In this document: piece after piece, positions 1 through 64,000 of the stretch
How positions within the stretch are numbered: position 1 is the first letter of the stretch
Layout of the letters: each line of letters begins with the position of its first letter
NCBI GenBank assembly: GCA_964563795.1
Contig: CAZLYB010000002.1
Coordinates: 190,428 to 254,427 of the forward strand
DNA length: 64,000 nt
From: an uncultured Bacteriovoracaceae bacterium
GTDB taxonomy: Bacteria; Bdellovibrionota; UBA1018
Direction of reading: 5' to 3'
The notes under the pieces: generated by a model
The model's database searches: none
Told to the model about the DNA's origin: nothing
The model's input: the letters and a program-made list of their open reading frames with translations, nothing else
Position numbers and translations under genes: made by a program

Positions 1-1197
1 CCCGATCAGCGCAGTATAGACGGGATGCTCCTGAGTTTTCATGAAGATCAAAAGCCAGGATCGCGCCGGTAAAAAACCCACCACCCCAATCCAAGCCGGG
101 ATCGCCAAAAAAACGACGAGCTTGAATCCCCTGCTTGAAATGCCTTCCTTCTTGAGCCGCTCTCCCATGACCATCACCGCGAGGCTCCCCAGGCAAGCCG
201 CAATCAAAACTGAAAGGGAAGCTCGGATATCCGAAAACACGAGCGCGCTCGCCGCTAAACTCCAGCTGGAAATCAAAGCTGAGCGAAGAACTCCCCTCCA
301 TTCCAAGATCCACAATCCTGAGAGCGCCGAGAAAAAAGCGGAAGCGAGCGTGACCCAGCCAAAAATGATGAAAACATCCGAAGTCCTGATCTGAGCCTCC
401 AAGCGGACCAAGAGAGCGAATGTGGAAACTGCGGGGAGAACTTGCGCGAACCATTCCACCCGATCCGAGGAGACTTTAAGGTAGGAATTCAATCCACCGA
501 TCACCGGGAAAGGTTGGAGTTGAAACCAGGCTCCCGCCAAAAGCAGCGCGCAACCCAACGAATCGACGCTGTTGGTATCCGCCAGGCTCAGCCACAAAGG
601 CGAGGCGTCCCATCTCAATCCCGTTCGGGCGCCCGCCAAAACGCAGGCTCCCAGCAGGCAAAGCATCACGCCGCTCAGCTTCTCCCAAGCCAGGCGCATC
701 ACCGCGGGACTCCCCCCGAGGGCGAGCAACCCCCCGAGCGAGGTCACTCCCATTCCGAGAATCGTCAGCCAAGGCGTCAATGAAATCCAAGACAACGTCA
801 CGCCCGCCAAGCTGATCCATGTGGAGGCGGCGAAAACCAAACCGCGATCCGTTTTTGAGAACAAGCCCCGATCCAAAACCAAGCCCAGGCTGAGCAAGCC
901 CAAGAGCAGCACCATCAACGAAGCGACGCCGTCTTGAAGGATGCCGACCAACACCGCGCCGGACTGCGAATGCGGCAAAATCCAACCCTTCGACCAAATC
1001 AAGGATTGAGTCGGAGCGTGGATGAATTCACTCAAGCTCCAAATGAAAACCGAGAAAAAAGCGAGCCACGTGGCGCCGAGCACCCAGGGGATTTGCCTCG
1101 GAAACCTGCGAGTGAGCCATCTGGCGAAAAAACCGGAGAAACACAGGATGAAGAGGAACCAGCTCAAGAGCTGGGAGAATTGCGTTTCGAGCTTCAT
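1..1197 (-). CDS. nuoL: NADH-quinone oxidoreductase antiporter-like membrane subunit (NuoL/M/N family), 5' portion; truncated by window start
   Basis: Open minus-strand frame from ATG at 1197..1195 (ATGA overlap with the nuoK stop at 1194-1196) to the window edge with no stop, so it is absent from the ORF track. Translation MKLETQFSQLLSWFLFILCF... is polytopic and hydrophobic; LTILGMGVTSLGGLLALGG resembles the LGWEGVGLCSYLLIGF motif of antiporter-like subunits. Position immediately after nuoK. Confidence 0.55.
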   Translation of the reverse strand, partial: MKLETQFSQLLSWFLFILCFSGFFARWLTRRFPRQIPWVLGATWLAFFSVFIWSLSEFIHAPTQSLIWSKGWILPHSQSGAVLVGILQDGVASLMVLLLGLLSLGLVLDRGLFSKTDRGLVFAASTWISLAGVTLSWISLTPWLTILGMGVTSLGGLLALGGSPAVMRLAWEKLSGVMLCLLGACVLAGARTGLRWDASPLWLSLADTNSVDSLGCALLLAGAWFQLQPFPVIGGLNSYLKVSSDRVEWFAQVLPAVSTFALLVRLEAQIRTSDVFIIFGWVTLASAFFSALSGLWILEWRGVLRSALISSWSLAASALVFSDIRASLSVLIAACLGSLAVMVMGERLKKEGISSRGFKLVVFLAIPAWIGVVGFLPARSWLLIFMKTQEHPVYTALIG

Positions 1198-1484
1198 GGC
1201 GCCGGCCTCTCAGCGGGAGCAGGGGCCTTCCTCTTGAGCGCGAAAAATCTCATCGCCAGCGCGCAGCCCGTGACGAATTGGATCACTGAGCTCAGCACGA
1301 TGAAGTAGCCGAAAAGATTTCCCAGGACCCTTTGATTGGTCATCATCCCGGAGGCCACCGACATGACCGCCGCGCCCATGACCAGCAGCTGTATTCCGAT
1401 CATGAGTCCCAACAAAGTTCGGCGGGTAAACGCACAGATCAGCCCCATCCCCCCCAGAAAAAAGGCTAGAATGAGGACTTCCAT
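1194..1484 (-). CDS. nuoK: NADH-quinone oxidoreductase subunit K
   Basis: About 96-aa three-TM protein (MEVLILAFFLGGMGLICAFTRRTLLGLMIGIQLLVMG...) typical of NuoK/ND4L. The ORF-track frame extends to 1517; the internal ATG at 1484 lies one nt after the nuoJ stop and is the preferred start. Confidence 0.7.
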   Translation of the reverse strand: MEVLILAFFLGGMGLICAFTRRTLLGLMIGIQLLVMGAAVMSVASGMMTNQRVLGNLFGYFIVLSSVIQFVTGCALAMRFFALKRKAPAPAERPAP

Positions 1485-1485
1485 C

Positions 1486-2010
1486 TCAGGAATTCCCCCC
1501 TTCCATGGGGCCATCATTCGCCTGAGTGGATCGCGCGACGATCCCGGCCCCGATCAAGGTGACGAAAAGCATGAGCGCCAAGAGGGTCAATGAAACTCCG
1601 TGCTGGTTGACGAGGCTCATGCTGAACTCCGCCGCGTTCGTCTCCGGCCCTACGGCGGATCGATCTTCGTTCAGAGGCGAAAAAGAAGCGCTGAACCAGG
1701 AGAGGGCCGAAAAACCAATCCCAAGAACGAGGGAAATCAAAGGAATGCCCCATCTCTTCCCAAGCGACCGGCTGGGGGAGGATCGATACTCCCCGAACAA
1801 AACTGCGAAAAAAACGAAACCCAAGGCGATCAAAGTGCAGCTCAGCCACTGAATCATGGCCAAAGTCTCAAAATCCAAAATCAAATAGATCGCCCCCACG
1901 CTCGTTCCGGCGAGCCAAAGAGCCAAGATCGCGACGTAGATATCAGCTGAAAAAGCGGCGAGTAGAGTAGAGCTGAAAGTCAGGGCTGCGAAGAAGTAAT
2001 AGGCGATCAT
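1486..2010 (-). CDS. nuoJ: NADH-quinone oxidoreductase subunit J
   Basis: 174-aa polytopic membrane protein between nuoI and nuoK; size, hydrophobicity and operon position fit NuoJ/ND6. Confidence 0.65.
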   Translation of the reverse strand: MIAYYFFAALTFSSTLLAAFSADIYVAILALWLAGTSVGAIYLILDFETLAMIQWLSCTLIALGFVFFAVLFGEYRSSPSRSLGKRWGIPLISLVLGIGFSALSWFSASFSPLNEDRSAVGPETNAAEFSMSLVNQHGVSLTLLALMLFVTLIGAGIVARSTQANDGPMEGGNS

Positions 2011-2532
2011 TCATTCTTCCTCAATTTGCTTGCGCATCGCCGCCCAAACCTCGCGTTGCTGAGCGGTCACTTGACCCAAACCGAAATGGACGATCAATCC
2101 ATCCAAGGACTCCACTGAGCTTTCGTACTGCTTGGTGTGCTTCAAGGATGCGGGCTTGCAGACTTCAACACACAATCCGCAAAACATACACCTTGAAAAA
2201 TCGATATCAAAAGATGAAACCCAAATTTTGCTGGAATTCGCGGCGGGCTCGGTTTGAACTTGGATGCATTTCGAGGGGCAGAGCCGGGCGCAATCCCCGC
2301 AACCCGTGCACCGCTGAATGTCGTTCTCGAGCAATCCCCGCGAACGGGGGGGCAATTCATCCGCGGTCCGGGAGGAAATCGGATCCGGGTACTGCTCCGT
2401 GACTTCGCGATGGTGCTCGCCGAGGCTCAAGAGGTAAGGGAAAACGGAGCGGCAGGATCGCCACAATGACCGGAGCCCGAGCAGCGAATTCCTCACCTTA
2501 GACCAACTGGCCGAAAAAATGGAGTTCGTCAC
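2011..2532 (-). CDS. nuoI: NADH-quinone oxidoreductase subunit I (2x[4Fe-4S] ferredoxin-type)
   Basis: Two CxxCxxCxxxCP motifs (CTGCGDCARLCP and CMFCGLCVEVCKP) and a TEQYPD motif. The ORF-track frame runs to 2652, overlapping nuoH. A GTG at 2532..2530 overlaps the nuoH TGA (GTGA) and gives a 173-aa product of canonical size. Confidence 0.85.
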   Translation of the reverse strand: MTNSIFSASWSKVRNSLLGLRSLWRSCRSVFPYLLSLGEHHREVTEQYPDPISSRTADELPPRSRGLLENDIQRCTGCGDCARLCPSKCIQVQTEPAANSSKIWVSSFDIDFSRCMFCGLCVEVCKPASLKHTKQYESSVESLDGLIVHFGLGQVTAQQREVWAAMRKQIEEE

Positions 2533-3563
2533 CAGAAGTACCCCCAAAGGCTGGAGGCGATGAGCGAAAAAAGCGCAAGAGGGCTCAAGACCTTCCAAGC
2601 AAAGTCGGTGACTTGATCCACGCGGCTCCTGGGCAACGCGATCGAAATCCAATGAATCAACAGCATGAGGATGAGCGTTTTAAAGAGAAGCCAACTGAGC
2701 TCTACCAGGGGAAGCCATGACTCGTACTCACCGCCGAGCCAGCGGGCCGTCCAATCCTCGCTCAGATTCCACGCGCCTAAGAACAAGACGACCGAGATCA
2801 AGGACCACAGAAAAAACGCGTAAAAACGCCCGAATTTGAAAAAACTCAACACCGGCCCCGAGAACTGCTCGGAGAGGCTGTCGATTCCCGACGTGGCCAT
2901 GGGGGGAATCGAAAATGCGGTGAGCCCGCCCATCATGAAAACCGAAAATGAGATCCACTGGAACGGATTCGAAAAAATTGACCATTCCCACGGGTACGCG
3001 CCTTGAGCTGCGACAAGCGCGCTCCATTTGAAGCTGCCGGCATGAATCCCAATACTGAGGAGCGCGACCCAGGCGGGGAAAAAACCTGAGATCATCTGAG
3101 ATGCGATTCGGACCCCGCTCAGCCAGCTCACCACCGAATCGCGGCTGAGGCCGAAGAGCAAAAGCGAGAATCCGAAAATGGACGCTGACCAAAACGGGAG
3201 AAGCGCGCTCAAGGGGCGATCCACCAGGATCAGTTTGGAGCCGATCGGCAAAATCGCGACCGTTGAAAAAAGCGCCATCGCGTGCATGTAAAACCACAGC
3301 GACTCATCCCATTTCCAGGAGAGAGAGCTTCTTTTCTGCAGCAGCTTGAGCCAATCCGCGAGGGGCTGGAAGATGCCGGCTTTCCCGGCCCGGCTCGGTC
3401 CGACGCGGGCCTGCAAATCGGCCGCGAGCTTCCTGGAGATATAATGGAAGAAATAGGCCGAAGGAGTGAGCACCAAAGCGTAGATGCTTAAAAGCGCGAT
3501 CACGGAGATCACGAGGCTTGGCGTGCCCTCGGGCAAACGATAGAGGGATTGCCAATGATTCAT
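2529..3563 (-). CDS. nuoH: NADH-quinone oxidoreductase subunit H
   Basis: 344-aa polytopic protein with ARVGPSRAGKAGIFQPLADWLKLL, matching the conserved QxRxGPN..G..G.LQP.AD motif of NuoH/ND1. Confidence 0.85.
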   Translation of the reverse strand: MNHWQSLYRLPEGTPSLVISVIALLSIYALVLTPSAYFFHYISRKLAADLQARVGPSRAGKAGIFQPLADWLKLLQKRSSLSWKWDESLWFYMHAMALFSTVAILPIGSKLILVDRPLSALLPFWSASIFGFSLLLFGLSRDSVVSWLSGVRIASQMISGFFPAWVALLSIGIHAGSFKWSALVAAQGAYPWEWSIFSNPFQWISFSVFMMGGLTAFSIPPMATSGIDSLSEQFSGPVLSFFKFGRFYAFFLWSLISVVLFLGAWNLSEDWTARWLGGEYESWLPLVELSWLLFKTLILMLLIHWISIALPRSRVDQVTDFAWKVLSPLALFSLIASSLWGYFW

Positions 3564-4600
3564 CGGTCCACCTCGGCGATGCTGATGTCCAAGCTCGCGA
3601 TGAGCACGGGGAGATCCTCAACCAATGTCCCGGGGAAAAGCTCCGGCAACAGCAGAATGGCGAACGCGCTGGGCGTCTTGAACTGGACGCGCTGGGGTTT
3701 TTCACCCCCGCTTGAAACTAAATGACATCCTAATTCACCCCGGGTCGTCATGACTTTGAGCCATGACTCACCAGCAGGCACGCGAAAAGGCTCATCCATG
3801 TTCTTGTGAGATTTGGAGCTGATAAACGGCCCCTCGAGAGCCGAGCCCATGAGTTCCCTGAGTTTTTGAACGGACCTGAAAATCCCGTCCATCCGATGGC
3901 AATAGCGCGAGTAAGCGTCCCCTTGCAGCGAATGAAGCCCATACCTGGCCGCCTGATCCGCGCTGACTTCCCCCACTGAGCGCGTGCGATCGATGAAAAT
4001 CCGGTTCTTTGAGAGGAGGTCATTGTACTCCTGCATGCGGAGGAGGATCAGGTCGCAAAACTCTGCCGTCCTCTCCAGGAATCCCTCGGTGACATCAGCC
4101 GTCACCCCGCCGTAGCGCAGAAAATGCAAAGAGAAGCGCGCGCCCGCGATGAGTTCAAAAAGATCCAGGATCCGCTCCCGATCCCTGAGCGCGTAATGAA
4201 GCATTGTTTTGGAATTGAGCGCCTTCGCCATGCGAGCGAGAAAACTCAGGTGCGACTGCACGCGAGTCAGCTCAGCGAGCAGCTCCCGCACGAAACGGGC
4301 GCGCTCCGGAACTTCGATTTGAGCGACTTCCTCAACCGCGGAGCAGAGCGCCAGCTCCCCGAAAAAAGAATGTTCCGGATCGAGGTGGCCCGCGAGGACC
4401 AATGCCCCTTCCCAGTCACTCGCCTCAATCGAACGCTCCAAACCCCGGTGCAGGAATCCCGTCTCCACCTCGCCCGAAACGATGATCTCCCCATCCAAGC
4501 GCAAATGCAGCCGCATCGGCTCAACCAAGAAATCGTGGTACGGGCCGATGGTCCATTCGCTGTAATCCGTGGGGAATGTCTCATCCGTCAGGAAATTCAT
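3560..4600 (-). CDS. nuoD: NADH-quinone oxidoreductase subunit D (49-kDa subunit)
   Basis: 346-aa protein with ETGFLHRGLER near the N-terminus and overall NuoD/NiFe-large-subunit-like composition, but no CxxC nickel-binding motifs, which favours complex I over hydrogenase. 4-nt overlaps with its neighbours. Confidence 0.8.
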   Translation of the reverse strand: MNFLTDETFPTDYSEWTIGPYHDFLVEPMRLHLRLDGEIIVSGEVETGFLHRGLERSIEASDWEGALVLAGHLDPEHSFFGELALCSAVEEVAQIEVPERARFVRELLAELTRVQSHLSFLARMAKALNSKTMLHYALRDRERILDLFELIAGARFSLHFLRYGGVTADVTEGFLERTAEFCDLILLRMQEYNDLLSKNRIFIDRTRSVGEVSADQAARYGLHSLQGDAYSRYCHRMDGIFRSVQKLRELMGSALEGPFISSKSHKNMDEPFRVPAGESWLKVMTTRGELGCHLVSSGGEKPQRVQFKTPSAFAILLLPELFPGTLVEDLPVLIASLDISIAEVDR

Positions 4601-4995
4601 GAGGAAACGGCCTTCGGGGACTCGCTGAAGACGAGATTGAATCTTTGGGCCGCCTCTTTTTCAAAAATTTCCGCGGCGCCCCAAAAACCCCGGATTGAAG
4701 GAAGGGTGATCCCGCCTTCTTTGGGGATCGGCACCGCGCTCCTGAGGATCAATGGACCTGAACTCCCCCTGAAAAAATAGGTGACGACGAGGGCGTCGTC
4801 CACTTGCATGACTGAAATATTTTCCAAAAAATCGTACCCCAGGGATTCTTCTTCACAAAGAAGGCGGGCCACGGATTCAATGCCTTCCACCTTTAACCAG
4901 ATCAGCGGCAGACCGCGTCGGCCGAATTTCTGCTCCTGCAGAATGAATCGATTGAACGATTTGCGGAGTTCAGGCGAGGATGCCGTGCTTTCCAC
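4597..4995 (-). CDS. nuoC: NADH-quinone oxidoreductase subunit C (30-kDa subunit)
   Basis: 132-aa protein between nuoB and nuoD; VTYFFRGSSGP...EIFEKEAAQRFNL resembles the NuoC core. Shorter than typical NuoC. Confidence 0.65.
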   Translation of the reverse strand: MESTASSPELRKSFNRFILQEQKFGRRGLPLIWLKVEGIESVARLLCEEESLGYDFLENISVMQVDDALVVTYFFRGSSGPLILRSAVPIPKEGGITLPSIRGFWGAAEIFEKEAAQRFNLVFSESPKAVSS

Positions 4996-5446
4996 GAGCC
5001 CTCCCGCGGATCTTGGATTGAAGACGAATCAAGCCATGCATGATGGATTCCGGGCGCGGAGGGCAACCGGGAACATGTACATCCACCGGAACGACTTGAT
5101 CCGCTCCCGATAAAACGACGTCAGGCGCATGCTGGGCGAACGGCCCTCCGCTATTTGAGCAAGCTCCGACCGCCATCACGTACTTCGGCGTCAACATCGC
5201 CTCATACAAGGCCCGGAGATGAGGGGCGGCTTTTTGGGATACGGCGCCGCAAACGATGAGCAAATCGGCTTGGCCGGGCGTCTCTTGCGGCAAGCAGCCG
5301 AATCGCTCCAAATCATAGCGACACCCTTGGGCGCTCAGGACTTCATTGGCGCAACAACCCGATTGAGCCGTGATGTACCAAAGCGACTGCGAACGAGCCC
5401 ACTCCAATGCCCGATCGATAGTGGAAAGAAGCAGCGTCCCGCTCAT
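4970..5446 (-). CDS. nuoB: NADH-quinone oxidoreductase subunit B (PSST, N2 cluster)
   Basis: GCCANE, ...VCGAVS..., ACSNSGGPF and VDVHVPGCPPRPE motifs, which are the canonical NuoB Cys ligands. Confidence 0.9.
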   Translation of the reverse strand: MSGTLLLSTIDRALEWARSQSLWYITAQSGCCANEVLSAQGCRYDLERFGCLPQETPGQADLLIVCGAVSQKAAPHLRALYEAMLTPKYVMAVGACSNSGGPFAQHAPDVVLSGADQVVPVDVHVPGCPPRPESIMHGLIRLQSKIRGRARGKHGILA

Positions 5447-5838
5447 TTTTTAATCCCTTTGCTCGATGAAGAATAGGATCGTAGCCAACTTAGATCCCCT
5501 TTCTTCACTGAATAAAGTAGACCCAATCCCGCAAGCATCGCAATCCCTGCGATCAATAATAATCCCGTTTTATCCGGAGCGAGCGGTGCCGTCGCGCAAG
5601 GAATCAAGGCGACGATCATCATGATCAAGATGAGCGCTGAATTCACCGCGAAAAAAAAACGCGGGTTGATCCTCTGGCCCAATTGTGAAGGCGAGATCTG
5701 GGGGAGTTGGGAAGCGGAAATCGATTTTTCGTGATTGCGCGAAAAAAGCTTGGATAAGGCGCGAAGACCCAGGGGGATGCTCAGGGCGAAGATTGCCGCC
5801 CCATAATATATGGAGTAACCGCTCCAGGTGCTCGACAT
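5443..5838 (-). CDS. nuoA: NADH-quinone oxidoreductase subunit A
   Basis: 131-aa three-TM protein and first gene of the nuo block; 4-nt overlap with nuoB. Confidence 0.65.
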   Translation of the reverse strand: MSSTWSGYSIYYGAAIFALSIPLGLRALSKLFSRNHEKSISASQLPQISPSQLGQRINPRFFFAVNSALILIMMIVALIPCATAPLAPDKTGLLLIAGIAMLAGLGLLYSVKKGDLSWLRSYSSSSKGIKK

Positions 5839-5896
5839 TGGATGAGCCCAGGCTACAGAAGTTGAAATTGCGTGTCAAGCTCGGTAGGGTCCCGCG

Positions 5897-8800
5897 GTGG
5901 CCTCAAGTCGGATCGAAGATCTCGTCAAATCAGCCCGCGATTTAAATGAACCCATCCGCGTGAGCGGGGGAAACCTCTCCGCATACTCGCTCTGCGCGGC
6001 GAGGTGGCTTTCGAGCTCCGTGAAATCGGCGCATCATCAGGGATTGATCATCGCCCCGAGCGCTGAGCTCGCACTCCTGCTCGCGGAAGACTGCCGATTT
6101 TTCCTGGGATTGCTGGGTGTGGAAATCGCCGTCCTTGAGTTTCCGACTTGGGAGCAATCCCCGTACAGCCCCATTTCCCCCTCAATTCGGACCCGCCTCT
6201 CGCGCCTATCAACCTTGAGCGCCCTTCATCATGAGGCTCCGGCCTCTCGCCTCATCGTGACGACGATTGAAGCGGCGGCGCAAGCCACCTTGCCCCCGGT
6301 AAAATTTCTTCAAAGCGCGATCACTTTGATCGCGGAAGAATCCATCAAATCGCGCGAGGCTCTTGCGGAGCGGCTCGGAGCGATCGGTTACCAGCGCGTA
6401 GACACTGTTGAGGATCCCGGAACCTTCGCGATTCGGGGAGAAATCATCGATCTTTACCCTCTCGACCGCAAACAGCCGATCAGGATTGAACTCTTTGACG
6501 ATTTGATCGAGAGGATGAGGGAATTCGACCCATCGAGCCAGCGCGCCTCCACGCCCCTCAAGCGCTGCCAGGTTTTTCCCGCTCGTGAAGTCTTGATTCA
6601 CGGCGAAGCCTCCAAGACGCTTCGCGAGAGAATCAAGCTCTTCTCCGATGAAAATGGAATCTCCCGCTCTGTTCGCGATCCTTTGCTTGAATCCATCCAA
6701 AACGGGATTTATCCGGAACAGGCTGACGCGTGGGCCCCTTTCGCCTATGAAAACTCAGCGACGCTTTGGGATCACTTGCCTGAGTCCACCTCGGTTTTTT
6801 GGTATGATGAGCTGGGCTGCGATCAGAACTGGGATCAATTCATCGCCAAGCAAAAGGAGTTCGGTCCTGAAAGGATCATCCCTTCCCCCGAGGCTTTGTT
6901 CCCTTGGAACTCTGAGCGACATTCGTTGGCGCGCTCCAAGACGCGCTTTTATTTTGATCGCCTCGAACTCGCTTCGCTCGAAGAAAAAACGGAAGAGCCC
7001 GAAAATCAGGAAACATCGCCGCGGCTGACCGACCAACATCGAATTTCCATCAAGGGAAATTCCGATCTCATGAATCAGTCCAAGCCCACCTCCAAGACCA
7101 GCGCGCAAAACACCTTGGATTCCCTTCAAGACCGATTCGCGCTGTGGGACCGCCAAGGGTTTGAAGTCCACGTCCTCGCTTCCACGCAAAGCCAGGTGGA
7201 TCGAATCCGATTTCTGCTCCAAGAGCGCGACATGCTCTCCGCTCGCATCTCGGTGTCTCAAGGCCATCTGAACGAAGGGTTCCGCTGGCCCGCCGAAGGC
7301 CAAGTCTTCATCACCGAAAACGAGATTTTCGGCTCCAAGCGCGCCCGGAAAAATCAAAGCGCCACGAAAGATTGGATCGGCCTTCAAGCGCTCAGCGACT
7401 TGGCGCCGGGAGACCGAGTCGTGCACCGCGATCACGGGATCGGTCTTTACCAGGGCTTGGTTCGGTTAAACCTCTCGGGAGCGGCGAGCGATTTTCTGCT
7501 GCTCGAGTACGCGGGCAAGGACAAGCTTTACGTCCCCGTCTATCGGATGAACGTCATCCAAAAATATTCAGGCGGCGAAACCGCCGCCCTGGATCGCTTG
7601 GGCACCCAGCAATTCGCGAAGGCTAAAGAGAAAGCCAAGGACTCCATCAACAAGCTCGCGATCGATCTCGTTCGGCTTTACGCGGAACGCGAAATCCGGC
7701 CGGGAACGAGGTTTTCTCCGCCTGATTCATTGTTCAGCGAATTCGAGGGGAAATTCCCGTTCGATGAAACCCCGGATCAGCTCAAGGCCATTCAAAACGT
7801 GATGGAGGACCTTGAATCAGGAAAAGCCATGGATCGATTGGTCTGCGGCGACGTGGGCTATGGAAAAACAGAAGTGGCCATCCGCGCCGCTTTCAGGGCG
7901 GTTACCGAGGGCAAGCAAGTGGCCGTCCTCGTCCCGACCACGATTCTGGCCTACCAGCATGAGCTCTCCTTCAAATCCAGGCTCAAAGATTATCCGATGG
8001 CCGTTGAATCGGTATCGAGGTTCAAATCCCCCAAGGAGCAAAAGGCGGTGATCGACGCGCTCGCCGCGGGAAAGATCGATATCGTCATCGGAACTCATCG
8101 CCTCCTCTCAAAAGACGTCCGCTTCAAGGATTTGGGCCTAATCGTGATCGATGAGGAGCATCGCTTCGGCGTGGAGCACAAGGAGCGCCTCAAAACGCTC
8201 AAGGTCGACACTCATGTGCTCACCTTGAGCGCAACGCCGATACCCCGGACCTTGCACATGGCGCTTTCCGGGCTCAGGGACATCAGCCTGATTCATACGC
8301 CCCCGGTGGATCGCCTCCCCATTCGGACTTTCGTCTCGAAACTCGATGACGATTTGATCCGGAAATCCATTGAGTTTGAGCTCCAACGGGGCGGGCAGGT
8401 CTTCTACCTTCACAACCGCGTGCAGACGATTTACGAACGCGCCAACCACCTCAAGGAGCTGATTCCCAATGCGCAGCTCTCCGTGGCGCACGGTCAGATG
8501 CCAGAGACCGAACTCGAAAAAGCGATGCTCGAATTCTATGAGCGCCGATCCCAAATCCTGATCTGCACCTCCATCATCGAGTCGGGCCTGGATTTGCCGC
8601 TGGCCAACACCTTGATCGTTGAACGCGCGGACGCATTGGGATTGGCTCAGCTTTATCAAATCCGAGGGCGAGTGGGGCGCGGCGACCGCCGAGCTTACGC
8701 CTATCTGATGATCCCCTCGGAGGGGGCGATCACCGAAGACGCCAAAAAAAGGCTCGAAGTCATCCAAAAATTCGTGGAACTGGGGAGCGGCTTCAGCATC

Positions 8801-9466
8801 GCTTCGCACGACTTGGATTTGCGGGGCGGGGGAGATCTGCTCGGAGCCCAGCAATCTGGGCACATCGCAGCGGTGGGATTTGACCTCTATACGGAGCTTT
8901 TGGAGGAAGCGATTGCGGAACTAAGGACCGAGGAGTCCACCCCGAAACTCAAGGAGCCCGAGATTCAAATTCCATGGCCCGCGTTTTTGTCCGAGGATTA
9001 CGTCCCGGACATCCATCAGCGGCTCTCCCTTTATCGCCGACTCTCCGGGGCGACCGATCAAGCGGAGCTCACCTCCCTTGAAGAAGAACTCCAGGATCGA
9101 TTCGGAAAACTCCCCGAGGAGGCCATGAATCTCCTGGTCTTGATTCGGCTCAAGCAACTTCTCAAAGCGGTTGGCATTGAATCCATGAACGTGGGAAAAG
9201 AAAAGATATCCTTGCTCATCGGGGATCTCCAAGCCGTCGCCGCGTCTGGAACGCCGTCCTCCCACCGTCTCGATCCCGTCAAAGTAGTGGCGCTCGTGAC
9301 CGGGCAACCGCGCCAATATCAACTCACACCCGATTCCAAACTCGTGATTCAGTTTCTACCGTCCGATTCCTCTTCCCCTTCGACGCGCCATATCAGCGAT
9401 TTGCACTTGCAGCTGGAAAGTCTCTTTAAAAAAATTTCCCTCGCTGATAGCCTTAAAGAGATATGA
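5897..9466 (+). CDS. mfd: transcription-repair coupling factor Mfd
   Basis: 1189-aa protein with a UvrB-homology N-terminus, superfamily-2 helicase motifs (GDVGYGKTEVA, DEEHRFGV, SATPIPRTL, QLYQIRGRVGRG) and a TRCF C-terminal domain. Starts with GTG at 5897. Confidence 0.9.
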   Translation: MASSRIEDLVKSARDLNEPIRVSGGNLSAYSLCAARWLSSSVKSAHHQGLIIAPSAELALLLAEDCRFFLGLLGVEIAVLEFPTWEQSPYSPISPSIRTRLSRLSTLSALHHEAPASRLIVTTIEAAAQATLPPVKFLQSAITLIAEESIKSREALAERLGAIGYQRVDTVEDPGTFAIRGEIIDLYPLDRKQPIRIELFDDLIERMREFDPSSQRASTPLKRCQVFPAREVLIHGEASKTLRERIKLFSDENGISRSVRDPLLESIQNGIYPEQADAWAPFAYENSATLWDHLPESTSVFWYDELGCDQNWDQFIAKQKEFGPERIIPSPEALFPWNSERHSLARSKTRFYFDRLELASLEEKTEEPENQETSPRLTDQHRISIKGNSDLMNQSKPTSKTSAQNTLDSLQDRFALWDRQGFEVHVLASTQSQVDRIRFLLQERDMLSARISVSQGHLNEGFRWPAEGQVFITENEIFGSKRARKNQSATKDWIGLQALSDLAPGDRVVHRDHGIGLYQGLVRLNLSGAASDFLLLEYAGKDKLYVPVYRMNVIQKYSGGETAALDRLGTQQFAKAKEKAKDSINKLAIDLVRLYAEREIRPGTRFSPPDSLFSEFEGKFPFDETPDQLKAIQNVMEDLESGKAMDRLVCGDVGYGKTEVAIRAAFRAVTEGKQVAVLVPTTILAYQHELSFKSRLKDYPMAVESVSRFKSPKEQKAVIDALAAGKIDIVIGTHRLLSKDVRFKDLGLIVIDEEHRFGVEHKERLKTLKVDTHVLTLSATPIPRTLHMALSGLRDISLIHTPPVDRLPIRTFVSKLDDDLIRKSIEFELQRGGQVFYLHNRVQTIYERANHLKELIPNAQLSVAHGQMPETELEKAMLEFYERRSQILICTSIIESGLDLPLANTLIVERADALGLAQLYQIRGRVGRGDRRAYAYLMIPSEGAITEDAKKRLEVIQKFVELGSGFSIASHDLDLRGGGDLLGAQQSGHIAAVGFDLYTELLEEAIAELRTEESTPKLKEPEIQIPWPAFLSEDYVPDIHQRLSLYRRLSGATDQAELTSLEEELQDRFGKLPEEAMNLLVLIRLKQLLKAVGIESMNVGKEKISLLIGDLQAVAASGTPSSHRLDPVKVVALVTGQPRQYQLTPDSKLVIQFLPSDSSSPSTRHISDLHLQLESLFKKISLADSLKEI

Positions 9467-10317
9467 AAATTCAAAAAATCCTTGGGATTTCGTTGGGGGT
9501 TCTGGCAAGCGCCGTGAGCGCGAAAGCGGCTAAAGAAGTCGCGCGCGTCAATAATCAAATCATCACGCTCGAGGACTTCGACAAAAAATACCGGGAGAGC
9601 CTCAAATTTTTCCAGAACAACGCCCCGAGCAAGGAAAGCGTCTTGGACGACATGATCAAGCGCGAGACCGCCGTCCAAAAAGCGAAGGAAAAAGGCTTGG
9701 ACCGCGATCCCGAGATTCAAGACCGCATCAAGACGGTCCTCTATCATGCGTTGATCGAGAAAGAACTCACCCGCGAATTCGAGAAAATTCAGATCTCCGA
9801 TGATGAAGCGAAGGCGAATTACTCGAAAAACCCCGAGATTCGAACGAGCCACATCTTCCTTTCCGTGAAGCCGGGGGCGGGCCAGGACGAAGACCGCAAG
9901 ACGCTTGAGAAGCTCAAGACGATTCAAAACGATTATCTCAAGGACGGCAAGACGAGTTTCGCCGAAGTGGCCCAGAGATTCTCGGAAGGCGTGGCGGCCC
10001 CATTCGGCGGGGACATCGATTTTCAAACACGCGATAAGCTCGATCCTGCTTATTACAGCGCCGCTCTTCAGTTGAAGAGCCCGGGCAAGATCAGCGGAAT
10101 CGTCCGCTCCAAGCACGGCTACCACATCATCAAGCTCACGGCCGTGAAGTCCTGGGCCGAAGCCGATCATGCCGAATGGAAGAGAAAACTGTTTGATGAG
10201 AGGCGCTCCCAGATTTTCGACCGCTGGATCGCCCAGTACGTCAAATCAGCGCGCGTGAGCAAGAACCTCGCGTTAGTCCAGGACTCGAAGCCCTCCGCCC
10301 CGGCGGCCGGGCCCTAG
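9463..10317 (+). CDS. secreted parvulin-type peptidyl-prolyl cis-trans isomerase (PpiC/PrsA-like)
   Basis: N-terminal signal peptide (MKIQKILGISLGVLASAVSA) and a PpiC-type rotamase domain (TSHIFLSV...GGDIDFQTRDKL...KHGYHIIKL). ATGA overlap with the mfd stop. Confidence 0.7.
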   Translation: MKIQKILGISLGVLASAVSAKAAKEVARVNNQIITLEDFDKKYRESLKFFQNNAPSKESVLDDMIKRETAVQKAKEKGLDRDPEIQDRIKTVLYHALIEKELTREFEKIQISDDEAKANYSKNPEIRTSHIFLSVKPGAGQDEDRKTLEKLKTIQNDYLKDGKTSFAEVAQRFSEGVAAPFGGDIDFQTRDKLDPAYYSAALQLKSPGKISGIVRSKHGYHIIKLTAVKSWAEADHAEWKRKLFDERRSQIFDRWIAQYVKSARVSKNLALVQDSKPSAPAAGP

Positions 10318-10330
10318 CCGCTTCTCGCGA

Positions 10331-11542
10331 TTACCGCCCCACGCACCGAATATCTTTTGAGTTGGTGCGGATGTCCTCGAAGACGTGGCCGGCTTGCGTA
10401 AAAAAGTACCAGGCGTTCTCTCTCCAAAGGGAGTAAAGGGTCGCGGTCCAGTAATTTCTGTTTTCATCCATGTCCGGCAGGACCGCCTTGATGCCGTCGA
10501 TGTCGGCCTGGAGCCAGTCCGAACGCGTCGGCAATCTCCAGCGAACTGCCGGGCTGCTAACGGTCGCTACTTTGCCCATGTATCCCTTCGTTTCACTATA
10601 AACCCCGGTCGTCCAGTCCTCGGCCCCGATCGCTGGCGAAATCCCGGCCGCCTCAGCGCAGTAACTGAGCGCAGTCGGATAGGAGGGCTGCTGGGCCACG
10701 TTATTGCAGAAACCGGAAACGTCGCCTGCTTCGGCGTTCCCAGCGGCTTTGCACCAATTGTCGGCCCCCACGATGTCGCTCCAGAGCAGGCCCGTTCGCT
10801 GATCCTGCCAAATTTCCTTGCCTGCGGCGGTGCGGGTGACGAGTTTCCAGATTGATTCGCCTTGAATCCCTTTGGTCGTTGAATCCCAGGTCGAGGTCGC
10901 CGCGTTCTGAGCCGCGCAATGAGTGATTCGGGCAGCCACTGTAGTTTGGGTGGTCCCGCAAGTTGCCGCGGGTCGCGAGGCGTGCACGGCGTTCGTGCAG
11001 GTATGGAGGTTGCCGCCCCCTCCGTTGCAACCGCGAGTGGTATCCCACCAGCCGTCGTCGTCAGCTGAAATCTGCGGAATTTCCCTGAATCCAGCTGCGA
11101 GGTTTCCAGAAGATTTTTCGGAACTCAGCGTGATTTGAGTGGTGCCCACCGTCCGGTGAACCATGGAGTATATCTCATCCCCGAAGCTACGCGTCCCGCT
11201 GACGCCGAGGACGGTGCTGCCTGATGCGATGACTGAGGCGGTGGGGAGGTTGCTCACTGTGCCGTTGTAGTAACCGGCTCCAGGAAAAGTGACCGAAGCG
11301 TCGAAAGCCCCTCGATTAGCCATCGTCCCGGTGAGCATAATCCCTTGGCCGTTCCAAAATTCTTTTCCGGACAAAACATCGGCGATGCCGGCGGGATTGG
11401 TTGCTGTTCCCTGAACCGTGGTACCCGAACTGCCGCTTCCCGTGCTTACGGGCCCAACGACTTCCGCTTTACACCCCCAAAGGGCAAAAAGCAGGGCAAA
11501 AGCGAATGGAGCTTTGAAAGAGACTCTCTTCTTATGAAACAT
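10331..11542 (-). CDS. DUF1566 (Lcl C-terminal domain) lipoprotein with Gly/Thr/Ser-rich region
   Basis: The longest ORF runs to 11845, but ATG at 11542 gives MFHKKRVSFKAPFAFALLFALWGC, a lipoprotein signal with lipobox-like LWGC. The C-terminal DQRTGLLWSD...ALSYCAEAAG...VRWRLPTRSDW matches the hallmark W-R-L-P-T motif of DUF1566. Confidence 0.6.
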   Translation of the reverse strand: MFHKKRVSFKAPFAFALLFALWGCKAEVVGPVSTGSGSSGTTVQGTATNPAGIADVLSGKEFWNGQGIMLTGTMANRGAFDASVTFPGAGYYNGTVSNLPTASVIASGSTVLGVSGTRSFGDEIYSMVHRTVGTTQITLSSEKSSGNLAAGFREIPQISADDDGWWDTTRGCNGGGGNLHTCTNAVHASRPAATCGTTQTTVAARITHCAAQNAATSTWDSTTKGIQGESIWKLVTRTAAGKEIWQDQRTGLLWSDIVGADNWCKAAGNAEAGDVSGFCNNVAQQPSYPTALSYCAEAAGISPAIGAEDWTTGVYSETKGYMGKVATVSSPAVRWRLPTRSDWLQADIDGIKAVLPDMDENRNYWTATLYSLWRENAWYFFTQAGHVFEDIRTNSKDIRCVGR

Positions 11543-11686
11543 ACGTACCGCCTTAAAGAAAGAACGAGTTCCTTCTTTAATTTTAACGCTTGATCGCTTA
11601 TTTAAAAATGTGTCCGGATGGACCGTGTGTCCGCCGCGTTGGCCTTGCTTCACAGCGGCCTTGAGATATGACATAACTAGAAAATT

Positions 11687-12703
11687 ATGGGCCTTTTCAT
11701 CCTTTTCCTCTCCTCCTTTATATACGCCCCGCACAGCTACGCGAAACCCGTGGTCATTGAGCGGCTGGAGGCTTCTGTCAATTCTGGCCTGATCCTCAAG
11801 TCGGATTTGCAGGAATTCAGGAGCACGGAAAAACTCCGCACCCAACTCGACCCTCTTTTCAACGGCACTCCCTTGGCGAGCTCAGGCAAGTCGGCGAAGA
11901 ACGAGGAGATCATTAAGTTCTTGGTGAATGAAAAAATCATCTCCCTCAAGTTCCCGGTCAGTGACGGGGAGGTCGAGCAGGAGATCAATTCCATTCAATC
12001 CTCCAATCGACTGACCCGGGACACCTTGAAGCGGGCGATCACCGACCAAGGATTCAGTTTTTCGCAATATTTTGAGCTGATCCGAATCAGCACGAGCAAA
12101 CGAAACCTGATTGACCGTGAGATCCGGCCCAAGGTGAGCATCTCGGAGGATGACATCCTCAGTTATTACGCGATTCATTACCCCAACAGCGCTCCGGCCC
12201 CGAAATCCTACCACCTCAAGATCATCTCGATTTCCACCAAGAGCTTCAAAAAACCCGCTCTCGCGCAGGAAGCGGCGGTGAAAGCCCGCTCTCAGATCAA
12301 GAAACCGGACGATTTCGAAGAGGTCGCACGGAGTTTCAGCGACGGCCCAACCGCGTCCACCGGGGGAGAACTCGGAGTTCTTTCGGAGGAGCAGATGTCG
12401 CCTCTGATCCGGGAAGCCCTCAAAAAACTCAACTCAGGCGAAGTGAGCCCGGTGTTCGGCAGCATCAAAGCGGGGGGGTTTTTCATCCTGAAGCTCGCTG
12501 GCGTCCAGCTCGCGGAATCCGAGCGCTACCAAAAAATCAAAGAGGAAATCCGCGCTAAACTCGCCACCACCGAATATCAGCGGCAGATTGACTTCTGGCT
12601 AGAAAGAGAAAAACAAACCGCCTCGGTTCACCTCGCTCCCGAAGAGGGAACCGTCGCTCCACCCGCTCCATCGGACACCCCGAGCGCAAAACCCGGGAAA
12701 TGA
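11687..12703 (+). CDS. surA: periplasmic chaperone / PPIase SurA-like
   Basis: Signal peptide (MGLFILFLSSFIYAPHSYA), a SurA-N-like domain followed by one parvulin domain (KSYHLKIISI...GGELGVLSEEQMSPLIREAL...GGFFILKL). Immediately upstream of pdxA, as in the conserved surA-pdxA operon. Confidence 0.7.
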   Translation: MGLFILFLSSFIYAPHSYAKPVVIERLEASVNSGLILKSDLQEFRSTEKLRTQLDPLFNGTPLASSGKSAKNEEIIKFLVNEKIISLKFPVSDGEVEQEINSIQSSNRLTRDTLKRAITDQGFSFSQYFELIRISTSKRNLIDREIRPKVSISEDDILSYYAIHYPNSAPAPKSYHLKIISISTKSFKKPALAQEAAVKARSQIKKPDDFEEVARSFSDGPTASTGGELGVLSEEQMSPLIREALKKLNSGEVSPVFGSIKAGGFFILKLAGVQLAESERYQKIKEEIRAKLATTEYQRQIDFWLEREKQTASVHLAPEEGTVAPPAPSDTPSAKPGK

Positions 12704-13743
12704 GCTGGCCGACTTTTCTCCTCACGCCGGGTGACCCCGCGGGCATCGGCCCTGAAATCACCTGGAAACTCATTCAATCCGGGATCACGAAAGAACTCGG
12801 AATCCATCTCCTCGCCGTGGGGCCGAGAGCGCCCTTCAAAAAGATGGGCGTTCCGCTGATTGAAGTCCACCCGGAGGACCCGCTCAGCTTCAAAAATGAC
12901 GGTTCTGACGCCGGATTGTACCTGCTTGCGGCGCCGGAAAAATCCCCTCGCGGCCGATTTTTGCCGGGCTACCAGTCAGGGTGGGCGATTGAAAAAGCGG
13001 TGAGCCTCCTGTTTGAAAAGGATCCCACGCGCCGACCCCGAGCACTGGTCACGGGCCCGATCAGCAAGGAGCGCCTCCAAAGCGGGGGCTATCCCTACGA
13101 CGGCCACACTGAGATGCTCGCGGAACTCTGTTCGCGTCATACGCGCCGGCGTTACTCGCCCACGATGATGCTCGCCAATGATTTGCTGCGTGTGAGCCTC
13201 GTCACCACGCACTTGGCGCTCAAGGAGGTCCCTCGCGCCGTCACGCCAGCACGGTTGAAAAAAACGATCCTGCATACGGCGGAATTCCTCCGGGATTGCG
13301 CGGGAATCTCGAAGCCGCGAATCGCGGTTTGCGCGCTCAATCCCCATGCCGGAGAGGCCGGGATTTTCGGAAAAGAAGAAATCCGCGTCATCACCCCGGC
13401 CCTGAAAAAACTGAAAATCCAGGGGCGCGGAAGCTTTGAGCTCTTCGGTCCCGCGCCAGCCGATACCCTTTTTGCCCAACATCGCCTGGGAATGCATCCC
13501 CAAACGGGGAAGGCGGGCTTGTTTGACGCGGTCGTAGGGCTTTACCACGACCAAGCCCTGATCCCGGTGAAGCTCCTTGATTTCCCACGCACGGTGAATA
13601 TAACTCTAGGTTTGCCCTTGCTCCGGACCTCCGTGGATCATGGAGTGGGTTTTGACATCGCCGGGCAAGGCAAGGCAGACCCATCCAGCTTGATCTCCGC
13701 CCTCAGGCAAGCCGTGAAACTGGCGGATCGGAGAATTGAATGA
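12700..13743 (+). CDS. pdxA: 4-hydroxythreonine-4-phosphate dehydrogenase PdxA
   Basis: 347-aa protein with PdxA-family motifs (TGPISKE..., ALNPHAGEAGIFGKEE, SVDHGVGFDIAG). ATGA overlap with surA. Confidence 0.85.
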   Translation: MSWPTFLLTPGDPAGIGPEITWKLIQSGITKELGIHLLAVGPRAPFKKMGVPLIEVHPEDPLSFKNDGSDAGLYLLAAPEKSPRGRFLPGYQSGWAIEKAVSLLFEKDPTRRPRALVTGPISKERLQSGGYPYDGHTEMLAELCSRHTRRRYSPTMMLANDLLRVSLVTTHLALKEVPRAVTPARLKKTILHTAEFLRDCAGISKPRIAVCALNPHAGEAGIFGKEEIRVITPALKKLKIQGRGSFELFGPAPADTLFAQHRLGMHPQTGKAGLFDAVVGLYHDQALIPVKLLDFPRTVNITLGLPLLRTSVDHGVGFDIAGQGKADPSSLISALRQAVKLADRRIE

Positions 13744-15200
13744 CGCTGCAAATCCCTTCTCATGTGTTCAGAGAATATGACGTCCGTGGAATCGCGGGCA
13801 AAGACCTCACGCCCGAATTCGCCAGACTGCTGGGCCGCGGCTATTCAAAGATGCTTTTTGATCAAAATGGCTCCAGCCGAGCGCTGCGCGTCTCGGTCGG
13901 GAAAGACTGCAGGCTCTCCAGTGATGCGTACGCCGAGGCTTTGATCCAAGGGATGATTGAACAAGCCCCCGAAGGGCGTCTTCAAGTGGTTCGGCTTGGC
14001 GTTTGCCCCACTCCTTTGACTTACTTCAGCGTTTTTCATTTGGAGCTCGATGGCGGAATCATGGTGACCGGCTCCCACAATCCCGCGGACTACAATGGCT
14101 TCAAGATCGGCATCGGAAAAGGCACACTCCACGGGGAACGAATTCAGGAACTCAAATCGGTCATGCAAGCCTTGCTCAAGCAGCGTCCTGATTCACTCTT
14201 TCAGTCCTCGATGATCGAGGATTTTGAGATCATCCCCGCTTACATCGATTTTGTGGTCAAAGCTTCGCAAAATCGGGGATTGATCCGAAAGAAAATCGTC
14301 TTGGATGCGGGCAACGGAACCGCCGCGACCGTGGCTCCCAAACTTTTTGAGAAACTCGGAGCCCAAGTCATCCCGCTTTACTGCGAGCTGGATGGTCGAT
14401 TCCCCAACCATCACCCTGATCCCACAGTCCCGGAGAATCTCAAAGCGCTTACGGAGACGGTCAAGCGCGAGAAAGCGGATTTCGGCGTGGCCTTTGACGG
14501 CGACTCGGACCGCATCGGCGTGGTCGACGAGACGGGACGAATCCTTTTCGGCGATGAGTTGATGATTCTTTTTTCGCGCGACGTGCTCCAGGCGCTGCCG
14601 GGCTCGACGATCATCTCGGAGGTCAAATCGAGCTACCGCCTCTATGACGACATCGCGAAGCGGGGCGGAGTGCCTTTGATGTGGAAGACGGGCCATTCGC
14701 TCATCAAATCCAAGATGAAGGAGACGCATGCGGCGCTGGCCGGGGAGATGTCAGGCCATATTTTTTTCGCGGACCGTTACTTCGGTTACGATGACGCGAT
14801 TTACGCGGCCGTGCGCGCCTATGAAATCGCGTCCCGCGCCCAGGGCCCATTCTCAGCCCTTCTCGCGGATGTTCAAAAAACCGCCGCCACTCCTGAAATC
14901 AGGGTCGATTGCGAGGAGGAGCTCAAATTTCAGCTCGTCAGCAAAGTGAAAGAGCAATTGAAAAAAGACCCCGCGTTCGCACGCGCCAAGCTCAACGACA
15001 TCGACGGGGTTCGAATTGATTTGGGCGACGGGTGGGGATTGCTCCGCGCCTCGAATACCCAACCCGTGATCGTCCTGCGCTTTGAGGCTCAAACTCCAGC
15101 CCGTCTGCGTGAAATCCAAGGTTCCGTTGAGACCTTGCTGGTCAACGCCGCGAGCGCTTTGGGGCATCCCCCTCTTCAGCTTTCAGGCGGGCATGGATGA
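13740..15200 (+). CDS. phosphomannomutase/phosphoglucomutase (alpha-D-phosphohexomutase)
   Basis: Active-site loop [14 protein letters not shown] (phosphoserine loop), metal-binding [12 protein letters not shown] and [11 protein letters not shown] sugar-binding loop. 4-nt overlaps with pdxA and uvrA. Confidence 0.8.
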
Positions 15201-17854
15201 GGGAGCAGGAGCTCGAAAAACCCAAGGCTCGCGCGCGCCTAAAAGTCAAGGCCGGAGAGTCCGAAGCGCCGGAGCTTGAATCCATCACCGTGCGCGGCGC
15301 GCGGGCGCATAATCTCAAAAACATCGACGTCACTCTCCCCCGCGACCGCTTCGTGGTGATCACCGGCCCTTCCGGCTCCGGGAAATCCTCGCTCGCTTTC
15401 GACACGATCTACGCCGAGGGCCAGCGCCGCTACGTGGAGAGCCTGTCCACTTACGCCCGGCAGTTTTTGGATCAAATGAGCAAACCGGACGTGGAATCGA
15501 TCTCGGGCTTGAGCCCCACGATCTCGATCGAGCAGAAGACGATTCACTCCAACCCACGCTCCACCGTCGGCACGGTCACCGAAGTGTACGACTATCTCAG
15601 GCTGCTTTTCGCGAGGATCGGAAAACCATCGTGCTGGAAATGCGGCAAGCCCATTCAATCGCAGACGCCCCAGCAGATGGTAGATCGCATCGTGTCCTTG
15701 CCGGCTGAGACCCGCGTCTCCCTCCTCGCGCCCGTCGTCCGCGGCCGTAAGGGCGAGTATCAAAAAGAACTCCAGCAGCTCAGGCAGCGCGGGTTCGTGC
15801 GCGTGAGGATCGACGGCGAAGTCCTGGATCTCTCCGAGACGATCTCGCTTGATAAAAACAAAAAGCATGACATCGAGGTTTACGTCGACCGCATCGTCAT
15901 CAAGGGGGATCTCAGTTTGATCGCGGCCAGGCTAAGCGATTCCGTGGAGCTGGCGTTGAAACTGGGGGAAGGGCTTTTGATCCTGGAAACCCAGCAGGGC
16001 TCCAAAAAAAGCGAGAGCTTGCTTTCCCAAAAATTCGCCTGCTTGGATTGCCACGTCAATTACCCCTCGCCTGAACCCAGAACGTTTTCTTTCAATAGCC
16101 CTATGGGGGCCTGCCCCAAATGCGACGGGCTGGGGCTCGAGGTCCAGGATGAGCAGGAGGAAGAGGATGAGGAGGAAGGTGAAGCTTCACTGGAATCCCG
16201 CCCAGAAGTCCAAATGATCCGCGAGCACCGAGCCCAATCCCTGCCTTGTCCGGAGTGCAATGGGGCTCGCCTCAAAAAAGAGAGCCTCTTCTTCAAGATC
16301 GCGGACCGGAACATCGCGGAACTCTGCCGAATGCCGGTCAGCGAGCTCGTCGACTGGGTGAAGGACTTGAAGCTCCTCGAGCGCGAGCAGCTCATCTCGA
16401 GCCGAATCCTCAAGGAAATCTTGGAGCGTTCGCAGTTCCTGGCGCAAGTGGGGGTAGGTTACCTCACGCTCGACCGTTCGGCCCAAACACTCTCGGGCGG
16501 CGAAGCCCAGCGCATCCGCCTGGCGACGCAGATCGGGAGCTCGCTCACGGGCGTCATCTACGTGCTCGACGAACCCAGCATCGGCCTCCACCAGAGGGAC
16601 AATGAAAAACTCATCGGGACGTTGACGCAGCTCCGTGATCTGGGCAATACGGTGCTCGTCGTTGAGCACGATCAAGAGACGATCGAAAAAGCGGATTGGG
16701 TCGTGGACCTCGGCCCCGGCGCGGGAACCCATGGGGGCGAAGTGATGGCCTCGGGCCCGCTCGAGGCGATCCTCAAGAATAAAAAAAGCCTCACCGGCAG
16801 ATACTTGCGCGGCGAGCTTAAAATCGCCATCCCCGAAAAGCGCAGGCTGGTCCGGCAAGGCCACCGGATCCGCGTCCAAGGCGCGCGCCAAAATAATTTA
16901 AAGAGCGTCACTGCGGAGTTCCCCTTGGGCACGCTCACTTGCGTGACCGGCGTCTCAGGCAGCGGCAAGAGCACGCTCGTGATGGACACGCTTTACTTGG
17001 CGCTCGCTTCCAAACTTTACCGCGTCGATGCGGGCGACCTGCTAGTGGATTCCATCGACGGGATCGAGCAGATCGACAAAGTCGTCGTCATCGATCAAAG
17101 CCCCATCGGGCGAACGCCGCGCTCCAATCCAGCGACCTACACCGGGCTTTTCAGCCTCATCCGCGATTTGTTCGCCCGCCTCCCCGAAGCTCAGATCCGC
17201 GGCTTCAGTCCCGGGCGATTCTCCTTCAACGTCAAGGGCGGGCGATGCGAAGCGTGCGAGGGCGGAGGAGCCACTCGCGTGCAGATGCATTTTTTGCCGG
17301 ACGTGTACGTGCTCTGCGAGACGTGTCAAGGCAAGCGCTACCACCGCGACACGCTCGCCATTCGTTACAAGGGCAAGAACATCGCCGAAGTTCTTGATCT
17401 CACGGCGGCCGACGCTCTGCCCTTTTTCGATGCGATCCCCCAGATCAAATCCAAGCTCACGATCATGAACGACGTGGGATTGGGCTATGTCCATCTCGGA
17501 CAGGCTGCGACGACGCTCTCAGGAGGAGAAGCCCAGCGCATCAAGCTCTGCAAGGAGCTCTCGCGCCGCGGGACCGGAAAGACCGTTTACATCCTCGATG
17601 AACCCTCGACCGGACTGCATTTCGACGATGTTCAAAAACTCATCTCGATCCTCCAGGCGCTCGTCGATCAAGGCAACACCGTCATTGTCATCGAGCATCA
17701 CCTCGACATCATCAAAGTCGCAGATCACGTGATCGATCTCGGCCCCACTGGCGGCGGGGGAGGTGGACGCATCATCGCCACGGGAACCCCGGAGCAAGTG
17801 TCGCGCGTTACCCAAAGCGCGACGGGCGAGTTTTTGAAGCGGGTATTGAATTGA
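15197..17854 (+). CDS. uvrA: excinuclease ABC subunit A
   Basis: 885-aa protein with two ABC ATPase modules ([14 protein letters not shown] and [11 protein letters not shown] Walker A; [12 protein letters not shown] and [12 protein letters not shown] signature) and Zn-finger cysteines (CWKCGK, CLDCH, CPKC...CPEC, CEAC, CETC). The N-terminus [14 protein letters not shown] matches the canonical UvrA start. Confidence 0.95.
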
Positions 17855-18034
17855 GCCTCGGGATTTTTTCCCTCACTGCTGGGGCTATTCCGGACTTTTT
17901 TCGTGCGCTAATGCGGATTTTTCGCACGGAATATGACGAAATTGTCAGGCGTCCTTTTTGCACTGGCTTTTAATCCGTGCATCAAGTAGCTCACTCTTAT
18001 TCGTTATTTATAAATAGATAGAAGGAGTATTTTT

Positions 18035-18715
18035 ATGAGTTTTTCGTACAAAAACCTCGCTCTTTTGAGCTTATTGGCAGCGGGCCTCACCGTCACTTCA
18101 GGCTGCGGAAAAGACAGCGACAACAAGAAGAACGACAGTGCAGCGGCTCCGGCCGATCAGGCTTTGGCCGGTGATACTTCAGCCCAAAATGCCGGCTTTG
18201 AAGCGAAACTGAGCTGCAATGTCCAAAAAAATAAAGGACGCCGTGATATCAGCGTCAACGTGGATGGCCTCCTCTGGGTCAGCGCCTCCCCCCAACTCAC
18301 GAATGTGGACTACGAGATCAATAGCCGTCAAGCTGGGCCATTCCATGTGTCTGAGCAAGATGCGCTTTACGTAGGTCAGGCCACGGGATCCGAGATCGGC
18401 CTCGAAGGAGAAGCAGCGAGCCTTAATCTTGATAAATTCGAGATCAAAACTAAAACGGGCACCGCTTATCTGCTCCTTGCAGACCTTCCCTCTGAAGAAC
18501 CTCGCCGCAATTGGAGCCGAGGTAGGTGGATGAGAGGACGACCTGGCAGCACCGCTACGAGAATCACGGCTTACTGGCTAGATGACGCTAGCTCCGTTGC
18601 CGTTCCAGCGAACTGCTCCGTCAGCAAAGCCCCCCGGCAGCGTGATGCTCAGGGCGCCGAGCAGGATCAATCTCTGCAGCTCAATAGCAAGGGCAACCCT
18701 TCGGCGGTTCAATAA
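18035..18715 (+). CDS. hypothetical lipoprotein (paralog 1 of a tandem pair)
   Basis: AAGGAG RBS 9 nt upstream. Lipoprotein signal MSFSYKNLALLSLLAAGLTVTSGC. Low-complexity linker, then a domain bracketed by Cys (LSCN...NCSV). Homologous to the product of 18964..19755. Confidence 0.5.
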   Translation: MSFSYKNLALLSLLAAGLTVTSGCGKDSDNKKNDSAAAPADQALAGDTSAQNAGFEAKLSCNVQKNKGRRDISVNVDGLLWVSASPQLTNVDYEINSRQAGPFHVSEQDALYVGQATGSEIGLEGEAASLNLDKFEIKTKTGTAYLLLADLPSEEPRRNWSRGRWMRGRPGSTATRITAYWLDDASSVAVPANCSVSKAPRQRDAQGAEQDQSLQLNSKGNPSAVQ

Positions 18716-18748
18716 TCGCCGATTGTCCTTGATTTAAAATCATCACGG

Positions 18749-18784
18749 AAAGGGCCCTGCGTTTCCGCAGGGCCCTTTTCATTT
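18749..18784 (+). terminator. Rho-independent terminator
   Basis: 10-bp GC-rich stem gggccctgcg/cgcagggccc with tttc loop followed by TTTTcATTT, 33 nt after the stop of the 18035 gene. Confidence 0.7.
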
Positions 18785-18963
18785 CAGGGTCCCGAGGAAT
18801 TATTCCGCGACTTGAAGGGAGTTTGGGACCTTCTTCCCGCGCCTGTCCGTTTCTTCGCTCTCGTTCCCTCTAGCCAGCTTGGTCCCCATCTTGCAGAAGC
18901 TTGATCATTCAACAATCAAACCCCGCGAATGATCGCGCTTCAATCCCGATGGAGGACATGGAT

Positions 18964-19755
18964 ATGTTTTTCCCAAAAAAAAAGAATACGCTGCTTTCCG
19001 CGGCTGCAGCCGTGATGCTGGGAATCGCCGCAGTAGGCTGCAACGATGACAAGGACGACGGAAAAAAAACTACGAGCAATGACCCGACCGCGGCGGCGAA
19101 CCGGCAAGCCGTCACCGGATCCGCTGAGGTGAACGCGGATCCAGGCGCCGCCGTGAGCGGAGATAAGACCGCCTCCGCCGAGAATGCGGCGACTGAACAA
19201 GCCGCCGCCACGGATCCGCAACGGGATCCCGCTCAGAGCGGAGCCGCGATGCCAAGTGATCCCGCTTCCCAAGAGATGGTCGAAGGAGACTACGCCGCAA
19301 ATCTAGTCTGCGAGTGGTCTGGCGATCTTGCGAACAGCGCGGATGCTACTGAAGGCAACGCAAAATCGCGAAAAAAACTGGATCTCCGCCTCAGCGCCAC
19401 AGTGATCAAAGTCCAGGGTCCGCTTCAGCTATTGAACTTGGATTATTTTTTGAAGCGCACGAGTTGGGAGGAAGGAAAGAGGGCTCGCACTTCGTTCTTC
19501 GCGAAGGACCAGTCCGTCGGCTCCATGGCACAGCTTTCGGCCTCTGACCTGGGGATCGGGGACTCAAACGACCCCGCCTATGAAAAATTCGAGCTCAGAA
19601 CACAAGAAGGGCCCGTTTACTTAGCTCTCTCCATCCTTCCAAAAACCCTCAGGCGCTCATCTCAGGGGTTCTTCATTTATTGGATGGAGAGCGAGGATTC
19701 AAAGCCCACTGAGATCGAATGCTCGCTCACTCGCGCGGTAAGAGCGCTGATGTAA
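18964..19755 (+). CDS. hypothetical lipoprotein (paralog 2 of a tandem pair)
   Basis: The ORF-track frame starts at a TTG at 18901. ATG at 18964 is preceded by GGAGGA 7 nt upstream and gives MFFPKKKNTLLSAAAAVMLGIAAVGC, a lipoprotein signal. The C-terminal domain is bracketed by Cys (LVCEW...IECSL) and aligns with paralog 1 (KFELRTQEGPVYLAL vs KFEIKTKTGTAYLLL; FFIYWMESED vs ITAYWLDDAS). Confidence 0.5.
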   Translation: MFFPKKKNTLLSAAAAVMLGIAAVGCNDDKDDGKKTTSNDPTAAANRQAVTGSAEVNADPGAAVSGDKTASAENAATEQAAATDPQRDPAQSGAAMPSDPASQEMVEGDYAANLVCEWSGDLANSADATEGNAKSRKKLDLRLSATVIKVQGPLQLLNLDYFLKRTSWEEGKRARTSFFAKDQSVGSMAQLSASDLGIGDSNDPAYEKFELRTQEGPVYLALSILPKTLRRSSQGFFIYWMESEDSKPTEIECSLTRAVRALM

Positions 19756-19780
19756 TCGTCGTTCAGCCTGTCGAGTGAAT

Positions 19781-19822
19781 AAAAAAAGCCCTTGCAACAG
19801 TTGAGCTGCAAGGGCTTTTTTT
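19781..19822. terminator. bidirectional Rho-independent terminator between convergent genes
   Basis: A-tract, 9-bp stem gcccttgca/tgcaagggc, then T-tract (aaaaaaagcccttgca...tgcaagggcttttttt). Sits between the + lipoprotein gene and the - atpE. Confidence 0.7.
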
Positions 19823-19840
19823 GATTTTAAATCGGGCTTT

Positions 19841-20164
19841 TTAGATCTTGATCTTCAAGAAGCCGATGACGAATGCGTAGAGCACGAGAGACTCGATGAA
19901 CACGAGACCCAAAATCATCGGAACGAAGAGCTTCCCGGAAGAAGCGGGGTTGCGCGCGATGCCGTCCAGAGCCGCCGCAGCGACTTTGCCCTGACCGAGC
20001 GCGCCGCCGAAAGCAGCTACTGCGATCGCGATCGCCGCGCCGAGGGATGCGTAAGCATCTCCGCCGCCGCTATGCGCTTCCGCTTCAGCGGCGAACGCCA
20101 CCGTGCTTCCGAGGATCGCGATCAGGCTGACTGCTCCCGCGCTGACGAAGTTTAAAAGTTTCAT
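19841..20164 (-). CDS. atpE: F0F1 ATP synthase subunit c, with N-terminal signal-like extension
   Basis: C-terminal two-helix hairpin LGAAIAIAVAAFGGALGQGK...ARNP...ILGLVFIESLVLYAFVIGF, with the conserved carboxylate E in IESL. Preferred ATG at 20164 with AAAGGATGA RBS; the track ORF extends to 20203. About 35 residues precede the c-subunit core. Confidence 0.85.
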   Translation of the reverse strand: MKLLNFVSAGAVSLIAILGSTVAFAAEAEAHSGGGDAYASLGAAIAIAVAAFGGALGQGKVAAAALDGIARNPASSGKLFVPMILGLVFIESLVLYAFVIGFLKIKI

Positions 20165-20192
20165 AATGAAATCATCCTTTCTTCTCTTGGAG

Positions 20193-20903
20193 TTAGTGAT
20201 CATGTGAGGTGGACATGGAGATATAAACCATGGTCATCAAACTGAACACGAATGCTTGGACAAAACAGACGAAAAGCCCCAGCGCGTAAAAAGCCACCGG
20301 GACGAAATAAGGAACCAGGTCACTGAATACGCCCATGACGATGTGATCGCCCATGATATTTCCGCGCAGTCTCAGCCCGAGCGAAAACGGGCGAAAGAGG
20401 TGCGAAACCAGCTCGATCACGAACATCAAAGGCGCGAGCAAAAGCACCGGCCCCATGAAGTGCTTGAGGTACGAAAGTCCGTTCGCCCGCAAGCCCACCC
20501 AGTTGTAGTAAAGAAAAACGAAAATCCCCAGGGCGAACGTCGTGTTCATGTTGTCCGTCGCGGGCTGGAACCCGGGGATCAACCCCGCCAAATTCGACAC
20601 GAAAACGAAGGTAAAAAGCGTCCCGATGATGGGGAAGTAAAGCGGCGCATCGTGGTGCCCGATCACCATCTCGGTCATCTTGTAAAGGCTCTCCGCGAAG
20701 ATCTCGAAGAAATTCCGGTAGCTCAATTTGGGGTCGGGAATTAGGCCGTTCCCGCTCCGGATTTTTTTGGAGAGTTGAAGCCTCGCGATGCCCATGGAGA
20801 GGATCAGGACGACCCCGATCAAAACCGACATCATCACATGATTGGGGTAATCCCTCAGGACGGGGATCATCCCGAGCCAACGCAAACCATGCTCTTCATG
20901 CAT
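20193..20903 (-). CDS. atpB: F0F1 ATP synthase subunit a
   Basis: 236-aa protein with five or six TM segments. LGLRLRGNIMGDHIVM contains the conserved essential Arg of subunit a. Adjacent to atpE. Confidence 0.85.
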   Translation of the reverse strand: MHEEHGLRWLGMIPVLRDYPNHVMMSVLIGVVLILSMGIARLQLSKKIRSGNGLIPDPKLSYRNFFEIFAESLYKMTEMVIGHHDAPLYFPIIGTLFTFVFVSNLAGLIPGFQPATDNMNTTFALGIFVFLYYNWVGLRANGLSYLKHFMGPVLLLAPLMFVIELVSHLFRPFSLGLRLRGNIMGDHIVMGVFSDLVPYFVPVAFYALGLFVCFVQAFVFSLMTMVYISMSTSHDH

Positions 20904-21255
20904 GTGTGGGACCTCGGCGATTCCATTGAATACTATTGAGAAGGGGAACGATCAGTAAAGTTGCCATACCGAAAAATAATGCGACTCCAGGTATTTGATG
21001 GATCCGGGATTTCATGACCAACCCGAAAACTCCGAGGTACACTAGCTTAAGCAAGCCCCAGCTCAAAGCACGAAATGCGGAAAATCGCAAAATCGAGAGA
21101 ACCGCTTGGTGAAGAAACCAGAAGTTCAGCCCGCAAAACGCCCAAAGAGCGGTGAACCAGAGCAGCGCGCGCGTCGATTCCAAGGAACCTAGCGGCCCCA
21201 TCCAAGCGCCGGTCGCCAACCCTCCAAAAACAAGCCAAGCCAGCTGCACCAACAT
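20896..21255 (-). CDS. atpI: ATP synthase protein I-like membrane protein
   Basis: 119-aa, four-TM hydrophobic protein immediately upstream of atpB. Assignment by position and size only. Confidence 0.4.
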   Translation of the reverse strand: MLVQLAWLVFGGLATGAWMGPLGSLESTRALLWFTALWAFCGLNFWFLHQAVLSILRFSAFRALSWGLLKLVYLGVFGLVMKSRIHQIPGVALFFGMATLLIVPLLNSIQWNRRGPTHA

Positions 21256-21438
21256 TCAATCTCTTCCTCTTCGCGCGATCTTCCAAGCCGCGAGCGTCAA
21301 CCCCAGTAAGCTCATGAGGATCAGGACCCACCAGGGCGCACTGAGCTTTACCGTAAAAAAATACCCTAATGCAACGCCTGATAACGTTAATCCAACTAAT
21401 TCAGTCAGAATTACAAGATAAAGCCCTATTTCTTTCAT
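21256..21438 (-). CDS. AtpZ/AtpR-like small two-TM protein
   Basis: 60-aa two-TM protein ending in the basic tail KIARRGRD, located upstream of atpI, as in atpZ-atpI-atpB-atpE operons. Assignment by context. Confidence 0.35.
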   Translation of the reverse strand: MKEIGLYLVILTELVGLTLSGVALGYFFTVKLSAPWWVLILMSLLGLTLAAWKIARRGRD

Positions 21439-21733
21439 CGACTTAGTTCGTTGCCATATCAGAGTGATTTGCGTTTTACGATATGTAATTACTGAGAAAA
21501 ACTTATTAAATAAAGCTATTTAGCCGACATAGCTTATGTATGACGTACCGGGTTTTTTTCAAAAAAAAGCTCACTTTCTGTTTTGCGCTAATTTCCATTT
21601 TCACGACCTTTACTGAAGCTAAAGATACGAAAAAAAAACAGGAATCACCTCAGCTAAAAAAATTCAACGGTATCTAGCTTATGATCGGCGTAACTCCATC
21701 GAAAAAGAGCGGATAAAAACCGCGCTTGATCAA

Positions 21734-23269
21734 TTGAAAGTGGGCGAAGTCAAACCGCTTTATTACTTTGAGGTTCCTGAAAATGAGGCGAAAAAATATG
21801 AGTCTGACTTCATTGACGGTGAAACGCTGAATTTCGCGGTTCGTGTGAATCGATCAGGGAAACGATTCATTAGATTTCCGGTGATCCCCCGCGCGGGAAT
21901 GCCGGAAGTAAAGGTAGATGGGGCGAAAAAACCATACACGAAAATCGGCTCTAAAAAATATGCGCTCACTCTTTACGGGGAAGCGGCGTTCGTCACCTCT
22001 CATAACTCCTGGTTAGCTCGGAGCAGTGACAATAAAGAGGTGTTTTTCCTGAAATTGCAGCATTACGACGGGGAAGTCCTCTTTCACGACATAGAAAATG
22101 TCCGACAAACCATCAGCGCAAATGACTATATTGAAAGCGGCTTGAACGAAGCGCGAGAATCCAGGATTTTTTACGCACCTGAGCGATTCGGCGCCGGAAT
22201 TCAAAGTGGCGAGGATTCTCACGCATACAGCATACGATCAGCTAAAGAAATACTTTACGCGGAGGGCTCAATAGAAACATACCCTTTGCATGGAGTTTTA
22301 GCTTCTCCTGATATTCAATATTTTGCTGATCAGTACTCGAAGAATGAAGGGGGGAAAATCACCATTCGGGACTGGATGATCCAGGAGTTTGCCCTAAAAC
22401 TCGGTGAGTTCGCCGCTATCTCACAGATTGAACACGGGATTTGGGGCGTGTTTCACACTCAAAATCTTTTAATCCGAGTTGATCGATCCACTGGGAAAAT
22501 CATCTCTTTCGGGTTTCGAGACGCCAACGATGTGATGATGGATGCCATCGCTAGGATAGAAAAGGGAAGAAAGGTGATTTCTAACGGGGAAAATATTCGG
22601 TGGATCGCTCAACTCAATCAATCTCCCGTCGAAGGCGCTGGATGGGAAACGCCGGAAGCTACTTTCGAATACCTCAGCGATGTGATGAACCAAGCCGCCA
22701 ATCAAACGGACCAACGCGCTTCCCGTCAAATCAGCGCTAGCCGGGAAATGGCGGACGCTTTTTTCAGGGCTTATGAAAATAAAACGAAGCTGATTTTACC
22801 TGCTTTCTCCAAGAATCGACTTAAATTTTCTCCATATAATTCTGATATGTCCCAGGCGTTGAAAGAGGAGTTTTTTCAACTTGAGGGAAAAGCCCTAAAT
22901 CCAAGGGTTGAAATTCAAATTGCCAGCCGATTCAGGTTTCAATCATTTATGGATACACTGACGAAACTCCGCCTCCCGAAGATTGGGAAAAATGACCTCC
23001 TATACTCCCAAGAGCGGCTTCAAAGGATTTTTGATAAAAAAGTCGATGAGACCAAGGTCCACGCTTTCTCCAATGAGGTGATGAAAAATTACGCGAAAGA
23101 TAAATCATTGGGACGGGTAGGCTACGCTTTTGACGGGGAAAAAATTATTTTGTATCAAAAATCAAACTTAAAGCCTTTGGCTTTCGCGTATGATCTTAGC
23201 TCGAAAGAATCTAAAGGAATTACCTCTCGCAAAATCCGCTGCATAGCTTTGAAATTTCATTCCGAGTGA
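21734..23269 (+). CDS. hypothetical protein (511 aa), lower-GC, possible atypical kinase-like fold
   Basis: Long clean ORF preceded by a 295-bp AT-rich intergenic region. No signal peptide. Central segment HGIWGVFHTQNLLIRVDRSTGKIISFGFRDAND loosely resembles the HGDxHxxNxL...xIDF motif of the aminoglycoside/choline-kinase-like superfamily. This is a weak, unverified resemblance. Confidence 0.45.
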   Translation: MKVGEVKPLYYFEVPENEAKKYESDFIDGETLNFAVRVNRSGKRFIRFPVIPRAGMPEVKVDGAKKPYTKIGSKKYALTLYGEAAFVTSHNSWLARSSDNKEVFFLKLQHYDGEVLFHDIENVRQTISANDYIESGLNEARESRIFYAPERFGAGIQSGEDSHAYSIRSAKEILYAEGSIETYPLHGVLASPDIQYFADQYSKNEGGKITIRDWMIQEFALKLGEFAAISQIEHGIWGVFHTQNLLIRVDRSTGKIISFGFRDANDVMMDAIARIEKGRKVISNGENIRWIAQLNQSPVEGAGWETPEATFEYLSDVMNQAANQTDQRASRQISASREMADAFFRAYENKTKLILPAFSKNRLKFSPYNSDMSQALKEEFFQLEGKALNPRVEIQIASRFRFQSFMDTLTKLRLPKIGKNDLLYSQERLQRIFDKKVDETKVHAFSNEVMKNYAKDKSLGRVGYAFDGEKIILYQKSNLKPLAFAYDLSSKESKGITSRKIRCIALKFHSE

Positions 23270-24192
23270 TCATCTTCGGGCTCTTGCACCTTGAATTTCG
23301 GCGGGATTGCCGCCCCAATCCGGTGCTGCCCACGGTTCATTTTCCGTTGTTGAATCCGCGCGAGCTTGACTTCGATGACCGCCGGCGAAGGGTAGTCCTT
23401 GCGCAGCTCCTGATAGAGCTCCAGAGCCGGATCGAGCTGATCCATCTCCTCATAGCAGGATGCGATCCCGAAACGGGCCTCTGAAATCAAGGGGCTCTTG
23501 GGATACTGCTTGATGAAGGCGCGAAAAGCCGCGAGGGCCTGGGCGTAAAGGTCATGAGCGGCGGCTTCGTTCCGGCCCGCGCGCGTCATATGGACCATGC
23601 CGATTTGGTAGGAGGCTTTCTCGGCCCATTCGGTTCCCGAATATTGAGCCATGATTTTTTTGAAGACTTCAATGGATTGGGGGAAGCGGGAAAGGAAGAA
23701 ATGACTCTTCCCCTGGCGATAAAGAAACTCAGGGACCTCAGGGGCCACGGGATTCATCTGGATGAGTTTTTGGTACTGCTGAAGAGCGGCGTCGTAATGC
23801 TCGAGCTTGGAGAAGAGGATTTCACCGATCAGCTTCTGGGCTTGCCATCCCGTTTCGGCGTCCGTGGTCAATTCGGTGTAAGCCCTGAGTTTTCTCAGGC
23901 CCTCGTCGTACTGCGAGAGAAAATACACTTGGGTGGTCGCTGCCCGGTAAAGCGCTTGGAGACCGAGTTTTCCATGGGGATCCTTAGTGATCACTTCCTC
24001 GAATTCGCGCACTGAAGCGAGGTAATTGCCCTCATTCCAGAGTTTCTCGGCGAGAATGTAGCGATTCTTGGCCCGGTTCGAGCTGCAACCCGCGAGGCTC
24101 AGCGCCGCGATCAGGGTCGCCGCTGCGAACTGAGCGCGCTTTAATCCCGAAAAAACCTTATTGGGTCTCGGTCGGGGTGCTGCCACCGCCAC
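23257..24192 (-). CDS. TPR-repeat lipoprotein, BamD/YfiO(YbgF)-like
   Basis: GTG start at 24192. Signal peptide with lipobox LSLAGC. Repeated TPR-like units (YRAATTQVYFLSQYDEG, YQKLIQMNP, FIKQYPKSPLISEARFGIASCYEEM) similar in architecture to BamD. Confidence 0.5.
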   Translation of the reverse strand: MAVAAPRPRPNKVFSGLKRAQFAAATLIAALSLAGCSSNRAKNRYILAEKLWNEGNYLASVREFEEVITKDPHGKLGLQALYRAATTQVYFLSQYDEGLRKLRAYTELTTDAETGWQAQKLIGEILFSKLEHYDAALQQYQKLIQMNPVAPEVPEFLYRQGKSHFFLSRFPQSIEVFKKIMAQYSGTEWAEKASYQIGMVHMTRAGRNEAAAHDLYAQALAAFRAFIKQYPKSPLISEARFGIASCYEEMDQLDPALELYQELRKDYPSPAVIEVKLARIQQRKMNRGQHRIGAAIPPKFKVQEPEDDHSE

Positions 24193-26683
24193 TGCTGCCT
24201 TCAGTCAATTCAATGACTTCCGCGACCGCCATGTACTCGAATGAGACCACTTTCTCGCCGGACGACATCGTCATGAGGCGAACGCCCTGGGTATTTCTCC
24301 CTTGCTCTGAAATTTCCCCGACATGAATTCGGATCATCTGGCCCTTGTTCGAAACGAGCATCACGTCATCCTTGGGGAGGACTTGCTGCGCGCCGAGGAC
24401 CGCTCCGTTCTTGTCGGTGGTCTTCATCGTGATGACTCCCTTGCCGCCTCGGCTTTGAACTCGGTACTCGCTGACCGGGGTTCGCTTCCCATAGCCGCTT
24501 TCCGTCACGGTGAGGAGTTCATATTCTTGATGCCCATTGGAACCCTCTTTGGGATCCAGCACTTCCATCGCGACGACTTGGTCGTCAGGGTCGAGGCTCA
24601 TCCCGATGACGCCGCGGGCGGTGCGGCCCATGGAGCGCACGTCCTGCTCGCTGAAGCGGATGCTCATGCCGTGCTTCGAGCAGATGAAGACGTCGTTATT
24701 GCCCTGGGTGAGTTTCGCGCTGATCAAAACATCACCGTCATCGGTCGAGATCGCGAGGATGCCCGCGTTTCTCACGTTGCTGAAGTCGCTGAGCGGGGTC
24801 TTTTTAATGACGCCTGAGCGCGTGACCATGATGACGTATTCGTTTTCCTTGAACTCCTTGACGGGCAGGATCGCCTTGATCTTCTCCCCGGAATTCAAGG
24901 GCACGAGGTTCACGATGGCCTTGCCTTTGGCGGCGCGGCTGGCCTCCGGGACCTTGTAGACCTTGAGCCAGTAGAGCCGCCCCTGATCGGTGAAGCAGAG
25001 CAGGTAGCTCAGCGTCGTGGTGCGGTAGATGTCGGTGACGAAATCCTCGTCGCCTGTAGTCACCCCGCGGATGCCGCGCCCGCCTCGATGCTGGCTCTTG
25101 AACTGGTTGGGATCCGCACGCTTGATGTAGCCGGTGTGCGTGATCGAGACGAGGGTTTCCTCGTTGGCGATCAGATCCTCGACTTCAAAGTCGGTCGTGA
25201 TGCCTTGGACGATCTGCGTCCGGCGCTCATCGCCGTACTTCTCGCGAATCTCCGTGAGCTCCGTTTTGATGATGCCGTAAACGAGGGCTTCGGACGCTAG
25301 GATCTTCTTCAGCTCTTCGATGAGGGCCAGGATGCGGTGGTATTCCTCGATGATCTTGTCGCGCTCAAGCCCCGTGAGGCGCTGCAGGCGCATATCTAAG
25401 ATGGCTTGAGCCTGGATCTCAGTGAACTGGAATTTTTCCACCAAACCGCTGAGCGCTTGATCCGGCGACGCGGCCGCCTTGATCAGTTGAATGACCGCGT
25501 CGATGTTCTCGACCGCGCGCTTGAGCCCCTCCAAGATGTGCGCCCGGGCTTCGGCTTTCTTGAGGTCGAAGATCGTGCGCCGGACGATCACGTCCTTGCG
25601 GTGCTCGATGAACGCCCAGATGAGGTCGCGCAGGTTGAAGGATTTAGGCTGCCCTTGATGGATCGCAAGCAGGTGAATCCCGTAATTCTCCTGCATCTGG
25701 GTGAGCTTGTAGAGTTGGTTGAGGAGGACGTTGGAATTCTCGCCCTTCTTGATCTCGATCACGACCCGCATGCCTTTGCGGTCCGATTCATCCCGGAGAT
25801 CCGAGATGCCCTCGATCTTCTTGTCGCGCACGAGATCCGCGATCTTCTCGATGAGCTTGGCTTTGTTGACTTGGTAGGGGAGCTCGCTCACGATGATGCG
25901 CTCGCGATCGCTCTTGTAAACTTCGATCTCCGCCTTGGCGCGAATCGTGATGCTCCCACGACCCGTGAGGTACGCGGAGCGCAGCCCCTGATCGCCGAAC
26001 GCGAACCCCGCCGTCGGGAAATCCGGCCCCTGCACGTGCTTCATCAGCGCGAGCGAATCGAGCTCCGGGTGATCGATTAAATCGATCGTCGCGTTGATGA
26101 TCTCGGTCAAATTATGCGGGGGAATATTGGTCGCCATCCCCACCGCGATCCCGGTCGAACCATTGATCAGGAGGTTGGGGATTTTTGCCGGAAGCACTTG
26201 GGGTTCGGTGAGGCTGTCATCGTAGTTGGGAACGAAGCCGACCGTCTCCTTGTCGATGTCGGCCAGGAGCTCGTCGGTGATCTTGGCCATGCGGATTTCG
26301 GTGTAACGCATCGCTGCCGGGGCGTCGCCGTCGATGGAACCGAAGTTCCCTTGCCCATCGACGAGGGGGTAGCGCAGCGTGAAATCCTGCGCCATGCGGA
26401 CGATCGTGTCGTACACCGCGACTTCGCCGTGGGGATGGTATTTACCGATCACATCCCCGGCCACGCGCGCGGATTTTTTATAGGCCTTGTTGTGCGTGTT
26501 GCCCAAGTCGTGCATCGCGTACAGTACGCGCCGGTGCACGGGTTTCAATCCGTCGCGCGCGTCCGGCAGCGCGCGGCCCACGATCACGCTCATCGCGTAA
26601 TCGAGGTAAGCCCCACGCATCTCGTCTTCGATGGTGACTATCGTTAAATTCTTGTCGGGAGTCGTCATTCCGTTTTCAGTCAT
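24158..26683 (-). CDS. gyrA: DNA gyrase subunit A
   Basis: 841-aa protein whose N-terminus contains YAMSVIVGRALPDARDGLKPVHRRVLYAM with the catalytic Tyr region, plus C-terminal beta-pinwheel repeats. Confidence 0.95.
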   Translation of the reverse strand: MTENGMTTPDKNLTIVTIEDEMRGAYLDYAMSVIVGRALPDARDGLKPVHRRVLYAMHDLGNTHNKAYKKSARVAGDVIGKYHPHGEVAVYDTIVRMAQDFTLRYPLVDGQGNFGSIDGDAPAAMRYTEIRMAKITDELLADIDKETVGFVPNYDDSLTEPQVLPAKIPNLLINGSTGIAVGMATNIPPHNLTEIINATIDLIDHPELDSLALMKHVQGPDFPTAGFAFGDQGLRSAYLTGRGSITIRAKAEIEVYKSDRERIIVSELPYQVNKAKLIEKIADLVRDKKIEGISDLRDESDRKGMRVVIEIKKGENSNVLLNQLYKLTQMQENYGIHLLAIHQGQPKSFNLRDLIWAFIEHRKDVIVRRTIFDLKKAEARAHILEGLKRAVENIDAVIQLIKAAASPDQALSGLVEKFQFTEIQAQAILDMRLQRLTGLERDKIIEEYHRILALIEELKKILASEALVYGIIKTELTEIREKYGDERRTQIVQGITTDFEVEDLIANEETLVSITHTGYIKRADPNQFKSQHRGGRGIRGVTTGDEDFVTDIYRTTTLSYLLCFTDQGRLYWLKVYKVPEASRAAKGKAIVNLVPLNSGEKIKAILPVKEFKENEYVIMVTRSGVIKKTPLSDFSNVRNAGILAISTDDGDVLISAKLTQGNNDVFICSKHGMSIRFSEQDVRSMGRTARGVIGMSLDPDDQVVAMEVLDPKEGSNGHQEYELLTVTESGYGKRTPVSEYRVQSRGGKGVITMKTTDKNGAVLGAQQVLPKDDVMLVSNKGQMIRIHVGEISEQGRNTQGVRLMTMSSGEKVVSFEYMAVAEVIELTEGSSGGGSTPTETQ

Positions 26684-26689
26684 AAGCCC

Positions 26690-31342
<4,653 letters not shown>

Positions 31343-31355
31343 AGGGGATAAAAAC

Positions 31356-32465
31356 CTAAATGCGCATCGGCATGATGACGTAGGTGTGGTTGGCGTGTCC
31401 CACCCCTTTTAAAACGCCAGGGCTGAGCCGATCTTTCAGTTGAAGCTCCAGCACTTCCGTATTCATCACCGCCAAGCAATCGAGCAAGTAGCGCGAATTG
31501 AAACCGATCTCCAGAGGCTCCCCGGAGTAATCCAAATCCAACTCCTCATTGGCATCCCCCATATCCGGGTTGCTGGAGGAGAGAGAGAGGGAACCCGCTT
31601 GGAGGGAGAGTTTCACACCCCGGCTTTTTTCATGAGCGAGCAAGCTCACTCGCTTCAACGCCGCGTTCAGCTCTTCTCGGTTCATCTTGAAGGAAGGGTG
31701 CACTTCTTTCGGGATGACCATTCGGTAGTCCGGATATTCACCCTCGATCAGTCGGATGAAAAGGTGCTCCTCACCCAAGCGAGCGAATAGGTGACCCCGT
31801 TCAAAAGAAAGACCAATGGAGGCTCCCGCTTCAGGAAGCAGCTTTCGAAGCTCCATCAGGCCTTTTTTAGGGATGATCACACCGCGCTTGAGATCCGGGG
31901 CTCCTAAAAAAACCTCTTGATCGACGAACGAAAGGCGATGGCCATCCGTCGCGGTCATCCTCATCACGTTGTTCTCGAGATGCTCAAAGTAAACGCCGTT
32001 CAAGTGATACCGGGTTGCATCGGTTGAAACCGCGAATTGAGTGCGGTCAATCATGTCGATGAGCGCTTCGGTCCGGGTCTCGAGATATTGCTTTGAGGCG
32101 AAATCAGGGAGAGCAGGGTATTCCTCGGCGGGTAAGCTCACGATGTTGAATCGCGACTTTCCGCAGAGAAGCTCGACCCATTGGTTTTCTTTTTGGGAGA
32201 GCTTGATTTCTTTTTCCGGGAGCTCGCGGACGATATCGAGAAAATTCTTAGCGGCGAGGGTCGTTTTTCCGGGCTGAGTTCCTTGAGCCGGAATTGAGAG
32301 CTGGATTCCCACTTCCAAATCTGTGGTGCTAAGGGAAAGGCGATCGCGCTCTACGACGCAGAGGATGTTTCCTAAAATCGGGATCGTGTTTTTTTTCTCG
32401 ACTACGGATTGGACTTTTTGAAGGGCTTCAAGAAGAGGAGCTCTTTGAATCGTGAAGTTCATCAA
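31356..32465 (-). CDS. dnaN: DNA polymerase III beta sliding clamp
   Basis: 369-aa protein of three-domain beta-clamp size. N-terminus MMNFTIQRAPLLEALQKVQSVVEKKNTIPILGNILC is typical. recF lies downstream. Confidence 0.9.
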   Translation of the reverse strand: MMNFTIQRAPLLEALQKVQSVVEKKNTIPILGNILCVVERDRLSLSTTDLEVGIQLSIPAQGTQPGKTTLAAKNFLDIVRELPEKEIKLSQKENQWVELLCGKSRFNIVSLPAEEYPALPDFASKQYLETRTEALIDMIDRTQFAVSTDATRYHLNGVYFEHLENNVMRMTATDGHRLSFVDQEVFLGAPDLKRGVIIPKKGLMELRKLLPEAGASIGLSFERGHLFARLGEEHLFIRLIEGEYPDYRMVIPKEVHPSFKMNREELNAALKRVSLLAHEKSRGVKLSLQAGSLSLSSSNPDMGDANEELDLDYSGEPLEIGFNSRYLLDCLAVMNTEVLELQLKDRLSPGVLKGVGHANHTYVIMPMRI

Positions 32466-32689
32466 AATCTTTATGAACGCTCGCTCGCCTTTTGTCCAGA
32501 CTTCCTCACCTAAAGTATTCTAGAAAAAATTAGGGCATCCATCCGTGGACTTCTTGTGAACGCTCCCTGCTTGTAAGAACCCAAGCCATTCCTAAACTTT
32601 CTAGATGAGGAGGTGCGCACGAATGAAAAACCAAACAAGGGAGGGGGAGTGTCCCCCTTCTTAAAAGAGATATATCTTAATCGTAGTAG

Positions 32690-33150
32690 TAGTAGAGCGT
32701 GTGGATATGTGGATAAGTGGGTTAAGTTTTCAGAGTTGCAGGAAAAACTATGTGGACAACCGTGGGGATAACTTTGGGGATAAAGCCGATGAATTTGTGG
32801 ATAACTTTCAAAAGCAGTGAAGTTTCGAGTTATCCACAGAGTTATCCCCATTCTTTTGTGGATAACTTTTTTAGCCATTTGTTTTAGTCTGATGAAGATC
32901 AAAGAAACGGTAGATCTAAGTGTTTTTTTAAGAGTTATCCCCAAAAACTGAGTTTTTCATTTTTAATTAAAACTCCAAAAACACTGACTACTCAGTGTGG
33001 ATATGTGGATAAGTTTGCAACTTAATGGAATCAAGGCTGAAAAAATTAAAATGATGGGGATAAGTATGGGGATAACTTGTGGATAGCGATGGGGATAAAA
33101 AACTTATCCACAAGTTATCCCCATACTTATCCACAGAGTTATCCCCAAAA
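32690..33150. other. oriC: chromosomal replication origin (oriC): DnaA-box cluster with AT-rich unwinding element
   Basis: Seven perfect TTATCCACA/TGTGGATAA boxes (starting at 32708, 32797, 32830, 32858, 33005, 33105, 33128) and at least 12 single-mismatch boxes (TGGGGATAA, TTATCCCCA, TGTGGATAT, TGTGGATAG) in both orientations within about 450 bp. AT-rich tracts at 32941-32990 and 33030-33055. Directly upstream of dnaN. Confidence 0.8.
33055..33147. repeat. tightly packed DnaA-box array (8 boxes in 93 bp, alternating orientation)
   Basis: tggggataa(33055) tggggataa(33068) tgtggatag(33079) tggggataa(33090) ttatccaca(33105) ttatcccca(33116) ttatccaca(33128) ttatcccca(33139), with 11-13 bp spacing. 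Confidence 0.8.
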
Positions 33151-33206
33151 ATCAGGTTCTTGAGAAAAGAAGTCGGATCGCTCTCGCTCTGATCATGTCC
33201 TAGAGA

Positions 33207-34259
33207 TCAAGGGCGAGGACGAACCGGTTTCGGTTTGGGTTGCGCTTCATCGGAGTGATAGTCTTCGTAAGTCAATGTGCAGGTGGCGTCCTGATAGGCA
33301 GCATTATTCCGGCCGAGATTTTCCCGCGCGATTTTGAAAGGCCCTCTATAGTTCACTAGATTTACCACCCCTCCTTGCGTGGAGCTGCCGATTCTCTTAA
33401 CGGTTCTCTGCCCATTGTAGCCGTCTGAATAGACGGTGAGGTTGTAAGTCAAGCTGTCGTTGGGAGTGCTGCTGTTTTTGAAGACAGAGTTGACCGTCAT
33501 TTGAGGCCATCGACTTCCCATATCATGGGCGTTGAAATGATAAATCCGATAGGAAGGCGCGGGCGTTTGAGGGTTCAACGTTGGCAGGTAATCCAGGATC
33601 AAATGCTTTTTCGTAGCGCCCAAGCTCACCACCGCTTCTTTCCCAGCTTTGAAATCATTTGAATGACAAACGAGCTCCTTGAGTTTGAAGTGCGGGTCCA
33701 TGAAAGGAAGTGAGTTTGGTTCAAGGCGGGCGGTAGGATCATTTGAGGAAGCGGAAGAGGGAATGTTTTCCTTAATCGTATAATCAATGTCGCAAGTAAG
33801 GAGGAGAGCATCGCGCCCCGTTTGATTGCTCTTGAACTGACCATCACTGCCCATGATGTAGCTATTCGCCAAAACCACGCCCCGGTATTTCAACACGGAT
33901 CCCGGCCGATAACGGATGCGTTCATTATGATTGGACCACTCGGAGTCCGTGAAAAAAGTCAGCGCATAACGATCCTTAGCGTCGGTAAATTTGGAATGAA
34001 TGGTGATGTTTTTTAAATCGCAATCCAAAGCTTGGATAGAGAAATTTACGGGATAAGCTCCTTTTCCATCCTGGAAATTCACCAAAACCGAAGCAGAGTT
34101 TTTTTCAAACGAGGAGGAATGAAACGAAACACCCGAATCTTGGGATTCCATCCCGCACGACATTCTCTCGATCTCGCATACTAATGCGGAGGCATAACTA
34201 TAGGAATGAGTAAACAGAGCAAGAGCCGCAACAGCGGAAGCGTTAAGCGTTTTTTTCAT
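33207..34259 (-). CDS. hypothetical secreted protein (350 aa)
   Basis: Signal peptide MKKTLNASAVAALALFTHSYSYASA. Asn/Ser/Thr-rich, with several Cys. GC lower than flanking DNA. No recognisable motif. Confidence 0.45.
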   Translation of the reverse strand: MKKTLNASAVAALALFTHSYSYASALVCEIERMSCGMESQDSGVSFHSSSFEKNSASVLVNFQDGKGAYPVNFSIQALDCDLKNITIHSKFTDAKDRYALTFFTDSEWSNHNERIRYRPGSVLKYRGVVLANSYIMGSDGQFKSNQTGRDALLLTCDIDYTIKENIPSSASSNDPTARLEPNSLPFMDPHFKLKELVCHSNDFKAGKEAVVSLGATKKHLILDYLPTLNPQTPAPSYRIYHFNAHDMGSRWPQMTVNSVFKNSSTPNDSLTYNLTVYSDGYNGQRTVKRIGSSTQGGVVNLVNYRGPFKIARENLGRNNAAYQDATCTLTYEDYHSDEAQPKPKPVRPRP

Positions 34260-34388
34260 GCGACTTCATTAAACTAAATGAATTCAAAAATCAATTTCAA
34301 TCCAAGCCCCTCGGATAGCGGGAAATGGGGCATTTTTGTACCTCCAGCTACCTTGTTTATTGATAAAAATTAAGTAAGTTGAGGCGTT

Positions 34389-35519
34389 GTGCGCCGTTTT
34401 TTACTCATTTTCTTATCTTTGAGTTTGAGCTCAGGAGGCTTTGCGGCCAACCCATCTTCCTCGCGTCTTTGTTCATCCGCCTTGGTTGCCGTCTCAGATC
34501 GGATCACTGAGAATGCCGCGCGTAAGGCGGAACAGGCTCTTTTAGCGAAGATTCAGGCGGCGAGGCAAGTTGAACTCCCCGTTCCCGCCCCGATTCGGGG
34601 CGCTCAAATGAGCTACTCAGCGAGATTGGCGATGATGAAGTCGATTCCCGCCGATGAGTATCGCCCGTGGATCACGATGATGAGATGGAGTTTAACGCTC
34701 GTTCTTCATCAAAAAAACGGATCCCTCGATTCTTCGATCGCTTGGGTGATCAGTGAGATGGATAAAGCCCTCTCTCAGTCGAACCTCAGTTACTACAACC
34801 TCATGAAGATGATGGAGGGATATGCGATTGCTTTGAGTTTGGACGGCAAGACGGTGGGAGCGACCAAAGTGGAGCTCAAATTAAAAATGCGGGATCACGC
34901 CATTTTGTTCCCGGAGGTCGCAGTCATTCCCACTCGCACATTCTTCGATCCCGATCAGACCGCTGCGCAATCCGCATTGGATGAAGTCGATTACGTGCCC
35001 GTCGATTTCATATGGGAATTTGACGAACCTTCCGGTTACTCCGCCTTTCTGAGGAAAAAACTGGATCGACCTCTCCGTGTTTACGAGTTCTGGGCGGCGA
35101 AGATTCAGCACTCCGAAAAAGCGGTGCCCATTCATTTTTTCATGAGCGCGTTCGAGCGGCACACGAAAAAAGTTTATGAAGACTTGAGGCAGGAGGTCCA
35201 ATCCTCGAATAATTTTTCGGAGAAGCCGGTCGATCACCTTTTAGTGATGAACCTCATTTGGGAAGAGCTCCATTACGGTCGGGAATCACTGTCGCTGACC
35301 AGGGAAGCCGTATTGAGCAAGGAGAAAATAAAAACGATCAATCTCTTGGCGATTGAAGCCAAGCTGAACCGGCTCGGGTACGAGAAAGGAAAAATTAAGT
35401 CCGATCTTTTGAAGATGATTCAAAAGATCGAGGATATTTTCAAATTCAATCCTCTTTTAACTTTGAATGAGCTCAGGGAAAAAATTCACGGTGAGTGGGT
35501 CGCGTCCCGAAAGAATTAA
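34389..35519 (+). CDS. hypothetical secreted protein (376 aa)
   Basis: Signal peptide [20 protein letters not shown]. Lower GC. Divergent from the 33207..34259 gene. No recognisable motif. Confidence 0.45.
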
Positions 35520-35947
35520 CGCTTCGGCGCGTTCTTCGCGATGTACTCCACCACGTCCTTCAAGCTCGCTCCCGGCGTGAAAATCATGTGCACGCCCGCT
35601 TTCTTGAGCGGCCCAAAATCCTCGTCCGGGATGATCCCACCCACGACGAAGATCACATCCTGAAGCCCGGCATTTCTCACTCCATGAATGACCTCAGGCA
35701 CAAGCGCATTATGCGCGCCTGAGAGGATGCTGAGGCCCACGACCTGAACGTCTTCTTGAACAGCGGCGCGCACAATCATGTCCACCGTTTGGTGAAGGCC
35801 CGTGTAAATCACTTCAAAACCCGCGTCCCTAAGCGCCCGGGCGATGACCTTGGCGCCGCGGTCGTGGCCGTCGAGCCCGGGTTTGGCGACGAGCACCCTG
35901 ATTTTTTCGTGTTCGGTTCTAGCGGTTTCAGATGGTCTCTTGCTCAT
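35516..35947 (-). CDS. methylmalonyl-CoA mutase small subunit-like, cobalamin-binding domain
   Basis: 143-aa protein with the B12-binding DxHxxG motif ([13 protein letters not shown]) and a Rossmann-like fold ([24 protein letters not shown]). Adjacent to the catalytic subunit. Confidence 0.8.
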
Positions 35948-35956
35948 GATTTTTTC

Positions 35957-37611
<1,655 letters not shown>

Positions 37612-37615
<4 letters not shown>

Positions 37616-38799
37616 GCGCCCCCCAGCTCCTGAGCGGCGATCACGAGGCGCTGGATCTCCGAAGTCCCCTCGTAAATTTCGGTGATCTTGGAGTCACGGT
37701 AATTTCGCTCGACGACGTACTCCTTGGTGTAGCCGTAGCCGCCGTGGACCTGGATGGCTTTGGTCGCGATCCAAGTGGATGCCTCGGATGCGGCGAGCTT
37801 CGCCATGGCGGCTTCTTTGGTGTACTTGAGCCCGAGGTCTTTGGTGCGGGCTGCGTTCCAGGTGAGGAGGCGCGCCGCTTGGAGGCGCGTGGCCATATCG
37901 GCGATGTGGAATTGAATGGCCTGGAGCTTGGCGATCGGCGCCCCGAATTGCTCGCGCTCGAGCGCGAATTTCTTCGAAGCGTCGAGCGCGCAGCGGGCGA
38001 TGCCCAATGCCTGGGCCGCGATCCCGATGCGTCCGCCATCCAGCGTGTGCAGCGCGATCTTGAGGCCTTGGCCGATTTCGCCCAGGAGCGCGTTCTCCGG
38101 CACGAACACGTCGTCGAAGAAAAGCTGCGCCGTCGAAGACGCGTTGATGCCGAGCTTGTCCTCGAGCTTCGAAACTTGAAATCCCTTGGCTTTAGTGTCG
38201 ACGATGAAGGCGGCGATTCCTTTGTAGCCTTTCGCGGGATCGACATTCGCGAATAGGATGCAGGTGTCGGCTTCTTTTCCGTTGGTGATCCAGTTCTTGG
38301 TGCCTCGGATGCTGTAGCCGCCCGCGATTTTCTTGGCTTGGCACTTCAAACCTGCGGGATCGGATCCGTGTCCTGGCTCCGAGAGCGCGAAGCATCCGAG
38401 CTTTTCGCCGCGGGCGAGGGGCGCGAGGAACGTCTTTTTTTGCTCAGGCGTCCCGAAGTGCTGGATCGGGGAGCAGGTGAGGGAATTGTTCACCGAGAGG
38501 ATCACCGCGGTCGAAGCGCAGGCGGCCGCGATTTCTTCAATCACCATGGCGTAAGAAACCGCGTCGCAACCCGAGCCTCCGAACTCCTCAGGGACCATCA
38601 TTCCCATGAGGCCCATCCCGCCCAGGGATTTGATGATCTCGGCGGGGAACTTCCCGCTTTCATCGAGATGCTTGGCCTGGGGGGCGATCTTGGATTGCGC
38701 GAAGCTCCGAACTTGCTCGAGGAGGAGCTTTTTGGATTCATCAACTTCAGGCCAGCCGAAATAGGGGACCAAGGATTCAGCGTTCATGCTCAAAGCCAC
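37612..38799 (-). CDS. acyl-CoA dehydrogenase
   Basis: 395-aa protein with ACAD motifs ([60 protein letters not shown]). Confidence 0.9.
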
Positions 38800-38802
38800 T
38801 CC

Positions 38803-39594
38803 TCAAAGCCCCTTGAACTGGGGTTTTCTTTTTTCAGTGAAAGCGCCCATGCCTTCGCGTTGATCCGCGCTGCCGAAAAGCTGCCCGAACGAAAGCGCCT
38901 CGGCGTCGAGCTTGAAGTTGAGGCCGATGGATTCGGAGAATTCGTTCATGAGCAACTTGGCGCGCGCGATGGCGGGCTTCGATTGCGAGCCGATTTTTTT
39001 CGCAAGCTCCAGCGCCTGCGCGAGGAAAGTTTCGGCATCCTTGGCTTCAAACACGTGGTTGACGAGCCCCATCTCCTTGGCCTGGGCGGCGTTGATCCGC
39101 TCCCCGCTGAAGATCAGCTCTTTAGCGCGGGGAAATCCCACGAACTTCGCGAGCCTCACCGTGCCGCCGAACCCAGGGATGATCCCCAGGCCCACTTCGG
39201 GCTGGCCGAAGACCGCTTTTTCGCTCGCGACGATGAAGTCGCAGGAAATCGCGAGCTCCGTCCCACCGCCCAAGGCGTAACCGTGAACCGCGGCGATGGT
39301 GGGCATCGGCGCGAGCTCTAATAACTTAGTCACTTCATGCCCGAGCTGCGCGAAGCGAACGGCCTCAGCTGAGTTCTTGTCCCGCATTTCTGCGATGTCC
39401 GCGCCCGCGACGAAGGCCTTTTCGCCGTCGCCCGTCAGCACGATCACGCGGACGGACGAGTCACGCGTTTTTTCGGAGAGCACGGCTTTCAGCTCGTGGA
39501 GCACTTCGGTGTTCAGCGCGTTCAACGCTTGCGGACGCGAGATTTTAATCAGGCAAATTCCGGGCTCAATTTGGGAGAGAATGAGGTTTGGCAT
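38803..39594 (-). CDS. enoyl-CoA hydratase (crotonase family)
   Basis: 263-aa protein with VIVLTGDGEKAFVAGADI, AAVHGYALGGGTELAISCD and catalytic Glu residues. Confidence 0.85.
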   Translation of the reverse strand: MPNLILSQIEPGICLIKISRPQALNALNTEVLHELKAVLSEKTRDSSVRVIVLTGDGEKAFVAGADIAEMRDKNSAEAVRFAQLGHEVTKLLELAPMPTIAAVHGYALGGGTELAISCDFIVASEKAVFGQPEVGLGIIPGFGGTVRLAKFVGFPRAKELIFSGERINAAQAKEMGLVNHVFEAKDAETFLAQALELAKKIGSQSKPAIARAKLLMNEFSESIGLNFKLDAEALSFGQLFGSADQREGMGAFTEKRKPQFKGL

Positions 39595-40478
39595 CAGGCT
39601 TTCGATTCATAGCGGTGGAAGCCGCGCCCTGTTTTTCGTCCCAGCCATCCAGCAGCGACGTGGTTTTTGAGCAGCGGCGCCGGGCGGTAGCGGGGGTCCC
39701 CCAGTCCTTCGTGCAGGACTTGAAGGATGGCGAGGCACGTGTCGAGTCCGATGAAATCCGCGAGCTCAAGCGGGCCCATGGGTTGGTTCGTGCCGAGCTT
39801 CATCGCAGTGTCGATTCCCTCGGCGCTCGCAACGCCTTCTGAGAGCGCGGTGATCGCTTCGTTAATCATCGGCATGAGGATGCGGTTGACCGCGAAGCCG
39901 GGAAAGTCTTTGGCTTCGACGAAGGTCTTGCCCATTTTTTCTGAGACTGCTCGTACGGTTTGAAAGGTCTCGTCGGAGGTTTGGAGTCCACGGATTCCTT
40001 CCACGAGCTTCATGAGGGGGACGGGGTTCATGAAGTGGATGCCGGCGACGAGCGATGGGCGCTGCGTTTGCGCCGCGATCGCGGTCACGCTGATCGAAGA
40101 AGTATTGGTCGCGAGAATGACGCCTGGGGGGCAAGCGGCGTCGAGCTCCTTGAACAGGCGGTATTTGAGTGCGGGGTTTTCGGTGGCGGCTTCGATGACG
40201 AATCCCGCCGCTGAGAGATCTTTGAGACCCGCCACTGGCTGGATCATGGCTAAGGTTTTGTCGCGATCTGCGGCTTGGATTTTCGCTTTTTCGACGAGCT
40301 TGCTGAGCTGAGCTTCGATCTTGGCCTTGCCCTTTTGAGCGAGCTCAAGGCTCTGGTCAGCGAGTAGGACCGAGAAACCGGATTGAGCCGCGGTTTGGGC
40401 AATGCCGATGCCCATTTGGCCCGCGCCCAGGACGCCGAGCACTCGAGGAAGATTGGATTGAGTCATACTCCAACTCAA
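39594..40478 (-). CDS. 3-hydroxyacyl-CoA / 3-hydroxybutyryl-CoA dehydrogenase
   Basis: 294-aa protein with NAD-binding LGVLGAGQMGIGIAQ, the 3HCDH N- and C-domain pattern (ATNTSSISVT, HFMNPVPLMKLVE). Confidence 0.85.
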   Translation of the reverse strand: MSWSMTQSNLPRVLGVLGAGQMGIGIAQTAAQSGFSVLLADQSLELAQKGKAKIEAQLSKLVEKAKIQAADRDKTLAMIQPVAGLKDLSAAGFVIEAATENPALKYRLFKELDAACPPGVILATNTSSISVTAIAAQTQRPSLVAGIHFMNPVPLMKLVEGIRGLQTSDETFQTVRAVSEKMGKTFVEAKDFPGFAVNRILMPMINEAITALSEGVASAEGIDTAMKLGTNQPMGPLELADFIGLDTCLAILQVLHEGLGDPRYRPAPLLKNHVAAGWLGRKTGRGFHRYESKA

Positions 40479-40515
40479 GTATCCAATGCTTACGTCAAGT
40501 GCAAGGGGTAGTGAA

Positions 40516-41205
40516 TTATTGGCTCACCGGGGGGCAATAGCAGTAATTTAGATTTCCCTCGCATTTTTTAGCGCCAGCTTTTTTAAGTAGCGAAACAATG
40601 GTGTTTCCCATGAAATCCCTAACGACAGCGCCGACACTCGCAAGGTCGGCTTCATCGGCGATCGCATCATCGAGGTCAGAATGAGGTGTACGAATTCGGC
40701 AGGAGAACTTATTGAGGTCGATCGTATTTTTTATATTTTTCAGCCTCATTTTTTTTGATGCCTCCAATAGGAGGTTTACCGCCAAAATCGAGTGACGGCT
40801 GATTGCATAGCCCAACGGGGTATTTGGAGGCAGCATCCCTCTTGAAATCCCTTCCCTGAATGAAAGAGTGTTGATCAGTTGGCTGACTTCATCCAAGAGC
40901 ACTCCATTTTCAGCGAGGAACTCGATGAGTTCAGGATGACACTTAATTTCTTTTCCTTGATTAACCCCTAAATGGCATCCGATCGCCGCATAAGCGATGA
41001 GGTTGAGCCCAAAAACCCTGTCATTTGGAAAAAATTCGCCATTTTGAATCATATCCTGCAGCGCTTTTTTATCACCCCGGTCGATTACATTTTTAATATG
41101 GAGAAGAGGATTCTCCTGAGAAAATGCGCTCCATGAATTCGCTGCAAATGCTGCCAAAACCAAGCCACAACACACCGATTTATTTATTAAACTAAAAAAT
41201 TTCAT
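40516..41205 (-). CDS. secreted ankyrin-repeat protein (lower-GC islet)
   Basis: ATG at 41205 with GGAG RBS; the track ORF begins at a GTG at 41220. Signal peptide MKFFSLINKSVCCGLVLAAFAANSWSA. Ankyrin-like units (NTPLGYAISRHSILAVNLLLEASKK; DRVFGLNLIAYAAIGCHLGVNQG). The region is visibly more AT-rich than its neighbours. Confidence 0.5.
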   Translation of the reverse strand: MKFFSLINKSVCCGLVLAAFAANSWSAFSQENPLLHIKNVIDRGDKKALQDMIQNGEFFPNDRVFGLNLIAYAAIGCHLGVNQGKEIKCHPELIEFLAENGVLLDEVSQLINTLSFREGISRGMLPPNTPLGYAISRHSILAVNLLLEASKKMRLKNIKNTIDLNKFSCRIRTPHSDLDDAIADEADLASVGAVVRDFMGNTIVSLLKKAGAKKCEGNLNYCYCPPVSQ

Positions 41206-41243
41206 TTGCTCCGAATACACTAAAATAGTTAATCAGTGAAGCC

Positions 41244-42644
41244 TTATTTCCCAATGCAAAACCCCGTAAAAATCCGCGTGAGCAGGTCATCGGCCAAAGT
41301 GACACCAATGATGGGACCTAGCGAATGAAGCGCCTGGCGCAGATCCGCCGCTAGAAATGCTGGCTCCTGAGCCAGGCGAGCGCGGTTGAGGTGTTCCAGT
41401 GCCTCACGAACGGCACGTAGGTGGTCCAAGCGAGTGAGGAGCACTTCTTGAGGGGAGCGGTGAATTTTCGCTTCGCAAAGCGAGACCAGCTGTTCAACCG
41501 TTTCTCTAAGGCCCTGGCCGTTTTGAGTGGAAGTGGCGATCCACTGCCGAATTCCTCTGAAGGAGGTTGGAGTAGGCGCAGTCCCCACTAGATCGAGCTT
41601 CGTGAAAATCCCAAGGGCCTCCGGCGGATGGGGAGTGCCGCTTAGGATCGAATTCCATGACGCCTCAATCTCCATCAGCTGCTTGGACGAGCTTGAGGCT
41701 TCGACAAGCAAGAGCACCAAATCCGCTTTTCTCGCTGCGGCCGTGGCGCGCTGAATTCCCTCACGTTCAATGGGATCGAGCGAGGCGCGGAGTCCTGCCG
41801 TATCTTCGAGGTTCAAGGTGATGCTGCTGGATTTTCCACGAAGCGTGATCCGCTCCCGCACGAGGTCGCGCGTGGTACCGGCGATTTCAGAGACGATGGA
41901 GCGGTTCTCGCCCAGGATCGCGTTGAAGAAGCTCGATTTTCCGACGTTGGGAAGACCGATGAGCGCGATCCTGAACCCTTCTTGGAGCCGGGTACCCCGG
42001 TCAAAACTGTTTTCGAGGCGCTCCAGCGTCCCGATGAGCGGCGGAATTTTCCGGATCAACCGACTGAGGCTCACTTCATCGATGTCCTGATCCGAGAAAT
42101 CAATCCCCAGTTCCGCAAGCGCGGCGAGCTGCCGGAGCTCCTCGGCGAGCTCCGAGAACAAGCGTTGCTGCGTGCCCGAAAGTTTCTCGAGCGCGAGCGC
42201 GAGCGCTCCATCGTTGCTCGCGGAAATCACTTCCGAGACGGCCTGAGCCTGTGAGAGCGTGAGGCGCCCGTTCCTCACCGCGCGAAAACTGAATTCCCCC
42301 GGCAGCGCCTGGCGCGCGCCGAGTGAGACGATCGCCTCAAGAACCCGCTCCGCAACGAAACTCCCGCCATGCAGGAAATATTCGACGCAGTCTTCGCCCG
42401 TGTAACTGCGTGGCGCATCGAAGCGCGCCGCGAGCGCATCATCAAGCAGCGCGTCCGTGGAAGGGTTTCGAAGCAGCACGCGAGTCATGGAGCGCGGTTG
42501 GAATTTGCTCAAATCAGGAACACGCGAAAGTTTGAGCAATGTTTCGTGCGCCCGCGGGCCGCTCACGCGCAGTATCGAAAGGGCACCACCGGTCGCCGCG
42601 GCGATCGCCGCGATCGTGTCTTCGGCGAAATAATCAGCGGACAT
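41244..42644 (-). CDS. mnmE: tRNA modification GTPase MnmE
   Basis: 466-aa protein with a G domain (GLPNVGKSSFFNAILG, DTAGLR, TKLD) and the diagnostic C-terminal CIGK. Confidence 0.9.
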   Translation of the reverse strand: MSADYFAEDTIAAIAAATGGALSILRVSGPRAHETLLKLSRVPDLSKFQPRSMTRVLLRNPSTDALLDDALAARFDAPRSYTGEDCVEYFLHGGSFVAERVLEAIVSLGARQALPGEFSFRAVRNGRLTLSQAQAVSEVISASNDGALALALEKLSGTQQRLFSELAEELRQLAALAELGIDFSDQDIDEVSLSRLIRKIPPLIGTLERLENSFDRGTRLQEGFRIALIGLPNVGKSSFFNAILGENRSIVSEIAGTTRDLVRERITLRGKSSSITLNLEDTAGLRASLDPIEREGIQRATAAARKADLVLLLVEASSSSKQLMEIEASWNSILSGTPHPPEALGIFTKLDLVGTAPTPTSFRGIRQWIATSTQNGQGLRETVEQLVSLCEAKIHRSPQEVLLTRLDHLRAVREALEHLNRARLAQEPAFLAADLRQALHSLGPIIGVTLADDLLTRIFTGFCIGK

Positions 42645-42661
42645 TTTCGCTCACAAAAAAA

Positions 42662-44302
42662 TCAGCGGGCCTGAACCACCACGTTCGTGTTCACGCGAGG
42701 TTTGAGATCGAGCTTCTTATTGAGGTAGAGCTGCTGCGCGATGCTCGCGATCGCGTTGACCAGCATGTAGAGCGTGAGGCCCGAAGGCAATGAGATCATG
42801 AGCAGGCCGAAGAACACCGGCATGAACTGCATCATCTTTTGCTGAGCGGGATCCGCGGCCGGAGTCGGCGAAAGTTTTTGCTGAAGGTACATCGTCACGG
42901 TCAGGAGGATCGGGGTGACGTAAAAAGGATCGTGGCTTGAGAGGTCCTTGATCCAGAAGATGAAAGGCGCGTGATACAGCTCGATCGAGCTGTAGAGCAC
43001 CCGGTAGAGCGCGAAGAACACCGGCATCTGAATCAGGATCGGCAAGCAACCCGACATGGGGTTGTAGCCATGGCTCCGCATCAGTGACAGCATTTCTCGG
43101 TTGAGCGCCTCTTTATTGTCTTTGTATTTTTCGCGGAGCTTCTGAAGTTGAGGCTGGATGCGAGCCATTTCCTTCATGCTCTTCATGCTCTTGTAAGTCA
43201 GCGGATAGGTGATGAGCTTGATAAAGAGCGTGAGGACGATGACGGACCATCCGTAGTTTCCGATGAACAAATAGAGCCACTTCAAAAGCTTCAAAATCGG
43301 ATAGGCCACCAAAGTAAACCAACCCAAATCAATTGTATGATCCAAGAGAGGATCGACGGCGCGAAGGGCGTGGAGCTCCTTGGGTCCGAAGTAAGCTTTC
43401 AGGGGAATCGAAATCGAAGTCCCTGCTCCCGGAGCTGCGGTGATCGGATAGACCAAACTCAAGCGACCCGCCTTGGGCCCGGCGGATTGCAGAAGTCCCC
43501 GTGGTTCGGAGCCTTCGCCGGCGAGAACGCTCATGAGAAAGTAGCGGTTCGTCGCCCCGATGTATTTGACGTTGGTGGCGATCGGCGTGAGATCAACCTC
43601 TTTTTCCACGGTGTGGCGCTCCAGTTTGGACGCACTCCAATAGATCAGCTGCCGATCCGCCGCTTCGGGGTCTTTTTCCAAAATACTTTTTGAATAAAGG
43701 GAGACGAACGCGTGAGCGGGGGCTTGCGCCTTGAATTGGGCGTCGATGCGGATTTGAACCGAAAGCTGATCCGGCGCGGGGGTGAAAAGCCGGGTGAGCT
43801 TTACTTTCGCATCCTCATAACTCCAGAGCACGCCTTGTGGAGTTGAAGAGAGTTGGCCTTTGACTTCATTGAGGTAGCTGTATTGGGCATCATCGAATGC
43901 GAGCTCGATTTCGCCATTTTCATGGGTGACCGAGGAAAGGTCCACTCGCGCGGCATTCGCATTGATGTTGAGTTTGTAGCTTTTCAGCTCCCACCCAACG
44001 AAAAAGCGATGGCCGCTGCCGATTTTCGCTTCACCGGTCCCTGTGGAAAGCGGGAGAAAGTCGGGGCCAGCATTTCCACGCAGAGCCGCGGAAGGCGGAG
44101 TTTTTTGGAGGGTCGCAGGGGCGAGCGCTTGGGTGGGGGAAGAGGGAGGGTTCGGCGAGGTCGACTGGGTCGTTACGGCGACCGGCGCAGATTTGCCGGG
44201 TTCGAGATAATACTTTTGCCAAGCGACGAAGATGGCAAAACTCAAAGCAAAAGCGATTACGGTTTTACGATCCATTCGAGAGTTCCTTTGGAACAGGGTC
44301 AA
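42662..44302 (-). CDS. yidC: membrane protein insertase YidC
   Basis: 546-aa protein with an N-terminal TM, a large periplasmic domain and a C-terminal five-TM core ([29 protein letters not shown]..., [16 protein letters not shown]). Confidence 0.9.
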
Positions 44303-44540
44303 ACCCCGGGTTGGAAAAAGGGTGGCAACGAGAAATCCGTTTCAGCGCGAACCATGAACCTTTGAGGAGGCCATGCCTTTGAATCGCTTCCTCGCAGTAC
44401 CGGCTGCAGGTGGGATCAAACCGGCATCCCGAAGATGAGCCCACGAGGAGGTGCAAAGCGGGGCTAATGAAGATTCGATAGACTTTAAAAATCATGAGGA
44501 TCGAGCCTGCGAGCCTTGGGACTTTAGATGGTCGGCCCAT
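44265..44540 (-). CDS. yidD: membrane protein insertion efficiency factor YidD
   Basis: YidD/haemolytic-domain signature [40 protein letters not shown]. Overlaps the yidC start, the standard arrangement. Confidence 0.8.
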
Positions 44541-44878
44541 TCCTGAGAGAGCGCATTTTGCAGCTTCTGCGCGTAGAGGTAAGTCATTTTTTTATGAGCG
44601 GGGATGACGACGTTGTAATCATAGGGGCCCAACAGAGGAGCCTGTCTCCTGAATGCCTCTCGAACGACGCGTTTGACTCGGTTTCTTTCAACCGAACTTC
44701 CACGGGCTTTCAAGGTGATTCCGAGGCGGAAAGAATTCATTTCATTCTGAATGCGGAAAACCACGGCTTCCGTCAGGCGGAAGGCTTGACTGCCCTGGAA
44801 AAAACGCCGGTACTCCCAGCGATAATGCAGGCGGTTCTTGAATTCGAGCCGCTGAGGATTATTTGCCAGCTGCTTCAA
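44492..44878 (-). CDS. rnpA: ribonuclease P protein component
   Basis: 128-aa basic protein with the RnpA motif region ([27 protein letters not shown]). Lies between rpmH and yidD. Confidence 0.8.
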
Positions 44879-45008
44879 CGGTCAGGCGCTTGCGACCCTT
44901 TGCGCGGCGGCGCTTGAGGATGAGCCTTCCGGTTGGGGTTGCCATTCTGGCGCGAAAACCGTGCCTCCTCCGGCGTTTTGTTCGGCTGGGCTGATAAGTT
45001 CTTTTCAT
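44859..45008 (-). CDS. rpmH: 50S ribosomal protein L34
   Basis: Not in the ORF track (49 aa). Minus-strand translation [49 protein letters not shown] is a near-consensus L34. Divergent from dnaA. Confidence 0.9.
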
Positions 45009-45129
45009 AATAAATTTACCGTCCGCTGGTGTTAACGGACAGCGTCGTCATTGTCAAGATCGTCGCAGTAGTGCAAATAGTTTTTTTAAACCCTGCAGGC
45101 CCGGTGTTATAGAGGTTGAAGAGCGTTTT

Positions 45130-46644
45130 ATGGACCACTCCCTTTCCAATTCTATCCCCGCTTCCCAGCCTTGGAGCAATTCTGAAGAGCTTTGGGCGGC
45201 GATCCTTCGTCAGCTGGAGCAGCAGGTCGTCTCCCATCAGATGCAAACATGGATTGCCCCCTTGAAGTGCCTCGAAATCAACGAGGAAGCCACCACTCTA
45301 GTCTTGAGAGTGACGGTTCCCAATGACTTCTCCTCGCAGTGGGTGAAGGATCACTATAAAAAACAAATTGAAACCCATGCGGAGCAGTTGACGGGGCGGG
45401 AATGCGTTTTGTCCCTCGAGGTCCAGCAGGAAGTGATGCCTTTTTTCAGGCGCGGAGGAGGGGGAACTGCGCCGGGCTTGACGGTAGGAGCATCCTCCCA
45501 AGCTTCTGAAGAATCTTCCCTTCCTCACGCTTCAGATGACCTTTTGCTTCCTTCGAATAGTTCCCCGCCCCCGCGTCCGTCCGGGATTTACGGGCCTCCC
45601 GCAGCCCCGACGTCTAAATCTCTCGAAGAAGCGAGCCTCGATCCTCGTTATGTTTTTGAAAGCTTCGTCGTTGGCGCGAGCAATCAGTTCGCGCACGCAT
45701 CAGCCGTGGCCGTGGCGGAGCAACCAGCGCGCCAATACAACCCGCTTTTTTTATATAGCCCCCCGGGCCTCGGTAAAACTCATCTCCTGCACGCGATCGG
45801 CAATTACTGGATGGCTAAAAACCCGCGCGCCCGCGTAGCCTATCTCTCGGCCGAGCGATTCGTGAACGAGCTCATTGATTCGCTCCAGCACCGAAAGATG
45901 CCGGACTTTCGCGCGAAATACCGCAATAGCTACGATATGATTTTGATTGATGACATCCAATTCATCGCCGGAAAAAACACCAGCGAAGAGGAGTTTTTTC
46001 ACACCTTTAACGCGCTTCATGGTTCCAAGCGCCAGATCGTCGTGACCAGCGATCGCGCGCCGAAGGAGATCGAAGGGCTAGAGGAACGAATCCGCACCCG
46101 CTTCGAGTGGGGTCTAGTCGCCGATATCAGCCCCCCCGAGATCGAGACCCGGATCGCGATCCTGAAGGCCAAGGCAGAGCGCGACGATATCTACCTACCC
46201 GATGAAGTGGCGACATTCCTCGCGACTTATATCAAATCCAACGTGCGCGAGCTCGAGGGCGTTCTGATCCGTCTGCAAGCGCAGGCTTCGCTCACGGGGG
46301 CGGAGATCTCGCTTGAGATGGCCAAGCAAGAACTCAAGACCGCGGTTCCGGAAGAAGGGTCACACTTCACCCTCGAGTCAATTCAGAACGCGGTGGCACG
46401 GCATTTTCAGCTCAAGGTGCAGGATCTCAAGGCTCCCGGCAGGACCAAAAGTGTCGCGCTTGCCCGTCAGATCGCGATGTACCTCATCCGCAAATACACC
46501 GGCATGGGTTTCAAGGAGATCGGTCAATTCTTCGGCGGCAAAGATCACACGACGATCATGCACGCGTGCACGAAGATCGAGCGCAACGTGGAGTCGGATC
46601 CCGCGATCCGCGATGCGGTGGAGTCCGTGCAGAACTTGCTTTGA
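45130..46644 (+). CDS. dnaA: chromosomal replication initiator protein DnaA
   Basis: 504-aa protein with a Pro/Ser-rich linker, AAA+ domain III (NPLFLYSPPGLGKTHLLHAIGN, ILIDDIQF, SDRAPKE) and a domain IV HTH (ALARQIAMYLIRKYTGMGFKEIGQFFGGKDHTTIMHACTKIE). Confidence 0.95.
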   Translation: MDHSLSNSIPASQPWSNSEELWAAILRQLEQQVVSHQMQTWIAPLKCLEINEEATTLVLRVTVPNDFSSQWVKDHYKKQIETHAEQLTGRECVLSLEVQQEVMPFFRRGGGGTAPGLTVGASSQASEESSLPHASDDLLLPSNSSPPPRPSGIYGPPAAPTSKSLEEASLDPRYVFESFVVGASNQFAHASAVAVAEQPARQYNPLFLYSPPGLGKTHLLHAIGNYWMAKNPRARVAYLSAERFVNELIDSLQHRKMPDFRAKYRNSYDMILIDDIQFIAGKNTSEEEFFHTFNALHGSKRQIVVTSDRAPKEIEGLEERIRTRFEWGLVADISPPEIETRIAILKAKAERDDIYLPDEVATFLATYIKSNVRELEGVLIRLQAQASLTGAEISLEMAKQELKTAVPEEGSHFTLESIQNAVARHFQLKVQDLKAPGRTKSVALARQIAMYLIRKYTGMGFKEIGQFFGGKDHTTIMHACTKIERNVESDPAIRDAVESVQNLL

Positions 46645-46656
46645 TTCGAACGAATT

Positions 46657-47169
46657 TTATTCTCGGCAGTGGATGTTGCCTGAAAGCTCCAACTCACCGA
46701 TGCAATCCAAGTGAACGCGCCCGCCGCTGCATCTCGCATAAGGAGTCACTCTTACCACTTCAACTCTATCTAACACGTAGGATACGAAATTCATTCCATG
46801 CGCAAAACTGCAAACGTCTCTCAGATATTGCTCTGAGGGAAGATGGTGGACGAAACGGGTATTGATGCAGGAATAAAGAAAGGGTTGCACGTTAACAGGC
46901 CCCTCCACATAGCAAGTGCCATAAGTTTGTCCGACGGTAGATTGGATCCGCTCTTGAAAAAGATCCCCAACATACCGATCTGCGCTTACCTTGACGGGTT
47001 GAGTAGGTATTGAAGGCAGTGTTGATGATGTTTGTTGGGTACCACTGATTCGAGCGGGTCCAACGCCTCGAGTGAGGCCATTAACTGCATTGGCTTCGGG
47101 TGTCTGAACCCAGAGCAAAAATCCCATCGTAAATGATCGAACAAGAATTGAGCGTAGAAGATTTTTCAT
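46657..47169 (-). CDS. hypothetical secreted Cys-containing protein (170 aa)
   Basis: Signal peptide MKNLLRSILVRSFTMGFLLWVQTPEANA, with six Cys. Convergent with dnaA, 12 bp between the two stops. No recognisable motif. Confidence 0.4.
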   Translation of the reverse strand: MKNLLRSILVRSFTMGFLLWVQTPEANAVNGLTRGVGPARISGTQQTSSTLPSIPTQPVKVSADRYVGDLFQERIQSTVGQTYGTCYVEGPVNVQPFLYSCINTRFVHHLPSEQYLRDVCSFAHGMNFVSYVLDRVEVVRVTPYARCSGGRVHLDCIGELELSGNIHCRE

Positions 47170-47318
47170 ATTCCCCCCGGATTTGTAGTTCAGGAATGTA
47201 ACTGCAACATAAATGCCGGCTGGATAGTATTTGATATAATTGGTTTTTTTATTTTTGTTAAACTATTGAATGCGAAAAAAATAGTCATTGTCAAGTCTTT
47301 GCAAGGGTCATTTCAGAC

Positions 47319-48875
47319 TCAGATCCGGCGCTCTTTTTTGAGCCACTGCACCCACTGCGAGAGCAGGTGCGGAATCGTTTTTAGCTTGGCGATCCAGGAG
47401 CGACGGTGAAGTCCGAGAAGCAATTTAAATACATCATATTGAGCCGTGGAATAGGGGAACCACCAGGGTGATTTGAAAGTAAGGAATCCCCAGCTAGGCT
47501 GGTGGATGTGCTGAGTTCGCACGAGCTCGTAAAGCCCTTCGTCTGAATGAGTCCGTCCAAATCCGCTGTCTTTGACCCCTCCCCAGGGGGTTTCGGCGAG
47601 GCCCGCGGTGTAAAGCACCTCATTGATCGTCACGGTCCCAACCTCGAGCTGCCGAGCAACGCGGTTGCCCAGGGCCAGATCGCGCGTGATCACGCTTGCG
47701 AGGAGGCCGTAAGGGCTGCGGTTCACTTTTTGGACGCCCTCAGCGATGGACTGATAAGTGGTCATCGCGATGACCGGGCCGAAAGTCTCCTCCCGGTAGA
47801 TCAGGAGCGACTCTACGTCGCGGCTGCTGATGAGCGTAGGCTGGAGCGATCGCCCATCTGCCGAGAATTCCCCGCCAGACAAAAAATCCGCGCCCGCTTG
47901 CTTCGCTTCTTGGAGGTGTTTGGAGTAGATTTCTTTCTGTTTCTCGAAAGTAATGGATCCCAAGTCGGTATTGAGTGCGTCTTGAGGGTGGCGCCGGAGA
48001 AGCGCGATCTTGGCCCGGAGTTTTTCGGAGAACGCTGCGGCGATGCTCTCGTGGACGATGAGGCGCTCCGTCGAGGCGCACGCTTGGCCCGAGTTGGTGA
48101 ATCCCCCCCAGAGCGCGGCGCTCGTCGCGAAATCCAGGTCAGCGTCCGGCAGGACGAGCATGGCGTCTTTTCCACCCAGTTCCAGGAGGAGGGGTGTCAG
48201 ATTTTGTGAAGCCGCGCTCATGATTTTTTTTCCGGTAGCGACGCTCCCAGTGAAAATAATTTTATCTGGTTTTTGTTGAACGATGGCTGCGCCCAGCTCC
48301 GGGCCCCCGATCAAAGTCTGGATCAGGCCGGGCGGGAAGCTGCAGCGGTCGAAAAGCTCCTGGATTTTCAGCCCGACCAGGGGAGTAACCTCGCTGGGTT
48401 TGAAAACGACCGCGTTTCCCGCCGCAATCGCCGTGGCGATCTGCCCGAAGGGCAGGAGCAATGGGTAGTTCCAAGGGGCGATGACCGCGATCACTCCCCA
48501 AGGGACGGAGTGCAGCGCGCTTTTTCGATGCTTCATCATTTGAAGCTTCACCCGCCGCGGGCGCAGAAGCTTCGGAGCTCGCTTCGCGAAATAACTGAGG
48601 AGCTCGACACTCGGGAGAACCTCATTCGAAAGCGCCTCGAACCGCGGCTTGCCGTTCTCCCGGGAGATCAACTCCGAGACCGCGTCCGCTTGATCGATCA
48701 GGACTTCGCGCAGTTCCAGGAGCACGCTCGCGCGTCTTCGCGGGGATTCAACGGACCAGCGGGTCTGGGCATCCTTCGCGCGGAGAAAGGTTTTTTCGAG
48801 CGATTCAACTGGGGTTTGATCGAGCTCCGCCAAAATTTCGCCGGTCGACGGGTTCTTCGTGATGAGTTTTTCCAT
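47319..48875 (-). CDS. NAD(P)-dependent aldehyde dehydrogenase
   Basis: 518-aa protein with ALDH motifs: the Glu active site LELGGKDAMLVL, catalytic Cys in FTNSGQACASTERL, and Rossmann-fold GSVATGKKI. Confidence 0.85.
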   Translation of the reverse strand: MEKLITKNPSTGEILAELDQTPVESLEKTFLRAKDAQTRWSVESPRRRASVLLELREVLIDQADAVSELISRENGKPRFEALSNEVLPSVELLSYFAKRAPKLLRPRRVKLQMMKHRKSALHSVPWGVIAVIAPWNYPLLLPFGQIATAIAAGNAVVFKPSEVTPLVGLKIQELFDRCSFPPGLIQTLIGGPELGAAIVQQKPDKIIFTGSVATGKKIMSAASQNLTPLLLELGGKDAMLVLPDADLDFATSAALWGGFTNSGQACASTERLIVHESIAAAFSEKLRAKIALLRRHPQDALNTDLGSITFEKQKEIYSKHLQEAKQAGADFLSGGEFSADGRSLQPTLISSRDVESLLIYREETFGPVIAMTTYQSIAEGVQKVNRSPYGLLASVITRDLALGNRVARQLEVGTVTINEVLYTAGLAETPWGGVKDSGFGRTHSDEGLYELVRTQHIHQPSWGFLTFKSPWWFPYSTAQYDVFKLLLGLHRRSWIAKLKTIPHLLSQWVQWLKKERRI

Positions 48876-48886
48876 GCCCTTCCCTC

Positions 48887-50629
48887 ATGTATACTGGAGC
48901 GGTGAAGATAAAGACAAGCGAACTCGAGCCGAATCTCGCTCCCAACGCAATCGCCGTCCTTGAAAAGCGCTATCTATGGAAAGAGGAGTCGGGGCGGATC
49001 ACCGAGTCCCCGCGGGAACTTTTTCTCCGGGTCGCCGATGCGATCGCTCAGCCGGAGAAAAAGAATCGGGGGAAATGGAAGGACCGCTTCGCCGAGATGA
49101 TGATTTCGCTCCGCTTTCTTCCCAATAGCCCAACCCTCATGAATGCTGGGAAAAAGCACGGGCAGCTTTCCGCCTGTTTCGTCCTGCCAGTTGAGGATTC
49201 TTTGGATGGGATTTTCGAAACTTTGAAGCAAGCCGCAAAAATCCATCAATCTGGGGGGGGCACGGGTTTTGGATTCTCGAGGTTGCGTCCCTCGGGAAGT
49301 TCGGTGCACACCACTCATGGAGTCGCCTCGGGGCCGGTCTCCTTCATCAAAATTTTTGACATGGCGACGGAGACGATCAAGCAGGGCGGCGCCCGGCGGG
49401 GCGCCAACATGGCTATTTTAAGGGTGGACCATCCCGATATCCTGGAATTCATACAAGCTAAGCGGGATCAGAGCTCGATCCTCAATTTCAACCTCTCGGT
49501 GGGCGTGACGGACGTGTTCATGCGCGCAGTCCGTGAAAAATCCTCATACTCACTCATCCATCCCCATCACCGGCGCTTCAGCGGGACTCTACGAGCGGAC
49601 GAAGTCATGGAGAAGATCGCCCAAGCCGCTTGGGAATGCGGGGACCCGGGATTGGTTTTTTTGGATCGCATCAATTTATTTAATCCCACGCCCGCTGAAG
49701 GCTTCATGGAGAGCACTAACCCCTGCGGTGAACAGCCTCTTTTGGCTTATGAATCCTGCAATCTGGGATCATTGAATGTTTCAGCTTATTTCATTGAAAA
49801 AACCGGATTTGATTGGGTCCAGTTTCGCCAGGACGTGCACGATGCCGTTCGCTTTTTGGATAACGTGATCGACGTCAATCGCTTTCCAGTCCAGGAATGC
49901 GCTAAAATCACGCATAAAAACCGTAAAATCGGTTTAGGCGTGATGGGGTTCGCCGATCTTCTCCTGCTTTTGGGAGTTCCCTACGCCAGTGACGAAGGGC
50001 GGAGCTGGGGCGAGCGGATCATGAGCGTTCTGGATCGCGAGGCAAAACGCGCTTCGATGAATTTAGCGAAGGAGCGGGGCGCGTTCCGCGGCTATTCCCG
50101 ATCTCTTTGGAAGCGGCTTGGCTATCCCGAGCTTCGCAATGCGACGGTGAGCACAGTGGCCCCCACCGGGACGATCAGCATGATCGCCGGCGTTTCCAGC
50201 GGCATCGAGCCGATTTTTTCGGCGTCTTTCGTGCGCAACGTGCTTTCGGGAGCGCGCCTTCAAGAAGTTCATCCGGTCGTGAAACGGCTCTTTGAATCGG
50301 AGGGAGGAAAAATCCCTCAAGATATGGATCAGGCTCTTCGTGATCGGCTCGGCGCGGTGTGGAGCCCAGCCCAGGACCTCTCCGTGCGGGATCATATCCG
50401 CATGCAAGCCGTTTTTCAGCGGCACTCGGACAGCGCGGTTTCGAAGACGATCAACCTGTCTGAATCCGCGACGATCCAGGATGTGAGAACGGCTTATGAA
50501 TTGGCTTACCAAACGGGCTGCAAGGGAATCACAGTTTACCGGGATCGAAGCCGCTCTTCTCAAGTCTTGGATCGATTTCCCCCGCCCATCGCCCCTTTGG
50601 ACGGGGAATCTTATTGCCCTTCTTGCTGA
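48887..50629 (+). CDS. nrdJ: class II (adenosylcobalamin-dependent) ribonucleotide reductase NrdJ
   Basis: 580-aa protein with the class II hallmark NPCGEQPLLAYESCNLGSLN (catalytic Cys region), N-terminal VLEKRYL and C-terminal paired Cys (CPSC). The track start at 48887 is only 11 bp from the divergent ALDH start, so the true start may be downstream. Confidence 0.8.
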   Translation: MYTGAVKIKTSELEPNLAPNAIAVLEKRYLWKEESGRITESPRELFLRVADAIAQPEKKNRGKWKDRFAEMMISLRFLPNSPTLMNAGKKHGQLSACFVLPVEDSLDGIFETLKQAAKIHQSGGGTGFGFSRLRPSGSSVHTTHGVASGPVSFIKIFDMATETIKQGGARRGANMAILRVDHPDILEFIQAKRDQSSILNFNLSVGVTDVFMRAVREKSSYSLIHPHHRRFSGTLRADEVMEKIAQAAWECGDPGLVFLDRINLFNPTPAEGFMESTNPCGEQPLLAYESCNLGSLNVSAYFIEKTGFDWVQFRQDVHDAVRFLDNVIDVNRFPVQECAKITHKNRKIGLGVMGFADLLLLLGVPYASDEGRSWGERIMSVLDREAKRASMNLAKERGAFRGYSRSLWKRLGYPELRNATVSTVAPTGTISMIAGVSSGIEPIFSASFVRNVLSGARLQEVHPVVKRLFESEGGKIPQDMDQALRDRLGAVWSPAQDLSVRDHIRMQAVFQRHSDSAVSKTINLSESATIQDVRTAYELAYQTGCKGITVYRDRSRSSQVLDRFPPPIAPLDGESYCPSC

Positions 50630-50632
50630 ACG

Positions 50633-51652
50633 TTAAGGAGTCGCGAGACGATCGAGCAGTTCTTTTTTGAATCCGCTGCGCATTTTCGTGCAATAAAGCG
50701 CGTGATCCGGAGTTTCAAGATCGGGCGAAGCCAACAAATAGGGCTTATAATTGCCAGAAGCTTTCGGGGTCGTCTCCTCGTCATTAGGGAGCGATTGAAT
50801 TTGGACGGGCTGGGTTTCGCAATCAATGCCTTCAGCACGAATCGCATAACCCATCGCCGCGGACTCAAAGGGATTCAACCCATCCACCGAAAAAAGTTTT
50901 TTCCAGAGCTTGAGCCATTCCAAAGCATGGGGAGCCAGCCATTGAGCCGCAGCCCCCCCTTTTTGAAGAAGCTTCAAATCTTCTTCGTTCAGCCAAATCT
51001 GGGATGAGAGTTCAAATGGAATCAAGACCACCGGGACATTCGCATTGAAAAGAGCCTGAAAGGCGGCCGGGTCCATCTCGAAATTGAAATCCCGGTGGGC
51101 TCTCGTGTTGGTCGTTCCCGTCGTAAAGCGTGCGAGCGGGCGTCGTCCCCCCATGGCGATCACCTGAATGATGTTGGCTTTGAGCTCAGGATGATTTTTG
51201 ATCACCGTGGCGATGTTGGTCAGAGGGCCCAGAGCGACTAAAGTGAGTGGCTCTTTTTTGAGAGACTCTGTCATCGCGCGACTCGCCGGAGTCTCTTGCC
51301 CGAGCGCATCCGCGTTCGAAGCACCGGCATAAACTTTTAAGCCGACGGGTCCAAAGCGCTCCACGACGGATTGAGCGATGGGCGTGACGCGGTCCAAGGG
51401 GATGTTTCCGAATACGGTGCTCACGCCTTTGAGGGTGATTTCGGGGGAGTGGAACGCTTGAATCAGAGCGATGGCGTCATCCAAGTCCCGGTTCTTCTCA
51501 GCGGCGCTGATGTCGGTGTCGATCCAGAGAGCGGAGTTGAGCCGCGGTGCTGCAGGGGTGGGGAGGGGGCGAGTCGTGGAACAATGGGAAGTGAAAATCA
51601 AAATCGCTCCCCAAAAGCTGAGGAGTATGAGTCGTTTTTTCTTCGTGAGCAT
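50633..51652 (-). CDS. secreted inosine-uridine preferring nucleoside hydrolase family protein
   Basis: Signal peptide. N-terminal Asp cluster IDTDIS...DLDDAIAL and TVFGN, resembling IU_nuc_hydro motifs, though the Asp motif is interrupted. Confidence 0.55.
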   Translation of the reverse strand: MLTKKKRLILLSFWGAILIFTSHCSTTRPLPTPAAPRLNSALWIDTDISAAEKNRDLDDAIALIQAFHSPEITLKGVSTVFGNIPLDRVTPIAQSVVERFGPVGLKVYAGASNADALGQETPASRAMTESLKKEPLTLVALGPLTNIATVIKNHPELKANIIQVIAMGGRRPLARFTTGTTNTRAHRDFNFEMDPAAFQALFNANVPVVLIPFELSSQIWLNEEDLKLLQKGGAAAQWLAPHALEWLKLWKKLFSVDGLNPFESAAMGYAIRAEGIDCETQPVQIQSLPNDEETTPKASGNYKPYLLASPDLETPDHALYCTKMRSGFKKELLDRLATP

Positions 51653-51760
51653 CGCCCAAGTCTAGCCAGAAATATTGCCGCTAAGAAAGTTGTTTTATCT
51701 GAAAGCGGTCATGGGCTTGTCATGTCCGGGGGGCTGCGGTAGAAGCAGGTTGCTTAAGGT

Positions 51761-51837
51761 GCGGGTGTAGCTCAGTTGGCTAGAGTGCGAGCTTCCCAAG
51801 CTTGAGGTCGAGGGTTCGAGCCCCTTCACCCGCTCCA
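51761..51837 (+). tRNA. tRNA-Gly (anticodon CCC)
   Basis: Hand-folded cloverleaf: acceptor GCGGGTG/CACCCGC, D-arm GCTC..GAGT, anticodon stem CGAGC/GCTTG with loop TTCCCAA (anticodon CCC), T-arm GAGGG TTCGAGC CCCTT, discriminator T, encoded CCA. Confidence 0.85.
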
Positions 51838-51937
51838 TTAGAATCCGACGCCAAGGCGTCGGCGCATTCGCTAGCGCTTTGCGCGCATCTTTATGCAAAA
51901 AAGCCGAGCCAGTATTTAATCTGTAGGCGCCGTTCGA

Positions 51938-53203
51938 CTAAGGCTTCGTAACCTGTCCGTGATCAATTTCCAGAATGACAACCTTGCCCTCCTGAAAATT
52001 TAGCGCGAGACGGTTCCCTGTCCTTGAAAATGCCATATTTTGAAGTGTCATGCGGGATGTGATGGCGTAAGTCCCTATTCTTTCCGTGCGCAGACTGAGC
52101 AACTCAATCTTATTTAAGCTGGTTTTGACAGCGAGAGTGGAACCATCATCTGAGAGGAGGATTTTCTCCACTTCCCCTCGCACTATGCCTCGACCTAGCC
52201 GCCACGGATCTCCGCTCGCAGCATTTGGAAGATAAGTATGAATATGAATTGTAGTTTTGCGGCCCTCTTCAGCAGCAGGCAGAACTTCGGCGATCACCGG
52301 CGCATGCGCAGCCAGGGTGTATAGACCGGATTTAAGCCTTGGACTTGGAGGCTGGCCGGAAAACAAAGTATAATTCAAAGATTTGCTATCTTCATCCCAA
52401 GGAATTTGAATCAAAAAAGGGCCGCCGAATGGGCCATCGGGATGCCGATCCCATTGCCAGAGCCACTTGCGATCTGGACTCAGCCATGGAGTGGAAATGG
52501 GATGAGCGAAAAGCTTCTGATGCTGAATTTCTTGAGTAGCGCCATTAAGGGTATGAATGAATAATTTAGTCTCAGTTTTTGCGAAAAGAGTGGGTGGGAC
52601 GCCGTTATCTGGCGAAGATTGCACCATTGAAAGGCCAAAAACCGCCTCATTCAATTCGATTATCAGGTTTTGTTCGTGAGACGATGCATTCATCGAAGGC
52701 ACCTGAAACCTAAAAAGCCGAGTTTTTCGGCCCTTCTTCATTTCCACAGAAGCAAAAAAACCAAAATCTTCTGGCCTATAGAGGGAGTCATTGGATTCAA
52801 GATGGATGAGGGTTCCATCCAGGTCCGTCTTAAAAACCTCTTGTTCTTTGACTATATCGTAAACGACGAGACGGGTCAGCGTTTGATGACCGGCGATCGC
52901 GATCGTTTTCCAGAGATAAATAAATTTTGAATAGTTCGAGAAACGAACTGCAGTTGGCGCACCGTCATTCAAGAAAGCGGCTGCTAGCGGCCCGGTTCTA
53001 AAATGAGAAGGCAAGTCTAGCGTCACGGTATGAGTGATCAAGAGCGGGGGCAGTGAAGCAGACTTGCAGGGACTGACGGGTGATGAGCTGCTCGCGTTCA
53101 AGGTTGAATGACTGAAAAAAAGGAACGAAATCCCCAGGAGCGCTCCGTGAGCCCACATTTTTAGTGATGTGAATTGCATTCTTGGCTGCCGTTTTCGGCT
53201 CAA
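51938..53203 (-). CDS. hypothetical secreted protein, beta-propeller-like repeats
   Basis: Signal peptide MQFTSLKMWAHGALLGISFLFFSHS. Repeated strand-turn units (SPDRKWLWQWD, SDDGSTLAV, SRTGNRLAL) resembling TolB/WD40-like propeller blades. Inference only. Confidence 0.4.
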   Translation of the reverse strand: MSRKRQPRMQFTSLKMWAHGALLGISFLFFSHSTLNASSSSPVSPCKSASLPPLLITHTVTLDLPSHFRTGPLAAAFLNDGAPTAVRFSNYSKFIYLWKTIAIAGHQTLTRLVVYDIVKEQEVFKTDLDGTLIHLESNDSLYRPEDFGFFASVEMKKGRKTRLFRFQVPSMNASSHEQNLIIELNEAVFGLSMVQSSPDNGVPPTLFAKTETKLFIHTLNGATQEIQHQKLFAHPISTPWLSPDRKWLWQWDRHPDGPFGGPFLIQIPWDEDSKSLNYTLFSGQPPSPRLKSGLYTLAAHAPVIAEVLPAAEEGRKTTIHIHTYLPNAASGDPWRLGRGIVRGEVEKILLSDDGSTLAVKTSLNKIELLSLRTERIGTYAITSRMTLQNMAFSRTGNRLALNFQEGKVVILEIDHGQVTKP

Positions 53204-53274
53204 GGGGGCGCTAAGTCAATGAAATTCAATTTTGCTTCCCAAGCCGCCTGAGCAAGGTTATTTCTACAAAACTT

Positions 53275-55152
53275 ATGAATTTTGACGTTTTAGTGATTGG
53301 GGGAGGTCATGCGGGCTGCGAAGCGGCTCATGCCGCCGCTCGCCTTGGCTGTTCCACAGCGCTCGCCACTTTGAACCCGGACCGGATTGGATTTCTCTCG
53401 TGCAATCCCGCGATGGGAGGACTTGCGAAAGGTCAGCTCGTCAAAGAAATCGACGCTTTAGGCGGGGTGATGGGAAGGATCACTGACCGCGCGGCGATTC
53501 AATATCGGCGGTTGAATTCAAGTAAGGGGCCAGCGGTTCGGTCTTCACGAGCTCAATGCGACAAAGCCCGCTATTCGAACGAGATGAAATCGTTTTTGAA
53601 ACAGGTTCCTCGCTTGGAATTTTTGCCAGTTGAAATTACTGAGATCTTGGTCGAAGGCGGTAGGGTTGCCGGAGCCATTACTGCAGAAAGGACCCGGATC
53701 GAAGCTAAAACAGTAGTAATTACATCAGGTACTTTTTTGAGAGCAATCATGCACACGGGGTCAGATCAACTCGAGGGAGGAAGATTAGGGGATTCTTCCG
53801 CCAAGGGTTTGAGTCAATCTCTCGAGCGAATGGGTTTTCGGTTGAGACGGCTTAAAACAGGGACTCCGCCTCGACTTCACCGTGAAAGCATTGATTGGAC
53901 GCGCGTTGCCCCTCAAGACGGAGATTTAAATCCTCTCCCTTTTTCATTTTATCACCGACCTCATCCCTTTCCTTATCTCCCCCAGATTCAGTGTTTTATC
54001 ACTTATACGAACGAGCGGACCCATGAGGTGATTGAACAGAACTTTGCTCGCTCCCCTTTGTTTACTGGGATCATTCAGGGAGTTGGACCTCGGTATTGCC
54101 CTTCAATCGAAGACAAAGTGAAGCGTTTTCGCGACAAGACGCGTCATCAGCTTTTTTTAGAGCCAGAGGGATTGGAAACTCCAGAGATCTACGTAAATGG
54201 AATTTCAACGAGCCTCCCGCGTGATGTTCAAGACGCATTTGTGCGCACCATCGAGGGGCTGGAAAACGCTGTTTTTATGAAGCACGGGTATGCCGTGGAG
54301 TATGACAGCGTTGATGCACGGCAATTGAAGCGCACTTTGGAATCAAAAGAAATCCCTGGTTTATTTTTCGCGGGCCAAGTCAACGGAACTTCGGGCTACG
54401 AAGAAGCTGGTGCCCAAGGGTTGATGGCTGGGATTAACGCCGCTCTTGTTGTTCAAGAGCGTGATTCTTTTACTTTAGGAAGACATGAAGGGTACATCGG
54501 CGTTCTAGTGGATGACCTCGTTTTAAACGGAGTGGATGAGCCCTATCGTATGTTCACTTCGCGCGCTGAGTATCGGCTTTTGCTCCGTGAAGATAACGCA
54601 GATCTTCGCCTCGGTGAAAAAGCGGGAAAACTAGGGCTTTTGTCGCCCTTAGAACAAGAGCGGTTGCAGTTTAAAGCACAAGCGATTCAAGAAGAGCGAG
54701 AGCGACTGGAGTCCACTTTCTTTTTCCCCGTTCAAACCGCCGAATACTTTGAGTCGCGGCAGTGGCCCCTCCTGAAAGATCGAATTTCTGCTTCGACGCT
54801 CTTAAGACGTCCTGAGGTAGGATGGGCAGAATTAGAAGCACTGGGTCTGAAGAGATTTGAGGGGAGTGATTCAAAAGAACTTGCCTTTGAAATCAAGGAG
54901 CAAGTTGAGATCCAAATCAAGTATGAGGGGTATATCAAGAGGGATCTCGAGCTCCTTAAAACCGTAAACCAGTATGAAAACTTAGAAATCCCTCACGACA
55001 TTGATTATGGGGTGATCCCAGGACTTTCAAATGAAATAAAGGGAAGGCTTTCGGATACAAAACCTGAAACCCTTGGGCAAGCAAAGCGAGTCCCAGGAGT
55101 TACGCCAGCCGCAGTAGCGAATCTCATGATTTTTCTCAAGATGTCAGCATGA
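53275..55152 (+). CDS. mnmG: tRNA uridine 5-carboxymethylaminomethyl modification enzyme MnmG (GidA)
   Basis: 625-aa protein with the FAD-binding N-terminus FDVLVIGGGHAGCEAA and conserved GidA core (NPAMGG, GPRYCPSIEDK), plus the C-terminal MnmE-interaction domain. Confidence 0.95.
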   Translation: MNFDVLVIGGGHAGCEAAHAAARLGCSTALATLNPDRIGFLSCNPAMGGLAKGQLVKEIDALGGVMGRITDRAAIQYRRLNSSKGPAVRSSRAQCDKARYSNEMKSFLKQVPRLEFLPVEITEILVEGGRVAGAITAERTRIEAKTVVITSGTFLRAIMHTGSDQLEGGRLGDSSAKGLSQSLERMGFRLRRLKTGTPPRLHRESIDWTRVAPQDGDLNPLPFSFYHRPHPFPYLPQIQCFITYTNERTHEVIEQNFARSPLFTGIIQGVGPRYCPSIEDKVKRFRDKTRHQLFLEPEGLETPEIYVNGISTSLPRDVQDAFVRTIEGLENAVFMKHGYAVEYDSVDARQLKRTLESKEIPGLFFAGQVNGTSGYEEAGAQGLMAGINAALVVQERDSFTLGRHEGYIGVLVDDLVLNGVDEPYRMFTSRAEYRLLLREDNADLRLGEKAGKLGLLSPLEQERLQFKAQAIQEERERLESTFFFPVQTAEYFESRQWPLLKDRISASTLLRRPEVGWAELEALGLKRFEGSDSKELAFEIKEQVEIQIKYEGYIKRDLELLKTVNQYENLEIPHDIDYGVIPGLSNEIKGRLSDTKPETLGQAKRVPGVTPAAVANLMIFLKMSA

Positions 55153-55799
55153 ACCTCTTAGACCAAGAACTTAAAGCGGTTGGAATCGAGCTTTCAAGCG
55201 AAGCTGAGCAGAAACTCACGCGTTTTTATGAACTCCTTAAGGAAGAGAATAAAAAACAAAACCTCACTCGCTTAATCGAGCCCAGAGATTTTATAGAAGG
55301 GCATGTTTACGACGCTTGGAAGCTGCATCACTCTGGATTTCTCCATTCTCCTTCACTTGATTTAGGAAGTGGGGCAGGGAGTCCTGGCCTGATCTGCGCA
55401 CTCTTTAATCCCCAGCATCAGTGGGTGCTTACTGATTCAGAAAAAAGAAAGGCTGCTTTTTTAATCCAGGCTCAGAAGCAGCTCCAACTCGAGAATTGCC
55501 AAGTATTCGCAGATCGTGCAGAGAGGCTTCTTAAAAGCAAACCCGTTCCCTGTATTACGGTGCGTGCAGTAGGAACAGTTTCTAAAATTTTTGCGCTTCT
55601 GAGCACATGTTCTACGTGGAACACACTCCTTTTACTCAAAGGCCCTCGATGGCAAGAAGAATGGACTGAATTTCAGGGCGGCTCCTTTCGTTCGCAATTA
55701 AAAATCGAGGCCGTTCAAAACTACGAAGTAGGAATTGAAAGAAAAAAACGACTACTCATCAACCTAAAAAGAGTTCCACGTGGAACAAAAAGGGAATGA
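55149..55799 (+). CDS. rsmG: 16S rRNA (guanine527-N7)-methyltransferase RsmG (GidB)
   Basis: 216-aa protein with SAM motif LDLGSGAGSPGL. 4-nt overlap with mnmG, the classic gidA-gidB pair. Confidence 0.85.
   Translation: MNLLDQELKAVGIELSSEAEQKLTRFYELLKEENKKQNLTRLIEPRDFIEGHVYDAWKLHHSGFLHSPSLDLGSGAGSPGLICALFNPQHQWVLTDSEKRKAAFLIQAQKQLQLENCQVFADRAERLLKSKPVPCITVRAVGTVSKIFALLSTCSTWNTLLLLKGPRWQEEWTEFQGGSFRSQLKIEAVQNYEVGIERKKRLLINLKRVPRGTKRE
55608..55623. promoter_or_regulatory. parS-like palindrome (3 mismatches to TGTTTCACGTGAAACA)
   Basis: tgttctacgtggaaca inside the 3' half of rsmG; shares the core with the stronger site at 55772. Confidence 0.35.
55772..55787. promoter_or_regulatory. parS-like perfect 14-bp palindrome GTTCCACGTGGAAC
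   Basis: agttccacgtggaaca is a perfect inverted repeat around CACGTG and has a 13/16 match to the universal parS consensus. It lies in the last codons of rsmG, about 200 bp upstream of parA, a typical parS location. Confidence 0.5.
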
Positions 55800-55939
55800 G
55801 TATTCAAAAATATTTATTAAAAACATCTTGCACCGGCGGTGATTCATGGCTAACCTGAAAGAGTAGTCGAAATTGATGATTCAAAAAAAGTTTCTTCTGA
55901 TGAAAAGGTTATTCGCACCAACCACAAACCACAGACCTC

Positions 55940-55970
55940 GGGGCGCCGTAACTGGCGCCCCTTCTGGTTT
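55940..55970 (+). terminator. Rho-independent terminator after rsmG
   Basis: ggggcgcc-gtaact-ggcgcccc, an 8-bp GC stem, followed by ttctggtttt. Confidence 0.6.
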
Positions 55971-55991
55971 TCAGGGGATAAGGGGAATCCA

Positions 55992-56846
55992 GTGGGCAAA
56001 GTGATTTCTGTTGCGAACCAAAAGGGTGGAGTGGGTAAGACCACCACCACGATTAATTTAGCCGCCTCTCTGGCGCTTGCTGAGAGAAAAACATTGGTCA
56101 TCGATTTTGATCCTCAAGGAAATGCGACGTCAGCATTGGGAATCGATCGAGCTTCAATCGAACCTGGCAAAACCATTTATCACGCTCTCATTGGGCATAC
56201 GCCAATGCCTGAAGTGATTCGACCAACCGAGATGGATTGCTTGTTCATCGCACCCGCAACGGGCGATTTGACCGGCGCTGAGATTGAGCTGGTAAGCGCT
56301 TTTTCGCGAGAAATGAAGCTCAAAACGGCGCTTCAAGAAATTCGTAAACAGTATGACTATATTTTGATTGATAGCCCGCCGTCGCTGGGATTGCTGACGG
56401 TGAATGCGCTGACGGCCGCGGATAGTTTTTTGGTGCCGCTCCAGTGTGAATATTTCGCTCTTGAAGGTCTGAGTCAGCTTTTGAAAACCGTCTCGCTCAT
56501 TCGACAAAGCACGAATCCCCAGCTCGCTGAAGAGGGGATTGTGCTCACGATGTTTGATGGGAGAAACAACTTGGCGAATGAAGTCGTCAAGGAAGTTCGC
56601 ACCCATTTCAGCCAGCAAGTGTTTGAGACAGTCGTTCCGCGGAACGTGCGATTGAGCGAATGCTCAAGCTTCGGCAAGCCCATCCTGCTTTATGACATTG
56701 ATTCAAAGGGCTGCCTGGCTTATTTGAACCTCGCGAAGGAAGTCCTGGCACGAAATCAACCCGAGCAGGGTTTAGCGGTTTCAGCCGGATTGAATCATTC
56801 GTCGCAGCCGGGTCCGGAGCTAGGAATGGCTCAAGTCAGTAATTAA
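55992..56846 (+). CDS. parA: chromosome partitioning ATPase ParA (Soj)
   Basis: GTG start. Deviant Walker A KGGVGKTTT, ParA/MinD fold (DFDPQGNAT, ILIDSPPSLG). Confidence 0.9.
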   Translation: MGKVISVANQKGGVGKTTTTINLAASLALAERKTLVIDFDPQGNATSALGIDRASIEPGKTIYHALIGHTPMPEVIRPTEMDCLFIAPATGDLTGAEIELVSAFSREMKLKTALQEIRKQYDYILIDSPPSLGLLTVNALTAADSFLVPLQCEYFALEGLSQLLKTVSLIRQSTNPQLAEEGIVLTMFDGRNNLANEVVKEVRTHFSQQVFETVVPRNVRLSECSSFGKPILLYDIDSKGCLAYLNLAKEVLARNQPEQGLAVSAGLNHSSQPGPELGMAQVSN

Positions 56847-56855
56847 ATATTATTT

Positions 56856-57833
56856 ATGGAAAATTCCTCACCTCAAAAAGGAGCGAAAGTGGCGCAAAAA
56901 CCCGTTCTCGGAAAAGGATTGGCTTCGCTGCTCCCGTCGGGCCCGCCCTCGGGGGCGATCGCCGCTGGGCTCGCCGTCCCTGCGAGCGCGGTCGTCGAGG
57001 ATAATCGCGATCGCCACCCTGGGATCAGTTTAGCCGCGGTTGAGGAGATCGAGGAGAATCCGTATCAGCCTCGCCATCAATTCAATGACCAAGCAATCGA
57101 TGAGCTTTCGCAGTCGATCCGCGAAAATGGCATCATTCAGCCATTGGTTGTGAGAAAGCGCGCGCAAGGCGGCTACCAGTTGATCGCCGGAGAGCGCCGC
57201 TTAAGAGCCGCCAAAAAAGCGGGTCTCAAGCAAGTGCCCGTGGTGATTCGCAAGTCCACGGATAAGGAAGCGCTCGAATTGGCGTTGATCGAAAATATTC
57301 AACGACAGGATTTGAATTGCATCGACGTGGCGCTCGCCTATTCGCAGCTGATGCAGGATTTTTCGCTGACTCAGGAATTAGTAGCCACGCGCGTGGGCAA
57401 GGATCGAGCGACCGTCGCGAACCATCTTCGCCTATTAAAATTGCCGGACGCGATTCAAGATGATTTAAAAAAACAGATCCTCAGTTTTGGCCACGGCAAA
57501 GCGCTATTGTCCCTTGAAGATCAGGACCAGAGGCTGCAAGTCAGGGCTAGGATCGTCGAAAAGAAGCTCAGCGTCCGCGATGCGGAGGCGCTCATCGAGG
57601 AAATCAAGCAGTCTCAAAACCGTGCTGGGAGCGGTTCTTCAGCCGCTTCAGAGCCGGAATCCACCCTTCCGCCAGTCACTCGCTTGGGAGCCGCATCTCA
57701 GGATTTAACACGCTATTGGGCGACAAAAGTTGAAATTCGAGGAACGGAGCGGCGCGGCAAAATCGTGCTTCACTATGGATCTCGCCAAGAGCTTGATCGA
57801 ATCCTGGAATTGATGCAAAATCAAAAGAGATGA
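56856..57833 (+). CDS. parB: chromosome partitioning protein ParB (Spo0J)
   Basis: ParB box GERRLRAAK, HTH region and a C-terminal dimerisation domain; directly downstream of parA. Confidence 0.9.
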   Translation: MENSSPQKGAKVAQKPVLGKGLASLLPSGPPSGAIAAGLAVPASAVVEDNRDRHPGISLAAVEEIEENPYQPRHQFNDQAIDELSQSIRENGIIQPLVVRKRAQGGYQLIAGERRLRAAKKAGLKQVPVVIRKSTDKEALELALIENIQRQDLNCIDVALAYSQLMQDFSLTQELVATRVGKDRATVANHLRLLKLPDAIQDDLKKQILSFGHGKALLSLEDQDQRLQVRARIVEKKLSVRDAEALIEEIKQSQNRAGSGSSAASEPESTLPPVTRLGAASQDLTRYWATKVEIRGTERRGKIVLHYGSRQELDRILELMQNQKR

Positions 57834-58237
57834 AGCAGCGTCCCGTCGTACTTAGTGCTCCTGCGTCCTCGCCTCAAGTCACAGGGGTGATTGAGCAGGG
57901 GTGCGAATTTGAAGGTAAGCTTTGCTTTCAGGGGACTCTCCGAATTGGGGGGGTATTCCGGGGGCAGATTTACACGCCAGACACTTTGATCATTGGGGAA
58001 GGCGCCCGAGTTCACGCTGAGATCGAAGCAGGGACCGTAATCATCAGCGGCGAAGTCAATGGGACGATCGTAGCTAAAAACCGGGTTGAAATCCATAAAC
58101 CCGCTGTTTTTCGAGGCGATATCCTGACACCCAGCCTCAGCGTTGATGAAGGCGTCATTTTCGACGGCCGCAGCAAAATGGGGCAGATTCAAGCGGCTCC
58201 GCAGCGCTCCTACCTGATTTCCCAGCAAAAGCCCTAA
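57830..58237 (+). CDS. bactofilin (polymer-forming cytoskeletal protein)
   Basis: 135-aa protein with beta-helical bactofilin/DUF583 repeat pattern (LCFQGTLRIGGVFRGQIYTPDTLIIGEGARVHAEIEAGTVIISGEVNGTIVAKNRVEIHKPAVFRGDILTPSLSVDEGVIFDG). ATGA overlap with the parB stop. Confidence 0.8.
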   Translation: MKQRPVVLSAPASSPQVTGVIEQGCEFEGKLCFQGTLRIGGVFRGQIYTPDTLIIGEGARVHAEIEAGTVIISGEVNGTIVAKNRVEIHKPAVFRGDILTPSLSVDEGVIFDGRSKMGQIQAAPQRSYLISQQKP

Positions 58238-58357
58238 AATCAGTTTCATCTTCTTCTAAAGAAGCCGAATTGCGCATGATGCGCTTGACCTCTCGCAATC
58301 GCCCATGTTAGCTCACTCAAGCAATCTGATCGGTTAAAGAGGAGCGACGGTCGTCAC

Positions 58358-58801
58358 GTGAATGGCCTATTGGACCAGCTTGGCCTGGATTCTACATTTT
58401 TTATTGAGTTTTTCCTGTTCGTTTTCCTGTTCTTGATTTTGGGAAGGCTTTACTTCCGCCCATTCCAAAAACTTTTTCATGAACGCCATCAAAAGACGGC
58501 GGAAGACCGAAAAACGGCTGAGAAATGGATGCTCGAAGCTCAAAACAAGCTGGATGAGTATCAAAGGCGCCTCCAGCAGGAGCGCGCGGACGCCCAGAAG
58601 CATTTGGAAGAGGCGCTCATGACGGCGAAGCAGAAAGAAAATGAGATCCTGGCTCACGCTCGTGATGAGGCGAAACGCGTGACTCAAGAAGCCCTTGAAA
58701 ACGTGGCAGCGCAAAAAGAGCAACTGAAAAAGCAGCTCGAAATCGAAGTGGAGAGCATGGCTCGACAGATTTCAGAGCGACTCGTTTCCAGGAAAGTCTA
58801 A
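58358..58801 (+). CDS. atpF2: F0F1 ATP synthase subunit b' (b-type, copy 1)
   Basis: GTG start. Single N-terminal TM then a long charged coiled coil (AEDRKTAEKWMLEAQNKLDEYQRRLQQERADAQK), first of two tandem b-like genes. Confidence 0.6.
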   Translation: MNGLLDQLGLDSTFFIEFFLFVFLFLILGRLYFRPFQKLFHERHQKTAEDRKTAEKWMLEAQNKLDEYQRRLQQERADAQKHLEEALMTAKQKENEILAHARDEAKRVTQEALENVAAQKEQLKKQLEIEVESMARQISERLVSRKV

Positions 58802-59274
58802 TGGCAAAGATTTTACCGTCATTCTTCAATTTAGCGGTCCTCGTTGGGATTCTATTTTATTATTTGAAAAAACCGCTCAGGGATTGGGTTTTTCAACGCC
58901 ATCATTCCACCAAAAAAGAGTTGGAAGATGTGGCGAATCTCTTGAAACAAGCTCAAAAAGACACTCAAGACCTGCAAATCAAATTGCGGACCCTCGACCA
59001 AGAAGTGGCGGCGCTTCATGAGCAGTATCGATCGGATGCCATTGAGGCGAGCGCGCGGGTTTTGAAGGAAGCGCAACAGCTTTCTAGCCGAATCGTGGCG
59101 GACTCCAGCACGGCGGCGCAGGCGATGATCTCAGATTTGCGCCAGCAAATGCTCACCGAGATCGGAAACCGGGTATTGGATCGGGCTGAGACCCTTCTCC
59201 GAGATAAGTTAACGCGTGATGATCGCGTGCGCATTCGCCAAGAGTTTTCCCAGCAAATGGGAGGTGCGGCGTGA
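58801..59274 (+). CDS. atpF: F0F1 ATP synthase subunit b
   Basis: Single TM then a coiled coil. The stop of the upstream gene overlaps this start; followed by atpH. Confidence 0.65.
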   Translation: MAKILPSFFNLAVLVGILFYYLKKPLRDWVFQRHHSTKKELEDVANLLKQAQKDTQDLQIKLRTLDQEVAALHEQYRSDAIEASARVLKEAQQLSSRIVADSSTAAQAMISDLRQQMLTEIGNRVLDRAETLLRDKLTRDDRVRIRQEFSQQMGGAA

Positions 59275-59825
59275 GCGTTTACCAGTCTTATGGAAAAGCG
59301 CTTCAAGAGGCGGCTTTTGAATCGAAAATGGACGCTAATGCTCAGGCTCAGATCGAGTCGCAGCTGGATGCTGTTTTGAAGTTGCTGAAGGACTCAAAGG
59401 AATTGCGCACGGCGCTTTCTGGGCCGGTTTGCAGCGCTGCTGAAAAAAATTCGATCAGTGAGCAGATCGCGGCAAAAATAGGGCTTTCGCCGCTAGTGAC
59501 TCGTTTTTTGAAGTTGGTCATCGCCCGGAGGCGGCTGGATCGCCTTGAAGAGATCATTCAGGCGTTCCGGGAAGTCAGAATTCAAGCTGAAGGGGGCGTG
59601 GCTGGGACCTTGGTCGCGGCAGATCCCTTGGGCGAGGAAGATGTGAAGAGTTTGGCGCAATCGTTCGGTCAAAAGCTGGGGAAAAGGGTCGCCTTTCGCG
59701 TGCTCGTGGACCCCTCGCTGCTCGCCGGGGTGAAGGCGACCGTGAATGGGGTGACTTACGATGGAACGCTTCGGGCTCAGCTCGCGCGTCTTCGTAACCA
59801 AGTTTTATCTTTAGGGAATGGATGA
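59271..59825 (+). CDS. atpH: F0F1 ATP synthase subunit delta (OSCP)
   Basis: 184-aa helical protein positioned between atpF and atpA, with an OSCP-like C-terminus ([20 protein letters not shown]). Confidence 0.7.
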
Positions 59826-61338
59826 GGAGTTTATGCAAATTCGACCAGAAGAAATTACACAGATCTTAAAAACACAGCTTTCGAATTTCGAGAAGCGGTT
59901 GGACGTCTCCGAGACGGGTACCGTCCTTTCGGTGGGCGATGGCGTCGCGCGAGTCTATGGCCTTGAAAAGGCGATGGCGGGCGAGCTGGTGGATTTCGGC
60001 GGCGGCGTTGGGGGAATGGTGCTCAACTTGGAAAAAGACTCCGTAGGGGTCGTGATCTTGGGCGATGATACCCAGATCAAAGAAGGGTCCACCGTCAAGA
60101 GAACCAATAAGATTGTTCAGGTTCCGGTGGGCGAAGAGCTCCTGGGCCGCGTCGTGAACGCCCTCGGACAGCCTGTGGACGGCAAAGGAGAGTTGAACGC
60201 CAAGCATTCGCGCCGCATTGAGATCAAAGCGCCCGGGATCGTGGCACGCGAATCGGTGAAAGAGCCGCTCCAGACGGGGATCAAGGCGATTGACTCCATG
60301 ATTCCAATTGGCCGTGGGCAAAGAGAACTAATCATCGGCGATCGCCAAACCGGAAAGACTGCGGTCGCGATCGACACCATCATCAATCAAAAGGGCAGGG
60401 GAGTTTTCTGCATCTACGTGGCGATTGGTCAAAAGCAATCCACGGTCGCGCAAGTAGTGGATAAGTTGAAGCAGCACGGTGCGATGGAGCATACGATCGT
60501 AGTGATCGCTGGCGCAGCGGAGCAAGCTCCGCTTCAGTTCCTCGCCCCATACACGGGCGTTACGATGGGGGAGTGGTTCCGCGACAATGGAAAACATGCC
60601 CTGATCGTTTACGATGATTTGACCAAGCAAGCTCAAGCTTATCGCCAGCTCTCGCTCCTCCTTCGCCGCCCCCCCGGCCGCGAAGCTTACCCCGGCGACG
60701 TGTTTTACTTGCATTCCCGTTTGCTAGAGCGCGCGGCGAAGCTCTCCTCCAAGTTAGGAGGGGGTTCGCTCACTGCGCTTCCGATCATTGAGACCCAAGC
60801 GGGCGACGTTTCGGCGTACATTCCCACGAACGTGATTTCAATCACCGACGGGCAAATCTTCCTTGAGACCGATCTGTTTTACTCCGGCGTTCGCCCAGCG
60901 GTGAACGTGGGGATTTCAGTGTCGCGTGTGGGTGGTTCCGCTCAGATCAAGGCCATGCGCCAGGTAGCTGGTGCTCTTCGTTTGGAACTTGCGCAATATC
61001 GCGAAAAAGCGGCCTTCGCGCAGTTCGGGAGCGATCTCGACGCCGCGACCAAAAAACAAATCGCACGCGGTCAGCGACTCGTTGAAATCCTGAAACAGGA
61101 TCAGTACGTTCCCATGCCCGTAGAGAGACAGGTTCTCATGATCTACGCAGCGACGAATGGGTTCCTTGATCAGCTGGCGGTGGAGCGCCTCAAGGGTTAT
61201 GAGCAGCAGCTCTTCGCATTCGCCGAGAAAAAATATCCGATGATTTTCAAGGAGATCGTCAATTCAGGGAAAATCGACGACGAACTCAAGAAGACCGTCG
61301 AGCAGTGCCTGAAGGAGTTTGCGCAGGCTTTCGGTTGA
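59818..61338 (+). CDS. atpA: F0F1 ATP synthase subunit alpha
   Basis: Walker [62 protein letters not shown]. Confidence 0.95.
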
Positions 61339-61341
61339 TCT

Positions 61342-62268
61342 ATGCCAAGCATCAAAGATCTTAAAAAACGCATCGTCAGCGTGAAGAACACCCAGCAAAC
61401 GACCAAGGCCATGAAGATGGTTTCGGCCGCGAAGCTGCGCCGTGCGCAGGATGCGATTTTGAGTCAGCGGCCTTATTCGAGGCAAGTGGAAGGTCTGATT
61501 CGCAAGCTGCTTCCTTTTGCGAGTGAGGATTTGCGGCAGGGTTTCGCGCAGAGCCATCGGGATCTTTCCGGGGCAGAGGGCGTGGAGCCTCGCACTAAGA
61601 CGCTCTTGGTCCTGGTGACCTCGGATCGCGGGCTCTGCGGCGGGTTCAATAGCAGCGTGATCAAGGCGGCGCTCCGCTGGAGAGCTCAGAAAGGCGCCGA
61701 AACCCAGGTTCAGATGGCCTATGTCGGCCGCAAAGGGAATGAATTTTTCAAGAACAAGGCGGGTTATTCCGGGATTTATTTCGAGGAAATCACGGGCAAG
61801 GTGAGTTTCGCGCATGCGCAAATGCTGTCGAAGGAACTTATGAAGCGCTTTTTGGAAGGCGAGTACGACGAAATCAAGATCGTCTATAACGAATTCAAGA
61901 ACGCGATTTCCCAGCGGGTGGTTGTGGAGGATTTCCTGCCGCTCCAATCCGGGGAACCTGCTCTGGAAGAAGCAGAATCCATGAGCGCCATCCCCGCTGA
62001 AAACTATTTAGTCAAACCCAGCGCGAAGGAAGTCCTTGACCGTTTGCTTGAAAAGCATTTTTCCATCCAGGCTTACCGGATTCTGCTCGAATCCCAGGCG
62101 GGCGAGCACGGTGCGCGGATGTCTGCGATGGAAAACGCCACCAAGAACGCAGGGGAGATGATCCGCAAGCTGACGCTGTTGTACAACAAGCAGCGCCAAG
62201 CGAGCATCACCAAGGAATTGTTGGAAATTATTTCAGGAAGCGAATCCCAAAAGAGCGCTTCCGCATAA
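61342..62268 (+). CDS. atpG: F0F1 ATP synthase subunit gamma
   Basis: 308-aa protein with N-terminal MPSIKDLKKRIVSVKNTQQTTKAMKMVSAAKLRRAQ and C-terminal ...ITKELLEIISGSES; canonical gamma termini. Confidence 0.9.
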   Translation: MPSIKDLKKRIVSVKNTQQTTKAMKMVSAAKLRRAQDAILSQRPYSRQVEGLIRKLLPFASEDLRQGFAQSHRDLSGAEGVEPRTKTLLVLVTSDRGLCGGFNSSVIKAALRWRAQKGAETQVQMAYVGRKGNEFFKNKAGYSGIYFEEITGKVSFAHAQMLSKELMKRFLEGEYDEIKIVYNEFKNAISQRVVVEDFLPLQSGEPALEEAESMSAIPAENYLVKPSAKEVLDRLLEKHFSIQAYRILLESQAGEHGARMSAMENATKNAGEMIRKLTLLYNKQRQASITKELLEIISGSESQKSASA

Positions 62269-62335
62269 ATAGTTTGTATTGAGGTTGAGATTAAAGGATG
62301 CGCCGGTAGGCGCTAGCGAATGCGCCGATGCCTAG

Positions 62336-63784
<1,449 letters not shown>

Positions 63785-63795
63785 AAGAGTCTCAA

Positions 63796-64000
63796 GTGGA
63801 AACCCTCAAGCTCAGCATTTACACCCCTGAACGCAAACTGCTCGAGAGCGCGCTTGCGCTCGAAGTGACTCTTCCGACCAGCGAGGGCCAGATCCAAGTG
63901 TTACCTGGCCACGCCGCGATGATTGGAACGCTTGAGACGGGCGTATTCAGTTACAGCGTCGCGGAGAATCAAACTGAGGTCGGCGTGATTTCGACCGGTT
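63796..64000 (+). CDS. atpC: F0F1 ATP synthase subunit epsilon (5' part; runs off window end)
   Basis: GTG start. VETLKLSIYTPERKLLESALALEVTLPTSEGQIQVLPGHAAMIGTLETGVFS matches the epsilon beta-sandwich N-domain (the ...VLPGHAP... motif region). Confidence 0.7.
   Translation, partial: METLKLSIYTPERKLLESALALEVTLPTSEGQIQVLPGHAAMIGTLETGVFSYSVAENQTEVGVISTG

Follow-up and report, generated by a model that had tools for sequence, protein, structure and literature searches.

A bactofilin gene that begins inside the stop codon of the chromosome partitioning gene parB raises the question of whether the bactofilin serves the ParABS machinery as an anchor of the replication origin, or only shares an inherited gene order with it. 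We analysed this locus in a 64-kb stretch of DNA (the window) from an uncultured Bdellovibrionota bacterium. According to the open reading frame list and the raw sequence, parA, parB and the bactofilin gene follow one another in the same orientation on the + strand (Table 1), and the coordinates bear out the original prediction that the three are tightly packed as one unit. All three gene products were canonical by Pfam. Downstream of the bactofilin gene, atpF'/F, atpH, atpA, atpG and atpD were assigned from the open reading frame list and Pfam. A known RNA family in the window was also considered and dropped, as an Rfam search at the gathering threshold returned a single match, a tRNA. Overall, the locus is very probably a Bdellovibrionota form of the parA-parB-bactofilin unit, which is known and conserved.

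Table 1. Positions in the window of the parA-parB-bactofilin locus and of related features.
Feature	Position	Strand	Details
dnaN	31356-32465	-	Adjoins oriC-like cluster
oriC-like cluster	32700-33147		~20 DnaA boxes (TTATCCACA / TTATCCCCA)
dnaA	45130-46644		
tRNA	51761-51834		Single Rfam match
parS-like site	55608-55623		TGTTCTACGTGGAACA; 3' part of gidB, 191 nt before its stop
parS site	55772-55787		AGTTCCACGTGGAACA; 27 nt before gidB stop; perfect 14-bp palindrome GTTCCACGTGGAAC
Leader motif	55909-55929	+	Degenerate DnaA-box-like 9-mer TTATTCGCA, then CCAACCACAAAC
GC-rich hairpin	55940-55961	+	GGGGCGCC-gtaact-GGCGCCCC, then TTCTGGTTTT; ends 30 nt before parA start
parA Shine-Dalgarno	55980-55986		AAGGGGA
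parA	55992-56846	+	Soj-type partition ATPase, 284 aa, GTG start
parB	56856-57833	+	325 aa; Pfam
ATGA junction	57830-57833	+	4-nt overlap, bactofilin start / parB stop
Bactofilin gene	57830-58237	+	135 aa; Pfam, PDB sequence match, predicted fold
Spacer, bactofilin gene to atpF'	58238-58357	+	120 nt
atpF'	58358-58801		Start of ATP synthase operon beyond the spacer

The position of the operon relative to the origin was assessed from DnaA boxes and GC skew. With at most one mismatch, 23 DnaA boxes were matched in the window compared to 6.4 expected, and 20 of them fell within one 450-bp stretch. The GC skew switched from negative to positive at ~30-32 kb, where the cluster sits, and dnaN, recF and gyrB were recognised by Pfam. 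The operon had been described as lying next to oriC, which is roughly right: the DnaA-box cluster and the skew switch lie ~23 kb upstream of parA.

We then characterised the partition proteins and their sites. ParA matched the Pfam family AAA_31 (3e-64) and also CbiA and MipZ, its translation contains the deviant Walker A motif NQKGGVGKTT, and its identity to ParA of Bdellovibrionota relatives (loci L001-L036) was 64-81%. ParB matched ParB_N (8e-36), HTH_ParB (1e-34) and ParB_C (2e-6); the translation and the Pfam matches revealed an N-terminal LGKGLASL motif (ParA contact), the CTP-binding motif GERRLRA, the HTH and a C-terminal dimerisation domain. Two parS positions precede the gidB stop codon, and both are kept in relatives. 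The upstream site is one substitution off the palindrome GTTCCACGTGGAAC, which the relatives have in perfect form at the same position. The core of the downstream site is identical to that of the experimentally used Bdellovibrio bacteriovorus parS, TGTTCCACGTGGAACA (PMC10547168). The domains and motifs of ParA and ParB, the nearby parS sites and the origin-proximal position identify a chromosomal ParABS system.

At the parB/bactofilin junction, AAAAGAGATGAAGCAG, the bactofilin ATG (57830-57832) overlaps the parB TGA (57831-57833), and the bactofilin gene does start inside the parB stop codon, as originally predicted. When this junction was compared across 34 loci, the two genes overlapped (-1 to -49 nt) in 22; another 11 loci had 2-18 nt between them, and in one (L004) they stood 43 nt apart. 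In 33 of the 34 loci, then, the genes either overlapped or were separated by no more than 18 nt, and ATGA was the commonest junction class among relatives (9/34). No terminator-like hairpin was found between parB and the bactofilin gene, and no correctly spaced Shine-Dalgarno sequence precedes the bactofilin ATG. Because the ATG lacks this element, co-transcription of the three genes and coupling of bactofilin translation to parB by termination and reinitiation is the natural reading of the sequence. The three genes are most likely carried on one transcript begun upstream of parA, and ribosomes ending on parB would most likely reinitiate at the overlapping ATG; the timing of bactofilin production, and roughly its level, would then follow those of ParB. 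On the 3' side, the + strand of the spacer before atpF' contained no convincing intrinsic terminator (fold z-score +0.39).

An independent bactofilin transcription unit, driven by its own promoter from within parB and overlapping at ATGA only through incidental genome compaction, appears quite improbable. Independent initiation would be possible in those relatives that combine a gap with a good Shine-Dalgarno sequence, as in L036, where a short gap holds GGGGGAG, or that have a wider gap, as in L004, and it is in keeping with this reading that the + strand scan gave zero sigma-70-like promoter candidates anywhere in the operon. However, the same scan found no promoter-like site within parB on the + strand, overlaps of 1-49 nt prevail among the loci (22/34), and RT-PCR has demonstrated co-transcription in both model organisms, B. 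bacteriovorus (PMC7186360) and Myxococcus xanthus (PMC3899335).

We surveyed the neighbours of parB in related genomes. parB was found directly 5' of the bactofilin gene in 36/36 related loci. The whole order gidA-gidB-parA-parB-bactofilin-atp (atpF'FHA) was likewise present in all 36 informative species-level relatives, defined as related loci with enough flank (L038 was too short and was left out). Because the linkage is kept in every one of these loci, the arrangement is not due to chance. A match in a Solibacter locus (L039) was discarded as a spurious weak match inside other ORFs. More distant homologues were examined through representative clusters and genomic context look-ups. The parB-bactofilin linkage also occurred beside a 59%-identical bactofilin on an ENA contig and in a Bdellovibrionales MAG, whose syntenic bactofilin was 57% identical (P0125). 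Additionally, an Anaeromyxobacteraceae (Myxococcota) genome showed the context gidB-parA-parB-bactofilin-atp with a bactofilin of 50% identity (P0137 cluster) and a parB-bactofilin gap of 164 nt without overlap, and this shared synteny indicates common descent of the arrangement. Non-syntenic bactofilin homologues of other lineages reached 55% and 47% identity; since these are similarly close, identity alone does not define a clade. The functionally unrelated gidAB and atp genes are kept in the same block, so the conserved order is weak evidence of shared function.

The bactofilin itself was examined at the level of sequence and predicted structure. It matched Pfam Bactofilin PF04519 (DUF583) at 8e-28, scoring 97 bits where the curated cut-off is 27.9, over residues 20-115 and profile positions 2-97 of 98. 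PDB sequence matches were obtained with 6RIA (1.6e-10) and 2N3D (2.7e-9). The AF2 model showed an all-beta core at residues ~19-117 (pLDDT >90) flanked by tails at 1-14 and 121-135 (pLDDT <50), and Foldseek aligned this predicted structure to 6RIB at an rmsd of 1.2 A (TM 0.93) and to 2N3D at 1.4 A. The protein is a canonical short bactofilin, with a predicted beta-helical core and two short tails modelled as disordered, and by homology it should form non-polar scaffold filaments without nucleotide. The polymerisation-interface Phe is F111 (GVIFDGRS), which aligns with GAFFQGRS of BacA and is invariant in both homologue alignments; the counterparts of this hydrophobic head/tail interface residue are F130 in BacA and F105 in TtBac. 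The start codon is supported by 17 aligned homologues, all of which start within 1-3 residues of the same position. The N terminus reads MKQRPVVLSAPASS, against a clade consensus of MSR..DLSVPAT. The membrane-targeting consensus of bactofilins is MFSKK(K) or MFSKKKK (PMC12448750), and a canonical N-terminal peptide of this MFSKK type is absent from both the window protein and the clade consensus; membrane-bound scaffolding is therefore not assured. The C-terminal tail, of ~15-18 residues, is not a long tail of the BacP type.

We compared the locus with known systems. In B. bacteriovorus HD100, parA3 (bd3906), parB (bd3905) and the bactofilin gene bd3904 are co-transcribed by RT-PCR (PMC7186360), and the same gene map is given in PMC10547168. 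The two loci share the phylum, the gene order, gidB upstream, an origin-proximal place and two upstream parS sites with the common core GTTCCACGTGGAAC; between gidB and parA, B. bacteriovorus carries an additional ORF (bd3907), where the window contains 192 nt of non-coding DNA. In M. xanthus, parA (MXAN_7477), parB (MXAN_7476), bacM (MXAN_7475) and MXAN_7474 are co-transcribed (PMC3899335), with bacM directly 3' of parAB (PMC5703909). This unit likewise has a short bactofilin near oriC, at ~35 kb compared to ~23 kb here, but a lipoprotein gene follows the bactofilin gene instead of the atp operon. BacM is described as N-terminally processed and as having a role in cell shape. On the basis of synteny, and of 50-57% identity to bactofilins from these two phyla, the window bactofilin is a putative counterpart of BacM and Bd3904. 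With C. crescentus BacA and the T. thermophilus bactofilin it shares the domain, a predicted beta-helical fold (rmsd 1.2-1.4 A) and, for BacA, the terminal interface Phe (VIFDG aligning with AFFQG), while its N-terminal tail departs from the MFSKK(K) of canonical membrane-binding bactofilins. The BacNOP-PadC system of M. xanthus also contains bactofilins, and there the polymer is functionally tied to ParA and ParB, which makes it the mechanistic template for the origin positioning originally proposed. It lies at a separate locus and comprises three co-polymerising paralogues, the ParB-like adaptor PadC, and BacP with its long C-terminal tail. In the window a single short bactofilin is encoded, and a tblastn search of the 64 kb with ParA, ParB and bactofilin (E <= 1) found neither a second bactofilin nor a PadC-like ParB paralogue.

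These comparisons correct two points of the original prediction. That the Myxococcus genes occupy separate loci is true of bacNOP-padC alone and not of bacM, which is directly downstream of parAB (PMC5703909) and co-transcribed with it (PMC3899335). Nor is a parAB-bactofilin operon new, having been published for M. xanthus (PMC3899335, PMC5703909) and B. bacteriovorus (PMC7186360). The parA-parB-bactofilin operon is real, conserved and already known in Bdellovibrionota and Myxococcota. With earlier descriptions from Myxococcus and Bdellovibrio, and with conservation among their relatives, it counts as an ordinary feature of the lineage. What the present analysis adds is that dozens of uncultured species keep the linkage together with a very close and frequently overlapping junction, and that the same gene block reaches into Myxococcota. 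This comparative conservation strengthens the case for work on Bd3904 function in a tractable predator.

What the bactofilin does within this unit can be weighed from the same evidence. According to one reading, it is a BacM-like morphogenetic scaffold for shape or wall growth, and its link to parAB reflects an inherited old gene order together with convenient cell-cycle-phased co-expression. Most characterised bactofilins act in morphogenesis (PMC12448750), the Anaeromyxobacteraceae synteny fits such an inheritance, and BacM, which holds the same position in Myxococcus, maintains cell shape and does not position ParAB. The missing membrane-targeting peptide argues against this reading, as does the lack of a peptidoglycan enzyme gene (e.g. 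M23 peptidase) adjoining the bactofilin gene in the open reading frame list and Pfam matches, and the tight parB junction exceeds the needs of mere co-location. We give this reading slightly less than an even chance. It is also possible, though somewhat doubtful, that the locus is an origin-positioning module, in which the bactofilin polymer would anchor ParB-parS and/or ParA at a pole or in a subpolar position, with the parB coupling setting the stoichiometry of anchor to cargo. The conserved, often overlapping junction over 34 loci speaks for it, as do the closeness of the operon to its parS sites and to oriC (23 kb), and the positioning of ParABS by BacNOP-PadC in M. xanthus (PMC5703909). 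A ParB-anchoring role for the B. bacteriovorus bactofilin has already been suggested (PMC7186360; reviews), the reviews proposing a polarity or origin-anchoring role as a hypothesis. Against this stands BacM, the sole syntenic bactofilin tested, which was without effect on ParA/ParB localisation (PMC5703909) and is not required for segregation. Furthermore, BacP bound neither ParB nor ParA directly in vitro and needed the adaptor PadC, and the window offers no such adaptor, second bactofilin or BacP-like tail; the gidAB/atp synteny is equally conserved, so linkage need not mean interaction.

By our estimate for the role of the protein, a morphogenetic or cell-envelope function like that of BacM comes close to an even chance, a polar or origin/ParABS anchor has a smaller but substantial share, and the rest falls to other functions. 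Should the bactofilin prove to anchor the origin, this would close a recognised gap, that of polarity and origin anchoring in non-binary dividing predators; reviews have identified no PopZ- or HubP-type polar hub in the Bdellovibrionota lineage. The fuller proposal is unlikely: that the parB-coupled bactofilin is the missing origin/ParB anchor, made in fixed proportion to ParB, and that the operon is also switched by DnaA through a leader motif and hairpin. If true, such a leader would link replication initiation directly to making the segregation machine and its anchor.

The leader itself was a separate observation. The non-coding gidB-parA spacer contains a conserved motif followed by a hairpin, and DnaA boxes are enriched upstream of parA. 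The motif has the consensus TTATCCACA-CCAACCACAACC in relatives, and its core CAACCAC does not vary among the 18 relatives aligned. The motif is missing upstream of parA in three more distant loci (L040, L043 and L046), and it is therefore clade-specific. A small ORF in the spacer, which in the window is 46 codons long and runs over the parA start, was rejected; its frame across the motif is not kept, 1-nt indels breaking it in L005 and L014. Three roles are conceivable for the hairpin: stem-loop within the leader, attenuator, or terminator of gidB. Its stems differ wholesale among species and were not aligned by MAFFT; a strong hairpin of differing sequence is found at this position in each of the 21 loci that carry the motif, including the window.

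In the ORF list and in the raw sequence, all genes of the window from gidA to the atp genes run in the same direction. The bactofilin gene had been proposed to start inside the parB stop codon, and the raw sequence carries exactly this ATGA overlap at 57830-57833: the ATG lies within ...GAGATGAAG..., and its final two bases open the parB TGA. No correctly spaced Shine-Dalgarno sequence precedes this ATG (AAAGAG abuts it), and no terminator-like hairpin was found between the two genes of the window. Given these features, the natural reading is that parB and the bactofilin gene would be co-transcribed and coupled through termination-reinitiation.

Features of the window, with strand and supporting evidence where available
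Feature	Position	Strand	Details
ORF, ~500 aa	10331-11845	-	
ORF, ~500 aa	21734-23269	+	
dnaN	31356-32465	-	
oriC-like array	32700-33147		~20 DnaA boxes
ORF, 350 aa	33207-34259	-	
ORF, 376 aa	34389-35519	+	
mnmE	41244-42644		
yidC	42662-44302		
dnaA	45130-46644		
tRNA gene	51761-51834		
ORF, 421 aa	51938-53203	-	
gidA/mnmG	53275-55152	+	ORF list, raw sequence
gidB/rsmG	55149-55799	+	ORF list, raw sequence
parS, second copy	55608-55623		one substitution
parS	55772-55787		perfect core at 55773-55786
Conserved leader element	55909-55961		non-coding
Leader hairpin	55940-55961		GC-rich
parA	55992-56846	+	GTG start, AAGGGGA ahead; Pfam AAA_31, 3e-64
parB	56856-57833	+	Pfam ParB_N, HTH_ParB, ParB_C
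Bactofilin gene, 135 codons	57830-58237	+	Pfam PF04519
ATP synthase genes atpF', F, H, A, G, D	from 58358 onward	+	ORF list

We scanned relatives at one genome per species and found 39 loci, 37 of which were true relatives (47-78% identity), all from MAGs of uncultured Bdellovibrionota that carry the labels Bacteriovoracaceae, Oligoflexia or Bdellovibrionia. Searches by tblastn with the proteins of the window recovered the order gidA-gidB-parA-parB-bactofilin-atpF'-F-H-A in essentially every locus, with parB directly 5' of the bactofilin gene in all loci having upstream sequence (36/36). The distance from the parB stop to the alignment-supported bactofilin start was then surveyed in 34 loci including the window: the genes overlapped by 1 to 49 nt in 22 (nine through ATGA, six by 22 nt), were separated by 2-18 nt in 11, and by 43 nt in one. 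The parA-parB-bactofilin arrangement is thus real and non-random. In locus L002, an insertion of about 4 kb (5391-9629) separates the bactofilin gene from atpF', and no other locus has that junction broken. In a Bdellovibrionales MAG (L046, 3082-4013), parB was called as two ORFs, ParB_N alone and then HTH plus ParB_C; this could mean that the gene is frameshifted or a pseudogene, or that the assembly is wrong there.

An exhaustive profile-free search returned 13,343 bactofilin cluster representatives, and gene context was inspected for some of the nearest clusters. The order was parA-parB-bactofilin-atp on an ENA contig (P0123, 59% identity), gidAB-parA-parB-bactofilin-atp in a Bdellovibrionales MAG (P0125, 57%) and yidC-jag-gidB-parA-parB-bactofilin-(hsp20)-atpHAGD in an Anaeromyxobacteraceae genome of the Myxococcota (P0280, 50%). 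The bactofilin gene lay away from parB in a Chloroflexota representative (P0276, 55%) and in P0143 (47%); in the P0294 cluster (50%) it adjoins atp at a contig edge that cuts off the upstream part. These look-ups show that the parAB-bactofilin block occurs in at least one genome of the Myxococcota as well as in Bdellovibrionota, and that linkage to parB is not universal among bactofilins.

The 135-codon product matched PF04519 at 97 bits (cut-off 27.9), and in the PDB it matched the solved bactofilin structures 6RIA (Thermus thermophilus, 1.6e-10) and 2N3D (Caulobacter, 2.7e-9). Its AlphaFold model had pLDDT >90 in the core (residues ~19-117) with both tails disordered, and Foldseek superposed it on 6RIB (rmsd 1.2 A, TM 0.93) and 2N3D (rmsd 1.4 A). 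The starts of all 17 aligned homologues fall within 1-3 residues of the ATG of the window, confirming the start codon. In the alignments, F111 corresponds to the Phe that is conserved at the polymerisation interface. Comparison of the N terminus with the consensus revealed no canonical MFSKK-type membrane-targeting peptide. The tails (N-terminal MSR..DLSVPAT, C-terminal RSFL) are particular to the clade and are not kept in more distant parB-linked homologues.

The favoured and very probable reading is a conserved parA-parB-bactofilin operon in which translation of the third gene is coupled to that of parB and its product is a scaffold that forms polymers. The arrangement itself is already known. 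In B. bacteriovorus, parA3 (bd3906), parB (bd3905) and the bactofilin gene bd3904 are co-transcribed by RT-PCR (Milner et al. 2020, PMC7186360), and Kaljevic et al. 2023 (PMC10547168) drew an identical gene map. The original prediction also held that the Myxococcus genes occupy separate loci, which is correct for bacNOP-padC only, whereas in M. xanthus bacM directly follows parAB (Lin et al., PMC5703909) and is co-transcribed with parA, parB and MXAN_7474 (Iniesta 2014, PMC3899335). That prediction was partly right, on the operon, coupling and origin proximity, and wrong on novelty, as both arrangement and hypothesis were in the literature; its functional claim stays a proposal.

Two cellular clients were weighed for this scaffold. 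A BacM-like morphogenetic role is a tentative assignment, falling just short of an even chance: bacM deletion leaves ParA and ParB localisation unchanged in M. xanthus (Lin et al., PMC5703909), and chromosome segregation does not need BacM according to Koch 2011, in the form cited in PMC3899335. Anchoring of the origin or of ParABS is possible but rather doubtful. Milner et al. 2020 (PMC7186360) suggested that bactofilin might restrain ParB in B. bacteriovorus much as in Myxococcus, and two reviews list that bactofilin as a candidate for polarity or origin anchoring. M. xanthus BacP did not bind ParA or ParB directly, and neither a PadC-like ParB paralogue nor a second bactofilin was present in the 64-kb window. 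Conserved order by itself says little about function in this block, since gidAB and atp keep their places too; the tight junction does argue for co-expression with ParB.

The perfect parS core (GTTCCACGTGGAAC) lies 27 nt ahead of the gidB stop, and its sequence is the parS used experimentally with B. bacteriovorus ParB (PMC10547168). Relatives carry two parS-like sites at the same two positions. Both sites are part of the 3' coding end of gidB, and most relatives keep their positions, so the centromere overlaps the coding sequence of a housekeeping gene. The oriC-like array alternates TTATCCACA and TTATCCCCA within an AT-rich spacer of 450 bp where the GC skew changes sign, directly upstream of dnaN-recF-gyrB-gyrA (- strand); DnaA-box matches numbered 23 across the window versus 6.4 expected. 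This position puts about 23 kb between oriC and parA, which lies on the right replichore and is transcribed with replication. The dnaA gene, on the other strand, is about 12 kb away from dnaN and the array and diverges from yidC and mnmE; no DnaA-box cluster was found upstream of it. At E <= 0.001, Pfam matched neither of the two ORFs (350 and 376 aa) that immediately flank the array on the side facing away from dnaN.

Between gidB and parA, the 192-nt spacer holds a conserved element, found at the same position in loci L001-L035, that is non-coding because its reading frame is not kept. Its motif is shared by 20 relatives (consensus TTGA-TTATCCACA-CCAACCACAACC), its core CAACCAC does not vary across the 18 relatives aligned, and the motif was absent upstream of parA in more distant lineages. 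A strong GC-rich hairpin follows 5-15 nt after the motif, constant in position and wholly different in sequence between species, and ends 1-109 nt (mostly <20 nt) ahead of the parA start. The element had no Rfam match; it may serve the par operon as a 5' leader or attenuator, encode a small RNA, or be the terminator of gidB preceded by a conserved box. It may also be a control region that responds to DnaA. In several relatives the first 9-mer matches the DnaA box perfectly. Of 32 loci, 11 have DnaA boxes with at most one mismatch ahead of parA, always on the + strand, and their density there is 1.7 per kb versus 0.2 per kb background. The 9-mer of the window itself is degenerate (TTATTCGCA).

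Among other ORFs, the two of about 500 aa had no Pfam match at E <= 1e-5; the plus-strand one sits in a lower-GC stretch (~0.49 versus ~0.56 around). The 421-aa ORF, divergent from gidA, has a signal-peptide-like N terminus and only weak WD40/beta-propeller Pfam matches.
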